NCBI GenBank assembly: GCA_002269645.1
Contig: NIVC01000023.1
Location: 558,001-622,000, forward strand
Direction: 5' to 3'
Length of the DNA stretch: 64,000 bases
Source of the DNA: Macrostomum lignano
Taxonomy: Eukaryota
Positions 1 to 64,000 of this stretch are shown here, piece after piece. Numbering within the stretch: the first letter of the stretch is position 1; every line of letters starts with the position of its first letter. Below the pieces are notes generated by a model. The model was not told the DNA's origin. It did not search any database and worked only from the letters and a program-made list of their open reading frames with translations. The position numbers and the translations under genes are program-made.

Positions 1-176
1 TCATGTTTCTCATGCTCTATCGAGACTTTCTCTCATGTTTCTCATGCTCTATCGAGACTTGCTCTCATATTTCTCATGCTCTATCAAGACTTTCTCTCAT
101 GTTTCTCATGCTCTATCGAGACTTTCTCTCATGTTTCTCATACTCTATCGAGACTTTCTCTCATGTTTCTCATGCT
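1..176. repeat. 32-bp tandem repeat (TTTCTCTCATGTTTCTCATGCTCTATCGAGAC) in innexin intron
   Basis: About 5 near-identical units read directly; the array runs off the left edge. Confidence 0.9.
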
Positions 177-221
177 AATATTTTTGAAAGAAACGCGCAA
201 AAACTTATAAGAACTCCTCAC

Positions 222-531
222 TGATCCGCCTGGACTCGAACAGCTTCCACCCAGCTTCCTTTACTGGCAGTTCCTCGTGCTCGCCAATCGCGTAAGTCCC
301 GGTGACCCAGCAGAAGTTCTCAACGTACTCAATAGTTTTTCCGGCATTAGTTTTGGGACAGTTGCAGCTGAGGGCTTGCATGACGTACTGCTTAGCGGAG
401 ATGACCAGCGCGCACAGGATCAGCAGTAGGGTGCTGAACAGCGAATTAAACTTGTCGGCGAAATCTTCAACGCTTACGTAATTCGAAATCTGCCATTTCT
501 GCACAAAATCGACAAAATCTAAGCCTAGCAT
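222..531 (-). CDS. inx: Innexin (pannexin-family gap-junction protein), first coding exon; gene continues beyond left edge of window
   Basis: MLGLDFVDFVQKWQ..SVEDFADKFNSLFSTLLLILCALVISAKQYV..ALSCNCP..EYVENFCWVTGTY matches the innexin N-terminus/TM1/EL1 pattern (DDxxDRLN, KQYV, two Cys, ENYCWVxGTY). In-frame TAA lies upstream of the ATG at 531. The exon ends at a phase-1 A|GTGAG donor (221), just before the position where the YYQWV motif is expected. Confidence 0.93.
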
Positions 532-895
532 TGTGGTTGGAGATAATAGAATTGGAGTTTATTATTAAAGGGTTGAATTCTCTAAGCTGCAAAGCTTTCT
601 ATCCTTGGTATCGAATTTATATACTTGTAGGCTGTGCCCTACAATGCGCAGTTCGGTAGCGAGCTGACAGAGTGCAGGCTTTGGGAGTCTGCCTTTTTCT
701 TGCCTCCATAGCTAGAATCTGGTCTTTTCTCTCTTAAAACTCTGCTACATTGCAAGCGACTAAGTTTGCCGACTATGCGCAAGATGGGTTAGCTATAGCT
801 GCTGTTGAGGCTGGGCCCGAAGACGGGGCCACGAGACTTGAAGTGATGAAGATTATTCGGGACTTATCCGGTAATTAGATAATTAATCATGGAGT

Positions 896-1860
896 GGGAG
901 TGACGAACACTGATAAGCATGATTAGTTAATTAGGGAGTGATAAGGGAGTGACGAACACTGATAAGGATGATTAGTTAACTGGGGAGTGATAAGGGAGTG
1001 ACGAACACTGATAAGGATGATTTAGTTAACTGGGGAGTGATAAGGGAGTGACGAACACTGATAAGGATGATTTAGTTAACTGGGAAGTGATAAGGGAGTG
1101 ACGAACACTGATAAGGATGATTAGTTAATTAGGGAGTGATAAGGGAGTGACGAACACTGATAAGGATGATTTAGTTAACTGGGGAGTGATAAGGGAGTGA
1201 CGAACACTGATAAGGATGATTAGTTAATTAGGGAGTGATAAGGGAGTGACGAACACTGATAAGGATGATTTAGTTAACTGGGGAGTGATAAGGGAGTGAC
1301 GAACACTGATAAGGATAATTTAGTTAACTGGGGAGTGATAAGGGAGTGACGAACACTGATAAGGATGATTAGTTAACTGGGGAGTGATAAGGGAGTGACG
1401 AACACTGATAAGGATGATTTAGTTAACTGGGGAGTGATAAGGGAGTGACGAACACTGATAAGGATGATTTAGTTAACTGGGGAGTGATAAGGGAGTGACG
1501 AACACTGATAAGGATGATTAGTTAACTGGGGAGTGATAAGGGAGTGACGAACACTGATAAGGATGATTAGTTAATTAGGGAGTGATAAGGGAGTGACGAA
1601 CACTGATAAGGATGATTTAGTTAACTGGGGAGTGATAAGGGAGTGACGAACACTGATAAGGATGATTAGTTAACTGGGGAGTGATAAGTGAGTGACGAAC
1701 ACTGATAAGGATGATTTAGTTAACTAGGGAGTGATAAGGGAGTGACGAACACTGATAAGGATAATTTAGTTAACTGGGGAGTGATAAGGGAGTGACGAAC
1801 ACTGATAAGGATGATTTAGTTAACTGGGGAGTGATAGGGGAGTGACAAACACTGATAAGG
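896..1860. repeat. 49-50-bp minisatellite (GGGAGTGACGAACACTGATAAGGATGAT(T)TAGTTAACTGGGGAGTGATAA)
   Basis: Roughly 19-20 head-to-tail units with two recurring variants and no unique spacers. Confidence 0.92.
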
Positions 1861-2449
1861 ATGATTATTTGACTAAGGACTGTAAGTGACCAAGGCTAAT
1901 AGATAAAAAGTCATTGTCTTCCAATTTAGAAATGAGCTAAAACTATATATTTATGGAATGGTTTGCTGATTAATACACTGTAGATAATAGTAACATAGCC
2001 TATTCGATTAGACCTTAGGTGCGGCGCAAGCTGATCAGCTGATAGAGGCTGACATGAAAAATAGTGACTATAGAAAAGTATTAATCGTATTTAGCTATCG
2101 TTCGTAGCTAGCTGCTAAGGTAAGAGAAAAGTATTGACTAAGACAGCAGCAGCAGCAATAGTGCAGTAGGGAATTTTCTTTGCCAACTCACTTCCCAGGA
2201 TCAATTTTACATCCTGCATGGCTACGGTTTCTTTCCTGCTGTCCAGAACGCCATTAGTCTCAATCTCAATGCTTCTCCGAGTTTTCCCTCGCTTGCTTCA
2301 CAGCCCATCCCGTTCAAGCACAGAGCTTCACCTATGATGTATTCGCTTTTTCTGCCATACTTTTGCCAAGTTATAGAAGTCGATAAAACACTCGTAATTG
2401 ATACAGAGATTGCTATTACTTAGTTGGCTAGTTATTTACTTAGATAGTT

Positions 2450-2749
<300 letters not shown>

Positions 2750-3324
2750 CCCCAAATTAATGTGATCCGGGTACTGTGGCACCCGTGCTACAGCAGCACG
2801 AGTGTTAATCGCTAAGCTGCTACTCTGCATCCCTTCGATTGGTCAGCCAAATTGCTGAGCTCAGATTGGATGGGAAGAAACATATATGAGTGGACTTTGC
2901 AAATCTGCCACCCCCCTGTTCACTTGTTACCGAATATAGCTACACCTGTAGTTGCTAATCAAATAAACACAAACAATGGCCTGGGTGAAGTGCTGCTGCG
3001 AGACAAAATTTCAAATCTTCATCGCTATAATTACCTGCATAGCCATGGCCATAACAATATTTATAATTCTGGCTATGGGCGACGTGTTCAAATCCTGGTG
3101 GTAGCTGCCGGATGTGAAAGCACTGTAAGCTATGGAAGACTCTCCGCACTGCATTTTCTCAATGCCAATTTCTGAATGCATGCTTGCATGTATACATTGC
3201 TATGACAAACTGCTAGACAAACTGCTTGAAGTTCGTATATACGAGTAGATCCTGTCAGATTATCTAGCTATATAGACTATCGATCGTTTATCTTTATAAG
3301 CATTATAATTAAGAGCACCAACTG

Positions 3325-5285
3325 ACTATGGTTGGGGGGTTGGGGCTCAAACTGACTGGGGTTGGGGGGTTGGGGCACTAACTGACTGGGGTTGGGGGTT
3401 GGGGCACTAACTGACTGGGGTTGGGGGGTTGTTGGGGCACTAACTGACTGGGGTTGGGGGGTTGGGGCACTAACTGACTGGGGTTGGGGCACTAACTGAC
3501 TGGGGTTGGGGCACTAACTGACTGGGGTTGGGGCACTAACTGACTGGGGTTGGGGGGTTGTTGGGGCACTAACTGACTGGGGTTGGGGGGTTGGGGCACT
3601 AACTGACTGGGGTTAGGGGTTGGGGCACTAACTGACTGGAGTTGGGGGTTAGGGCACTAACTGACTGGAGTTGGGGGTTGGGGCACTAACTGACTGGGGT
3701 TGGGGCTCAAACTGACTGGGGTTAGGGGTTGGGGCACTAACTGACTGGAGTTGGGGGTTAGGGCACTAACTGACTGGAGTTGGGGGTTGGGGCACTAACT
3801 GACTGGGGTTGGGGCACTAACTGACTGGGGTTAGGGCACTAACTGACTGGAGTTGGGGGTTGGGGCACTAACTGACTGGGGTTGGGGGTTGGGGCACTAA
3901 CTGACTGGAGTTGGGGCACTAACTGACTGGGGTTGGGGGTTAGGGCACTAACTGACTGGGGTTGGGGCACTAACTGACTGGGGTTGGGGCACTAACTGAC
4001 TGGGGTTAGGGCACTAACTGACTGGAGTTGGGGGTTGGGGCACTAACTGACTGGGGTTGGGGCACTAACTGACTGGGGTTGGGGCACTAACTGACTGGGG
4101 TTAGGGCACTAACTGACTGGAGTTGGGGGTTGGGGCACTAACTGACTGGGGTTGGGGGTTGGGGCTCAAACTGACTGGAGTTGGGGGTTGGGGCACTAAC
4201 TGACTGGGGTTGGGGCACTAACTGACTGGGGTTGGGGCACTAACTGACTGGGGTTAGGGCACTAACTGACTGGAGTTGGGGTTGGGGCACTAACTGACTG
4301 GGGTTGGGGCACTAACTGACTGGAGTTGGGGGTTGGGGCACTAACTGACTGGAGTTGGGGGTTGGGGCACTAACTGACTGGGGATGGGGCTCAAACTGAC
4401 TAAGGTTGTGGCACTAACTGACTGGGGTTGAGGGGTTGGGGCACTAACTGACTGGAGTTGGGGGTTGTGGCACTAACTGACTGGGGTTGAGGGGTTGGGG
4501 CACTAACTGACTGGAGTTGGGGGTTGGGGCACTAACTGACTGGAGTTGAGGGGTTGGGGCACTAACTGACTGGAGTTGGGGGTTAGGGCACTAACTGACT
4601 GGAGTTGGGGGTTGGGGCACTAACTGACTGGGGTTGAGGGGTTGGGGCACTAACTGACTGGAGTTGGGGGTTAGGGCACTAACTGACTGGAGTTGGGGGT
4701 TGGGGCACTAACTGACTGGGGTTGGGGCACTAACTGACTGGAGTTGGGGGTTGGGGCACTAACTGACTGGAGTTGGGGCACTAACTGACTGGGGTTGGGG
4801 GTTAGGGCACTAACTGACTGGAGTTGGGGGTTGGGGCACTAACTGACTGGGGTTGGGGCACTAACTGACTGGGGTTGGGGCACTAACTGACTGGGGTTAG
4901 GGCACTAACTGACTGGAGTTGGGGGTTGGGGCACTAACTGACTGGGGTTGGGGCACTAACTGACTGGAGTTGGGGGTTAGGGCACTAACTGACTGGAGTT
5001 GGGGGTTGGGGCACTAACTGACTGGGGTTGGGGCACTAACTGACTGGGGTTGGGGCTCAAACTGACTAAGGTTGTGGCACTAACTGACTGGGGTTGAGGG
5101 GTTGGGTAATAAACTGACTGGGGTTGAGGGGTTGGGGCTCAAACTGACTAAGGTTGTGGCACTAACTGACTGGGGTTGAGGGGTTGGGGAATAAACTGAC
5201 TGGGGTTGGGGGAGGGGTTGAGACACAAACTGACTGGGTTGGGGGGGGGGTTGAGACACAAACTGACTGGGGTTATGGTTGGGAC
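3325..5285. repeat. G-rich 22-29-bp minisatellite (GGGGCACTAACTGACTGGGGTT[GGGGGTT/AGGGGTT])
   Basis: About 2 kb of units with constant core CACTAACTGACT and variable G-runs. Confidence 0.95.
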
Positions 5286-5510
5286 ACAAACGGATCTTGC
5301 GAATGTTTTCCATGGAACTGTAGCAGCATTTTTAATACGCACCAATCTGCACAAAGTATTTTTCTAAGCACATATTTTGCAAACATTGTTTTTCCAAATG
5401 CAAGACCAACAAAATAAACTGCGCAAAAAGTTTGAATTTTAAGGTTATAATTTTTTCAAGAACACAAAATTTTCAACTATTTGTGAAGTAATTTTTTTCG
5501 CTAAACATCG

Positions 5511-5787
<277 letters not shown>

Positions 5788-6294
5788 CTACCCCACCCCA
5801 TCGGAATGCAAATCACATTAATTAGACCCTCTGGAGAATAAGGCACCGCCGCGGGGGTGGACGACGCAGAGATTGCGGAGGCTGCAGGGAGGGTGGGGCT
5901 TCGCGATGAAGAATGGGTGAGAAGAAGGGGATAGATAGGTACAGAACTCGCTGATTTAATGAGTCTGAGCTCCCCTTGCTTAGCCCGTGACAAGCTGCGA
6001 AAATAGAGCTGACGGGTGCTAATAGAATCAGCGAAAACTTCGCAAACGGGTTTGCACAGTTTTTTTTTGGGAGCGAGCGCTGCCTGATTGTCTTCCGCCC
6101 AGCGCGCGCCTCGTATAGCATGCACTTTTACTGGACTTTGTGCTGCAGTTTTCTCGTTAGTTCCCTGCATTTGACTAATCGAATTTCGGTGTAGCCAACA
6201 ATGCTTCTACGCCTTTGAAAACAAGTGCAAAGAGTAAAATGTTCGATTTTTAGTGAACACCGGGTCGGTTGGTTATTCTCTTTACAGCTGTAGC

Positions 6295-6480
<186 letters not shown>

Positions 6481-6869
6481 GCCTGCTTTCAATTTGTATT
6501 CAATCTGTTCTTTAGCAGGTTCCAGACAATTTTCAGGACATATTGCAACATTTCTGAATTAAAAAAATGTTACAACAGAGGTTTAAAAGCACTTTGCAGT
6601 CTAGGGACTTTGTACCCGTGCCTGTTCTAAGCTACATCTTGCGGGGCCTGTCAACGGGATGAAAGTGTGAAAAAGATGAAGCTGTGAGACTGGGACACAA
6701 CCGACTGCATCGATATTTTTCTACTCGCCTCTCATTAGAACTAATGGGGTGGCAAAGAGAAACGCATTAGCTGGCGTCACAAACCTATCTGATGAAGCCC
6801 ATAGTTCGAGCTTCTCAACCCAACGCACTTTACTGGAATGTTTCTGAAAAACACTTTTGAAGAGGTTGG

Positions 6870-7308
6870 TGTCCTTCATTCTACAGTTTGTGTCCTTCAT
6901 TCAAAATTTTGTGTCCTTTATTCTGAATTTTGTGTCTTCATTCTACCGTTTGTGTCCTTCATTCTACAGTTTGTGTCCTTCATTCTACAGTTTGTGTCCT
7001 TCATTCTACAGTTTGTGTCCTTCATTCTAAATTTTGTGTCTTCATTCTACCGCTTGTGTCCTTCATCCTACCGTTTGTGTTCTTCATTCTACAGTTTGTG
7101 TCCTTCATTCTACAGTTTGTGTTCTTCATTCTGTAGAGCACCAGGGGCGCCAGCACCAGGGGCGCCAGCACCAGGGGCGCCAGCACCAGGGGCGCCAGCA
7201 CCAGGGGCGCCAGCACCAGGGGCGCCAGCACCAGGGGCGCCAGCACCAGGGGCGCCAGCACCAGGGGCGCCAGCACCAGGGGCGCCAGCACCAGGGGCGC
7301 CAGCACCA
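6870..7308. repeat. Compound minisatellite: 21-bp (TGTGTCCTTCATTCTACAGTT)n to ~7135, then 15-bp (AGCACCAGGGGCGCC)n
   Basis: Two abutting arrays read directly. Confidence 0.93.
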
Positions 7309-7994
7309 GAGACCACGCTATGCTAATAAACTTATTCTCTCGATTCCTACTAAGAGAAAAAAGTTGAAAGTTGCGACATTTCCAGGAAAAAAACAGTTGT
7401 CGTCAGTAACCATCCTGATTGTGAAGCCCGGCCCATCTAAGGGGGAAAATGTTGAGAAATGATTGGTGTTTAGCAGAGAGTTCTCGGGCACAATCAGACA
7501 ATTAATCTATTTTAAAAAACCAAGGAAGTGCGGCAGCTGTCTCTGCAACAGCCAAGCTCAATAAAGTCAATACCGTCATCTCAGTGGGAATATACGAGCG
7601 ACACACGAGCGCAATCCCCTTTGGGTTTTAGTAGTTACGGCGAGCTACGTTTGTTAATTAACTATGGGAATAATTCCCCAGCTCACGATCCTCAGTCCTA
7701 ATGACGAGAGTCGCGAGTCCCAAGCCCCACAATATTCTCCTCCCACAAAAAGCAATTATTCATCTTCCCGAGTCGCACACACAGTTGCTCAAAGTTACTA
7801 AGTGCTGCTCGAGAGCATCCTCATCGATTTTTTGGGCTGGAGCTGGGCAACGGGCTCACTGTGTTTCACTATTAATCGAAATGATTTGTAGGTTCCTTGT
7901 AATTCCGTGCAGCTAAAAAGTGCAACTTACTTTAGGTTATAATAGTTCAGGAATGTAATTTTCTGCAACTAGTTACACCATCATGAGCAGTGCT

Positions 7995-8455
7995 AGTGAG
8001 TTACAGTTCCGTGAACAGCTGTTCTGATGAGTTACAGTACCGTGAACGGCTGTTCTGGTGAGTTACAGTACCGTGAACGGCTGTTCTGGTGAGTTACAGT
8101 ACCGTGAACGGCTGTTCTGGTGAGTTACAGTACCGTGAACGGCTGTTCTGGTGAGTTACAGTACCGTGAACGGCTGTTCTGGTGAGTTACAGTACCGTGA
8201 ACGGCTGTTCTGATGAGTTACAGTACCGTGAACGGCTGTTCTGATGAGTTACAGTACCGTGAACGGCTGTTCTGGTGAGTTACAGTACCGTGAACGGCTG
8301 TTCTGGTGAGTTACAGTACCGTGAACGGCTGTTCTGATGAGTTACAGTACCGTGAACGGCTGTTCTGATGAGTTACAGTACCGTGAACGGCTGTTCTGGT
8401 GAGTTACAGTACCGTGAACAGCTGTTCTGATGAGTTACAGTACCGTGAACAGCTC
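7995..8455. repeat. 31-bp minisatellite (TGAGTTACAGTACCGTGAACGGCTGTTCTGG)
   Basis: About 14 near-identical units. Confidence 0.93.
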
Positions 8456-8679
8456 AGTGAACAGTTTTGATGAATTACATGTACATAAGATGAAATATCA
8501 GTCGTGAGTTTAGTCGCTTAATCGTGAAAAATAACAATAATAATAATAATAATAATTGTCTGTCTGCTCAACAAAACTGCCCTTGCCATACTACTTACTG
8601 TGCTAGTAGATATAATTGTAAGGCTAAACAGTTTTGTAAAGCGCTATAACTCAGTGAAATCTAAGTTCTACTATTTTGG

Positions 8680-9390
8680 CATCCATGAGTTGTCCAAGTA
8701 GTCACTTCGGCGTCCATGAGTTGCTCAGATATCTATTTCGGCTTCCATGATTCAAGTTCTATTTTGGCGTCCAGGAACTGTCCAAGTATCTATTTCTCTC
8801 TATGAGCTCTCCAAGTATCTATTTCGGCGTCCATGAGCTCAGTCCTATTTCGGCGTCTATGAACTGTCAAAGTACCTATTTTGGCGTCCATGAGCTCTCC
8901 AAGCATCTATTTCGGCGTCCATGAGCTCTCCAAGCATCTATTTCGGCGTCCATGAGCTCAGTCCTATTTCGGCGTCTATGAACTGTCAAAGTACCTATTT
9001 TGGCGTCCATGAGCTCTCCAAGCATCTATTTCGGCGTCCATGAGCTCTCCAAGCATCTATTTCGGCGTCCATGAGCTCTCCAAGCATCTATTTCGGCGTC
9101 CATGAGCTCTCCAAGCATCTATTTCGGCGTCCATGAGCTCTCCAAGCATCTATTTCGGCGTCCATGAGCTCTCCAAGCATCTATTTCGGCGTCCATGAGC
9201 TCTCCAAGCATCTATTTCGGCGTCCATGAGCTCTCCAAGCATCTATTTCGGCGTCCATGAGCTCTCCAAGCATCTATTTCGGCTTCCATGAGCTAAGTTC
9301 TATTTCGGCGTACATGAGCTAAGTTCTATTTCGGCGTACATGAGCTAAGTTCTATTTCGGCGTACATGAGCTAAGTTCTATTTCGGGTGA
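8680..9390. repeat. 31-bp minisatellite (CTATTTCGGCGTCCATGAGCTCTCCAAGCAT) with shorter end variants
   Basis: Homogeneous centre, degenerate ends. Confidence 0.9.
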
Positions 9391-10009
9391 GCTGTCCAAG
9401 TCTTAATTTTTGCGTCAAAATCATTTTTGGCGTTTTTTTCAACAACTTTAATGAGCAGAGGTAGTGATGCAATTTTACTGCGTGGCTTCATATCGGATTG
9501 ACACACGAAGGGAGTGCTTATCTTTTCTGAAATCTGGAGCTAGCGCGCCTACAAGTACAATTCTTAGTGCGCAGTTGGCAGTTAAATAGCCGAAATAGCT
9601 CGTACAACGATGAAAAACTTTGACTATCGCTAATGAGAAACTTTGGCTAGCTATGAAAAAATGAGAAGAATTGAAGTTAGGCAGAAAACGCTTGTTTTGG
9701 CAAGTTTAGCCATCATTTTTCTTTTTCTGTAAAAGATGCTCATAGGAAAGAGATAATCTGTATTATTTTCGTAGCTCTTAGACAGGTCAAGACCCCCATT
9801 GTGCGCACGTGCCTCTGCTGGGTGTGTGCTGCCGCAGTTAGTGCGGCCCATGAATTCTCGGGCGAAGAGTCTCGACGACAAGTCTTCAGTCATGGAGTTC
9901 TAAAATTAATTAGCTATCCGGATTGGAAACTGTGCGGCTTGGTGAATTTGGCATTTGCTAGTTACAAATGATTCAAATTGATAGAAAATGCAGCTTCCTA
10001 TAGAAAGTA

Positions 10010-10400
10010 AATGTTTCTAGAAAATTCTAATTCCTAGAAAGTGCAAATTCCTAGAAAATACAGATTCCTAAAAAATGCAGATTCCTAGAAAATGCAGCTG
10101 CCTAAAAAACTCAGTTTCTTAGAAAATTGAGATTCCTAGAAAATGCAGATTCCTAGAAAATGCAGCTGCCTAAAAACTCAGATTCCTAGAAAATTGAGAT
10201 TCCTAGAAAATTGAGATTCCTAGAAAATGCTGATTCCTAGAAAATGCAGCTGCATAAAAACTCAGATTCCTAGAAAATTGAGATTCCTAGAAAATTGAGA
10301 TTCCTAGAAAATGCTGATTACTAGAAAATTCAGCTGCCTAAAAACTCAGATTCCTAGAAAATTGAGATTCCTAGAAAATGAAGATTCCTAGAAAATGCAG
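10010..10400. repeat. 17-bp-based degenerate minisatellite (GATTCCTAGAAAATGCA)
   Basis: Recurrent TTCCTAGAAAAT core. Confidence 0.85.
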
Positions 10401-11261
10401 ATTCTTAAATCAAGGTTAAAAAAAGTTGCAGCCAACAGGGAAGCAATCAGTCGCTCATTCCGATGAATCCTGAGCACCCATACACACGCCCACACAGGGT
10501 GAACAACGGCCCTAGAAAATGGCCGTTGTAAAGTCATTAATCATGACTTTGTAATCGATAGGCATGTGTGGATGTGTCTCTACAAGCTCATGATTATACA
10601 ATATACAGGTCTGATGAAAATTTTCATGCCAAATTAATACTAAAATTTGTTTTTAGAAAAAGAGAAGATTTCCTTTCCAGAAGGCTCATTTAAGCTCTCC
10701 ATGGCTAAGAACATGCAGTTATCTATCTAGCTACTATTTGAGAATTTATAGGCCAAGATCAAAAGCACAATTGGGTGGAAGGGTGGGTTCAACTGCTTCT
10801 TCACCTCTTTGAAAAAACTGGAGAGACTACAGTGACCCACCCAGTTAATTCTGGCAGGTAAACAGGGTGGGGGGCGGTGGACTAATAACACACACAATCA
10901 ACAACCCACTTTGAATTCTGTTAAAGAGAGAAGAGCTTCAGATGAAGAAAAACAGGGCCAGTTTACGTCAACGGTCGCCCAACCCCAACTCCCCGATTCA
11001 TATATTGTTTTCTGCGAGTAGGTGAGGGCATGGTGTAGGAAAACTGATCTGGCTAAGCTAGGCTACCATTTTTGGTGTGTCGGCAGCTGAGGGCCCTACG
11101 GCCCTATCCAAGCTTACTTGCTCGAATGAATGAACGATGAACAATGAATGAGAGACAAAAGACGGCCACTACACCTCAAAACACCGATGGGCCACTTTAG
11201 TGGGCGAGCTGTTGGGCCACGGCGCAGTTGAGTTGTTTCTATTTGTGGCAACAAACTTATC

Positions 11262-11269
11262 TATATAAG
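11262..11269 (+). promoter_or_regulatory. Putative TATA box of the large mucin gene
   Basis: TATATAAG about 120 nt upstream of the ATG at 11386. Confidence 0.55.
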
Positions 11270-11385
11270 CCCGCTAAGGGTTGGACAAAACTTGATTTGA
11301 GATTTTTTAACATCAACATTTTACGTTCGTATATCGCTACCAATTAGTTGAGATCACAAGAATTCACTGTTATTTTGTTCTAACA

Positions 11386-18043
<6,658 letters not shown>

Positions 18044-18979
18044 TAGCAAGTTGGCGTTAAACTACTAAAAACTAAACAAACCAAATCTAGTAAAAACACA
18101 AGCTGTTTTGCTTATTCGTGATTATTTAACGAGCTACACAATATGAAACTGCCAAAGACATTTATCTTTAACATTACTGTCCTTTGTTGCGATCTGTTAT
18201 AACAACTAACAATATAATGATGTAGCTGTATGTATTCGTGTTATTGTATCAATGTATCAATGATAACTTTTTGCTTTATAGATGTTTTGTCTTGCTGTGT
18301 GATCCGACTAAAAGTATTAGAATACTCATTTTACTTAAAAACTTAATATGTTTTCACTGAAAAAAACACATTTTCAACTTCGCATTGAACTAACCAAATT
18401 TGACCTCTGAGAGAGAAATTAATTTGATAATTTTATGTTGGTCTTTTATTTTTGATAAGAAGAAATCATCTTTATGCTTACATCTCGTTTTTATGAAGTA
18501 TTTAATATTCTGTAGAATAGTCTGCGTAGATCGAACATCGAATGCCGTTTTTGCTTTCTAATGGTTAGCTATTAAAAATATAATTAATCAAATCTGACAA
18601 TAAAACGATACTCATTATACACTCGTAGCTACAGGTTACGAAGATGCGACAAGAAAGCAATATGTTTATTTGATTCTTTCTTCCCTCGGTAAATAGATAC
18701 TTTGTCATTTATAAGTACATGTAACTTAAAACTTTCAATATCTACCTTAATTCCTACATTTTTATAGCCCTAATTTGTAAATCATATAGACATTTTTCGC
18801 ACGTGTTCAGCGTAGTTGAATTTCCGACAAAAAAATTATCGCTGAAAAAAAGGCATATTTTGTCTTTTAGAGGGGCGAAAAAGACTAATCTTATTTAAAT
18901 TGTAGTAATATTATTTATATTTCACAGTTTAATGCAATATTAAACCAGTCATACTCATAAAAAAACAGATACAACTTGG

Positions 18980-19728
18980 TATAGCATTTTGCAGCCCATT
19001 TGGGCTTACGCGCATTTAATTTAATCCAAGATACGTTTGCCAATGTAACAGAGCTTTTGTCTATGGTAGCAAGGCTGGCGCAGCGGCATTTAATTTGGTC
19101 GAACAAGCATCCATTTGGTCCAAACACTCGTGAGCCATTGGACAAACTCTTGCCTTCTCTCAACCGTCTGCAGGTTGTTGCGCACCGCTGGAATGTCAGC
19201 GTCTCTACCAACAATTTTCAGTTGCTTTTCCAGAGCTCTGCTGATAGTCGAAATCTGATAACCAACTGGAGCTGTTCCCTCAACTTCTGCTGCACTTCGG
19301 CAACGTCAACAAAGGGTTCGTCTCCACTGCATCGAGTAGCAGTTGGACCTGAGGCTCTCGAGCAACTTTCCTTGGCGATTGCCACCCTTTCGCAGGCAAT
19401 CTCTGCCGGCAGAGTTTCAAGGCGCTGCTGGATGCTGTAAACCACCTTTCTTTTACATTCAGCAACCTTGCAATGTCCTTTGGGTGTTCACCTCCGTCGA
19501 GTGCTTCGATCACAAGCCAATGACATTCGTTCAACAGCCTAGCATATGGTCCACAATTCTGGGATTGAGCTGCAAATGAACTAAATGGACCAAATTGATG
19601 CTTGTTGGACCAAATTAAATGCCGCTGTGCCAGCCTTGCTACCATAGACAAAAGCTCCATTACTTTGACAAACGTATCTTGGATTAAATTAAATGCGCGT
19701 AAGCCCAAATGGGCTGCAAAATGCTATA
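18980..19728 (-). mobile_element. Non-autonomous Tc1/IS630-type DNA transposon (long TIRs, decayed transposase N-terminal HTH inside)
   Basis: ~170-bp TIRs beginning TAGCATTTTGCAGCCC. Internal frameshifted peptides IEALDGGEHPKDIARLLNV, LLDAVETNP and STISRALEKQL..RNNLQTVERRQEFVQW resemble the Tc1-like DNA-binding region. Confidence 0.75.
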
Positions 19729-19733
19729 CTATA

Positions 19734-20162
19734 TATACCTTTTTGCAATCAATTTCGTCGTTTTTGCGTTCAATTTCGGCGCGAGCGCTAGTGTGCAGTC
19801 CAAACAACAGAGCCATAGACACTGGGCAACTTTTGCGTTCAAATTCGGCCTTTTTGCGTCCTATTTCGGCAGCGCAATCACATGGGCCGCACTGTGGGCA
19901 CAGTTCGAATGTTTTTGCCATAGACACTTTCTCACTCGATCGCATTCAGTGAGGGTGGGACGAAAAATTTGTCTCCTAAAGCAGGCCTATAGTCGTCTCC
20001 GCAAGTATGTTTGATGCCGTAAGCTGCCGAAACAGGACGCAAAAAGGCCGAATTTGAACGCAAAAGTTGCCCAGTGTCTATGGCTCAGTTGTTTAGACTG
20101 CACACTAGCGCTCGCGCCGAAATTGAACGCAAAAACGACGAAATTGATTGAAAAAAGGTATA
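19734..20162. mobile_element. MITE with ~140-bp inverted arms and TA-flanked ends
   Basis: TATACCTTTTTTGCAATCAATTTCGTCG.. is mirrored by ..CGACGAAATTGATTGAAAAAAGGTATA. Confidence 0.75.
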
Positions 20163-20275
20163 TTTTAGGGGTACGACAATATGCCCCGAGAAAACAAAAA
20201 TCAGTCCCCAAAAAAAATTCGTCATTGGACTGCAATTTCGCGTGTTAGACCCTTTCTTTTAGTGGATGTGAATTT

Positions 20276-23200
20276 GCATCACATATTTTTATTTACTCAC
20301 ACTTCAGTGTTTCGGCTCGCGATATTTTTGTTTCTATTTTTAGTCGTTTTTCTTTCATATATATATGTGACTTTCATATATGTGAAAGAAAAACGACTAA
20401 AAATAGAAACAAACTAGCAATCTTCGCCCCCCCGTTGGGGGACATCTGGATAGAATCTCTGTTCTCTACAAGTAACAAAAAGACAGCCAAATAAAGCCTT
20501 CACAATGACGACAGACAAACTGCTCAAATAAAGTGTAATGCAAAAAGAAATCATCCCAAGACAGCAAGCATCCCCCAGATAGCAAGCATCCCCCAGATTG
20601 CAAGCATCCCCCAGATAGCAAGCATCCCCCAGATAGCAAGCATCCCCCAGATTGCAAGCATCCCCCAGATAGCAAGCATCCCCCAGATAGCAAGCATCCC
20701 CCAGATTGCAAGCATCCCCCAGATAGCAAGCATCCCCCAGATTGCAAGCATCCCCCAGATAGCAAGCATCCCCCAGATTGCAAGCATCCCCCAGATAGCA
20801 AGCATCCCCCAGATTGCAAGCATCCCCCAGATAGCAAGCATCCCCAGATTGCAAGCATCCCCCAGATAGCAAGCATCCCCCAGATTGCAAGCATCCCCCA
20901 GATAGCAAGCATCCCCCAGATTGCAAGCATCCCCCAGATAGCAAGCATCCCCCAGATAGGAAGCATCCCCCCTCCCGGATAGCAAGCATCCCCCATATAG
21001 CAAGCATCCCCAAATAGTAAGCATCCACCATACAATACGTAGCTAGTGCTACAATTTCCTCAGCTCTATAGTGGCTCCTTTAAAATTAGCATGACGCTTA
21101 CTTTCACGTTTGAAATTGTGTAAATTTTATGTTTGACATGGTGGCTCTTTAATGTTTGACATGGTGGCTCTTTAATGTTTGACATGGTGGCTCTTTTATG
21201 TTTGACATGGAGTCACATATATGTTTGACATGGAGTCACATATATGTTTGACATGGTGGCTCTTTTATGTTTGACATGGTGGCTCTTTAATGTTTGACAT
21301 GGTGGCTCTTTAATGTTTGACATGGTGGCTCTTCTATGCTTGACATGGTGGCTCTTTAATGTTTGACATGGTGGCTATTTTGTGTTTGACATGATAGCTC
21401 TTTAATGTTTGACATGGTGGCTCTTTAATGTTTAACATGGAGTCACGTATATTTTTGACATGATGGCTTTTTTATGTTTCACATGGTGGCTCTTTTATGT
21501 TCGACATCGTTGCTCTTTTATGTCTGATATGGTGGCTCTTTTATGTTCGACATGGTGGCTCTTTTATGTTTGACATGGTGGCTCTTTTATGTTCGACATG
21601 GTGGCTCTTTTATGTTCGACATGGTGGCTCTTTTATGTTCGACATGGTAGCTCTTTTATGTTCGACATGGTGGCTCTTTTATGTTTGACATGGTAGGTCT
21701 TTTATGTTCGACATGGTGGCTCTTATATGTTTGACATGGTGGCTCTTTTATGTTCGACATGGTGGCTCTTTTATGTTCGACATGGTAGCTCTTTTATGTT
21801 CGACATGGTGGCTCTTTTATGTTTGACATGGTAGGTCTTTTATGTTCGACATGGTGGCTCTTATATGTTTGACATGGTGGCTCTTTTATGTTTGACATGG
21901 TGGCTCTTTTATAATTGACATGGTGGCTCTTTAATGTTTGATATGGTGGCTCTTTAATGTTTGACATGATGCCTCTTTTATGTTTGACATGGTAGGTCTT
22001 TAATGTTTGACATGATAGCTCTTATATGTTTGACATGGTAGGTCTTTAATGTTCGACATGGTGGCTCTTTAATGTTTGACATGGTGGCTCTTGAATGTTT
22101 GACATGGTGGCTCTTTTATGTTTGACATTGCGCTTTTTTATGTTTAGCAGTTTTGTTGTGTTTTAAGGTGTTTTAATAAAAAAATATTTTTGAACTACTA
22201 AGATTTGAACCCAGATCGCTACATTAGCAGTCCAGTCTGTTTGCATTCCGACTATCTCTTTTCAATTGGAGAACATGAATTGCTGCCCTTATAACTCAAT
22301 TCTCACAGCAAGTCAGTTAGAGTAAAAAGTTATGACATAATCAATTTCTCAGTCAGCCAGTATCAGTCTCAATTTAAGTTAGCAATATTGGTTACGCAAT
22401 TTAAATCAAGTTGTGTGTGCATTTCTTCGGCACTGTTTTCAGTTTGTTATGATGTAATCTTTATCAGAATTGAAATTCAGTCAGTCAGGTTTTTCTCTAG
22501 TATTCTTACAATGCATTTCAAGTCGAAAATTTTGCTTGACCTTTGCAAAAAAGCATGTTTTTCGAATATTTAATCCCTTTAACATTGAGCAATTTCTTAG
22601 CCAGGATGCATGTACCGTCCCAGAAAAATTTCTGATCGAATGGTGCAAGTTTGAAGAAAATCGGTTGAGCCGTTTTTTCTGAAATCAATCGCATACCCAT
22701 ATACATACATACATACATACATACAGACAACTCATTTTTAGGATATAGGAAGCAATCTTCGCCCCCCGATGGGGGACATCTAGATAGAATCTCTGTTCTC
22801 TACAAGTATCAATAAGATGGCCAAACAAAGCCTTCACATAGTCAATAGAAAAACTGCTCAGATGAAGTGCAATGCGAAAAGAAAACATCCTAAGACAGCA
22901 AGCATCCCCCCAGATAGCAAGCACCTCCAGATAGCAAGCATCCCCCCAGATAGCAGGCACCCCCCAGATAGCAAGCACCCCCCAGATAGCAAGCATCCCC
23001 CCAGATAGCAAGCACCCCCCAGATAGCAAGCATCCCTCAGATAGCAAGCACCTTCATGGTGGCTCTTTTTTGTTCGACATGGTGGCTCTTTTTTGTTCGA
23101 CATGGTAACTATTTTATGTTTGATACGCTGGCTTTTTAATGTCTGACATGTTGGCTCTTTTATGTTTGACATGGTGGCTCTTTAATGTTCGACAAAGTGG

Positions 23201-25492
23201 CTCTTTAATGTTTGACATGGTGGCTATTGTTTGACATGGTGGCTCTTTAATTTTCGAAATAGTGGCTCTTCAATGTTTGAAATGGTGGCTCTTTGATGTT
23301 CTTCATGATATAGCTCTTTTATGTTACACATGGTGGCACTTTAATGTTCGACATGGTGGTTCTTTAATGTTTGACATAAAGTCACATATATGTTTGACAT
23401 GGTGGCTCTTAAATGTTTGACATGGTGACTCTTTAATGTTTCAAATGGTGGCTCTTTAATGTTTTACATGGTAGCTCTTTAATATTCTACATTGTGGCTC
23501 ATTTATGTTTGACATGGTGGCTCTTTAATGTTCAAAAAAGTGGCTCCTAAATGTTTGACATAGTGGCTCTTTGATGTTCGAAATAGTGGCTCTTTTATGG
23601 TCGACATGGTGGCTCTTTAATGTTCGAAATGGTGGCTCTTTAATGTTCGAAATAGTGGCTCTTTTATTTTTGACATGGTGGCTCTTTTAGGTTTGACATG
23701 GTGGCTCTTTTATGCTTGATATGGTGGCTCTTTAATGTCTAGCATGGTGACTTTTAATGTTTGACATGGTGGCTCTTTAATGTTCGACATGGTGGCTCTT
23801 TAATATTCGACATGGTGGCTCTTTAATGTTCGACATGGTGGCTCTTTAATGTTTGACATGGTGGCTCTTTAATGTTTTACATGGTAGCTCTGTTATGTCC
23901 AAAATGGTGGCTCTTTAATGTTTGACATAAAGTCACATATATGTTTGACATGGTGGCTCTTAAATGTTTGACATGTTGGCTCTTTTATGTTCGAAATGGT
24001 GGCTCTTTTTTGTTCTACATGGTAACTCTTTTATATTTGATACGGTGGCTTTTTTAATGTCTGACATGTTGGCTCTTTAATGTTTGACAATGTGGCTTTT
24101 GAATGTTTGACATGGTGGCTCTTTAATGATAGACATGGTGGCTCTTTTACGTTCGAAATGGTGGCTCTTTATTGTTCGAAATAGTGGCTCTTTTATGTTC
24201 GACATGGTGGCTCTTTAATGTTCGAAATGGTGGCTCTTTAATGTACGACATAATGGCTCTTTAATGTTTGACAATGTGGCTTTTGAATGTTTGACATGGT
24301 GGCTCTTTAATGTTTGACATGGTAGCTCTGTTATGTTCGACATGGTGGCTCTTCTAGGTTTGACACGAAGGCTCTTAAATGTTTAACATGGTGGCTCTTT
24401 AATGTTTCACATGGTGGCTCTTTAATGTTTTACACGGTGGCTCTTTTATGTTTAACATGGTAGCTCTTTGTTATTTTACATGGCGGCTCTTTCATGTTTG
24501 ACAAAGTGGCTCCTAAATGTTTGACATAGTGGCTCTTTGATGTTCGAAATAGTGGCTCTTATATGGTCGACATGGTGGCTCTTTATTGTTCGAAATAGTG
24601 GCTCTTTTATTTTCGACATCGTGGCTCTTTAATGTTCGAAATGGTGGCTGTTTAATGTTCGAAATGGTGGCTCTTTTATGTTTGACATAAAGTCACTTAT
24701 ATGTTTTACATGGTGCCTCTTAAATATTAGACATGGTGGCTCGTTTAGGTTTGACATGGTGGCTCTTTAATATTCGATATGTTGGCTCTTTTATGTTCGA
24801 CATGGTAGCTCTTCTATGTTTGACATTGCGCTTCTTTTATGTTTAGAAGTTTTGTGTTTTTAAGGTGTTTTAATAAAAAAAAATCTTTTTTGCACTACTA
24901 AGATTCGAACCCAGGTCGCTACAATAGCATTCCAGTCTGTTCGCATCTGGGCTATCTTTTTCAATTGGAGAACATGAATTGTGGCCCTTATAATTCAATT
25001 CTTACAGCAAGTCAATTGGAGTAAAAAGTTATGACATAATCAATTTCTCAGTCAGCCAGAATCAGTCTCAATTTAAGTTGCCAATATGGTTACGCAATTT
25101 TAATCAAGTCGTGTGTGCATTTCTTCGGCACTGTTTTCAACTTGTTGTGATGCAATCTTTATGACAATCAGAATTCAGCCAGTCAGTTTTTTTCTCTAGC
25201 ATTCTTACAATGCATTTCAGGTCGAAAGAGCTGCTTGACCTTTGCAAAAAGCATGTTTTTCGAATATTTAATCCCTTTATCATTGAGCAATTTTTTAGCC
25301 AAGATGCATGTACCGTCCCAGGAAAATTTCTGATCGAATGGTGCAAGTTTGAAGAAAATCGGTTGAGCCATTTTTTCTGAAATCTATCGCATACCTACCC
25401 ACATACAGACAACTCATTTTTAGTATATAGGAAATATCGCGAGCCGAAACACTGACGTGTGAGTAAATAAAAATGTGATGCAACTACGATGC
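20276..25492. mobile_element. Palindromic MITE split by the Helitron insertion (arms 20276-20413 and 25433-25492)
   Basis: Left arm CAGTGTTTCGGCTCGCGATATTTTTGTTTCTATTTTTAGTCG. Its reverse complement is restored exactly by joining 20413 to 25433. Confidence 0.8.
20414..25432 (-). mobile_element. Non-autonomous Helitron, head-to-tail dimer (unit A 25432-22751, unit B 22750-20414) carrying internal 23-bp and 18-19-bp minisatellites
   Basis: Minus-strand 5' end TCCTATATACTAAAAATGAGTTGTCTGTATG occurs twice. The 3' end is hairpin CCCCCAACGGGGGG + CGAAGATTG + CTAG, with no TSD. A ~600-bp block is duplicated (22140-22750 vs 24830-25432). Internal arrays are (ATGTTTGACATGGTGGCTCTTTT)n and (AGCAAGCATCCCCCAGAT)n. 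Confidence 0.82.
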
Positions 25493-25762
25493 AAATACAA
25501 ATGTACAATAATGTATACAACATCTGCCTAAGATTTCAGTTTCAAAGCGATGAACGTATAAAACATTCGACGTAATTATTTTACCGATTAATCTTCAGAA
25601 TTGGCCGGTGTTAAATAATACGGTTCTAACTATAGCTGTTGAATTTTTTAAAGCTGTAGTCAATAAGCTTTGTTAAAACAAACCGTAAAAATTATAAACA
25701 AACAATAAGGCACACTGACTTGGTTTACAATGTCCGCAACAATCAGCACAAAATAAAATTTG

Positions 25763-26506
25763 TTAAACTTGTCCTTGCGAAAAGTCCATAGTCGCCGGAG
25801 TTGCGAATCGAAATCCGTACTTGTTCTTGCCCCGGCGAATCGGCATTTGATTAGCAAATCTTCGACGAACGATAATAATTAATATGATAGCTGCCACCAG
25901 TATAACGCCTAGTAGAGAGCAGGTTATGGCCAAGCCGACAACGGCTGACCACAGATTGCGATTCTCCAACCGCAGCGATCCAGGTGTCATCTTGTGGCAG
26001 TTGCAGTCTTTTCGAGTTTTTGATACACACGGTGTTGATGACGTGCTGTCTCTAGACAATGTGCTTCTGGACGAGCCCACTCCTGAAGTGGTGGCAGTAC
26101 CAGCTGTGCTGCTGCCACCAGACAGTTCCACTCCTGAAGTGGTGGCAGTACCAGCTGTGCTGCTGCCACCAGACAGTTCCACTCCTGAAGTGGTGGCAGT
26201 ACCAGCTGTGCTGCTGCCACCAGACAGTTCCACTCCTGAAGTGGTGGCAGATTCACCAACTGAAGATTCTACAGCGTCAATGCTACTTGTTTCAATCGTA
26301 GCGGTGACAGTCGGTGGCTCTTGAGATACTAAAATTTTTAAACGTAATTTTTAAAGTTAAATCGATCAAATTTCATTGTAAAGTAGAATGCAGGTACAGT
26401 GAGTATACGGCAGCGCTACAAATAGAAACTTACGAACAGGTGCATGTAGTAGGATCAACCCGATGACTAGGGCAAAAATCAGCTCAATTTCTCGATGATG
26501 AGTCAT
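25763..26506 (-). CDS. Small type I membrane mucin/proteoglycan-like protein, 209 aa, 2 exons (26506-26434, 26319-25763)
   Basis: Exon 1 MTHHREIELIFALVIGLILLHAPV is signal-peptide-like and ends at C|GTAAGT. A phase-1 acceptor TCTCAAG at 26320 restores the frame. Then S/T-rich ectodomain with 54-bp repeats (ELSGGSSTAGTATTSGV), a Cys cluster CVSKTRKDCNC, TM SAVVGLAITCSLLGVILVAAIILIIIV and RRR stop-transfer. Confidence 0.82.
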
Positions 26507-26588
26507 GGTTGCAACAGCAAAGTGGCGGTGGGGGCTTCCAGCTGATGACTTTTGAAACGTTTGTACTGGTCGTGCATTGGGCATTGTA

Positions 26589-26596
26589 TATTTATA
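26589..26596 (-). promoter_or_regulatory. Putative TATA box of the small membrane mucin gene
   Basis: TATAAATA on the minus strand ~85 nt upstream of the ATG at 26506. Confidence 0.55.
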
Positions 26597-26895
26597 CACT
26601 CGCAGCCAAGACAGATGAGTAAAATTAGCATCTGTTTTGGTCGGATTCCTGTTTTCCATCTCATCATGTTTACGCGCGATATACTGTATAGGCAAGGAAA
26701 GAGTTATGATTCATGCAAATATTATCACATCAGCCAAAGACGGCTATAGAAGTTCGTTAACTAAATTTACTTGAATTACTTTTTGGAGTTTTGAGTAAGA
26801 AACTATACTCAACTTCATGACTCACGCTTATGCTGAACTAGAGTAAAAAATGTAAAATTTTCGTGTTTAGACTAAAAATTAATAAAAACTAAACA

Positions 26896-27757
26896 TAGCT
26901 TTTTGCAGCCCTTTTGGGCTTACACGCATTGAATTTTATCCAAAACCGTGGATGAAGGAATAGGAAGGAATCTATTCCGTCATCCATGTCCAAAACACGG
27001 TTGCCAAATGGAGCTTTTGTCTATGGTAGCAAGGCTGGCACTGTGGAATTTAATTTGGTCCAACAAGCACCAATTTGGTCCAAACGCTCGTGAGCCATTC
27101 GGCAAACTCTTGCCTTCTCGCAACCGTCTGTGGTTGTTTTGAGTGCCGCTGGAAGTTCAGCGTCTCTACCAACAATTTCCAGTTGCTTCTCCAGAGCTCT
27201 GCTGACAGTCGAAAGCTGGAACTGTTTCTTTAACTTCTACTGCATTTTCTGCAACGTCAACAAAAGGTTCGTCTTAACTCCGTCGAGTAGCAGTTACACC
27301 TGCATGAGGCTCCAGCAACTTGCCTTGGCGATTGCTACCCTTTCGCAGGCGATCTCTGCTTGCAGTGGTTTCAACGCACTGATGGATGCTGTAAACTACC
27401 TTTTCTTTTACATTCAGCAGCCTTGCAATGTCATTTGGGTGTTCAAAGGTAAACTACCTTTTCTTTTACATTCAGCAGCCTTGCAATGTCATTTGGGTGT
27501 TCATCTCTGCCGAGAGCTTCGATCACATTCGTTCGACTGCTCAGCATACTCGTATGGTCCACAATTGTGGGGCAGATGTTGCTCCTCCGCAGCCATTGCA
27601 AATGAAGCTATGGACCAAATTGATGCTTGTTGGACCAAATTAAATGCTGCTATGCCAGCCTTGCTACCATAGAAAAAGCTCCGCCACATTGGCAAACGTA
27701 TCTTGGATTAAATTCAATGCGCGTAGGCCCAAATGGCAAATGAGCTGCAAAAAGGTA
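26896..27757 (-). mobile_element. Second, more diverged copy of the Tc1/IS630-derived element at 18980-19728
   Basis: Same TIR sequence (TAGCTTTTTGCAGCCC..GCTGCAAAAAGGTA) and colinear internal sequence with small duplications. Confidence 0.75.
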
Positions 27758-29119
27758 CTTTAGATTGTTAGATTTGCTTGTCTCTCAGTTAGTTTTCACT
27801 GTCTATGGCCTAACGCATCTTGATCCGATAGTTTTCAACCTTGAAATTTCATCTCCAGTCGCAGTCACCGCGCCGGGGGCGTAGTCTAAAATCCAACTCA
27901 GCTGACGAGAATCCATCTAGGCTATAAGTTCTCCATCATGTAGATTCTTCAAGTTGATTGAATGCATTAATTTTGCTTTTCGTTTTTCTTCTGCTTCTCT
28001 CTTCTATTTATAAATTGCTTCCTTGGGCTTTGCAACTGATTTTTGACATCACTCCTCACTGATCTTTATTGATATTCTATGGTATAACTAACCGCGCCAT
28101 AATCCAACATTTTCCAAAATCAACCAATCCGCTGGCAGTAGACAATTTGCCTATATGGAGCTCCCGTAGGGTGAGGGGTTTTTTCCATAGACACGCGCTG
28201 AATGGGGGTTTCCTCAAAGGCTAGTAGTATAACTTTTTGCAAGCCATTTGATATTATGAGCAAGCAATTTAATAATCAGTGGGGAAACCCAGTGTTAGAA
28301 GATAGATTTCTCAGTACTCTATGGTCCAATCCAATGTGCTTTGGAGCAACCAATTTAATAATCTGAGCACTCATTTAGTCATTTAGACTTGTCACATTTA
28401 AACACTGCAATTAGGGAGACAACGCAATAAAGTACAAGTAGTTTGAGAAAGAAAACTGAACACAACTGAACCGTCAACTGATAGGGCAGAAAACTAGCAA
28501 AAGTGGGTTAGTGAAATGAAGCGCCTTGTCGACGCCTTCGGATTATTGATCGAGTTGAGCAGCTCCTCGATGAACACCTGGAATAGGTCGGCAGTCAGTG
28601 TCTAGCTCACGATCTTATGGCGGACCAGACCAAGATAGGGTGAAACCTCCTGGATGATCTTCATCAACATAGATCAGATGACATTCTGGGGTTAAATCAG
28701 ACAGTCGCTGGGCGAGTTCCTGCCTCCCTCCACGCTATATTCTCTGGCGAGTTTCGAACCACCGGTATGTCTGCATCTCTTCCAAGACTTCAAAATGATT
28801 AATAACTGCTTGTCGAGGCTTTTGCTTATTGTGGCTTCACTCAAGGCTACTCAAGACCATGGTGTTTCGAAATGTTTTTTTTAGCGTCAACAGTGGAGCC
28901 ACGGTGCTGCATGATCTTGCTCATTTAGCGCTTCATCAGCAGTGACAAAGCTTTCTCCGTCTTATTCAAAAAGCTCGCTGGCTTCCTCGTCTTCTACCAT
29001 GTTGAATGCGTGCGTCTATTTGCAGCCAATGCGATACAAATAACACTGGAAATGACTAAATGGGTGCTCGGATTATTAAATTGATTGCTCCAAAGCCCAT
29101 GGTTTGGACCATAGAGTAC

Positions 29120-31900
29120 CGAGAAATCTATATTTAGCGCTGGGGTTTCCCAGATTTCTTCCCGGCTTGCAGTGATAGGCACAGCCTCAAGGCCGTAGAG
29201 GAAGATGGGCTTGACCGCACCTCGGAAGATGCATAGTTTGAGCTGATCGTCCATCGATGAGGCAAAAACAGGACTGAGCTGGTCAGCTGCCCTCCAGACT
29301 TCTCCACGCCGGTCCGCAATAATTTCATCTGGAGAGGTGACAAGAGAGCCGAGGTAGCGGAAGTCCCGGCACTCTGTAATGATGTCACCGCTAGGAAGGA
29401 TCAGAGCAGGGGCGTTCGCGATGCCGACGTGCAGGACCTCGGTTTTTTGGGCCTGATTCTCAGGCCAACTCGCTCGCCTTCATGACAGAGGCGGGTGAGG
29501 GTGTGCTGAGCGGCTTCCGGGTCTTGGCAGGAGAGGACGATGTCGTCAGCAAAAGCGAGGGCAGCGATCGTGACACCGGGGAAACGTCCGCTCCTGCGGC
29601 GTGCGACGACAAAGCCGTCTTCTTTCTCGAGCGCGCGGCGGAGGACGTAATCGATCAGAACGATGAAGATGAAAGAGGCGAGGGTGTCCCCGTGCAGGAC
29701 GCCAGAGCTGGTGGAGAAGTAATCTGTGCGATCCTCTGTGCGAGCTAAACAAAACTTTGGTGTTACGAGAGGTGCTTATTAAGTTCCCGGAAAAGTTCAG
29801 TTCTGATAATCGAATCAGCGACCACAGTCTATTATAATTTCTCAACATAATTTCCACCCTATTCGAAGCACTTTTGTAGGCGCTGGAACCATGCGTCGAA
29901 GCACCCCCTGAGATCAGCTTTGGTGAAGTTGTCCAGCTCAGCTTGCAGCGCAACAATCAGCTCCTCCCTCGAGTCGAAGCGCTTCCCCTTCAAATTTTTC
30001 TTCATCCTGGGAAAGAGGAGGAAGTCAGCAGGCGCCAGGTCCGGCGAATATGCCGGATGCGGCAACTGGACTAGCTGGGTCGCCTGAAGGAACTCCTGGG
30101 TCACTCGTGCCCGGTGCGCGGGAGCGTTGTCCTGATGGAGGAAATGCATTTGTCAAGCGTCTTCGACCGCTGCTGTGCGAGCGCCTGCAGAACCTGAGGC
30201 AAGCAGACGGTGCTTTACCATTCTGCCGTCACTGTGGCACCTTGCTGCAGCAGCACTGGCGGTAGGATGCCGCTGCGTCGGAAGAAAATGGCCGCCATCA
30301 CTTTTCCGACGCTGCCCTCGCGACGAAATTTGATGCTTCTTTGACTCTTCTCTTTGGTCTCTAGGTCATAGAAGTAGACCCAGGTTTCGTCGCCAGTGAG
30401 GATGTTATCCACTAACTTTGAGCGGCCTCCGTCAAACCTGGCCGCCATGAGGTCGGCAAACTCAACTCGGGCTCGCATCTGGTCAGCGCTGAGCTGGTGG
30501 GGCACCCAGCGAGCGGACAGCTTCCTCATGCGGAGGTGCTGATGCAGGATCTTAAATGATGGTGGAATCCGACACCTCGACGAGCTGCTCCAACCAGCGA
30601 ATCGTCACTCGCGGATCTTCGACCACGTGGCGTCGAACAGCAGCAACGACTCCGTCCGACACGGCCGAACTTGGCCGCCCCTCGCGAGGATCGTCGTCCA
30701 GAGTGGCCGAGCCGAGCCACAGCGGAAGCGCGCAAACAACTCATACACCATCGACTGGGATGGCGCTTGATCCCGAAGAGCCTCACGCAGCGTCTGGAGG
30801 CAGGTGGCCGCAGAGCTGCCCAGCCGAAACTGGACCCGGATCGCCACTCGCCTGTCGCGGTCAGTCAGCTGTGGCAAGGGAGGGGGGCACTTTTTCAGCC
30901 AAACTTTGGCCACTGCGGCGGATCATTGCGATCGATTAAGCTGAAACTTTACAAGCAAACGTGGAACATCCCACCTAACTGCTGATGAAGTTTCGTTTGA
31001 TTTTCGCATTTTCAAGCTGCATTTTCCGGGAACTTAATAAGCACCCTCGTAGAGGTCCGTCACCGCGCAGAGGGCTCGAGGAACTTCGTAAGCGGCCAAA
31101 ATAAGGGGGATGACAGAGCGATCGATATGGTGTCAAAAGCTTTGATGAAATCAACAAAGATAATGCTAACTATATTGTGCCTCAGCTAGCCTGCATGTTT
31201 CGACAATGCACTGGACGGTAGCGATTTGCTCGGTGGTTGACAGGCCCGGCCGAAATCCGCTCTGAACGGCGAGCAGAAGTGGGTCGATGACCCGCACAAG
31301 CCGCGGTTTCTCAGTATCTCAGCAGTTTGGGAAGCGTGCACTCAAGCTGATTGTTCAAGTCGGTCGAGGTGTCCTTCGGGATTGACACAATTCTTGAGGT
31401 GCGCCACGTCTCTGGGGCCTGGGTGGAAGGATCACCTCCGATTGGTGAGTTGTTGTTAAGTAGAGCCGTGACGATGTCCGTCAGTTCAGGCAGCTTGAGC
31501 ACCCGAGCTGAGAGGGATGTCACCGAGGCCCGCAGCAGCATCAGGCTTCATCCTGTCAAGTGCGTATAGCGAACCTCACTCACAGTGATGGGTTCAACAT
31601 CGAAGTCGCTCTCTTTCGCCGGGTTGAGCCCCGGGACAGGGATCGGAGGATCTGAGCTGCAGGTCAGGCAGGAGAGATCGAGAGAGAGAGAGCTAGAGAG
31701 GAGTACATGCGTGAGTCTCGGCAGCAGAGGACGATTTCGTCAGCAAAAGCGAGGGCAGCGATCGTGACACTGGGGAAACGTCGGCTCCTGCGGCGTGCGA
31801 CGACAAAACTGTCTTCTTTCTCGAGCGCGCGGCGGAGGACGTAATCGGAGGATCTGAGCTGCAGGTCAGGCAGGAGAGATCGAGAGAGAGAGAGAGAGAG
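29120..31900 (-). mobile_element. Decayed non-LTR retrotransposon (RTE-like reverse transcriptase), interrupted by mariner at 29766-31049
   Basis: Frameshifted RT motifs: WRTSRIVSIPK, QSGFRPGLSTTEQI, IFVDFIKAFD, SGVLHGDTLASFIF, LAFADDIVL, FRYLGS, KLCIFRGAVKPIFLYGLE. Confidence 0.85.
29766..31049 (-). mobile_element. Full-length mariner (D,D34D) transposon, 1284 bp, transposase disrupted
   Basis: TIRs CGAGAGGTGCTTATTAAGTTCCCGGAAAA / TTTTCCGGGAACTTAATAAGCACCCTCG with TA duplications at 29764-65 and 31050-51. Motifs WVPHQL, TGDETW, HQDNAPAH and YSPDLAPAD; 34 residues separate the last two Asp. The ORF is split across three frames. Confidence 0.95.
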
Positions 31901-32149
31901 AAGGAGTACATGCGTGATGATTATTAATGAGAACACATGGCTACGAGGAGAATTTTATCTGTCGAAAGGGGACTAAAAGTTGCGTGGGTTTGAGAATCAA
32001 GAAAATAATAGAGGTAGTTTATGCGATCCATCACTACCAAGTCGATTAAACTACGACCCTTCAAACTGCAGTGAAGGGTCAGTGCAAAGTGCAAAGTTCA
32101 GTGCAAAGGGTCCACTGGAGGCAGCAGCAGTGGCGGCGCTCGATTCGGC

Positions 32150-32310
32150 GCGACAATCCGCTGCAAAACGTTGCCCAACTGCGCGAATCACTGTCTACTG
32201 CATGGCAACAACTAGCTCAAGATTTTCTCATTCTGCGACGCCTGGTTCTGGGGATGCCCCGGAGAGTGAGCGCTCTGCTGTACGCACGTGGCTGCTATAC
32301 GCGTTACTGA
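32150..32310 (+). mobile_element. Tc1 transposase C-terminal remnant
   Basis: PLQNVAQLRESLSTAWQQL..LVLGMPRRVSALLYARGCYTRY* fits the Tc1 C-terminal consensus (W..I..L+.SMPRR+.A+..A.G..T.Y). Confidence 0.7.
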
Positions 32311-34369
32311 CCCTGTTCTGGGCAAGTTGTCACCCATGCTCGCGTACTTTGTTTCTTTGCTGTTCCAATTGCTTCGTTCGAATTCGGATTATATATTTGT
32401 CTATGGCTCAAACCACGAATATCTCCACCCACCAAAACGTTGGTCCCCTTCTCGCGCTAGCGTGGAAACTTTTCAATGTTGCAGAGTGTTATATTACTTC
32501 TAGTAAAAATGATTGCACTAGCTAGGATTTATAACAGCAGAGGCAAAAGGGAAGGGGAGACAAATAATTTCAGAAAGTCACGACACGAGCGCAAGCGCAT
32601 TAACTGCTACTGTCGAGCGCTTAGATTTTAAAATATTTTTTCCAAATTAACGTAGTAAAAAAGTTTACGAAAACCGATTCAGATCTTCTGGCTCGATAAA
32701 AAAATTAAGTCACGGGAAATTTTTCTCACAGTATTTTTTCAATGCTTATGCTGGTGCTACTACTGATTTAAGTAGGTAAAATAGTTCGCGTATATGGTGA
32801 GGTTGGATCACATGATTTCCTTGATTTTCTTCGAAAGCAATGCTAATTGCTACTTCGAGTGAGTCGAATTTACTTAAATTTTCAGACTCTGGGCTGCTGG
32901 GTAGGACATTCGGTTGTGCCTTGCCCTGTCCTGAGTGATGATTAATAAATTTGCTTTAGGCTTGTGCCTACCTAGGCCTAGTGTATTGCGTTAAATGCAT
33001 ATATGATGCATGTAAGGCCTAGGGCCTGCCTGCACAGGCTGCATCGCTCGTGGCAGGCTAGGCCCTAATTTAGGCCTATTTAAATTCGGTTTAAATAGCG
33101 AACTATAAGTCAGAGAAAGCCTGAATCATCAAAAGGCTAAACCTCAAATGCCTAGCTGGGCCCTTAGCTCTAAACTAGACCCTATAGCTGCAACAGAGCA
33201 TTGTTTTTTAGGCCCTAGGCCTACTTAAAAGGAGAATGTAGATTGTAGGCCTAACAATTTCCCAGGGCCTATTTACTGTATATGTAAGACACTTTGTAGA
33301 CAAGTGGGCCTAGGCCTATCTAGCCTAGTGCCCTAGTAATTTGCTAATGTAAAGTTGTAAATTATAGACAAGATCATTTGTTCAATAAAAATTTTGAAAA
33401 CTATACTTTGCCTTTTGGCTTTGGTAGCCCTTGGCTTAATATAGGCTTATTGTTTGTTTTCTTTTTGATTGGCCCTTATCATTTAATTTACTTTATAAAT
33501 ATAGCTATGTTATAGGCCCTAACTTATAAACTTATATAATAGGCCTAAAGCTGCCTAACTTGGAATTTATAGGCCTAGGCCAAATTTTGATATTTTATTT
33601 AAGTCTCAAACAAATACTACTATTATTAGGCCTAGCTATCTTATGACTTGTTTTAGCTTATTATTATAATATCATATACTTTTAAAAATAGCTTAAGGCC
33701 AATTGATACATCTTGTTAGACCTGTCTAATGGTACAATAAACTTTATGTTATTAAATATTAACTAAGCAATAGGCCTTAAGCTAATTCTAAAACCAATGC
33801 TTATCTAGGCATATTATAGAAAATGAATCTTTAAGATAATTTATGTTTTTTGTTCTAATCTTAATAAATATAAAACTTACATTTATATAATTCTAAACCA
33901 ACCTAGCTAGCTATCCTTAAAGATATATGATTCTCTTTGCCCTTTGGAGATATAGTTCCTTAAGTATATTAAAAAAATTTAAATATATAATTAGGCTTAG
34001 ACAAGGTAAAAATATATACTATAGGCCTAGCTATATACTAGTGGGTATATTAGCATTTTTATATTAGCTATCTATCCTTCTTTTTTGATAGGCCTATCCC
34101 TTAAGAATAATGACCCTAATCTTCCTTAATAGTATAATAGTAACTTCCCTAACTTACCTTGTCAGTGAGACAATGATTCTATAATATTAATATACCTAAT
34201 CAATAAGATCAATAAGATTGATTTCCTTAGCCTATCTTGTTATTAACATAATGATTCTCCTAGCTTATCCTATCATTGAGAAAGTTACTCCTCTAGTCCC
34301 ATCTAATCAATGACATTAATGATTCCTTAGCTCTTTTATCAATGGCATAGTGAATCTCTTACCCTATCT

Positions 34370-35180
34370 TGTCAATGAGATTTTTATTTCCCAACCTATC
34401 TTGTCAGTAAGATAGTCATTTCCTAACCTATCCTGTCAGTAAAACAGTGATTTCCCAACCTATCCTGTCAGTGAAACAGTAATTTCCCAACCTATTCTGT
34501 CAGTAAAACAGTGATTTCCCAACCTATCTTGTCAGTAAGACATTGATTTCCCAACTTATCCTGTCAGTAAAACACTGATTTCCCAACCTATCCTGTCAGT
34601 AAGACAATGATTTCCCAACCTATCCTATCAGTAAGACAATGATTTCCCAACCTATCCTATCAGTAAGATAATGATTTCCCAACCTATCCTATCAGTAAGA
34701 CAATGATTTCCTAACCTATCCTGTCAGTAAGACAATGATTTCCCAACCTATCCTGTCAGTAAAACAATGATTTCCTAACCTATCCTGTCAATAAGACATT
34801 GATTTCCTAACCTATCCTGTCAGTAAGACAGTCATTTCCCAACCTATCCTGTCAGTAAGACAGTCATTCCCAACCTATCCTGTCAGTAAGACAGTCATTT
34901 CCCAACCTATCCTGTCAGTAAGACAGTCATTCCCAACCTATCCTGTCAGTAAAACAATGATTTCCTAACCTATCCTGTCAGTAAGACATTGATTTCCTAA
35001 CCTATCCTGTCAGTAAGACATTGATTTCCTAACCTATCCTGTCAGTAAGACATTGATTTCCTAACCTATCTTGTCAGTAAGACAGTCATTTCCCAACCTA
35101 TCCTGTCAGTAAAACAATGATTTCCCAACCTATCCTGTCAGTGAGACATTGATTTCCCAACCTATCCTGTCAGAAGGATA
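34370..35180. repeat. 32-bp minisatellite (TTTCCCAACCTATCCTGTCAGTAAGACAATGA)
   Basis: About 25 units, decaying leftwards. Confidence 0.92.
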
Positions 35181-35452
35181 GGATTTCTCTAAGGCCACCC
35201 TTTCAGACTAATAGAATTTCCAAATTTTAGTCCCGTCCTATTTTGATCCAACCTATATAAATGTTTTAAACTGAACTGCATTCTAAAACTATCTAATATA
35301 AATGCATGCTGAGTTATCAATCTGACCCTGGCTTCAATAAATATCTCTGTGGCTGACCTATGAGACAGTCACACTGTTAGTAGTTAACAGTGAAAGTCAC
35401 ACTTATAGTTACACTGAAAGTGAGTTTTCTTGACTTTATTAGTCACTAGACC

Positions 35453-36076
35453 ATGGAAATTGACGAAGTAGAGTGTCAGCTCTCTTGTCAATTCAGTCGC
35501 TTAGCAACGGAACAATCGCAACCTCAATATACTAGTAGTTCAGCCTGTCAGTGTCGCCATAGCAACGAGCATCAACAAGTGAATATTGCACAGTCAATTG
35601 ATCAGTTCGATTATGGCCCAAATAACCTACTCACTGACTCAATTGATTTAGTCATCGACGATGTAACGCTTAGTTCGCCGCAGTTATTCATTTCTGGCGC
35701 CAATTCGGATTCATTATCAATGCAGCCGTTCGCGCAAGATGACGTCATAGCCACGTGCCGAGTGACGAATCGATGCTTATCAGCGGGTAGTCGGTCTGGT
35801 CTAGGGGGTTCCAGTCCACCAGGCTGTCATTTGCGCTGCCGTCGAGGCCGGGCTCTGGCGCTGGGCCCCGAGCGTCTGCTACTGCCGCCGTTGCTTCCAG
35901 GCTTAAGCGCCGTCTGCCAGTTGCGTCTGCAAGCTCCGGCTACTGCTCCAACCGGCTGGCACCGGGTGGAGCTGCAGTTGTACACTCCACTTGGCGGCCC
36001 AGTGCCTGGCGATGCCGCCAGACGATCTTTTGAAGTCTACGTTGCTCCGGCAACTCCTGCTGCAAGTTTAACCTAA
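35453..36076 (+). CDS. ILRUN: Divergent ILRUN/C6orf106-like protein (NBR1-type FW/Ig-like domain), 207 aa, intronless
   Basis: MEIDEVECQLSCQFSRLAT resembles the ILRUN N-terminus (MDVDLDxxLMQKFSCLGT), and DLVIDDVTL resembles FVEDVTI. The C-half RVTN..PPGCHL..G..LPPLLPG..V..LQAP..G..LYTPLG..GD..EV follows the NBR1/ILRUN Ig-like fold pattern. The ATG-to-TAA ORF is intact in non-repetitive DNA. Assigned by eye. Confidence 0.7.
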   Translation: MEIDEVECQLSCQFSRLATEQSQPQYTSSSACQCRHSNEHQQVNIAQSIDQFDYGPNNLLTDSIDLVIDDVTLSSPQLFISGANSDSLSMQPFAQDDVIATCRVTNRCLSAGSRSGLGGSSPPGCHLRCRRGRALALGPERLLLPPLLPGLSAVCQLRLQAPATAPTGWHRVELQLYTPLGGPVPGDAARRSFEVYVAPATPAASLT

Positions 36077-36694
36077 AAATACTATACTTAAAGCTGGCTA
36101 CTAGAAGTAGAATGAATGACAAGAGTTTTTCAATCTTTTGAGGTGTAGTTTTTTTGAACAAAATTGATTTATTGTTCGGCAACTCCGTCGGTCATTTGGA
36201 CCTAAATCTAAGCTGAGAAATTTTTGTTTAAAAGAAGTAGAAAGTTCAGCTAAAAAAATATATTCGCAAGAGAAACACTTCCTGGGCCTTAACATGTAAA
36301 CACCTCTCACATCAATGCAGCGGTGTGTCTGTTCTGCCCATTCCACTGAGTCCTGAGCACATACAGGCGCGCCAATACTGTACACAGGCACGTACACTCT
36401 GTCTCATGGCTGTGAATGGCACGATATCCTTCCAGTTGAATTTTCGTGTATAAAACCCCAGTTTCTTGGATTTTAAAAGATCAGTTGCTATATATATGAT
36501 GATAAATAATAATCATATTTGTATTGACCAGAGTTTAGCTGAACAATAGCTTAAATCTTCGACTTTGACAAACCTAACATAATAGAAAAATACTTGTCAT
36601 GAAGTACCAATGGGCCTTAAGACTTCATTTAATCTAACTATTTTCGTTAATATTTGTTTTCAATTTTTAGGCTACAGCAGCAGCTGATGCAGCC

Positions 36695-36970
36695 AAGCAC
36701 GATCAGGCGGAAGAGTTCGCAATGACCGACTTATAGACCCAAGCACAATCAAGCGGAAGAGTTCGCAATGACAGACTTATAGACCCAAGCACAATCATTC
36801 GGAAGAGTTCGCAATGACCGATTTATAGACCCAAGCACAATCAGGCGGAAGAGTTCGCAATGACAGACTTATAGACCCAAGCACAATCAGGCGGAAGAGT
36901 TCGCAATGACAGACTTATAGACCCAAGCACAATCAGGCGGAAGAGTTCGCAATGACCGCCTTATAGACCG
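36695..36970. repeat. 46-bp minisatellite (CCAAGCACAATCAGGCGGAAGAGTTCGCAATGACAGACTTATAGAC)
   Basis: About 6 units. Confidence 0.9.
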
Positions 36971-37574
36971 ATTCCAATTACTAACTTGCTTTTTTAAAGC
37001 TGGCTTCAAATTCACCCTCGTTCTAGCTTACTTATGCTGTAGTGTTACCTATTCCTTCTTCATTTTTTTCAATATCGCTTTTCATAATTATAAATATAGT
37101 CATTGTGAATTGTTTTTTGTATCACTTAGCACTGCTTGAACTGGAGAGCTGAAACACCTACTTAAAGTATGGATTTATTTAGCGATTTTTTCCTATTAGC
37201 TTTACTTTTTTAAATGAGCTAAACTATATATTGCTTGTCTGTAAAGTTTAATCGTGAATCGTTGTATCTTTTAGATTTAGAATTTGCTATATTATTAATT
37301 GATATGCTGTCATTTTCTATGTAATTATTCAGTTTATCGTATAAAAAAACCAACATGTATTCTGCAATAGTATAATTCTGTCGTTTATCTTATTCTTTGT
37401 AAAAGTGAAGGCAAAAAATCCGATTTAACTTGTAATATACTGATCAGTAAGATGCCATTCACAGCTAGGCCTACTAGTTTATATTAATACTTAGAAATTA
37501 TATGCCGTTATGGTATCTTATTTTTGAATTGCATTGTGATTGATTGCCATTATGGGCTCTGAACAATGCCATTG

Positions 37575-39555
37575 AGAATCGCACTCCAACCCCTATTGAG
37601 AATCGCCCCCAGCTCATGTTGAGAATCGCCCTCAACCCCTATTGAGAATCGCCCCCAACTCATGTTGAGAATCGCCATCAACCCCTATTGAGAATCGCCC
37701 CCAACTCATGTTGAGAATCGCCCCCAACTCATGTTGAGAATCGCCCTCAACCCCTATTGAGAATCGCCCCCAACTCATGTTGAGAATCGCCCTCAACCCC
37801 TATTGAGAATCGCCCCCAACTCATGTTGAGAATCGCCCTCAACCCATATTGAGAATCGCCCCTAACCCCTATTGAGAATCGCCCCCAACTCATGTTGAGA
37901 ATCGCCCTCAACCCCTATTGAGAATCGCCCCCAACTCATGTTGAGAATCGCCCCCAACCCCTATTGAGAATCGCCCCCAACTCATGTTGAGAATCGCCCC
38001 CTAACCCCTATTGAGAATCGCCCCCAACTCATGTTGAGAATCGCCCCCAACTCATGTTAAGAATCGCCCCTCAACCCCTATTGAGAATCGCCCTCAACCC
38101 CTATTGAGAATCGCCCCCAACCCCTATTGAGAATCGCCCCCAACTCATGTTGAGAATCGCCCCCAACCCCTATTGAGAATCGCCCCCAACTCATGTTGAG
38201 AATCGCCCTCAACCCCTATTGAGAATCGCCCCCAACCCCTATTGAGAATCGCCCCCAACTCATGTTGAGAATCGCCCTCAACCCCTATTGAGAATCGCCC
38301 CCAACTCATGTTGAGAATCGCCCTCAACCCCTATTGAGAATCGCCCCCAACTCATGTTGAGAATCGCCCTCAACCCCTATTGAGAATCGCCCTCAACCCC
38401 TATTGAGAATCGCCCCCAACTCATGTTGAGAATCGCCCCCAACCCCTATTGAGAATCGCCCCCAACTCATGTTGAGAATCGCCCCCTAACCCCTATTGAG
38501 AATCGCCCCCAACTCATGTTGAGAATCGCCCCCAACTCATGTTGAGAATCGCCCCCAACTCATGTTGAGAATCGCCCTCAACCCCTATTGAGAATCGCCC
38601 TCAACCCCTATTGAGAATCGCCCCCAACCCCTATTGAGAATCGCCCCCAACTCATGTTGAGAATCGCCCTCAACCCCTATTGAGAATCGCCCCCAACCCC
38701 TATTGAGAATCGCCCCCAGCTCATGTTGAGAATCGCCCCTAACCCCTATTGAGAATCGCCCCCAACTCATGTTGAGAATCGCCCTCAACCCCTATTGAGA
38801 ATCGCCCCCAACCCCTATTGAGAATCGCCCCCAACTCATGTTGAGAATCGCTCTCAACCCCTATTGAGAATCGCCCTCAACCCCTATTGAGAATCGCCCC
38901 TAACCCCTATTGAGAATCGCCCTCAACCCCTATTGAGAATCGCCCCCAACTCATGTTGAGAATCGCCCTCAACCCCTATTGAGAATCGCCCTCAACCCCT
39001 ATTGAGAATCGCCCCTAACCCCTATTGAGAATCGCCCCCAACTCATGTTGAGAATCGCCCCTAACCCCTATTGAGAATCGCCCCCAACTCATGTTGAGAA
39101 TCGCCCTCAACCCCTATTGAGAATCGCCCCCAACCCCTATTGAGAATCGCCCCTAACCCCTATTGAGAATCGCCCCCAACTCATGTTGAGAATCGCCCTC
39201 AACCCCTATTGAGAATCGCCCTCAACCCCTATTGAGAATCGCCCCCAACTCATGTTGAGAATCGCCCCCAACCCCTATTGAGAATCGCTCTCCAACTCAT
39301 GTTGAGAATCGCCCCCAACCCCTATTGAGAATCGCTCTCCAACTCATGTTGAGAATCAATTCCCCTGTTGAGAATCGCTCTCCAACTCATGTTGAGAATC
39401 AATTCCCCTGTTGAGAATCGCTCTCCAACTCATGTTGAGAATCGCCCTTCAATTCCTCTGTTAAGAATCGCCTTCCAATTCCCCTGATGAGAATCGCCCT
39501 CCAATTGTTCTGTTAAGAATCGCCTTCCAATTCCCCTGATGAGAATCGCCCTCCT
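37575..39555. repeat. 23-bp satellite with two interleaved monomer types (GAGAATCGCCCCCAACTCATGTT / GAGAATCGCCCTCAACCCCTATT)
   Basis: About 2 kb read directly. Confidence 0.95.
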
Positions 39556-40241
39556 GCAACTCCTATTGGCTCAACCCCTATTTACCTCATTATTCCACAC
39601 TTGTTAGTTTCACTGGTAGTAACTTTGTCATGAACAGCAACAATAGCTGTAGGTTTATCTAACGACTTTAACAACCTATAGAAGTTGTGCAGGAAAAAAA
39701 TTTAAAAAGATTAATTAATTGAGTTTTGACCATCGAGAGCCCATCTGCAGATAAGAAAAATCCTTTCAATTATATTCATACATTGTCACAGTGATCACAA
39801 GATGTCTATGTCAAGTTTTACACACTGCAAACCCCTTCTATAGCTACTGCCACGTTGGAAATCGGATAAGCTTATTCAGTACGCCACTTGGCGTCGAACA
39901 GCTCCTTTGATGTTCCTCTAGCGAGTTTCCTTTCGTTTACATTTTCTTGCATCGATTACTGGTCTGATTATTAGAGAGAGAACTTTAAAAACATCAGGAC
40001 TTCACACCAGCGCGGCTTCAAATAAGACCAAATTTTGTGGGATCCTGACTGTACATCTAGGTCGTGTGTGATTTAATTGGCTCATTCGCTGGCAGAGTGA
40101 ATCAGCCTTAAGTGCATGTATAGCTTATAGTTAAATTTATCATTCGATGAAATGAAGCTGGAAGTCTTAAGAGGCACATTTTTTGCTCTAGTTCGATACG
40201 ACCTTTAACAGTAGGAATGCCAAGCCATTTTTCCGCCCGTT

Positions 40242-42376
40242 GAACTACCAAGAGGGGGGGGGGATTCGGGCACGGGCTAACTTTTTGTTGCGCACCTTCT
40301 CAAACAAGAATCAAGTCGCCAGCTCTCCGGACCGTCGAGATATTCGACGATTCTGCCAGAAGGTATGATTTTTCCTATAAGCGCCAGTGTATTCAGTACA
40401 CCCTTGTGCGCCAATTAGCACTGCGCCTCAGTGCAGCCTTGCCAAGTCTCCAAATTTCATCAGCACGTCGACCACATGTGTCTGCATCAGCTCTGACTTC
40501 GTTGGTCACTAGCCTTTACCCAGGCGGAGCTTCTGGACCTTCATCAGGTGGCACCAGGTGACAATAGACACGCTGTTGCAAATTTCTCTAGTTTCGCTGA
40601 TCAAGCCTCGACAGTGGGAAAAAATCAACTGCTGGACGGGAGTACGACGTTTGCTTGCGGGAAGTTTGCTTGCCGAATTTTGCTTGCCGAATTTTGCTTG
40701 CCTTGCTGGACATCCTCAGCTAGTCTCTCGAGCATTCCGTCATCACCCCGACACCGTCGGCACCTTCAACGGATGACACAAGATGACTATGAACATCCTG
40801 TTGCAAATATGTCAGATTTTTCTTATCAAGCTTCAATAATGGGCAAGCCTCAACCGACGGACATTCTCAGCTAGTCTCTCGAGCATTCTGTCATCACCCC
40901 CACGCCGTCGGCACCTTCAACAGATGACACCAGGCGACTATTAACACTCTGATACGAATTTCTCTAGTTTCGCTGATTAAGCTTCGACAGTGGGCAAGCC
41001 TTAACTGCCGGACACCCTCAGCTAGTCTCCTGAGCATTCCGTCATCACCCCGACACCGTCGGCACCTTCAACAGGTGGCATCAGGTGACTATGGACGTTC
41101 TTTTGCAACTATGTCAGGTTTTTCTTATCAAGCTTCTATAATGGGCAAACTTGAACTGCTAGACATCCTCAACTAGTTTCTCAAGCATTCAGTTATCACC
41201 CCGGCGCCGTCGGCACCTTCAACAGATGAAACCAGGTGACTATGGAAACGCTGTTGCGAATTTCTTTGATGTCGCTGACCAGCATCAATAATGGGCACAC
41301 TTTAACTTCTGGTCGTTCTCAGCTATACTCTCAAACAGTCTATAATCACCGGACATGATTAAGTAAACGTGATGACGTAATTTGTTAATTAAACTGTAAA
41401 TTGAACAGAATCTTCGCGAAGAAAAATATTATTAGAAATTATCCAATTTTCTGTTTGGAATGAAGATCAATTCATAATGTACTGGATCTCTAGTCTTCTG
41501 TCTTAAAAATTGTTAAAAATAAAAAATCTTTTTTGGGTGTCTATAGTCGGTTTCGTCTCCTTGAAGGTGCCGACGACGGCTGAATGACAACCGAATGCTT
41601 GAAAAACTAGTTGAGGATACCTAGCAGTAGAGGTTTGCCCATTATTGAAGATGGATCAGAAAAGTCTAACATATTTGCAACAGGATGTCCATAATCGCCT
41701 GGTGTAATCTGTTGAAGGTGCCGACGGTGTCGGGGTGATGATGAAATGCTTGAGAGACTAGCTGAGGTTGTTTAGCAGTTGAGGCTTGCCCACTGTCGAG
41801 GCTTGATCGGCGAAACTAGAGAGATTCTTATCAGGCTGTCCTTAGTCACCTGGTGTCATCTGTTAAAGGTGCCGACGGCGTCGGGGTGATGACGGAATGC
41901 TCAAGAGACTAGCTGAGGATGTCCAGCAGTAGATTTTTTCCCACTGTCGAGGCTTGATCAGCGAAACTAGAGAAATTTGCAACAGCGTGTCTATAGTCAC
42001 TTGGTGCCACCTGTTGAAGGTTCAGAAGCTCCACCTGGGTGAAGGCTAGTGACCAACGAAGTCAGAACTGATGCAGACACATGTGTTCGACGTGCTGATG
42101 AAATTTGGAGACTTGACAAGGCTGCACTGAGGCGCAGTGCTAATTGGCGCACAAGGGTGTACTGAATACACTGGCGCTTTTGGGAAAAATCCGACCTTCT
42201 GGCAGAATCGTCGAATATCTCGACGGTCCGGAGAGCTGGCGACTTGATTCTTGTTTGAGAAGGTGCGCAACAAAAAGTTAGACCGTGTTCTTATATTTCG
42301 TGTGCCTGCGTTGCTCCGTTCCGGCGCAGCAAAAAAATTGTCAGGGGGTGGGGAATTTCCCCCCTCTTGGTAGTTC
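40242..42376. mobile_element. Foldback-type element: long inverted arms built from ~150-bp subrepeats around an AT-rich spacer
   Basis: Tips GAACTACCAAGAGGGG / CCCCTCTTGGTAGTTC. 40275-40700 is the reverse complement of ~41870-42290. The subrepeat core GTCATCACCCCGACACCGTCGGCACCTTCAAC recurs at a ~151-bp period. Confidence 0.85.
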
Positions 42377-43084
42377 TACTTTTAATCGTGAGAGTCACCG
42401 GCGAAATCGACGCCCGTCTGACACTTAATGTCCTGGATAATAAGGTGCATACCGGTATAGTCAAGGCGGTGCAAATAAATAAGCACGAAGGCTGCACCTA
42501 CATGTACCAATCCGCCAGGCAGACGCCTTATAAACGAGCAGCTTTGGAGAAATGGCTAACAAAACTGTGATTACTGCATTGACTGAAAGCTGGCAAAATG
42601 CTGATAAAAAATGAGTCCAAACGCGGGAGAGCTGGAACAAAGGAAAGGAAAACAAATAAAAAATATTCACGTCTATTCACGTTGCTGACTAGATATGTTA
42701 TAGCAATCTACGCCACGTTGGGGAGCACGTCGGGGAGCGCACATTCTTATTACAACGAATGTAATAAAAACATTTACATGTAAATAAATTACTTGTAGCA
42801 TCTTACCTCAGTCATCTTAGCAATCCTCCCCAAGCCTTGCCATCTCAAAAATCCCCTCGTAAGCTTTTCGGCTATACACACAACGCATATAACTATCTCT
42901 CTCTCTCGCGGCTTATAGCTTTCTAGCCGCCTACCGAACGGTAAACAAATGATGGCAGCCAACTTTGTCTCACTGACCCCACCTGAGCCATTCTCAGTAT
43001 CAGCAGACCTGGAGTCAATCGGCAGACCGCTTTGAAGATGTGTCATCGTTGCATCAGCTATCAAGTATCACCAACGAGTAGAAC

Positions 43085-44115
43085 CAATGCCAACAAAAGT
43101 TCTGAGCGTTTTTATACTCAAACTTTGAATTCATTTTTCCAGTCCCAAAACAGTTTCTATTCCAGGATATGATCACCATCCTGATCAATGACCTGTTACC
43201 ATCTGGCGATGAGATCGTGGATGCCATTCTTAAACAACTCAGGCGGCAGCGGCTTGAAGTATTGCTCGAGCCAAGCTGTCACCTCCTCCTCGTCTTTTAA
43301 CATCACGCCATTTATGTGGTTCTGCATAGAGCGGAACAGGTGGTAGTCGATGGCGCAAGATCAGGCGAGTATGGAGGGTGGGGCATGACTTCCCAGCCCA
43401 GCTCGAGCAGCTTCTGCAGTGTCTTCTTCGCCACGTGAGGTCGAGCGTTGTCGTGAAGAAATCGAATTTTCGCGCGAGCGCCCTGCTGCTTGACAATCGC
43501 CTGGTGCAGTCTGTCCAGCTGCTCGCAGTAGTAGACTCGGCGGTGATGCTGGTGTTACGAGGCAGGAGCTCCCATTGGACGATTCCACTGGAATTCCACC
43601 AGACGCACAGCATGACCTTCTTTTGGTGTGGATCAGGTTTGGGCGTTGGCTGTAGCTGATCCCCCACGCCAAGCCACTGGCGCAATTGCGTGTCATGTTG
43701 AAATAGGCCACCCACTTCTCATCGCCAGTCACCAGGGTATCGAGCCATCCTGGGTTGCGACGATAGGACAGGAGTTGGGTGCATGTGATGATGCGCTGAT
43801 CCTTGTTCTCACGTGAAAGTTCTAGCACGGCAGCGTTGCTCGCTCAGACAGTCCTCGCCATACGCCTGACATAACTTGCGATGCGCGTCAGCTGCTGAGT
43901 CGCCCAGCTTGAAGCAGAAAAGTAACGATGCTCGAATGTGGTAACGTTGGTTGTGTTGTAGCGTAGCCATTGTAGTTACAGGTTGAGCTTATCCATATGG
44001 ATACGGTAGTGCACACTGGTCACTCTTATATGCCCCCATAGAACATTCCAGAAATCTCTCTGGAAAAAAATCTAGAAGTTTAAAAAAAACTCTCGAAACT
44101 TTTGTTACAACCCAA
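43085..44115 (-). mobile_element. Second mariner (D,D34D-type), internally deleted and frameshifted
   Basis: Motifs VTGDEKW, KKVMLCVWWNSSGI, FLHDNARPH and HPPYSPDL. TIR (TA)TTGGGTTGTAACAAAAG at 44115, with a degenerate partner AACAAAAGTTCTGAGCGTTTTT near 43092. Confidence 0.88.
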
Positions 44116-44269
44116 TACTTAGCTACACAGCAGGCAATGAAATGGCCGATATCATCCGCGAGGAGGCCAAGCCTACAGCTACCACAGAGGACGGCCAAGT
44201 CACCCTCAGGCAGACTCTGGACGCATAGACTTTTTTTCAATGGAAGAAAGAACATAGTATTCGCCAAAT

Positions 44270-46215
44270 ATTAGTTGCGCCTATGCACACAGGCCACTGG
44301 AGAGACCATCGAGTCCTGGTACGCCAGACTGCACACTGCGGCAGAGTCGTGCGACTTTGAGCAGCTGAAGGACTCACTCATCAAAGACCAGCTCGTGGCA
44401 ACCTGCAGCTCTGACAAGCTATGCAGGCGGCTGCTTCAGGGGGCGAACATCAGCCTGGTGGAGGCCTTGCGGAAGGTGAGGGCATTCGAGGCTGCTGAGG
44501 AACAGGCCACCGAGATGGAGAAGGCAGACTCGCACGTGGCCAGCGTTGCGGCATCATGAGCTCCGCACCTTCAGAGCACTCAGCCTGCCAAGCCCACGCC
44601 CAACAAGAGCCGAAGTTCGCGCCTACGGGATACTGACACCTCTCAAGATTGTGGGTACTGCCGACCTTGACACCAAGTGAGAGCTGCCAGAACAACAGCG
44701 ACCTTCCACATCATGGACGGCGACGGGCTGACGATATTGGGGCGCCAGCCCGCATTCAAGCTAGGAGTGCTGAAGATCCAGCGACCTGAAGCTACCAAGC
44801 CGCAAAACAACAATGCCATTGCCGACACCATACCCTTCGAGCAGTATAGTGACCCGCAGCTCAAGGCCATTTTGCAGAGGCACAAAAAATGTTTTCAAAG
44901 AGGCCATAGTGGAGGAGCTCAAGGCTTTGGAGGACTAGGGCATCATCGAGGCAGTCAAAAGTCCTAGCGCCTGGGTGTCACGCATGGTGGTGGTGCCCAA
45001 GGGCGACGGTGGCGTCAGAATCTATCCTAGGACCTCCGCGATCTCAACACTGTCATCATCCCAGAGAAGAAGCAAATCCCCACGCTGGATGAAATCACCG
45101 AGAAAATGGCCGACGCCAGGCTGTCCAGCAAACTCGATATCCGGAAGGCCTTTTATAAGATCCCAGTCCACGAGAGCAGCCGTCAGCTCTTCACCTTCAG
45201 CATGCCCCTCGGACTAATGCGGCTCAAGAGGCTTAGTATAGGGTTCACAAATGCCTCGAAAATACTTCAACGAGTCACGCTTGGCATCTTCAGCGGCATT
45301 GACGGCGCCCGGTGGGCGCACGATGACGGGATGGGTTACGCCTCCGACATGAAGCAGCACCATGAGAGGCTGGACGCCTGCCTTCAGCGCCTCCGAGAGG
45401 TCGGCATCACCCTCAATCAGGACAAGTGCAGGTTCGCCCCGCCTACTGTCGAGTTTCTCGGAATGCGCCTGACCGTCCGGGTCATGCAGCCGGCCGCCGA
45501 GAAAATTGACGCCATGCAGAACTTCCGACAGCCCACCAACGTGGCCAACGTCCGCTCTTTCCTGGGAACCGTGAACTTCCTGGCAAAGTTCATCCCGAGC
45601 TTTGCTGACCTCGTCGCCCCACTCCGGCAGCTGACGAAGAAGGGCCAGGCCTGGGAGTGGACGGAAAAACACACTGCGGCGCTTGACGGCATCAAGAAGG
45701 CGATCTCAGACGCGGACACGCTGGCCTTTTTCGACCGCAGGCAGCACATGGAGGCTCCTGGTGGACGCATCTCCGATCGGCCTCGGCGCTATCCTCTCAC
45801 AGCGACAGCCGAACGGTAGCTGCCGACCTTTCGCCTCCGCCAGCAGAGCCCTCTCGCCGGTGGGGCAGCGGTACGCGCAGATCGAGCGGGAGGCTCTCGC
45901 CATCAAATTTGGGTGTCTCAAGTTTGAGCACTATCTGGCTGGCGACCCAGACTTCACCGTGGTGACGGACCACCGACAGCTCGTGCCGCTTTTCAAGCCT
46001 GGCTCCCATCCGCCACCGTGGATCGAGCGAATGGCGCTGCGCATTCAGCATCTCCGCTTCAACCTGCTCTACCGGCCAAACTGGACCAACCCGGCTGACC
46101 TGCTGAGTCGGCATCCACTGCGAGAACAGCGTCCAGAATGTCGGTGAAGAGCTTGACGCCGCCTTCGCCAACGCCGTGTCGACCGGGGCCGTGCCGAAGG
46201 GCTTCAGTCTCGACC
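44270..46215 (+). mobile_element. Ty3/Gypsy LTR-retrotransposon gag-pol remnant (no LTRs identified)
   Basis: gag-like GETIESWYARLHTAAESCDF..LIKDQLV; RT SKLDIRKAFYKIP..(AH)DD..GITLNQDKC; RNase H LLVDASPIGLGAILSQ..YAQIEREALAI..TDHRQL..NPADLLSR. Multiple frameshifts. Confidence 0.9.
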
Positions 46216-47494
46216 ATGTTCCGGAAGCATCGCGCACCGGCGATGAACGCAATTCGAACCGTCTGGCAGCAACTGGGGCACCAAGCAGCTAGCGACGTGC
46301 GCCAGCTCTACACGGCCTACTTGCGGCCGGTGCTGGAGTACGCTGCCGGCGCTTGGATGCCGACGGCCTGCAAGACGGCTATCGACCACCTGGACCGGGC
46401 CCAGCGCCTGGGCGCGCGCATCATCACCGGGTGTCTTCAGAACACCAGGTCCGAGGTGCTGAAGCGCGAGGCTGGGCTGCCGCCAATGGCAGTCCGTGCG
46501 GAGATGCACGCCGGCCTCCTCCACGAGCGCGCTTTTAGGCTGCCGCCCGACAACCCGCTGCGCGCCTGCGCGGCCAGCGTCGGCCCGCACCGCCGCCACC
46601 AAAGCACCCGCGGCTAGCGCGAGACGGCGGCCAGCGTTTGCAGCGCTGCGGGCCTGGGCGGCTACCCGCGAGAGCCCGTCCACGCTGTCCCGACGACACC
46701 TCCCTGGGCTGACCTGGACTCCATCACCTTCGGGCTGCACTCCCCGACCTAGCAGGAAAACCTGCCGGAGGCCCGGAGAGCTGCGGCGGAGCAGACGCTT
46801 GCCGCCCTGCCGCCCGCTCGCACCGTGCTCTGGACCGACGGAGCGGCGAAGGACGGCGTCCTGGACGGCGGCAGCGGCGTCCTGGTCGAGCCCAACACCA
46901 CGCTGTGCGTCGCTGCTGGCCACGTGACGTCCAGTTTCCACGCCGAGCTAGCGGCCATCGCTGAGGCCCTTCGGTGGGTGCTCGCGGCCGCGGACCCTGC
47001 AGAGCTGTCGCGTTGGCTGCTGCGCAGGGTACCGTCCGCCGCCACTGCCTCGCCCGCTGACACTAGATCTACAACGCGGCGGCCACCGAGGCGGCGAGCA
47101 CGAGCTCGCTGGCCTGACCCTTTGCCTGCACGGCGGGCCGCCTGCCGCCTTCGCCGACGAGCGACCTCACGCGGCGGCAGGAGCGGCTGATTTGCCAGCT
47201 GCGCGCCGACCGCTGCCCGGCCCTGCGGGGCTTCCAGGCCGCCATCGGCGTTGACGTGGGCCCCACCTGCCGCTTTTGTGGCGATGGAGAGGAGACGGCG
47301 GCCCATCTGCTGATCTCCTGCCCCGCCCTGACATCGCTGCCGCCTCTTGGGGCCAAGCCCGGAGCCCGCGGCAGTTTTCGAGAACTGCACCGCAGTTTTG
47401 AACTTCCTCGGGAAGGCGGGCGCCATCTGACGCCCGGTGCCATGGGCCCTGGCCTAGCGCGCCCGAATGGAAGAAGAAGAAGAAGAAGAAGAAG
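46216..47494 (+). mobile_element. 5'-truncated RNase H-containing LINE (I/Ingi/Nimb-like) with (GAA)n tail
   Basis: RT C-terminus LYTAYLRPVLEYAAGAW; RNase H LWTDGA..SSFHAELAAI; C-terminal CRFCGDGEETAAHLLISC knuckle; (AAG)n tail at 47470-47494. Internal stops present. Confidence 0.85.
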
Positions 47495-47963
47495 GTGGTC
47501 AACGACAACGGTGGTGGTGGCGAAGGTGACGAAGGTGGTGGCGAACAGTCTTGTATGCGCCACCTCTCACAGCTGCGCCCCCTTGTTGAACCTGCTGCTG
47601 CTGCACCGGCCAGCCACGCCGGAGAGCCCGCCGGCCTACCCAGCGGTAGCATCGCCACGCGAGAACATCCAAGAGCTGCCCGTAGCAGAGTGCTCAGCTA
47701 CAAATTTTGATCCTAGGGCTCTCGTGTGCGGACGGGCCACTTTGATTGCTTTGGGGTATTTGAGCTGATAACTGAGTAACTGAACTTGTTTTTTTATCCC
47801 ATGGGGATCTCTCTGGTTGGGGAAAATTGTAGGCGCCTGCTGCCTAGTGCTTGCCTGACAAATGATTTTTGCTCTTGATGTGCATATGCGATTTACGACC
47901 ATATAGCCAATATGCTTGGTTTTCTGTTTTCAGTTTCAATCGATCACACATACAATTATTTGA

Positions 47964-47964
<1 letters not shown>

Positions 47965-48013
<49 letters not shown>
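47965..48013. repeat. (CT)n microsatellite
   Basis: Direct read. Confidence 0.95.
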
Positions 48014-48016
<3 letters not shown>

Positions 48017-48069
48017 GCATTTCTACCTGCTCCCAAAAATTCCCAAGGACCCGGTCACCTGGCTGATCC

Positions 48070-49345
48070 CCTTTCGGGTCCCAGCAGGCAGACCTATTGT
48101 TAGCGGATGCAGTTCTAAAGCAATTGGGGCAGAAAAGTACATAGACTTCTTTCTTAAACCGATTGCCCAAGCGCAACACTTTCATTAAGGACTCCTATGA
48201 CTTCAAGGCACACCTTATGGATAAATGCTGCACGGAAGGTTCGACTCTGGCAACTGGTGATGTCCAGAGTCTATACTCCATGATCCCTATAGACCAGGGC
48301 ATTGCAGCGATCCAGGAATTCCTTAACCGATACCCGGATCCCATTAGACCGGATGCTGAGTTAATAAAGCTACTGGAACTGTGTTTGTACAGGAATGACT
48401 TTGAATTTGACAACTGCCCTGAGAACTGCTCTTTATAAGCCGAACATCTATTTTAGGTACATAGATGATATCTTCATTCACTGGGACCACCCGGCTGAAG
48501 CTCTGATAGAATTTGTTTGACACCTGAATTCAATCAAGTACCCCAACATCAAACTCACCGTCAGCTCCTCATCAACTGAGGTCAGTTTCCTTGATATGAC
48601 CATCAAGAAAGCTGAAAACCGCTTTACAACACAACTGTTTTCGAAAGAAGCAGACACTCATAGATTGTTGCACCGACAGTCCTTCCATCCGTCACACACA
48701 TTCAAAGGGGTAGTAAAATCCCAAGTCCTTCGGTACGCTCGAATCTGTGATGACTACAAGTCTTTCAACGGTGCTTTCAATTCTTTAAAATCGGAACTCA
48801 AGCAATTAGGCTACTCGAAGATTTTTCTTAGAAAATGCAAAAATGAGGTCCTCAAAGTTATGAACTGGACTGCAGGACCAACGACCAATCTGGGTCTGCT
48901 TCCCAAAGGGTTCCCAAAGGGGTCCGTGTGGGTCATCCCGCTGCAAATGCTGCACCCACTCACCGCCTGCTCTCTCTGCCCAGGGACTGAGACCGGCTTC
49001 CGGTTTTTTAATCTCTCAGAGCCTGTCCTGTGGCTCCAAGAGCATCATCTATGGCATCTCCTGTAACCAGTGCCACCCTGGGAAAATCCTCTATGTAGGT
49101 ATGACTAGAAGAACAATGAGAGATAGAATGAACCAGCACAGGTCTGAAAATATTAACAGGAGAATCGCTACTTCTGGGTCAGAGCACTTTCTCACCCCCA
49201 ATCACTCGATTGCAAACTTGAAACTTTGTCACTATTGCCATTGAACAGGTTCTTAATAACAAAAAAATCGAACTAAGGGAAGAAATCTGGATTAAAACAC
49301 TGGGGACTGACAAACCGCCGGGTACGAACATCAGGGTTGATAATT
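48070..49345 (+). mobile_element. Penelope-like element (RT + GIY-YIG endonuclease), decayed
   Basis: TFIKDSYDF, TGDVQSLYSMIP, RYIDDIF, VSFLD and SFHPSHTFKGVVKSQVLRY are PLE RT/thumb motifs. IIYGISCNQC..LYVGMTRRTMRDRMNQH is the GIY-YIG. Frameshifts and stops present. Confidence 0.9.
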
Positions 49346-49391
49346 TGAATTTGTTTGTTGGACTAAACCTGACTGGCTTGTCTCTCGCTCA

Positions 49392-50118
49392 CCACAGTTA
49401 ATAAGCGTTAATCCGTTAAAGTTAACGCAGAAAATACAGAAATCTTGCACATTTTTCCAAAACAGACTTCATATTGCACTGCTTTTGCTTTTCCATCTTT
49501 TTAGCGAAACACAGGTCAACCAACCGATTTACAAGCTAAAAAAATAACAAAAAATAATAATAGTAAAAACTTGTAAGTCTAATACTACTGAAAGTAAGCA
49601 TACGGTAAACGAAGTAACTTATTTATTTGAAACTTGAAAGCTAATTAGTTAATAATAAAATACGAATAGGAAGGTTGTTTCTGTAGCATTAGCAGGCGCC
49701 GCAGAAAGTTACGAAAGATTGGCAAAGAAGTGAATCAATCAAAGCGATCGATGCTCACGCGCAAGCAATAAAGTTCACAATTTTAATTCATTATCAAGTT
49801 CATTAGTAAGAAGTTGTTACATCTGCATGATCATCGTCATAAACAAAGAGATTAATTAGGTATTTAGGTAAATTCGAAAACATTCGTAATGTTGTAACTT
49901 CTCGTCAGACTTGTATTTTTGTTCTTTCTTTGCGTCGTTAGTCTTGACACTGTCATTGACGTTAACGATGAATTTGTCGTTAAATCACAAAATAATTAAC
50001 GCAAATTCGTTAATCCGTTAGTTCAAAAAATCTTACCGGCAGTCCGCTAACGTTAATAAAAAATATTAACGCTTATTAACGGGTTAACGCTTATTAACGG
50101 ACCGGTGCCCAACACTGT
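49392..50118. mobile_element. Probable non-autonomous DNA transposon inserted in the PLE 3' region
   Basis: Subterminal inverted repeats TTAATAAGCGTTAA / TTAACGCTTATTAA; ends CACAG..CTGTG; AT-rich non-coding interior. Confidence 0.5.
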
Positions 50119-50130
50119 GCACATGTTTTT

Positions 50131-50170
50131 TGGTCTGACGAAGATCCCAGAGGCTTGAAACCGGTAGCCT
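50131..50170 (+). ncRNA. Minimal type I hammerhead ribozyme motif (Penelope pLTR type), partly degenerate
   Basis: CTGACGA (50135) - stem II region AGATCCCAGAGGCTT - GAAA - palindromic CCGG - TA cleavage triplet. Short stem I: TGGT pairs with GCC. Located downstream of the PLE ORF. Confidence 0.6.
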
Positions 50171-50204
50171 ATTTTCTAAAATAATATTTTAACATGCCGT
50201 GACC

Positions 50205-50214
50205 TCTCTTCTCT

Positions 50215-50277
<63 letters not shown>
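50205..50277. repeat. (TC)n microsatellite
   Basis: Direct read. Confidence 0.95.
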
Positions 50278-50282
<5 letters not shown>

Positions 50283-51541
50283 TCTCTTAAAATCTTAAAA
50301 CTAGCTTCATAGATAGTGTAGGCAATTTTAATTTCCTTTCACTTTTGTTTGTAGGCAATCAAATTGCTATATAGGCGCCAGAATTACTTCGTGTAACTCA
50401 AATACACATAAGTCCTGTAATTGTAAATTCACGCACTTTTTTATGAACACAAACGAGAGGGTTTTGCTATAGCTTAATTGTACGGGCTAACAGCATCAAG
50501 GATTCTTTAATTAAAAAAAAGATTGATTCTCAAATTACAGTTTTCATAGCATTGCAGTCATAAGCTAGTTGATTTTCATTTTGTCTACTAAACACGAAAT
50601 ACCGCATTGTTAATGTATGCCAGCAGCGTATTACGCTCTTATAGTAGCTAAATAATTCAAATGTAGACTAACTTCACTGCGGTTAGTACGCCAGCTGAGC
50701 GCACCCATGCAAGGAGGTAAGGCGCTGTATCGTACATAGCTAATCGAGTTTTGACCATGCATGTGTAGATAGGCTCAGGCCCTCTGCAGATGATTAAAAT
50801 TTAAATTTTATCTGTCTTCATCCATATCTATAGGTTCTTATAATAGTAGCATATAGTTTGCAAATATCAGGTTTTACAAAAAAAGACTCCAGATGAATTA
50901 TAAATTTTGCTTCTTAATTGATGCTTCTATATAGTGCGTTGCATCACGGATATTCTCTTCCATTGGTAACTGGTACGATCCAGGAACGGCTGTAAGCAGT
51001 AAAATAGTCCTATTTTAGACTCCGTGTGTCAATAAATATGTAAACTGCCATCGTAAAATATCGATTTCTATGCAAATCTGTCGTGATAATTGGGGTTTTT
51101 TATGCGACTGTTCAAAAGCGACGCGAGAAGTTAATTGCCATTCAGCGATATGGAATTCATCAAATTCCATCGCATCATGCTCGATTGTTATGCAGTGTTT
51201 TTGTGACGAAATATGACAGTGTATGGCATTCAATGGATAGATAGCTAATTTACTGTGTACTCGTTTCTAATTCCTTCCTCGAAATCACTTGTATAGCTTA
51301 TACTGAACTACATGCAAACATATTTTGAAGATACTCCCTAAAGACTCGATTTACACGGCCATCTGATTAAAGTAGCATCCTTTTAGGCGTGAAATGAAAA
51401 TGTGAAACGTCATAGGCTTACATTTTTTGCGCGATATTTACTCTCATCTTGATCAATCCTGCATGGGAGCTTTTTCTTTTTTAGATTTACTCGATAGTTC
51501 GTTAGAATTTATTTGCCAAAATATTAACCTGGAGTTATGAT

Positions 51542-52498
51542 TTAAATAGATCCTCGCTTGCCCCATCTGAACACGTTCTTGTTGTTGGTCCGGTCTGATC
51601 GCTTGCCCCATCTGAACACGTTCTTGTTGTTGGTCCGGTCTGATCGCTTGCCCCATCTGAACACGTTCTTGTTGTTGGTCCGGTCTGATCGCTTGCCCCA
51701 TCTGAACACGTTCTTGTTGTTGGTCCGGTCTGATCGCTTGCCCCATCTGAACACGTTCTTGTTGTTGGTCCGGTCTGATCGCTTGCCCCATCTGAACACG
51801 TTCTTGTTGTTGGTCCGGCCTCTCTTGCCCCATCTGAACACGTTCTTGTTGTTGGTCCGACCTCTCTTGCCCCATCTGAACACGTTCTTGTTGTTGTTTC
51901 GGCCTCTCTTGCCCCATCTGAACACGTTCTTGTTGTTGGTCCGGCTTCTCTTGCCCCATCTGAACACGTTCTTGTTGTTGGTCCGGCCTCTCTTGCCCCA
52001 TCTGAACACGTTCTTGTTGTTGGTCCGGCCTCTCTTGCCCCATCTGAACACGTTCTTGTTGTTGGTCCGGTCTCTCTTGCCCCATCTGAACACGTTCTTG
52101 TTGTTGGTCCGGCCTCTCTTGCCCCATCTGAACACGTTCTTGTTGTTGGTCCGGCCTCTCTTGCCCCATCTGAACACGTTCTTGTTGTTGGTCCGGCCTC
52201 TCTTGCTGTCACTGGCCCACTGAAGAGAAGACATCTCGTCTGGATCAAACAGCTTTTCGCTTTTAGGAATCTTCACTTGGTTTAATGGGAGTCCATCCAA
52301 GCTTTGAATGGTCTCATTCGGTTCCGTATCTGAAAGTTTGGATCATTATGCTCATGCTTCTGAAATTCTACCGAAAGAAATATTAACGCAGCTATTACAC
52401 AGCGTACCTTCGAGAGCATCGACTGCGGCAGGATTGAACGAAGCAATTCCGAGACAAGCCAACGCCAGAATAAGGCCGCCTGCACGTCTGATTGACAT
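51542..52498 (-). CDS. Neuropeptide precursor, 292 aa, 2 exons (52498-52408, 52329-51542), encoding 15 x-NNKNVFRW-amide peptides
   Basis: Signal peptide MSIRRAGGLILALACLGIASFNPAAVDA. A 78-nt phase-1 intron (G|GTACGC..TTTCAG) joins it in frame to an acidic spacer. Then 15 repeats each end in GKR (amidation Gly + dibasic site): 7x GRTNNKNVFRW, 1x DRT-, 1x SRT-, 1x GRNNNKNVFRW, 5x SDRTNNKNVFRW. Confidence 0.93.
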
Positions 52499-53199
52499 CT
52501 GAAACCTGTTTGTTAATCTCATTAACGGTATAGTGTTTCCGACAGCTAAAATTCTGCAGCTGAGCATTTCTGTAATTGATCAGTCCCTAGCTACATTTTG
52601 AGTATAGGATCTCACAGTCTAAGCACGAAATTTGACCATGCGGCACCTATCATTGGCCACGGGATGTAGAAGCAGCCTCGCCGTGTCTGGATGACGAATC
52701 ATAATTCGTTTTATTTGCTGCAGTGAATTCGTAACGTGGTCATGCTGTCACGCAACTACATGTAACGTTATACAGATATAGCCATAATTGCAATTGATTT
52801 AGAATGTAGAGCTTTCTTTGTCTGATTCCGATCGGAAAAACTAATTCTGAAAGGCTGGTGGGTATAGTCAATTAAAAATTGGTCATCAGATCTTCTAATA
52901 AGTAATTGGGGTGATCATACTGCGGCAGCTTTCATATATGTACGTGCTCAACCGATTCAACCTACAGGCCACACGGAGGCTAGCCAGCACATTGCGCCCT
53001 GAAGCTGGTCGCCTCATACAATTCTATCAATGAACTGGTAGACCAGCTGTTGCTACATGGCCATATACCATGTACATGCATGGTGCATGGTAGTAGATAG
53101 GTGCGTTTATTGGTGCACTTCTCCTACTCCTTAGCGCTACCCACACAGCCTCCTCGCTAGCCAGTGTTCTCACATCATCTTGCGCACTGATTCGCTTGC

Positions 53200-53500
53200 T
53201 TTGCTCGCCAGGATTATATTCGATCCGCCACCTCGTTGCCCTGGATACCACAGTGGTTGGGCACCCATGAGCATGAGCAGTATATGAACCTTCTCGAAGC
53301 TCGCCCAGCATGTCCCAAAATGGCACGGGTTTTTGAAAACCCGAAATCAAACGCGGGTTTCCATGCCTTTCCAGCTCTCAGTCAGTGCTTGCAAGCTACA
53401 ATTCTGTTCGTAACCTGAAGCGCAACTTTTCCTGATCTTTTTGAGCCATCTTACACCTCCCAGCATATATTGTGTACAATTCAACTTGCCCTGTAGAGTG
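53200..53500 (-). pseudogene. Degenerate retroelement RNase H fragment
   Basis: One frame reads SWVPNHCGIQGNEVADRI, matching the RNase HI WVPGHxGIxGNExAD motif; surrounding sequence has stops and frameshifts. Confidence 0.55.
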
Positions 53501-53606
53501 TTCTACCTTCCGCAAACTGATAAAATTTTTAACGTACTACTTAACGTACTACGCTGAACCACATATTATTTTGACCAACCATATAGGAAGAGAGAAATCT
53601 CGAGCA

Positions 53607-54477
53607 TGTTAAATTTAGAAATCACCCAATCACGTGTGACCTGCAATTGTCAGCTCAAACCCCATTTGAGATGCATCATTCAGCACGTACTCTGGTGAAC
53701 CAATCAAAGGTAACTAAAAATAACTCATCTACGGTAACCAATCATGCGCGCTTACACTAAACCAATAGATTAACTTTCTACCCTGCCATGTTTGACAGCA
53801 ACCAATCCGTGAACCTTTGACATTTAAGAGAATGAACTCAATGACCTCACGTGGGGTCCGTTTGCTTATAAATACAAGTGGTCCGGAGCGGAGCGGAGCC
53901 TCAGAATTTCTGGACTCCAGAAAGAGCTCCGATGAGAAGAGCCCCAGGAGGACTTCTGCTAAACCAAGACTCGTCTGTGTTATTTGCGGTAAGCCTTACT
54001 CGGTCATTGCGCCAGGTGTTTGAGTCTGTTGAGACTCTTGAGTCTATTTTAGACTCCATTGGTTGTAGTCTCCAGAATGACTACCCTGATAGATATTAGA
54101 AGACTAAATACTATCAGAGATTACTGGAGCTATACCTAGAGTGCATGGAAGCACTGCTAGAAGGAAAAGGCTTAATTGATCGAAACCGCAGTTTAGCGCA
54201 GGAATCCCAATTGTTAATTTGAAGCTTCCGATTGGTCCGAACTACTGATACCGGCCGGCAAAAGGTCCTACAGGACAAAAGAGGAACCAGGGCCAGAGCG
54301 ACATAACCAAGAAGTCTAGACGCATCGACGAGATCTACGACGAGATCTACTGAAGAGACATCTAATCCGGATTCAAGGTAATAAACACCTTCACTTGATT
54401 ACTGGGTGCCTAGCAGAAGCTAGATGTGAGTGTTCTTTGATTACTGAGAAGAGTCTTGGTGATAAGGAACACATCAG
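53607..54477 (+). promoter_or_regulatory. LTR-like promoter module (possible solo LTR)
   Basis: CCAAT boxes at 53626, 53700, 53738, 53762 and 53802; CACGTG at 53631 and 53848; TATAAATA at 53867; AATAAA near 54381; TG..CA candidate ends. No TSD found. Confidence 0.45.
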
Positions 54478-56116
54478 CCCGCCGCAGTGCAGCAGTTGCC
54501 AATCGCTGTGCTGCTACCACTATTTCTGAAAATGGCAACACCACCGCGCATCCTAGTTGGCGTCCTTCGCCTCGGATTCAATTGGTGTGACATCAGCGTC
54601 TGTGAATAGCCTTAGCTCCGGGCCTCCGATCGATATTTTACGAGCTAATGTAACTCATGCCTTCTTTAAAGTTGACCCCCCCCCCAGCTATGCCTGAAAG
54701 TTATTTGACGCAGTTCCTTTCGTCATCACCTTAAACTAAGCGACCCTTGCTCACGCGGTAGAAGCTGTGTAGAGCTAGAACCCAGGCCCTATAAATGCCC
54801 TCGATCGGCGTTGTTGCCATGAGGAGTACTGTCACTTGAAAAAACGTTTAAAATAATGACAAAACCAATTTAACATGAAAAATCGATTAATGCGTCGCTG
54901 GAGCAGCATGTAAGGCACAAAATAGTGTGATTATAGAACTTTCTCGACACTGTTAAGAGACCCAATCACTGTTTTAGTGTTGAAAATCGTGAAATTCCTA
55001 TCTCCGTAGTGTACTTTTCCGGTGAAACCTGCCTTTAAAACTATTTCTGAACAAAAAGCTTTATGACTATTGATAGAGCAATAAGAAAGGCACAAACATA
55101 TCAAAAGATGAACACTGGATCTGCCTTCTATCAAAAGCAATAGCATTTTTTGTGTTGAAAAATTAAAACCTCCTACATGTGTGTACACATGTATCTCCAT
55201 AGTGTATTTTTTGGCGAAAATTTGCCTTCAAAATATTTACCATAGATTTCGAGTGTTGCGTCCTTCTACTTAAGTTGTCCTTGCCCGCATATACTCCTTT
55301 GCATGACCTCAACTTGTCATCTAAGGAGGACCCCCATCTCGTAATCTACGTAGATCATTCGACGTCTCTGCGACGTCTTTTAACGTTTCCGACATTCTAT
55401 CGACATCGCTAACAAATATTTGCTCTTATCCATCGATATAATGTAAAAGTACATATCTGCCTCCGACGTCGGATTGCGTACGTGCATCATGTACATGTAT
55501 GTTTGTCTGACGGCCGGCTATCAACATGCAATCCCCGTCAGTGCAGGCCCAGCAATAAGGCATCGCAATTTAAGTCTTGATTTTGCAGTTGGCCAACACT
55601 TCTTGCAGCTGGACTTGTTGCTAGCAGAAGGACAGAGTTATGTCGTAGTTGATCAGGCCTATGAACTATAGTTTTTTTACAGCAGGTCTCAAGACGTACC
55701 CATGCAGATGTACATGTACACTGTACATGCACCACACATGTATAGTGACAATATACTATCATTTCTTCCGAGACTCTGTCGTCGTGGCTCACGTCGCACG
55801 TATAACACAAGGACCACTAGAAGATATCGTTGTACATATGTATCTTAGTGATGAGGACGCACTTTTTTCCAAATCCCGCGCTAGCACATGGGCTCTAAAC
55901 GTACTAGCCTACTAACAGTGGGCAATGGGAATTTTTATCCTGTTTCTGCGAATTGTCATAGAATCTATACTAGATATAATGTTTGGTCATACTAGTAGTC
56001 ATAATAACATAGGCGCAGCTTTTTGGGTCATAAATCATCGCTTTCGAAGCTGGTCTGACAGCCACCTGCGCCTGACTCAGTGTTGAGGCGGGCGCCAGAT
56101 GGTCTGAGAGGATGCG

Positions 56117-57330
56117 GGCGGTAGCTTTTTTCTCATCATTTTGACAGGCCATCAAGATTTATGAGGTCAGAGCCTATTGTTCGGGTTCACTCAGGCGTGT
56201 GACAGCTTTGACAGCTATGCGTTTTACCCCTAAAAGTACCTTGGGATTAGCGATTAGCGATTTCTCTTCATTATCTTCACTTTCTATTTAATAAGAGCTT
56301 TCTAATGTATATTTTTGAAATCATTCATTTTTGTCAATTCTACGCGAAAAGTCATAAATCATTTTGTTGCGATTTTGATTGATTTATTGCCGCACCTGTA
56401 ATATTTTTAACTGAAATATATTTTTAACAGAACTGATAGGATCTCCCGGTCACGTGATTCTGGGTAGCAACCAGCTTAGCCAATCAGAAAATTCGGCGCT
56501 CATTTTAACAAATCGGCTCAGCCAATCAGAATCGACGTGTTCCATTATAACAAACTGCGGTCCAGTTGGCGGCTTTTTAAACCGGTGTTTGGCCCGCTCG
56601 GACCAACCTCTCCTGGGATCTTGGCCTAACTTAGACCTCCCGGAGCTCGACCGTCGTCTCTTGATCCCCGGATCACGACTCCCCCCCGTTGTTCGCCGAT
56701 GGCTCAGATGAATAGCTAAGCTAGTAGGCGCCGGTCACAGTGGACCAATGGCAAGGCAGTTTTGCAAGCGGTAGCTTTTTCTCATCATTTTGACAGGCCA
56801 TCAAGATTTATGAGGTCAGAGCCTATTGTTCAGGTTCACTCAAGCGTGTGACAGCTTTGACAGCTATGCGTTTTACCCCTAAAAGTACCTTGGGATTAGC
56901 GATTAGTGATTTCTCTTCATTATCTTCACTTTCTATTTAATGAGAGCTTTCTAATGTATCTTTTTTCATTAATTTCTGTCAATCCTACGCGAAAAGTCAT
57001 AAATCATTTTGTTGCGATTTTGATTGATTTATGGCCGCACCTGTCATCTTTTTACGACCCTGTGGGAACTGATAGGATCTCCCGGTCACGTTATTCTGGG
57101 TAGCAACAGGCTTAGCCAATCAGAATCGACGTGTTCCATTATAACAAACTTGGTCCAGTTGGCGGCTATTTAAACCGGTGTTTTTGGCCCGCTCGGACGG
57201 CAACTTGCTCGGACTCCGACTTGCTCGGGCCCAGCACGCAACTTCTTTTTCCCGGAGCGCGACCGTCGTTTCTTGATCCCCGGATTGCGACTTCCCCCCA
57301 TCATCATCAAGGACGAATCCCCCGGTCATC
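56117..57330. repeat. Tandem segmental duplication (~570-bp unit, offset ~650 bp) ending in a CCAAT-rich LTR-like segment
   Basis: 56117-56690 aligns with 56768-57330. A ~65-bp junction block at 56690-56757 recurs at 57712-57777. Confidence 0.8.
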
Positions 57331-57809
57331 AGCAGCGAACATCAAAGTTAAGAGCATCACCTGCTAGCTATCAGCGAAGACTGTGACAGCATCATCCCGA
57401 GTCTACAGCTGCGAAGCATCAAGCCGATTCGGTCACTGTGGATTTCCTGGTCTCCGGCTGTTGAGTTTCTGATTGGTTGGGTGAGAGGCTACCTAGACTT
57501 GCTTGATTGGGTGATTACTTATCTGTCCCCTGTTTCAATAGCTGGATTAGGCGCACACTTTTGCTCATTTTGTTCAGTAGTGCTGTAATCGAGGCAGAAG
57601 TCATTCAATAATACTGCTAGTAGTCTAAAACTCCAATTCAAGCTGAAGTGTGAAGTGATCTAAGGAGAAGGTTAAATCTAACAGTTATTTTTATCGGTTT
57701 TATTTCTTTGTTCGCCGATGGCTCAGATGAGTAGCTAAGCTAGTAGGCGCCGGTCACAGTGGACCAATGGCAAGGCCGTTCTCAGTCGATCAATCTATCA
57801 AATCAGTTA

Positions 57810-58313
57810 GTGAAGCTGCCAGGAGTGCAGAATGCAGATGTACTTTGTGCACTCTAAGGCTAGCCAAGCGGCTCGGGTAATGAATCATGCGGTCTCTGAA
57901 GTTCGAGTTAGTCTATCATCAGCGCTATGAGAGGCTAGTTGGCGCGTTGAAGGCCAAAAGTACAATTCTTCGTATTTAGCAATGTAATGGTACATGTAGC
58001 TACCCCATAGTCTCGCCACTGCAAGAATCCCCTGCACAAGTCCCCTCTGTACCTGCATGGCCAATGCGATCTAGTCCCAGCAGTGTCCCTTAACATCGGC
58101 TATGACTTCGAGATTGACAGCAAAAAGACACTAGTTGGCAGGTAAGTGCAAGCCCCCTCCAGTCGGAAGCCCGATTTCGAGAGTCCCGGTGTGGTGAGCC
58201 AGGACGTACGGGCTGGTGGCAGCAAGTTAGTCGATCTGCGGATTAGCTAATTTCTACTTTCAAAATTCTCCTTGCTCGTCTCTCGCTGTCCCTCTCTCAG
58301 TTATAGGACCTAG
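57810..58313 (+). pseudogene. Unidentified spliced exon remnant(s): ~57810-57887, 58011-58141, 58301-58313
   Basis: Acceptor CCCCATAG (58010), donor AG|GTAAGT (58142), then branch-like CTAAT and a long pyrimidine tract ending CTCTCAG (58300). The only open frame reads SRHCKNPLHKSPLYLHGQCDLVPAVSLNIGYDFEIDSKKTLVG and stops 4 codons into the next exon. Confidence 0.4.
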
Positions 58314-59361
58314 ACTGCTCGCCACACGATCAAGCTACCATGGGCTGACCATCTGACAGGAGTGGGGTGCCAGGACTCTAATTGATTTATTTCTGAGACC
58401 TGAGGCCCGAAGGCTTCCCCACAAGGGGGCCGAAAGGTCGAAACCCATCAATATTGTAAAGATAAACAACTCCCGCCACTTGTACGTTATTATAGCATAT
58501 AGATATGCACATGTATGATATGTCCAGGTGGCCAGGTAATCAATACAGCCACTAATTCCAACCCTTCTTTTCTTCTTAGAGTAAGCAGCAGATTGTAAAT
58601 CTTCAAGACGAACAAAATGGATGAAGTACCGTGAGCTGGATGCTGCAGAATCACGCCGTGGGTATGCTGCCATTAATTCAGTTTTATTTTGTTGTAGCCT
58701 TAGTTTAATTCTTTTAATATTTTTCTTTTTCGTCGCAATTTAATATTTGGTTTGTTCAAATTGTATTTGTAAGCGTTTTCTATTTTTTAAAATTTAAAAT
58801 TTCTCTTATCTCTCGAGGCTAATTATAGTTAAAACGGGCCCCCGGCCTAGCCAGCCAGCTAAATGGACACTTGTTTAATTAATGGTGTGTTTTGTGCTAT
58901 GCCTTTATTGGGTTCTGAATTTACACTTATTTACTTTTAAAATATTTGAAAATTGGGTTTATTTATTCAAACTTCTTAAGACTAGAAGAAGTAGAAGTAG
59001 CACACTTATACAGTTATACTGAATAAATACCAGAGCTAAAATTTATAATAAAAAATAATGTGTCATGTGCACAGGATAACCATAGGATAGGCCTAGCCGC
59101 CTAGACACAGACCTGTGACAAGTGACATTTTAAGACACTAAACAAACCTAATCAGTCAGTAGCCCTATAGGACTAATCACTAATGTGATTTATATAAGTT
59201 GTAGTTGTAGGCATCAAAAACTTCTAAGAATAACACTAAGAGGCTGAAAAAAGCTGAATTAGCTTTTTGTTTTAATTACTACCAGTATGCTGCATTGTCA
59301 TCATTATTCATATTCTTTTTTAGGCCTATTAATTGGTTCCTTTAATAAAATATCTCCTTTT

Positions 59362-59800
59362 AAATTTATTGGCGATCCTACAGTTTTCCGCTTTTAATTA
59401 TTATTTGAAAAATTATGGCACAGCAGGAATAAGAAATGACGATAAACTTATGGCCCTATGTTGCTGACACATCTTGCAGGCCCAATGCCAGCCATCGCTA
59501 CAGTTAGCAGCTTCGTGGCGACGTAGGCTCATAGTGATGTTGCAGTTCTCGCATTGCAGAGTTTCAGATTAGCCCATAACAACTGAGCTAGCGCATTGCC
59601 AATTGCGTGTCTGGTATCAGCAGTACCAGCTCCCAATGACTGACATCCAGGGTAGCCAATGCATCGGCAGGTTCAATTTCTGCAGGTGGGATGACTGTTG
59701 TTTGTTGGTGCAGATGGATGACTGGCCATTGTGGCTTAGCTGAAATGCAGAAAAAAGCCAAAAAATAATTAATAGTGGAAAACTGTAGGATCGCCAATTT
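59362..59800. mobile_element. MITE with ~40-bp TIRs
   Basis: ATTGGCGATCCTACAGTTTTCCGCTTTTAATTATT is mirrored by AATAATTAATAGTGGAAAACTGTAGGATCGCCAAT. Confidence 0.7.
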
Positions 59801-61939
59801 ATTTATTATAATAAAAGTGCCTAGGCTAATATTGCTTGCTATCTTGCCAAGACTTCTATGATTGTGAGTATGAGATTAAAAAAATATTTTCATACTTTTT
59901 ATTGCATTGGCATTATTGATAGTGTTTAGGCCTACTTTTTTCACAGATTAAAAAACTATTTTTATTTTTAAAAAGATGATGGTTTGACATTATGTAATAG
60001 GCATGTTTCCTATATGATACGAAATCTCACTGTTAAGCCACTAGCTATAACGGGCATGATTGCTCTCACTGAAATTATCCTACCATTGCAACTTAGTAGA
60101 CCAAGACCATTGCAACCAGTTATTGTAAGGCTATTTTTCTAATTCCTATTATTAAATATCCTAAAGCTGCCACCAAAGTTGTCAAAGGGCTAAACTTCTG
60201 TTTCTACAAATGATTCCTCAGCTGTCACTAAGTTGTTATATGGCTTGACTTCTGTCTTTATAAATTGTTCTAATATTGATAGTTGCCACCAAGACTATTC
60301 TATTAATAAATTATGAGTTTATTAATCTTAGAATAAGTCTGAGAAATGTTTCTTGGAATTAATCTGAGTATATATCTGAGTAGTTGTCTGAGTATATATT
60401 TGAAAATTTGTCTTAGTATATTGTTCTTAGAATATTATTTAGCCCTTACAAGTATCATTCTCCTATTATTCCGGTAGCATTTATTATTATTCAGGTAGTA
60501 ATTTATTGTTATTCTGGCCTAAGTGGTATATTGGCTTACTGGTATATGTATTGCATGTACTTCCAAGTCCTGGGCATTACTGAGATCAGAGGGTCACAGC
60601 CTCTAGTTATTCTTTCATATATCAATTTAAGATCTACTTTGTAGTCTCTTACTACTTCCACTTCTCAGTAGTATATACTGTATGTGTTCTCTGCCACTTC
60701 TCTTCTGCAAATGAATAACTTGGAAAACAATCTTCAATAACATTTACTTGGAACTCTTACTATTCACTATTAACTGTCTTGTTATTGAACCACAATGCGC
60801 AAGGTTGGTCTCTTTTCTGCCAAAAATGCTTCTATTTATACTAAAATTTACTGCTAGTTTAAACAAAAATTAGTTCGCATAAAATATTATGAAAAATAGG
60901 TATATTATAACAAATGTGTTTTCCTAGATTTGGCAGGCATTCAAAATGAGTTATATGATTATCAATTTTATAAAAGAATTGGGAGGGGCTTGCACAATTA
61001 TTATCTCAAACTTAAGCTAAAGTTAGATTATATATTTATACAATGTTTTTTCTCTAGGGCCTATGAAAAAGTAGGCCTAGGCCCTAGGCAAGTTACTTTT
61101 TTCCTTCTAATTTTTTATATTGCTTTTTATTCTATATAGGCCTAGGCCTAATAGTTTTCTATTCAAATTTGCTTTTCTTTTAAATGTATAAAGCCTATTA
61201 AAAAGTTAGGCCTATATTAGAATTAGACCCTAACTAAGTCTCTCTTAACTTCATTTTAGGTATTGGTTTATTTAGCTTTGGGTTAGTTAGGCTTTATACT
61301 AGTTAGGCCTAGCCTTTTAGTATTTGAGTTTGATAGATAGCCATAGTCTGGAAGGTGGCCTTTACACCAGAATTTTCTGGCATATTTTTGTTCTTGCTGA
61401 CAATCTTGGCATACACTTGGCATATAGCATTTTTAGGTTCAACATGAAGTGTACATATTTGGCATACAAAAATAGCCAAGTTTAAGGCTAATGTAATCGA
61501 ATAGTTAAATATCAACCAACATTGAAAGCTCTTTAAAAATAATTAGAAACTAAAATAGAAAATAATAACCCAATCACAAAAAAGTTAAAATTAAAACAAA
61601 GAATATTAGTTTTCAGCAAAAAGAGCCATTTTATAGTATAGTAAAAGTTTCGAATTCCTAAAAATATATATTCTTTGAAAAAATGGCATATAAACAATTT
61701 TAGCCATGGCATAAATTTTTTTATTGGTATAAACTTAAAAAACATGAATTTTCATTCTGGAATATGCCTGCCATGATCCTGACTATGGATAGACAAGCTG
61801 TTGAAACCCGCAGATTTTGAACCCAGGGAACTCCATTCCCGGAATTATTTTTGTATGGCTGGGGTGCTGCGCAGAATGTCAGGCAAACTCTGGCCTCTAT
61901 GTACCTCTGCCTTTCCCTATGTCCTTTGCATCCTTAGAA

Positions 61940-63480
61940 ACTTCCATCTTCTTTTCTGTTTCCTATCTTCTCTCTCGTCTCTTCTCTCTCTCCCCTCTTA
62001 TCTCTTCTTTCTTCTCTCCTCTCTCGTCTCCTCTCTCGTCTCTTCCTTCTCCCCTCTATTCTTTTCTCTCTTTTCTCCTCTCTTCGCTCTGGTCTCTGGT
62101 CTCTCATATCTCCTTTCCCCTGTTTTATCTTTTCTCATTTCTCTCTGCTCTCTACTCTCTCTTCCCTCTCCTCTCTGCTCTCTACTCTCTCTTCCCTCAC
62201 CTCTCTTCTCACTCCTTACTCTACCCTCTCTCAACACTTTCCTTATCTCTACTCTCTCCTTTTTCCTCTCTTCTCTCAACTCTTTCCTTTCCTCTGTCCA
62301 CTCTCTCCTCTCATCTCTCTGCTATCTCCTGTCCTATCTCTCTTCTCTCTAACCTCTCCCTTTTTTCCTCTCCTCTCTCGTCCTTTTCACCAATTTCCCC
62401 TGTCCTCTCGATTCTCTCCCTGCCCCTCCTCTCTCCTCACTCACTTCTCATCTCTCCCTTGTCTGCACCTCTCATCTCTTATTTCTTATCTCTCCTCTTT
62501 TCTCTCTACTCTCCCATCTCTCGTCTGTTCTGATCTCTCATCTCCCCTCTCTGTTCTGTCATCTTTACTCTCATATGTTCTCTCACCTCTCTCCACTTGT
62601 ACTCCTCTCTTTCCCATTTTTTGACTCAGGAGGACTCGATCCTTTCAATTCTTTCTTCTTGTCTCTTTACTTCTCTCTTCTATACTCTCTCCCTCTCCCT
62701 TGTCTTCTCTCTTCTTTCTCACTCTCCTCTCTCCTTTTTTATATCGTCTGTTCACTCTCATCTTCGCTCTCTCATTCCCCTCTCTCTTCTGTCATCTCTA
62801 CTCTCCTCTCTACTGTGTACTCTTCTCTTTCCCCTCTTCTGACACCCCTCTTTCCTTACTCCTCTCTTCTCTTCCTTCTTCTATACTCTCTCCCCTCTAT
62901 TCTCTTCTCTCGTCTCTCTGCACTCTGCTCTCTCTTCCTTCATCTCTCATCTCTACTCTCACGATCATCTTTTTTCATCTCTCTCATCTCCACGATCTCA
63001 TCTCTTTCCTCTCTCCTCTTCCCTTTACTCTATCATCTCTCCTTTCTCCTCTCTTCTTTCTCAACTCTCTCTCTCTTATCTCTTACATCTTATATCTTAT
63101 CTCATCTTCTCACTCTTCCCTCTCTCATCTCTTATCTCCTCTTCTAACTCCTCTCTCTCCCCTCTATCCCCCTCTTATCTCCTCTCTTCTCTATCCTTTC
63201 TAATCTCTCCTCTCAATCCTCTCTCATCTGCCTCTCTGTTCTCTCATCTCTCATCTCTTCTCACTCTTCTCTATTCTCCTCTCTCATTGATCCTCTGTCT
63301 CATCTCTCCCCTCTTCTCTCCATCTTCTCACCTCTACTATTTCTTCTCCCTTCTCTCTCCCCTCCTCTCGCTTCTTCGTCCCATATTCTCTGCTCTCTCC
63401 TCAACCTCCTCGTACGTCTTTCCTGATATCTTCTATCTATTCTCTTATCCCCTCTTGCCCCTCCTCCCTTTCTAATAGTC
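61940..63480. repeat. ~1.5-kb degenerate CT-rich polypyrimidine low-complexity tract
   Basis: Plus strand is almost entirely C/T with scattered A; the L/S/F/P-rich ORFs there are compositional. Confidence 0.93.
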
Positions 63481-64000
63481 TATTCCTTTTCCTTTTCACT
63501 CTCATCTGCCCTGCAGCCATAAGCTTGATTCTTTATCTGGCCTTTGAGATAAAAATCTGCCGATCCCTGCTTCGAAAGCCAGTTTGTGGGACGTAGTACT
63601 ATCATGGTTGTTATAATTTCTCGTGCTCTCTCTGGCCAATTAGCAGTCCTGAGAGGAATTTGTTTATCTCCATTCTCTAGCTCCACCACCACAGTCTGCA
63701 GCAGTCTAACAACCAAGGAAATACCCATTTCTTAGGAGGTTATTTAAATTTTCAAGTACCTTATTTGTATCTTAATGTTATAATTTTCATGGTGTAAGCA
63801 ATTTAGTAGGATTGCATTGTAATCAGTTCATTGTAATCATTAATTTTTTGCTATTTTTACAAACCATCCCACATTGCCTTGATTTGCCATCCTTGTTTAA
63901 CTCCTGCAGACTTGTCTTATACAGGAGTGAGGACAGTGGTTGAATCTCTTGCTAAACTCTTTCCTCTCCACGCCTCTCCACTCGCGGGGGTACAGAGAAG

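Follow-up and report, generated by a model that had tools for sequence, protein, structure and literature searches.

Annelid FRWamide, sNPF-Type and Luqin-Type Precursors

Two families of annelid precursors and the luqin family provide the framework in which an array of FRWamide peptides can be placed. In the FRWamide family, represented by the Urechis unicinctus FRWamide precursor (P0004, GenBank MT162138) and Capitella teleta CAPTEDRAFT_185359 (P0017), all peptide copies have the form x[V/I/L/M]FRW-GKR and the signal peptide is followed by a cysteine motif, C-x3-C-x6-9-C-x-C. This motif is carried by P0001, P0003, P0004, P0009, P0016, P0017, P0018 and P0024 among the proteins considered here. 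In situ hybridisation in the Urechis study placed FRWamide mRNA in the apical-organ region of the larva, close to the nerve rings of the prototroch and telotroch, and above the abdominal chaetae. The paper that named FRWamide termed it unique to Urechis; the presence of xFRW-GKR precursors in Capitella and in several further assemblies indicates that the family is wider than this genus.

The second annelid family consists of the 'RYa'-type precursors (Platynereis P0019 = F8UKT9), in which RYamide, RFamide and LFRWamide copies occur together and which have a PHVPFRFG end. The Platynereis RYa peptides are now taken as annelid sNPF, and the LFRFamides of molluscs activate an sNPF-type receptor. 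Luqin precursors, as described in the literature, contain one or two peptide copies beside the signal peptide, and their C-terminal part has two cysteines with a spacing of about 10 residues. In spiralians, flatworms included, luqins end in RFamide and have their own precursors.

In the free-living flatworm Macrostomum lignano, the peptide GRTNNKNVFRWa has been listed as a transcriptome-derived product of the propeptide Mlig032062.g1 (Dandamudi et al., J Biol Chem 2022, PMC9234716). In that study, three M. lignano DEG/ENaC channels, alone or combined, gave no response to the synthetic peptide, and another peptide, AYGSMPWa, was assigned to the same propeptide (PMC9234716). A full-text literature search gave no mention of Mlig032062, AYGSMPW or TNNKNVFRW in any paper besides that of Dandamudi et al.

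Gene Structure and Splicing

The window, that is, the whole 64-kb stretch of DNA that was analysed, contains on its minus strand a gene that begins with an ATG at 52498 and ends with a TAA stop codon at 51542-51544. In the list of open reading frames the gene appears in two pieces, a repeat ORF of 252 codons (51542-52300, minus strand) and a separate short ORF that starts at ATG 52498 and whose product resembles a signal peptide. Joining the two exons in a spliced gene model gives a single reading frame for a prepropeptide of 292 aa. Exon 1 (52408..52498, minus strand, 91 nt) encodes MSIRRAGGLILALACLGIASFNPAAVDALE and ends one base into the following codon. The phase 1 intron (52330..52407, minus strand, 78 nt) has the boundaries GTACGC...TTTCAG and thus follows the GT..AG rule, and exon 2 (51542..52329, minus strand) encodes an acidic spacer, 15 peptide units and a short tail, GSI, before the TAA codon. 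Two further AG acceptors lie within the intron and were considered as alternatives by direct reading of the sequence; both are ruled out by stop codons downstream, so that only the 52408/52329 splice carries the reading frame of the signal-peptide exon into the repeats. A polyadenylation signal, AATAAA (51508..51513, minus strand), is located 28 nt past the stop codon.

The 5' end of the transcript leaves room for more than one arrangement. A TTTCAG hexamer lies directly 5' of the ATG (52499..52504, minus strand) and is a candidate 3' splice site or spliced-leader trans-splice acceptor; it could be the acceptor for a spliced leader or mark the end of an intron in the 5'-UTR. According to the published description of the genome, trans-splicing affects 38.8% of M. 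lignano genes. An upstream in-frame ATG (52565..52567, minus strand; ORF 52352..52567) would add 23 residues (MLSCRILAVGNTIPLMRLTNRFQ) before the signal peptide. Translation would start at ATG 52567 only if the mRNA begins further upstream and is not trans-spliced, and the canonical signal peptide argues for ATG 52498 as the start.

The signal peptide was judged by the charge of its n-region, its Kyte-Doolittle hydropathy and the small residues near the cleavage site. It occupies approximately residues 1-21 (52436-52498) and has the n-region MSIRR, a hydrophobic core of 13 residues (approximately residues 6-18, Kyte-Doolittle 2.2-2.9) and the small residues G-I-A ahead of the probable cleavage site. 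The only cysteine of the whole precursor, residue 15, lies within this segment. The signal peptide is followed by the acidic pro-region DTEPNETIQSLDGLPLNQVKIPKSEKLFDPDEMSSLQWASDS (52199..52329, minus strand), which closes with the first KR cleavage site; the spacer comprises 51 aa and contains 11 D/E residues against 3 K/R.

Organization of the Repeat Array

The remainder of exon 2 is almost entirely composed of the repeats. Tandem Repeats Finder reports an array at 51552-52206 with a period of 42, 15.2 copies, 97% matches, no indels and a score of 1063. When the array is dissected unit by unit, it resolves into 15 contiguous units, ten of 42 nt and five of 45 nt, each of which ends in W-G-K-R. 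The longer units are collected at one end. Sub-array A (51779..52198, minus strand) consists of the ten 42-nt units, x-R-[T/N]-NNKNVFRW-GKR, in which x is G in eight units, D in one and S in one. Sub-array B (51554..51778, minus strand) consists of the five 45-nt units, SDRTNNKNVFRW-GKR, which are all identical at the DNA level (5/5, 100%) and in which every Arg of a KR site is encoded by CGA.

A core of 30 nt, AACAACAAGAACGTGTTCAGATGGGGCAAG, which codes for NNKNVFRWGK, is invariant in 15/15 units. The differences between units at the DNA level are confined to the first two to three codons and to the Arg codon of the KR site (AGA vs CGA), and all variation in the peptides is N-terminal to an internal Arg, with the exception of one Thr-to-Asn change. 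The CGA codon is already present in unit 10, indicating that the 45-nt repeat and the peptide unit are out of register with each other. Each sub-block is internally homogeneous, and the two can be told apart by the length of their units and by the Arg codon used in the KR site. This pattern points to growth of the array by recent tandem duplication and homogenisation, or by unequal exchange, acting separately on the two sub-blocks in a minisatellite-prone genome. It is plausible that copy number varies between lines and between duplicated copies of the chromosome.

Processing and Predicted Peptides

Every copy in the array is followed by Gly and a dibasic site, and the precursor starts with a signal peptide, as is expected of an amidated multi-copy prohormone. 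The signal peptide would be removed in the ER, a PC1/PC2-type convertase would cleave behind each Lys-Arg, and a carboxypeptidase E-type enzyme would take off the basic residues. Peptidylglycine alpha-amidating monooxygenase would then convert the exposed Gly to give a C-terminal Trp-amide, and each precursor molecule would yield 15 peptides. The predicted products of dibasic cleavage are GRTNNKNVFRWa (seven copies), SDRTNNKNVFRWa (five copies) and single copies of variants that begin with DRT-, SRT- and GRNNN-. Predicted monoisotopic masses are 1389.738 Da for GRTNNKNVFRWa and 1534.775 Da for SDRTNNKNVFRWa.

The internal Arg, to which the first-pass annotation had drawn attention, may allow a second cut. 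As a point beyond that annotation, in every unit the P4 position of this Arg is occupied by a basic residue, either K (in KRGR, KRDR and KRSR) or R (in RSDR). A basic residue at P4 is the usual setting for monobasic cleavage, which makes such a cut plausible in all units. It would reduce the five variants to TNNKNVFRWamide (14/15; predicted monoisotopic mass 1176.615 Da) and NNNKNVFRWamide (1/15). The mature peptide would most likely serve as a neuronal or neurosecretory signal acting on a rhodopsin-type GPCR. On the basis of the motif, candidate receptors would belong to the RFamide/RYamide group (sNPF-like) or to the expansion of RFamide/Wamide receptors in protostomes that Thiel et al. describe. 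The three DEG/ENaC channels to which the synthetic peptide was applied are excluded as targets.

The most abundant of the predicted dibasic products, the 11-residue GRTNNKNVFRW, is identical to the peptide published from Mlig032062.g1, and from this exact match it follows that a transcript exists. The match also marks M. lignano or a very close relative as the source of the window, with the protein databases giving no match to the species itself or to a near relative. The correspondence between the published gene model and the locus is only partial, as they share GRTNNKNVFRWa and AYGSMPWa is not encoded in the window: neither AYGSMPW, nor MPWG, nor any further W-G-K-R array was found in the six frames of the 64-kb window. 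The published model and the locus may therefore differ. The published model may be a paralogue or an allele of the gene described here, or the attribution of AYGSMPWa may conflate two genes.

These results largely bear out the first-pass annotation of this DNA. The extent that it had given for the feature, 51542-52498, agrees exactly with the gene model and the ORF list. The signal peptide and acidic spacer that it had noted are both evident in the precursor, and the 15 GKR-terminated repeats, nearly identical at the DNA level, are recovered by the unit count and the invariant core. The five different peptides that it had predicted, 11-12 aa long, emerge again from the dissection of the units, with GKR behind each of them. 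Its reading of the locus as a neuropeptide precursor is supported by the gene structure, by the multi-copy xFRW-GKR relatives and by the published transcript-derived peptide. What does not stand is the novelty that it implied, given that GRTNNKNVFRWa had already been predicted, synthesised and tested (PMC9234716). Its suggestion that the array may encode an uncharacterised ligand holds with regard to receptor and function; with regard to sequence it does not, the peptide having been published. Since the peptide is already in the literature, novelty is low and its status is that of an orphan ligand: GRTNNKNVFRWa is an orphan ligand and not a new discovery.

Sequence Relatives

A word-indexed search of 5.8 billion proteins returned 26 matches with E-values from 3e-15 to 7e-3. 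The best of these are multi-copy xFRW-GKR precursors, among them Urechis FRWamide, the Capitella protein and Platynereis 'RYa', with E-values of 3e-15 to 5e-6 that are inflated by the repeats and reflect a similarity of 4-6 motif residues plus GKR only. With E-values inflated in this way and similarity confined to the motif, common descent is not established. HMMER, run exhaustively over 1.84 billion representatives, returned 264 matches. The top HMMER matches, long repeat proteins of low identity, were judged compositional artefacts and set aside; the lower ranks contain the same genuine matches together with other multi-copy precursors of RFamide type. Nothing closely like NNKNVFRW was found among the 1.84 billion representatives, and a scan of the JGI metagenomes gave 15 pattern matches, none of which was confirmed. 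Residues 1-74 of the precursor gave nothing below E = 5 in a BLASTP comparison with all 162 fetched proteins. No FRW-G precursor occurs among the planarian and schistosome prohormones in the supplement of Collins et al., where the only match is an unrelated internal FRWS in Sma-npp-27.

The genuine matches split into two families, the Cys-motif FRWamide precursors and the 'RYa'/sNPF-type precursors. As far as can be judged from sequence, the M. lignano peptides resemble the former more closely than the latter.

Evaluation of Alternative Interpretations

The first matter to weigh is whether the array is a gene for signalling peptides at all. The window contains 80 tandem-repeat calls, whose intervals sum to about 32% of the sequence, and the array itself can be read as repeat ORFs in several frames. 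A minisatellite without function, open in one frame by accident, would fit such surroundings. The window also contains fragments of LTR-type reverse transcriptase/RNase H and of a mariner-type transposase, and no match to Rfam was found in it. The published description of the M. lignano genome gives 15% for tandem or simple repeats and 21% for LTR elements, along with much duplicated sequence; the repeat and transposon content of the window agrees with that description. Against an accidental open frame, the periods of the array, 42 and 45 nt, are both divisible by three, whereas the periods of many other arrays in the window are not. Splicing joins the array in frame to a signal peptide, its GKR sites are perfect and a polyadenylation signal follows, and a peptide derived from a transcript has already been published. 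No other ORF in the window contains 15 G[KR][KR] sites. The periods, the in-frame spliced signal peptide, the perfect processing sites and the transcriptome-derived peptide together amount to more than chance, and the minisatellite explanation is hardly credible. Somewhat less remote, though still very improbable, is a secreted array of non-neuronal peptides, for instance cationic, Trp-containing, amidated host-defence or gland peptides. The predicted peptides do have a net charge of +3 to +4 and an RW-amide end, and multi-copy precursors of amidated antimicrobial peptides exist in other animals. The peptide, however, is very hydrophilic (TNNKN) and has only three hydrophobic residues, its motif matches that of annelid peptides whose mRNA is found in the larval apical-organ region, and the architecture of the precursor is that of a textbook neuropeptide. 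The locus is therefore best read as a genuine two-exon prepro-neuropeptide gene, corresponding to the Mlig032062.g1 transcript or to its paralogue or allele, with a probability of about 0.85.

The place of this neuropeptide gene among known families is less certain, and descent from the annelid FRWamide precursors, descent from the lophotrochozoan sNPF-type system and an independent origin are each no better than tentative proposals. In the annelid FRWamide precursors, as in the M. lignano precursor, a series of x[V/I/L]FRW-GKR copies comes after the signal peptide, and every copy is an N-terminally extended W-amide. The top-ranked genuine matches (P0001, P0003, P0004, P0009 and P0017) belong to this family, the hexamers KNVFRW (in P0003) and NKVFRW (in P0001) are common to both, and the V at position -4 of all M. 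lignano peptides is the commonest residue at that position in the family (20/41 peptides). The gene could thus be an orthologue of the Urechis and Capitella precursors that has lost the N-terminal cysteines, a possibility that we consider doubtful. The defining C-x3-C-x6-9-C-x-C motif is missing, as there is no cysteine past the signal peptide, and the 15 nearly identical NVFRW-GKR copies abut each other, whereas the annelid precursors have 5-7 diverse copies with acidic spacers between them. The coding sequences of P0001 and P0003 are single uninterrupted ORFs, in contrast to the M. lignano gene with its one intron after the signal peptide, and no similarity extends beyond the motif.

A flatworm orthologue of the lophotrochozoan sNPF-type system, with an sNPF/PrRP-type receptor and a role in feeding or energy balance, may also be proposed with caution. 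The VFRW-G end fits the C-terminal theme [L/V/I]FR[F/Y/W]amide and the multi-copy GKR architecture is common to both, while P0005-P0015, P0019 and P0020 are significant matches that themselves contain LFRW-GKR and VFRY-GKR copies; in the literature, RYa and LFRFamide peptides are equated with sNPF. However, the conserved C-terminal PH[V/T]PFRFG peptide of 13 annelid-type matches is replaced in M. lignano by the tail GSI and a stop codon, and only W-amides are encoded instead of a mixture of RY, RF and RW copies. The W-amides of the sNPF-type family are bare tetrapeptides (KR-LFRW-GKR in 21/22), in contrast to M. lignano peptides of 9-12 residues with V at -4, and here also the likeness ends at the motif. 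The likeness to LFRF/LFRY/LFRWamide (sNPF-type) peptides that the first-pass annotation had pointed out is borne out by the search matches for the C-terminal motif, and fails for the tail, the mixture of copies and the rest of the precursor. Its other suggestion, a luqin or RWamide type, finds no support. Some echinoderm and hemichordate luqins (e.g., ...KFMRWamide) do share the RW-amide C-terminus, but the M. lignano precursor carries 15 copies after a spacer of 51 aa instead of one or two next to the signal peptide and lacks the C-terminal cysteine pair, and in flatworms the luqins are RFamides with precursors of their own; membership of the luqin family was rejected on these grounds. The remaining proposal, a lineage-specific peptide family that reached its FRWamide end by convergence and has no orthology to annelid or mollusc precursors, is also only a tentative one. 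It is in keeping with the lack of a flatworm or other close relative among the representatives and the JGI metagenomes and of an FRW-G precursor in the Collins et al. supplement, and the 4-6 residues in common could easily have converged. On the other hand, M. lignano itself appears to be missing from the protein databases and the sampling of flatworms is thin, so that the absence of relatives is weak evidence.

Without the annelid Cys motif, the PHVPFRFG tail or the luqin Cys pair, the M. lignano precursor can be assigned to a family at the level of the motif only. On sequence grounds it would stand closest to annelid FRWamide, within the sNPF-like theme of [L/V/I]FR[F/Y/W]amide, in the sense of 'works like' and not of 'member of'.

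Significance

The genomic model of this orphan flatworm neuropeptide is exact with regard to exons, intron, copy number and sub-arrays, and it includes a likely trimmed product; the published record of the peptide so far is that of a synthetic test compound only. It indicates that a flatworm has a motif-level counterpart of the xFRW-GKR precursors and that the five apparent variants may reduce to one mature peptide. This is of use for deorphanising the GPCRs of M. lignano and does not represent a new kind of system. So far as we are aware, flatworms have no described sNPF-type ligand. It is a speculative suggestion, which at present we would hold to be rather unlikely, that the FRWamide array supplies the ligand still missing in platyhelminths for an sNPF/PrRP-type or annelid FRWamide system. 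If it is true, flatworm peptidergic signalling would be tied to a bilaterian family, and one dominant peptide, TNNKNVFRWamide, with 14-15 copies per precursor, would be available in a model flatworm that is transgenic and tractable by RNAi.

Repeats, mobile elements and a mucin-like gene candidate

Tandem-repeat calls cover ~32% of the 64-kb window (sum of called intervals), far more than the published genome-wide figure of 15% for M. lignano. The minisatellites of the window include long arrays with 23-, 29-, 31- and 32-nt periods, and pure tetranucleotide tracts are found at 2416-2749 ((TTAG)83), 5511-5790 ((CTAT)70), 15146-15532 ((ATCT)97) and 15802-16207 ((ACTG)100). One 3.2-kb minisatellite looks coding (periods 42/45/63 nt) and forms a 1138-codon ORF (11478-14894, + strand) of Ser/Thr/Pro-rich ADSTPM/ADSTAAP repeats with a Cys-rich EGF-like stretch at its end. 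A second ORF not far away (16383-16787, + strand) matches EGF weakly and contains a segment that resembles a transmembrane helix. Jointly, these two ORFs look like a gene for a mucin-like membrane glycoprotein. A set of long Ser/Leu-rich ORFs on the + strand is spurious, arising from a degenerate, low-complexity CT-rich tract of 1.4 kb (61950-63402).

Two inverted-repeat pairs lie next to each other, one at 18979-19729 (144-nt arms, 95% complementarity) and the other at 19733-20163 (141-nt arms, 97% complementarity). The former gives rise to mirror ORFs, both of which start with MGLRAFNLIQDTF. Related sequence is found again near 27130-27672, and together these copies probably represent a foldback or MITE-like repeat family. 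Transposable-element remnants lie ~5-8 kb away from the FRWamide precursor gene. One is a frameshifted fragment of a mariner-type transposase (43239-43828, - strand; Transposase_1, E = 1e-16); the other, of LTR type, comprises reverse transcriptase and RNase H (45106-46147, + strand; RVT_1, E = 1e-16; RT_RNaseH, E = 2e-24).

The precursor locus and the extent of the FRWamide family

A second peptide, AYGSMPWa, has been assigned to Mlig032062.g1, the M. lignano propeptide listed as the source of GRTNNKNVFRWa (J Biol Chem 2022, PMC9234716). Neither AYGSMPW nor any MPW-G motif is present in any frame of the 64-kb window. The mismatch reflects either a paralogous or allelic locus unlike that of the window or an attribution that fuses two genes.

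FRWamide precursors with the Cys motif (C-x3-C-x6-9-C-x-C) were described as unique to Urechis in the U. unicinctus study that named the family. Such precursors are present in Capitella teleta as well, and in several ENA and Logan assemblies (database relatives P0001, P0003, P0009, P0016, P0017, P0018 and P0024; loci L001 and L002). The FRWamide family is therefore wider than the naming paper says.
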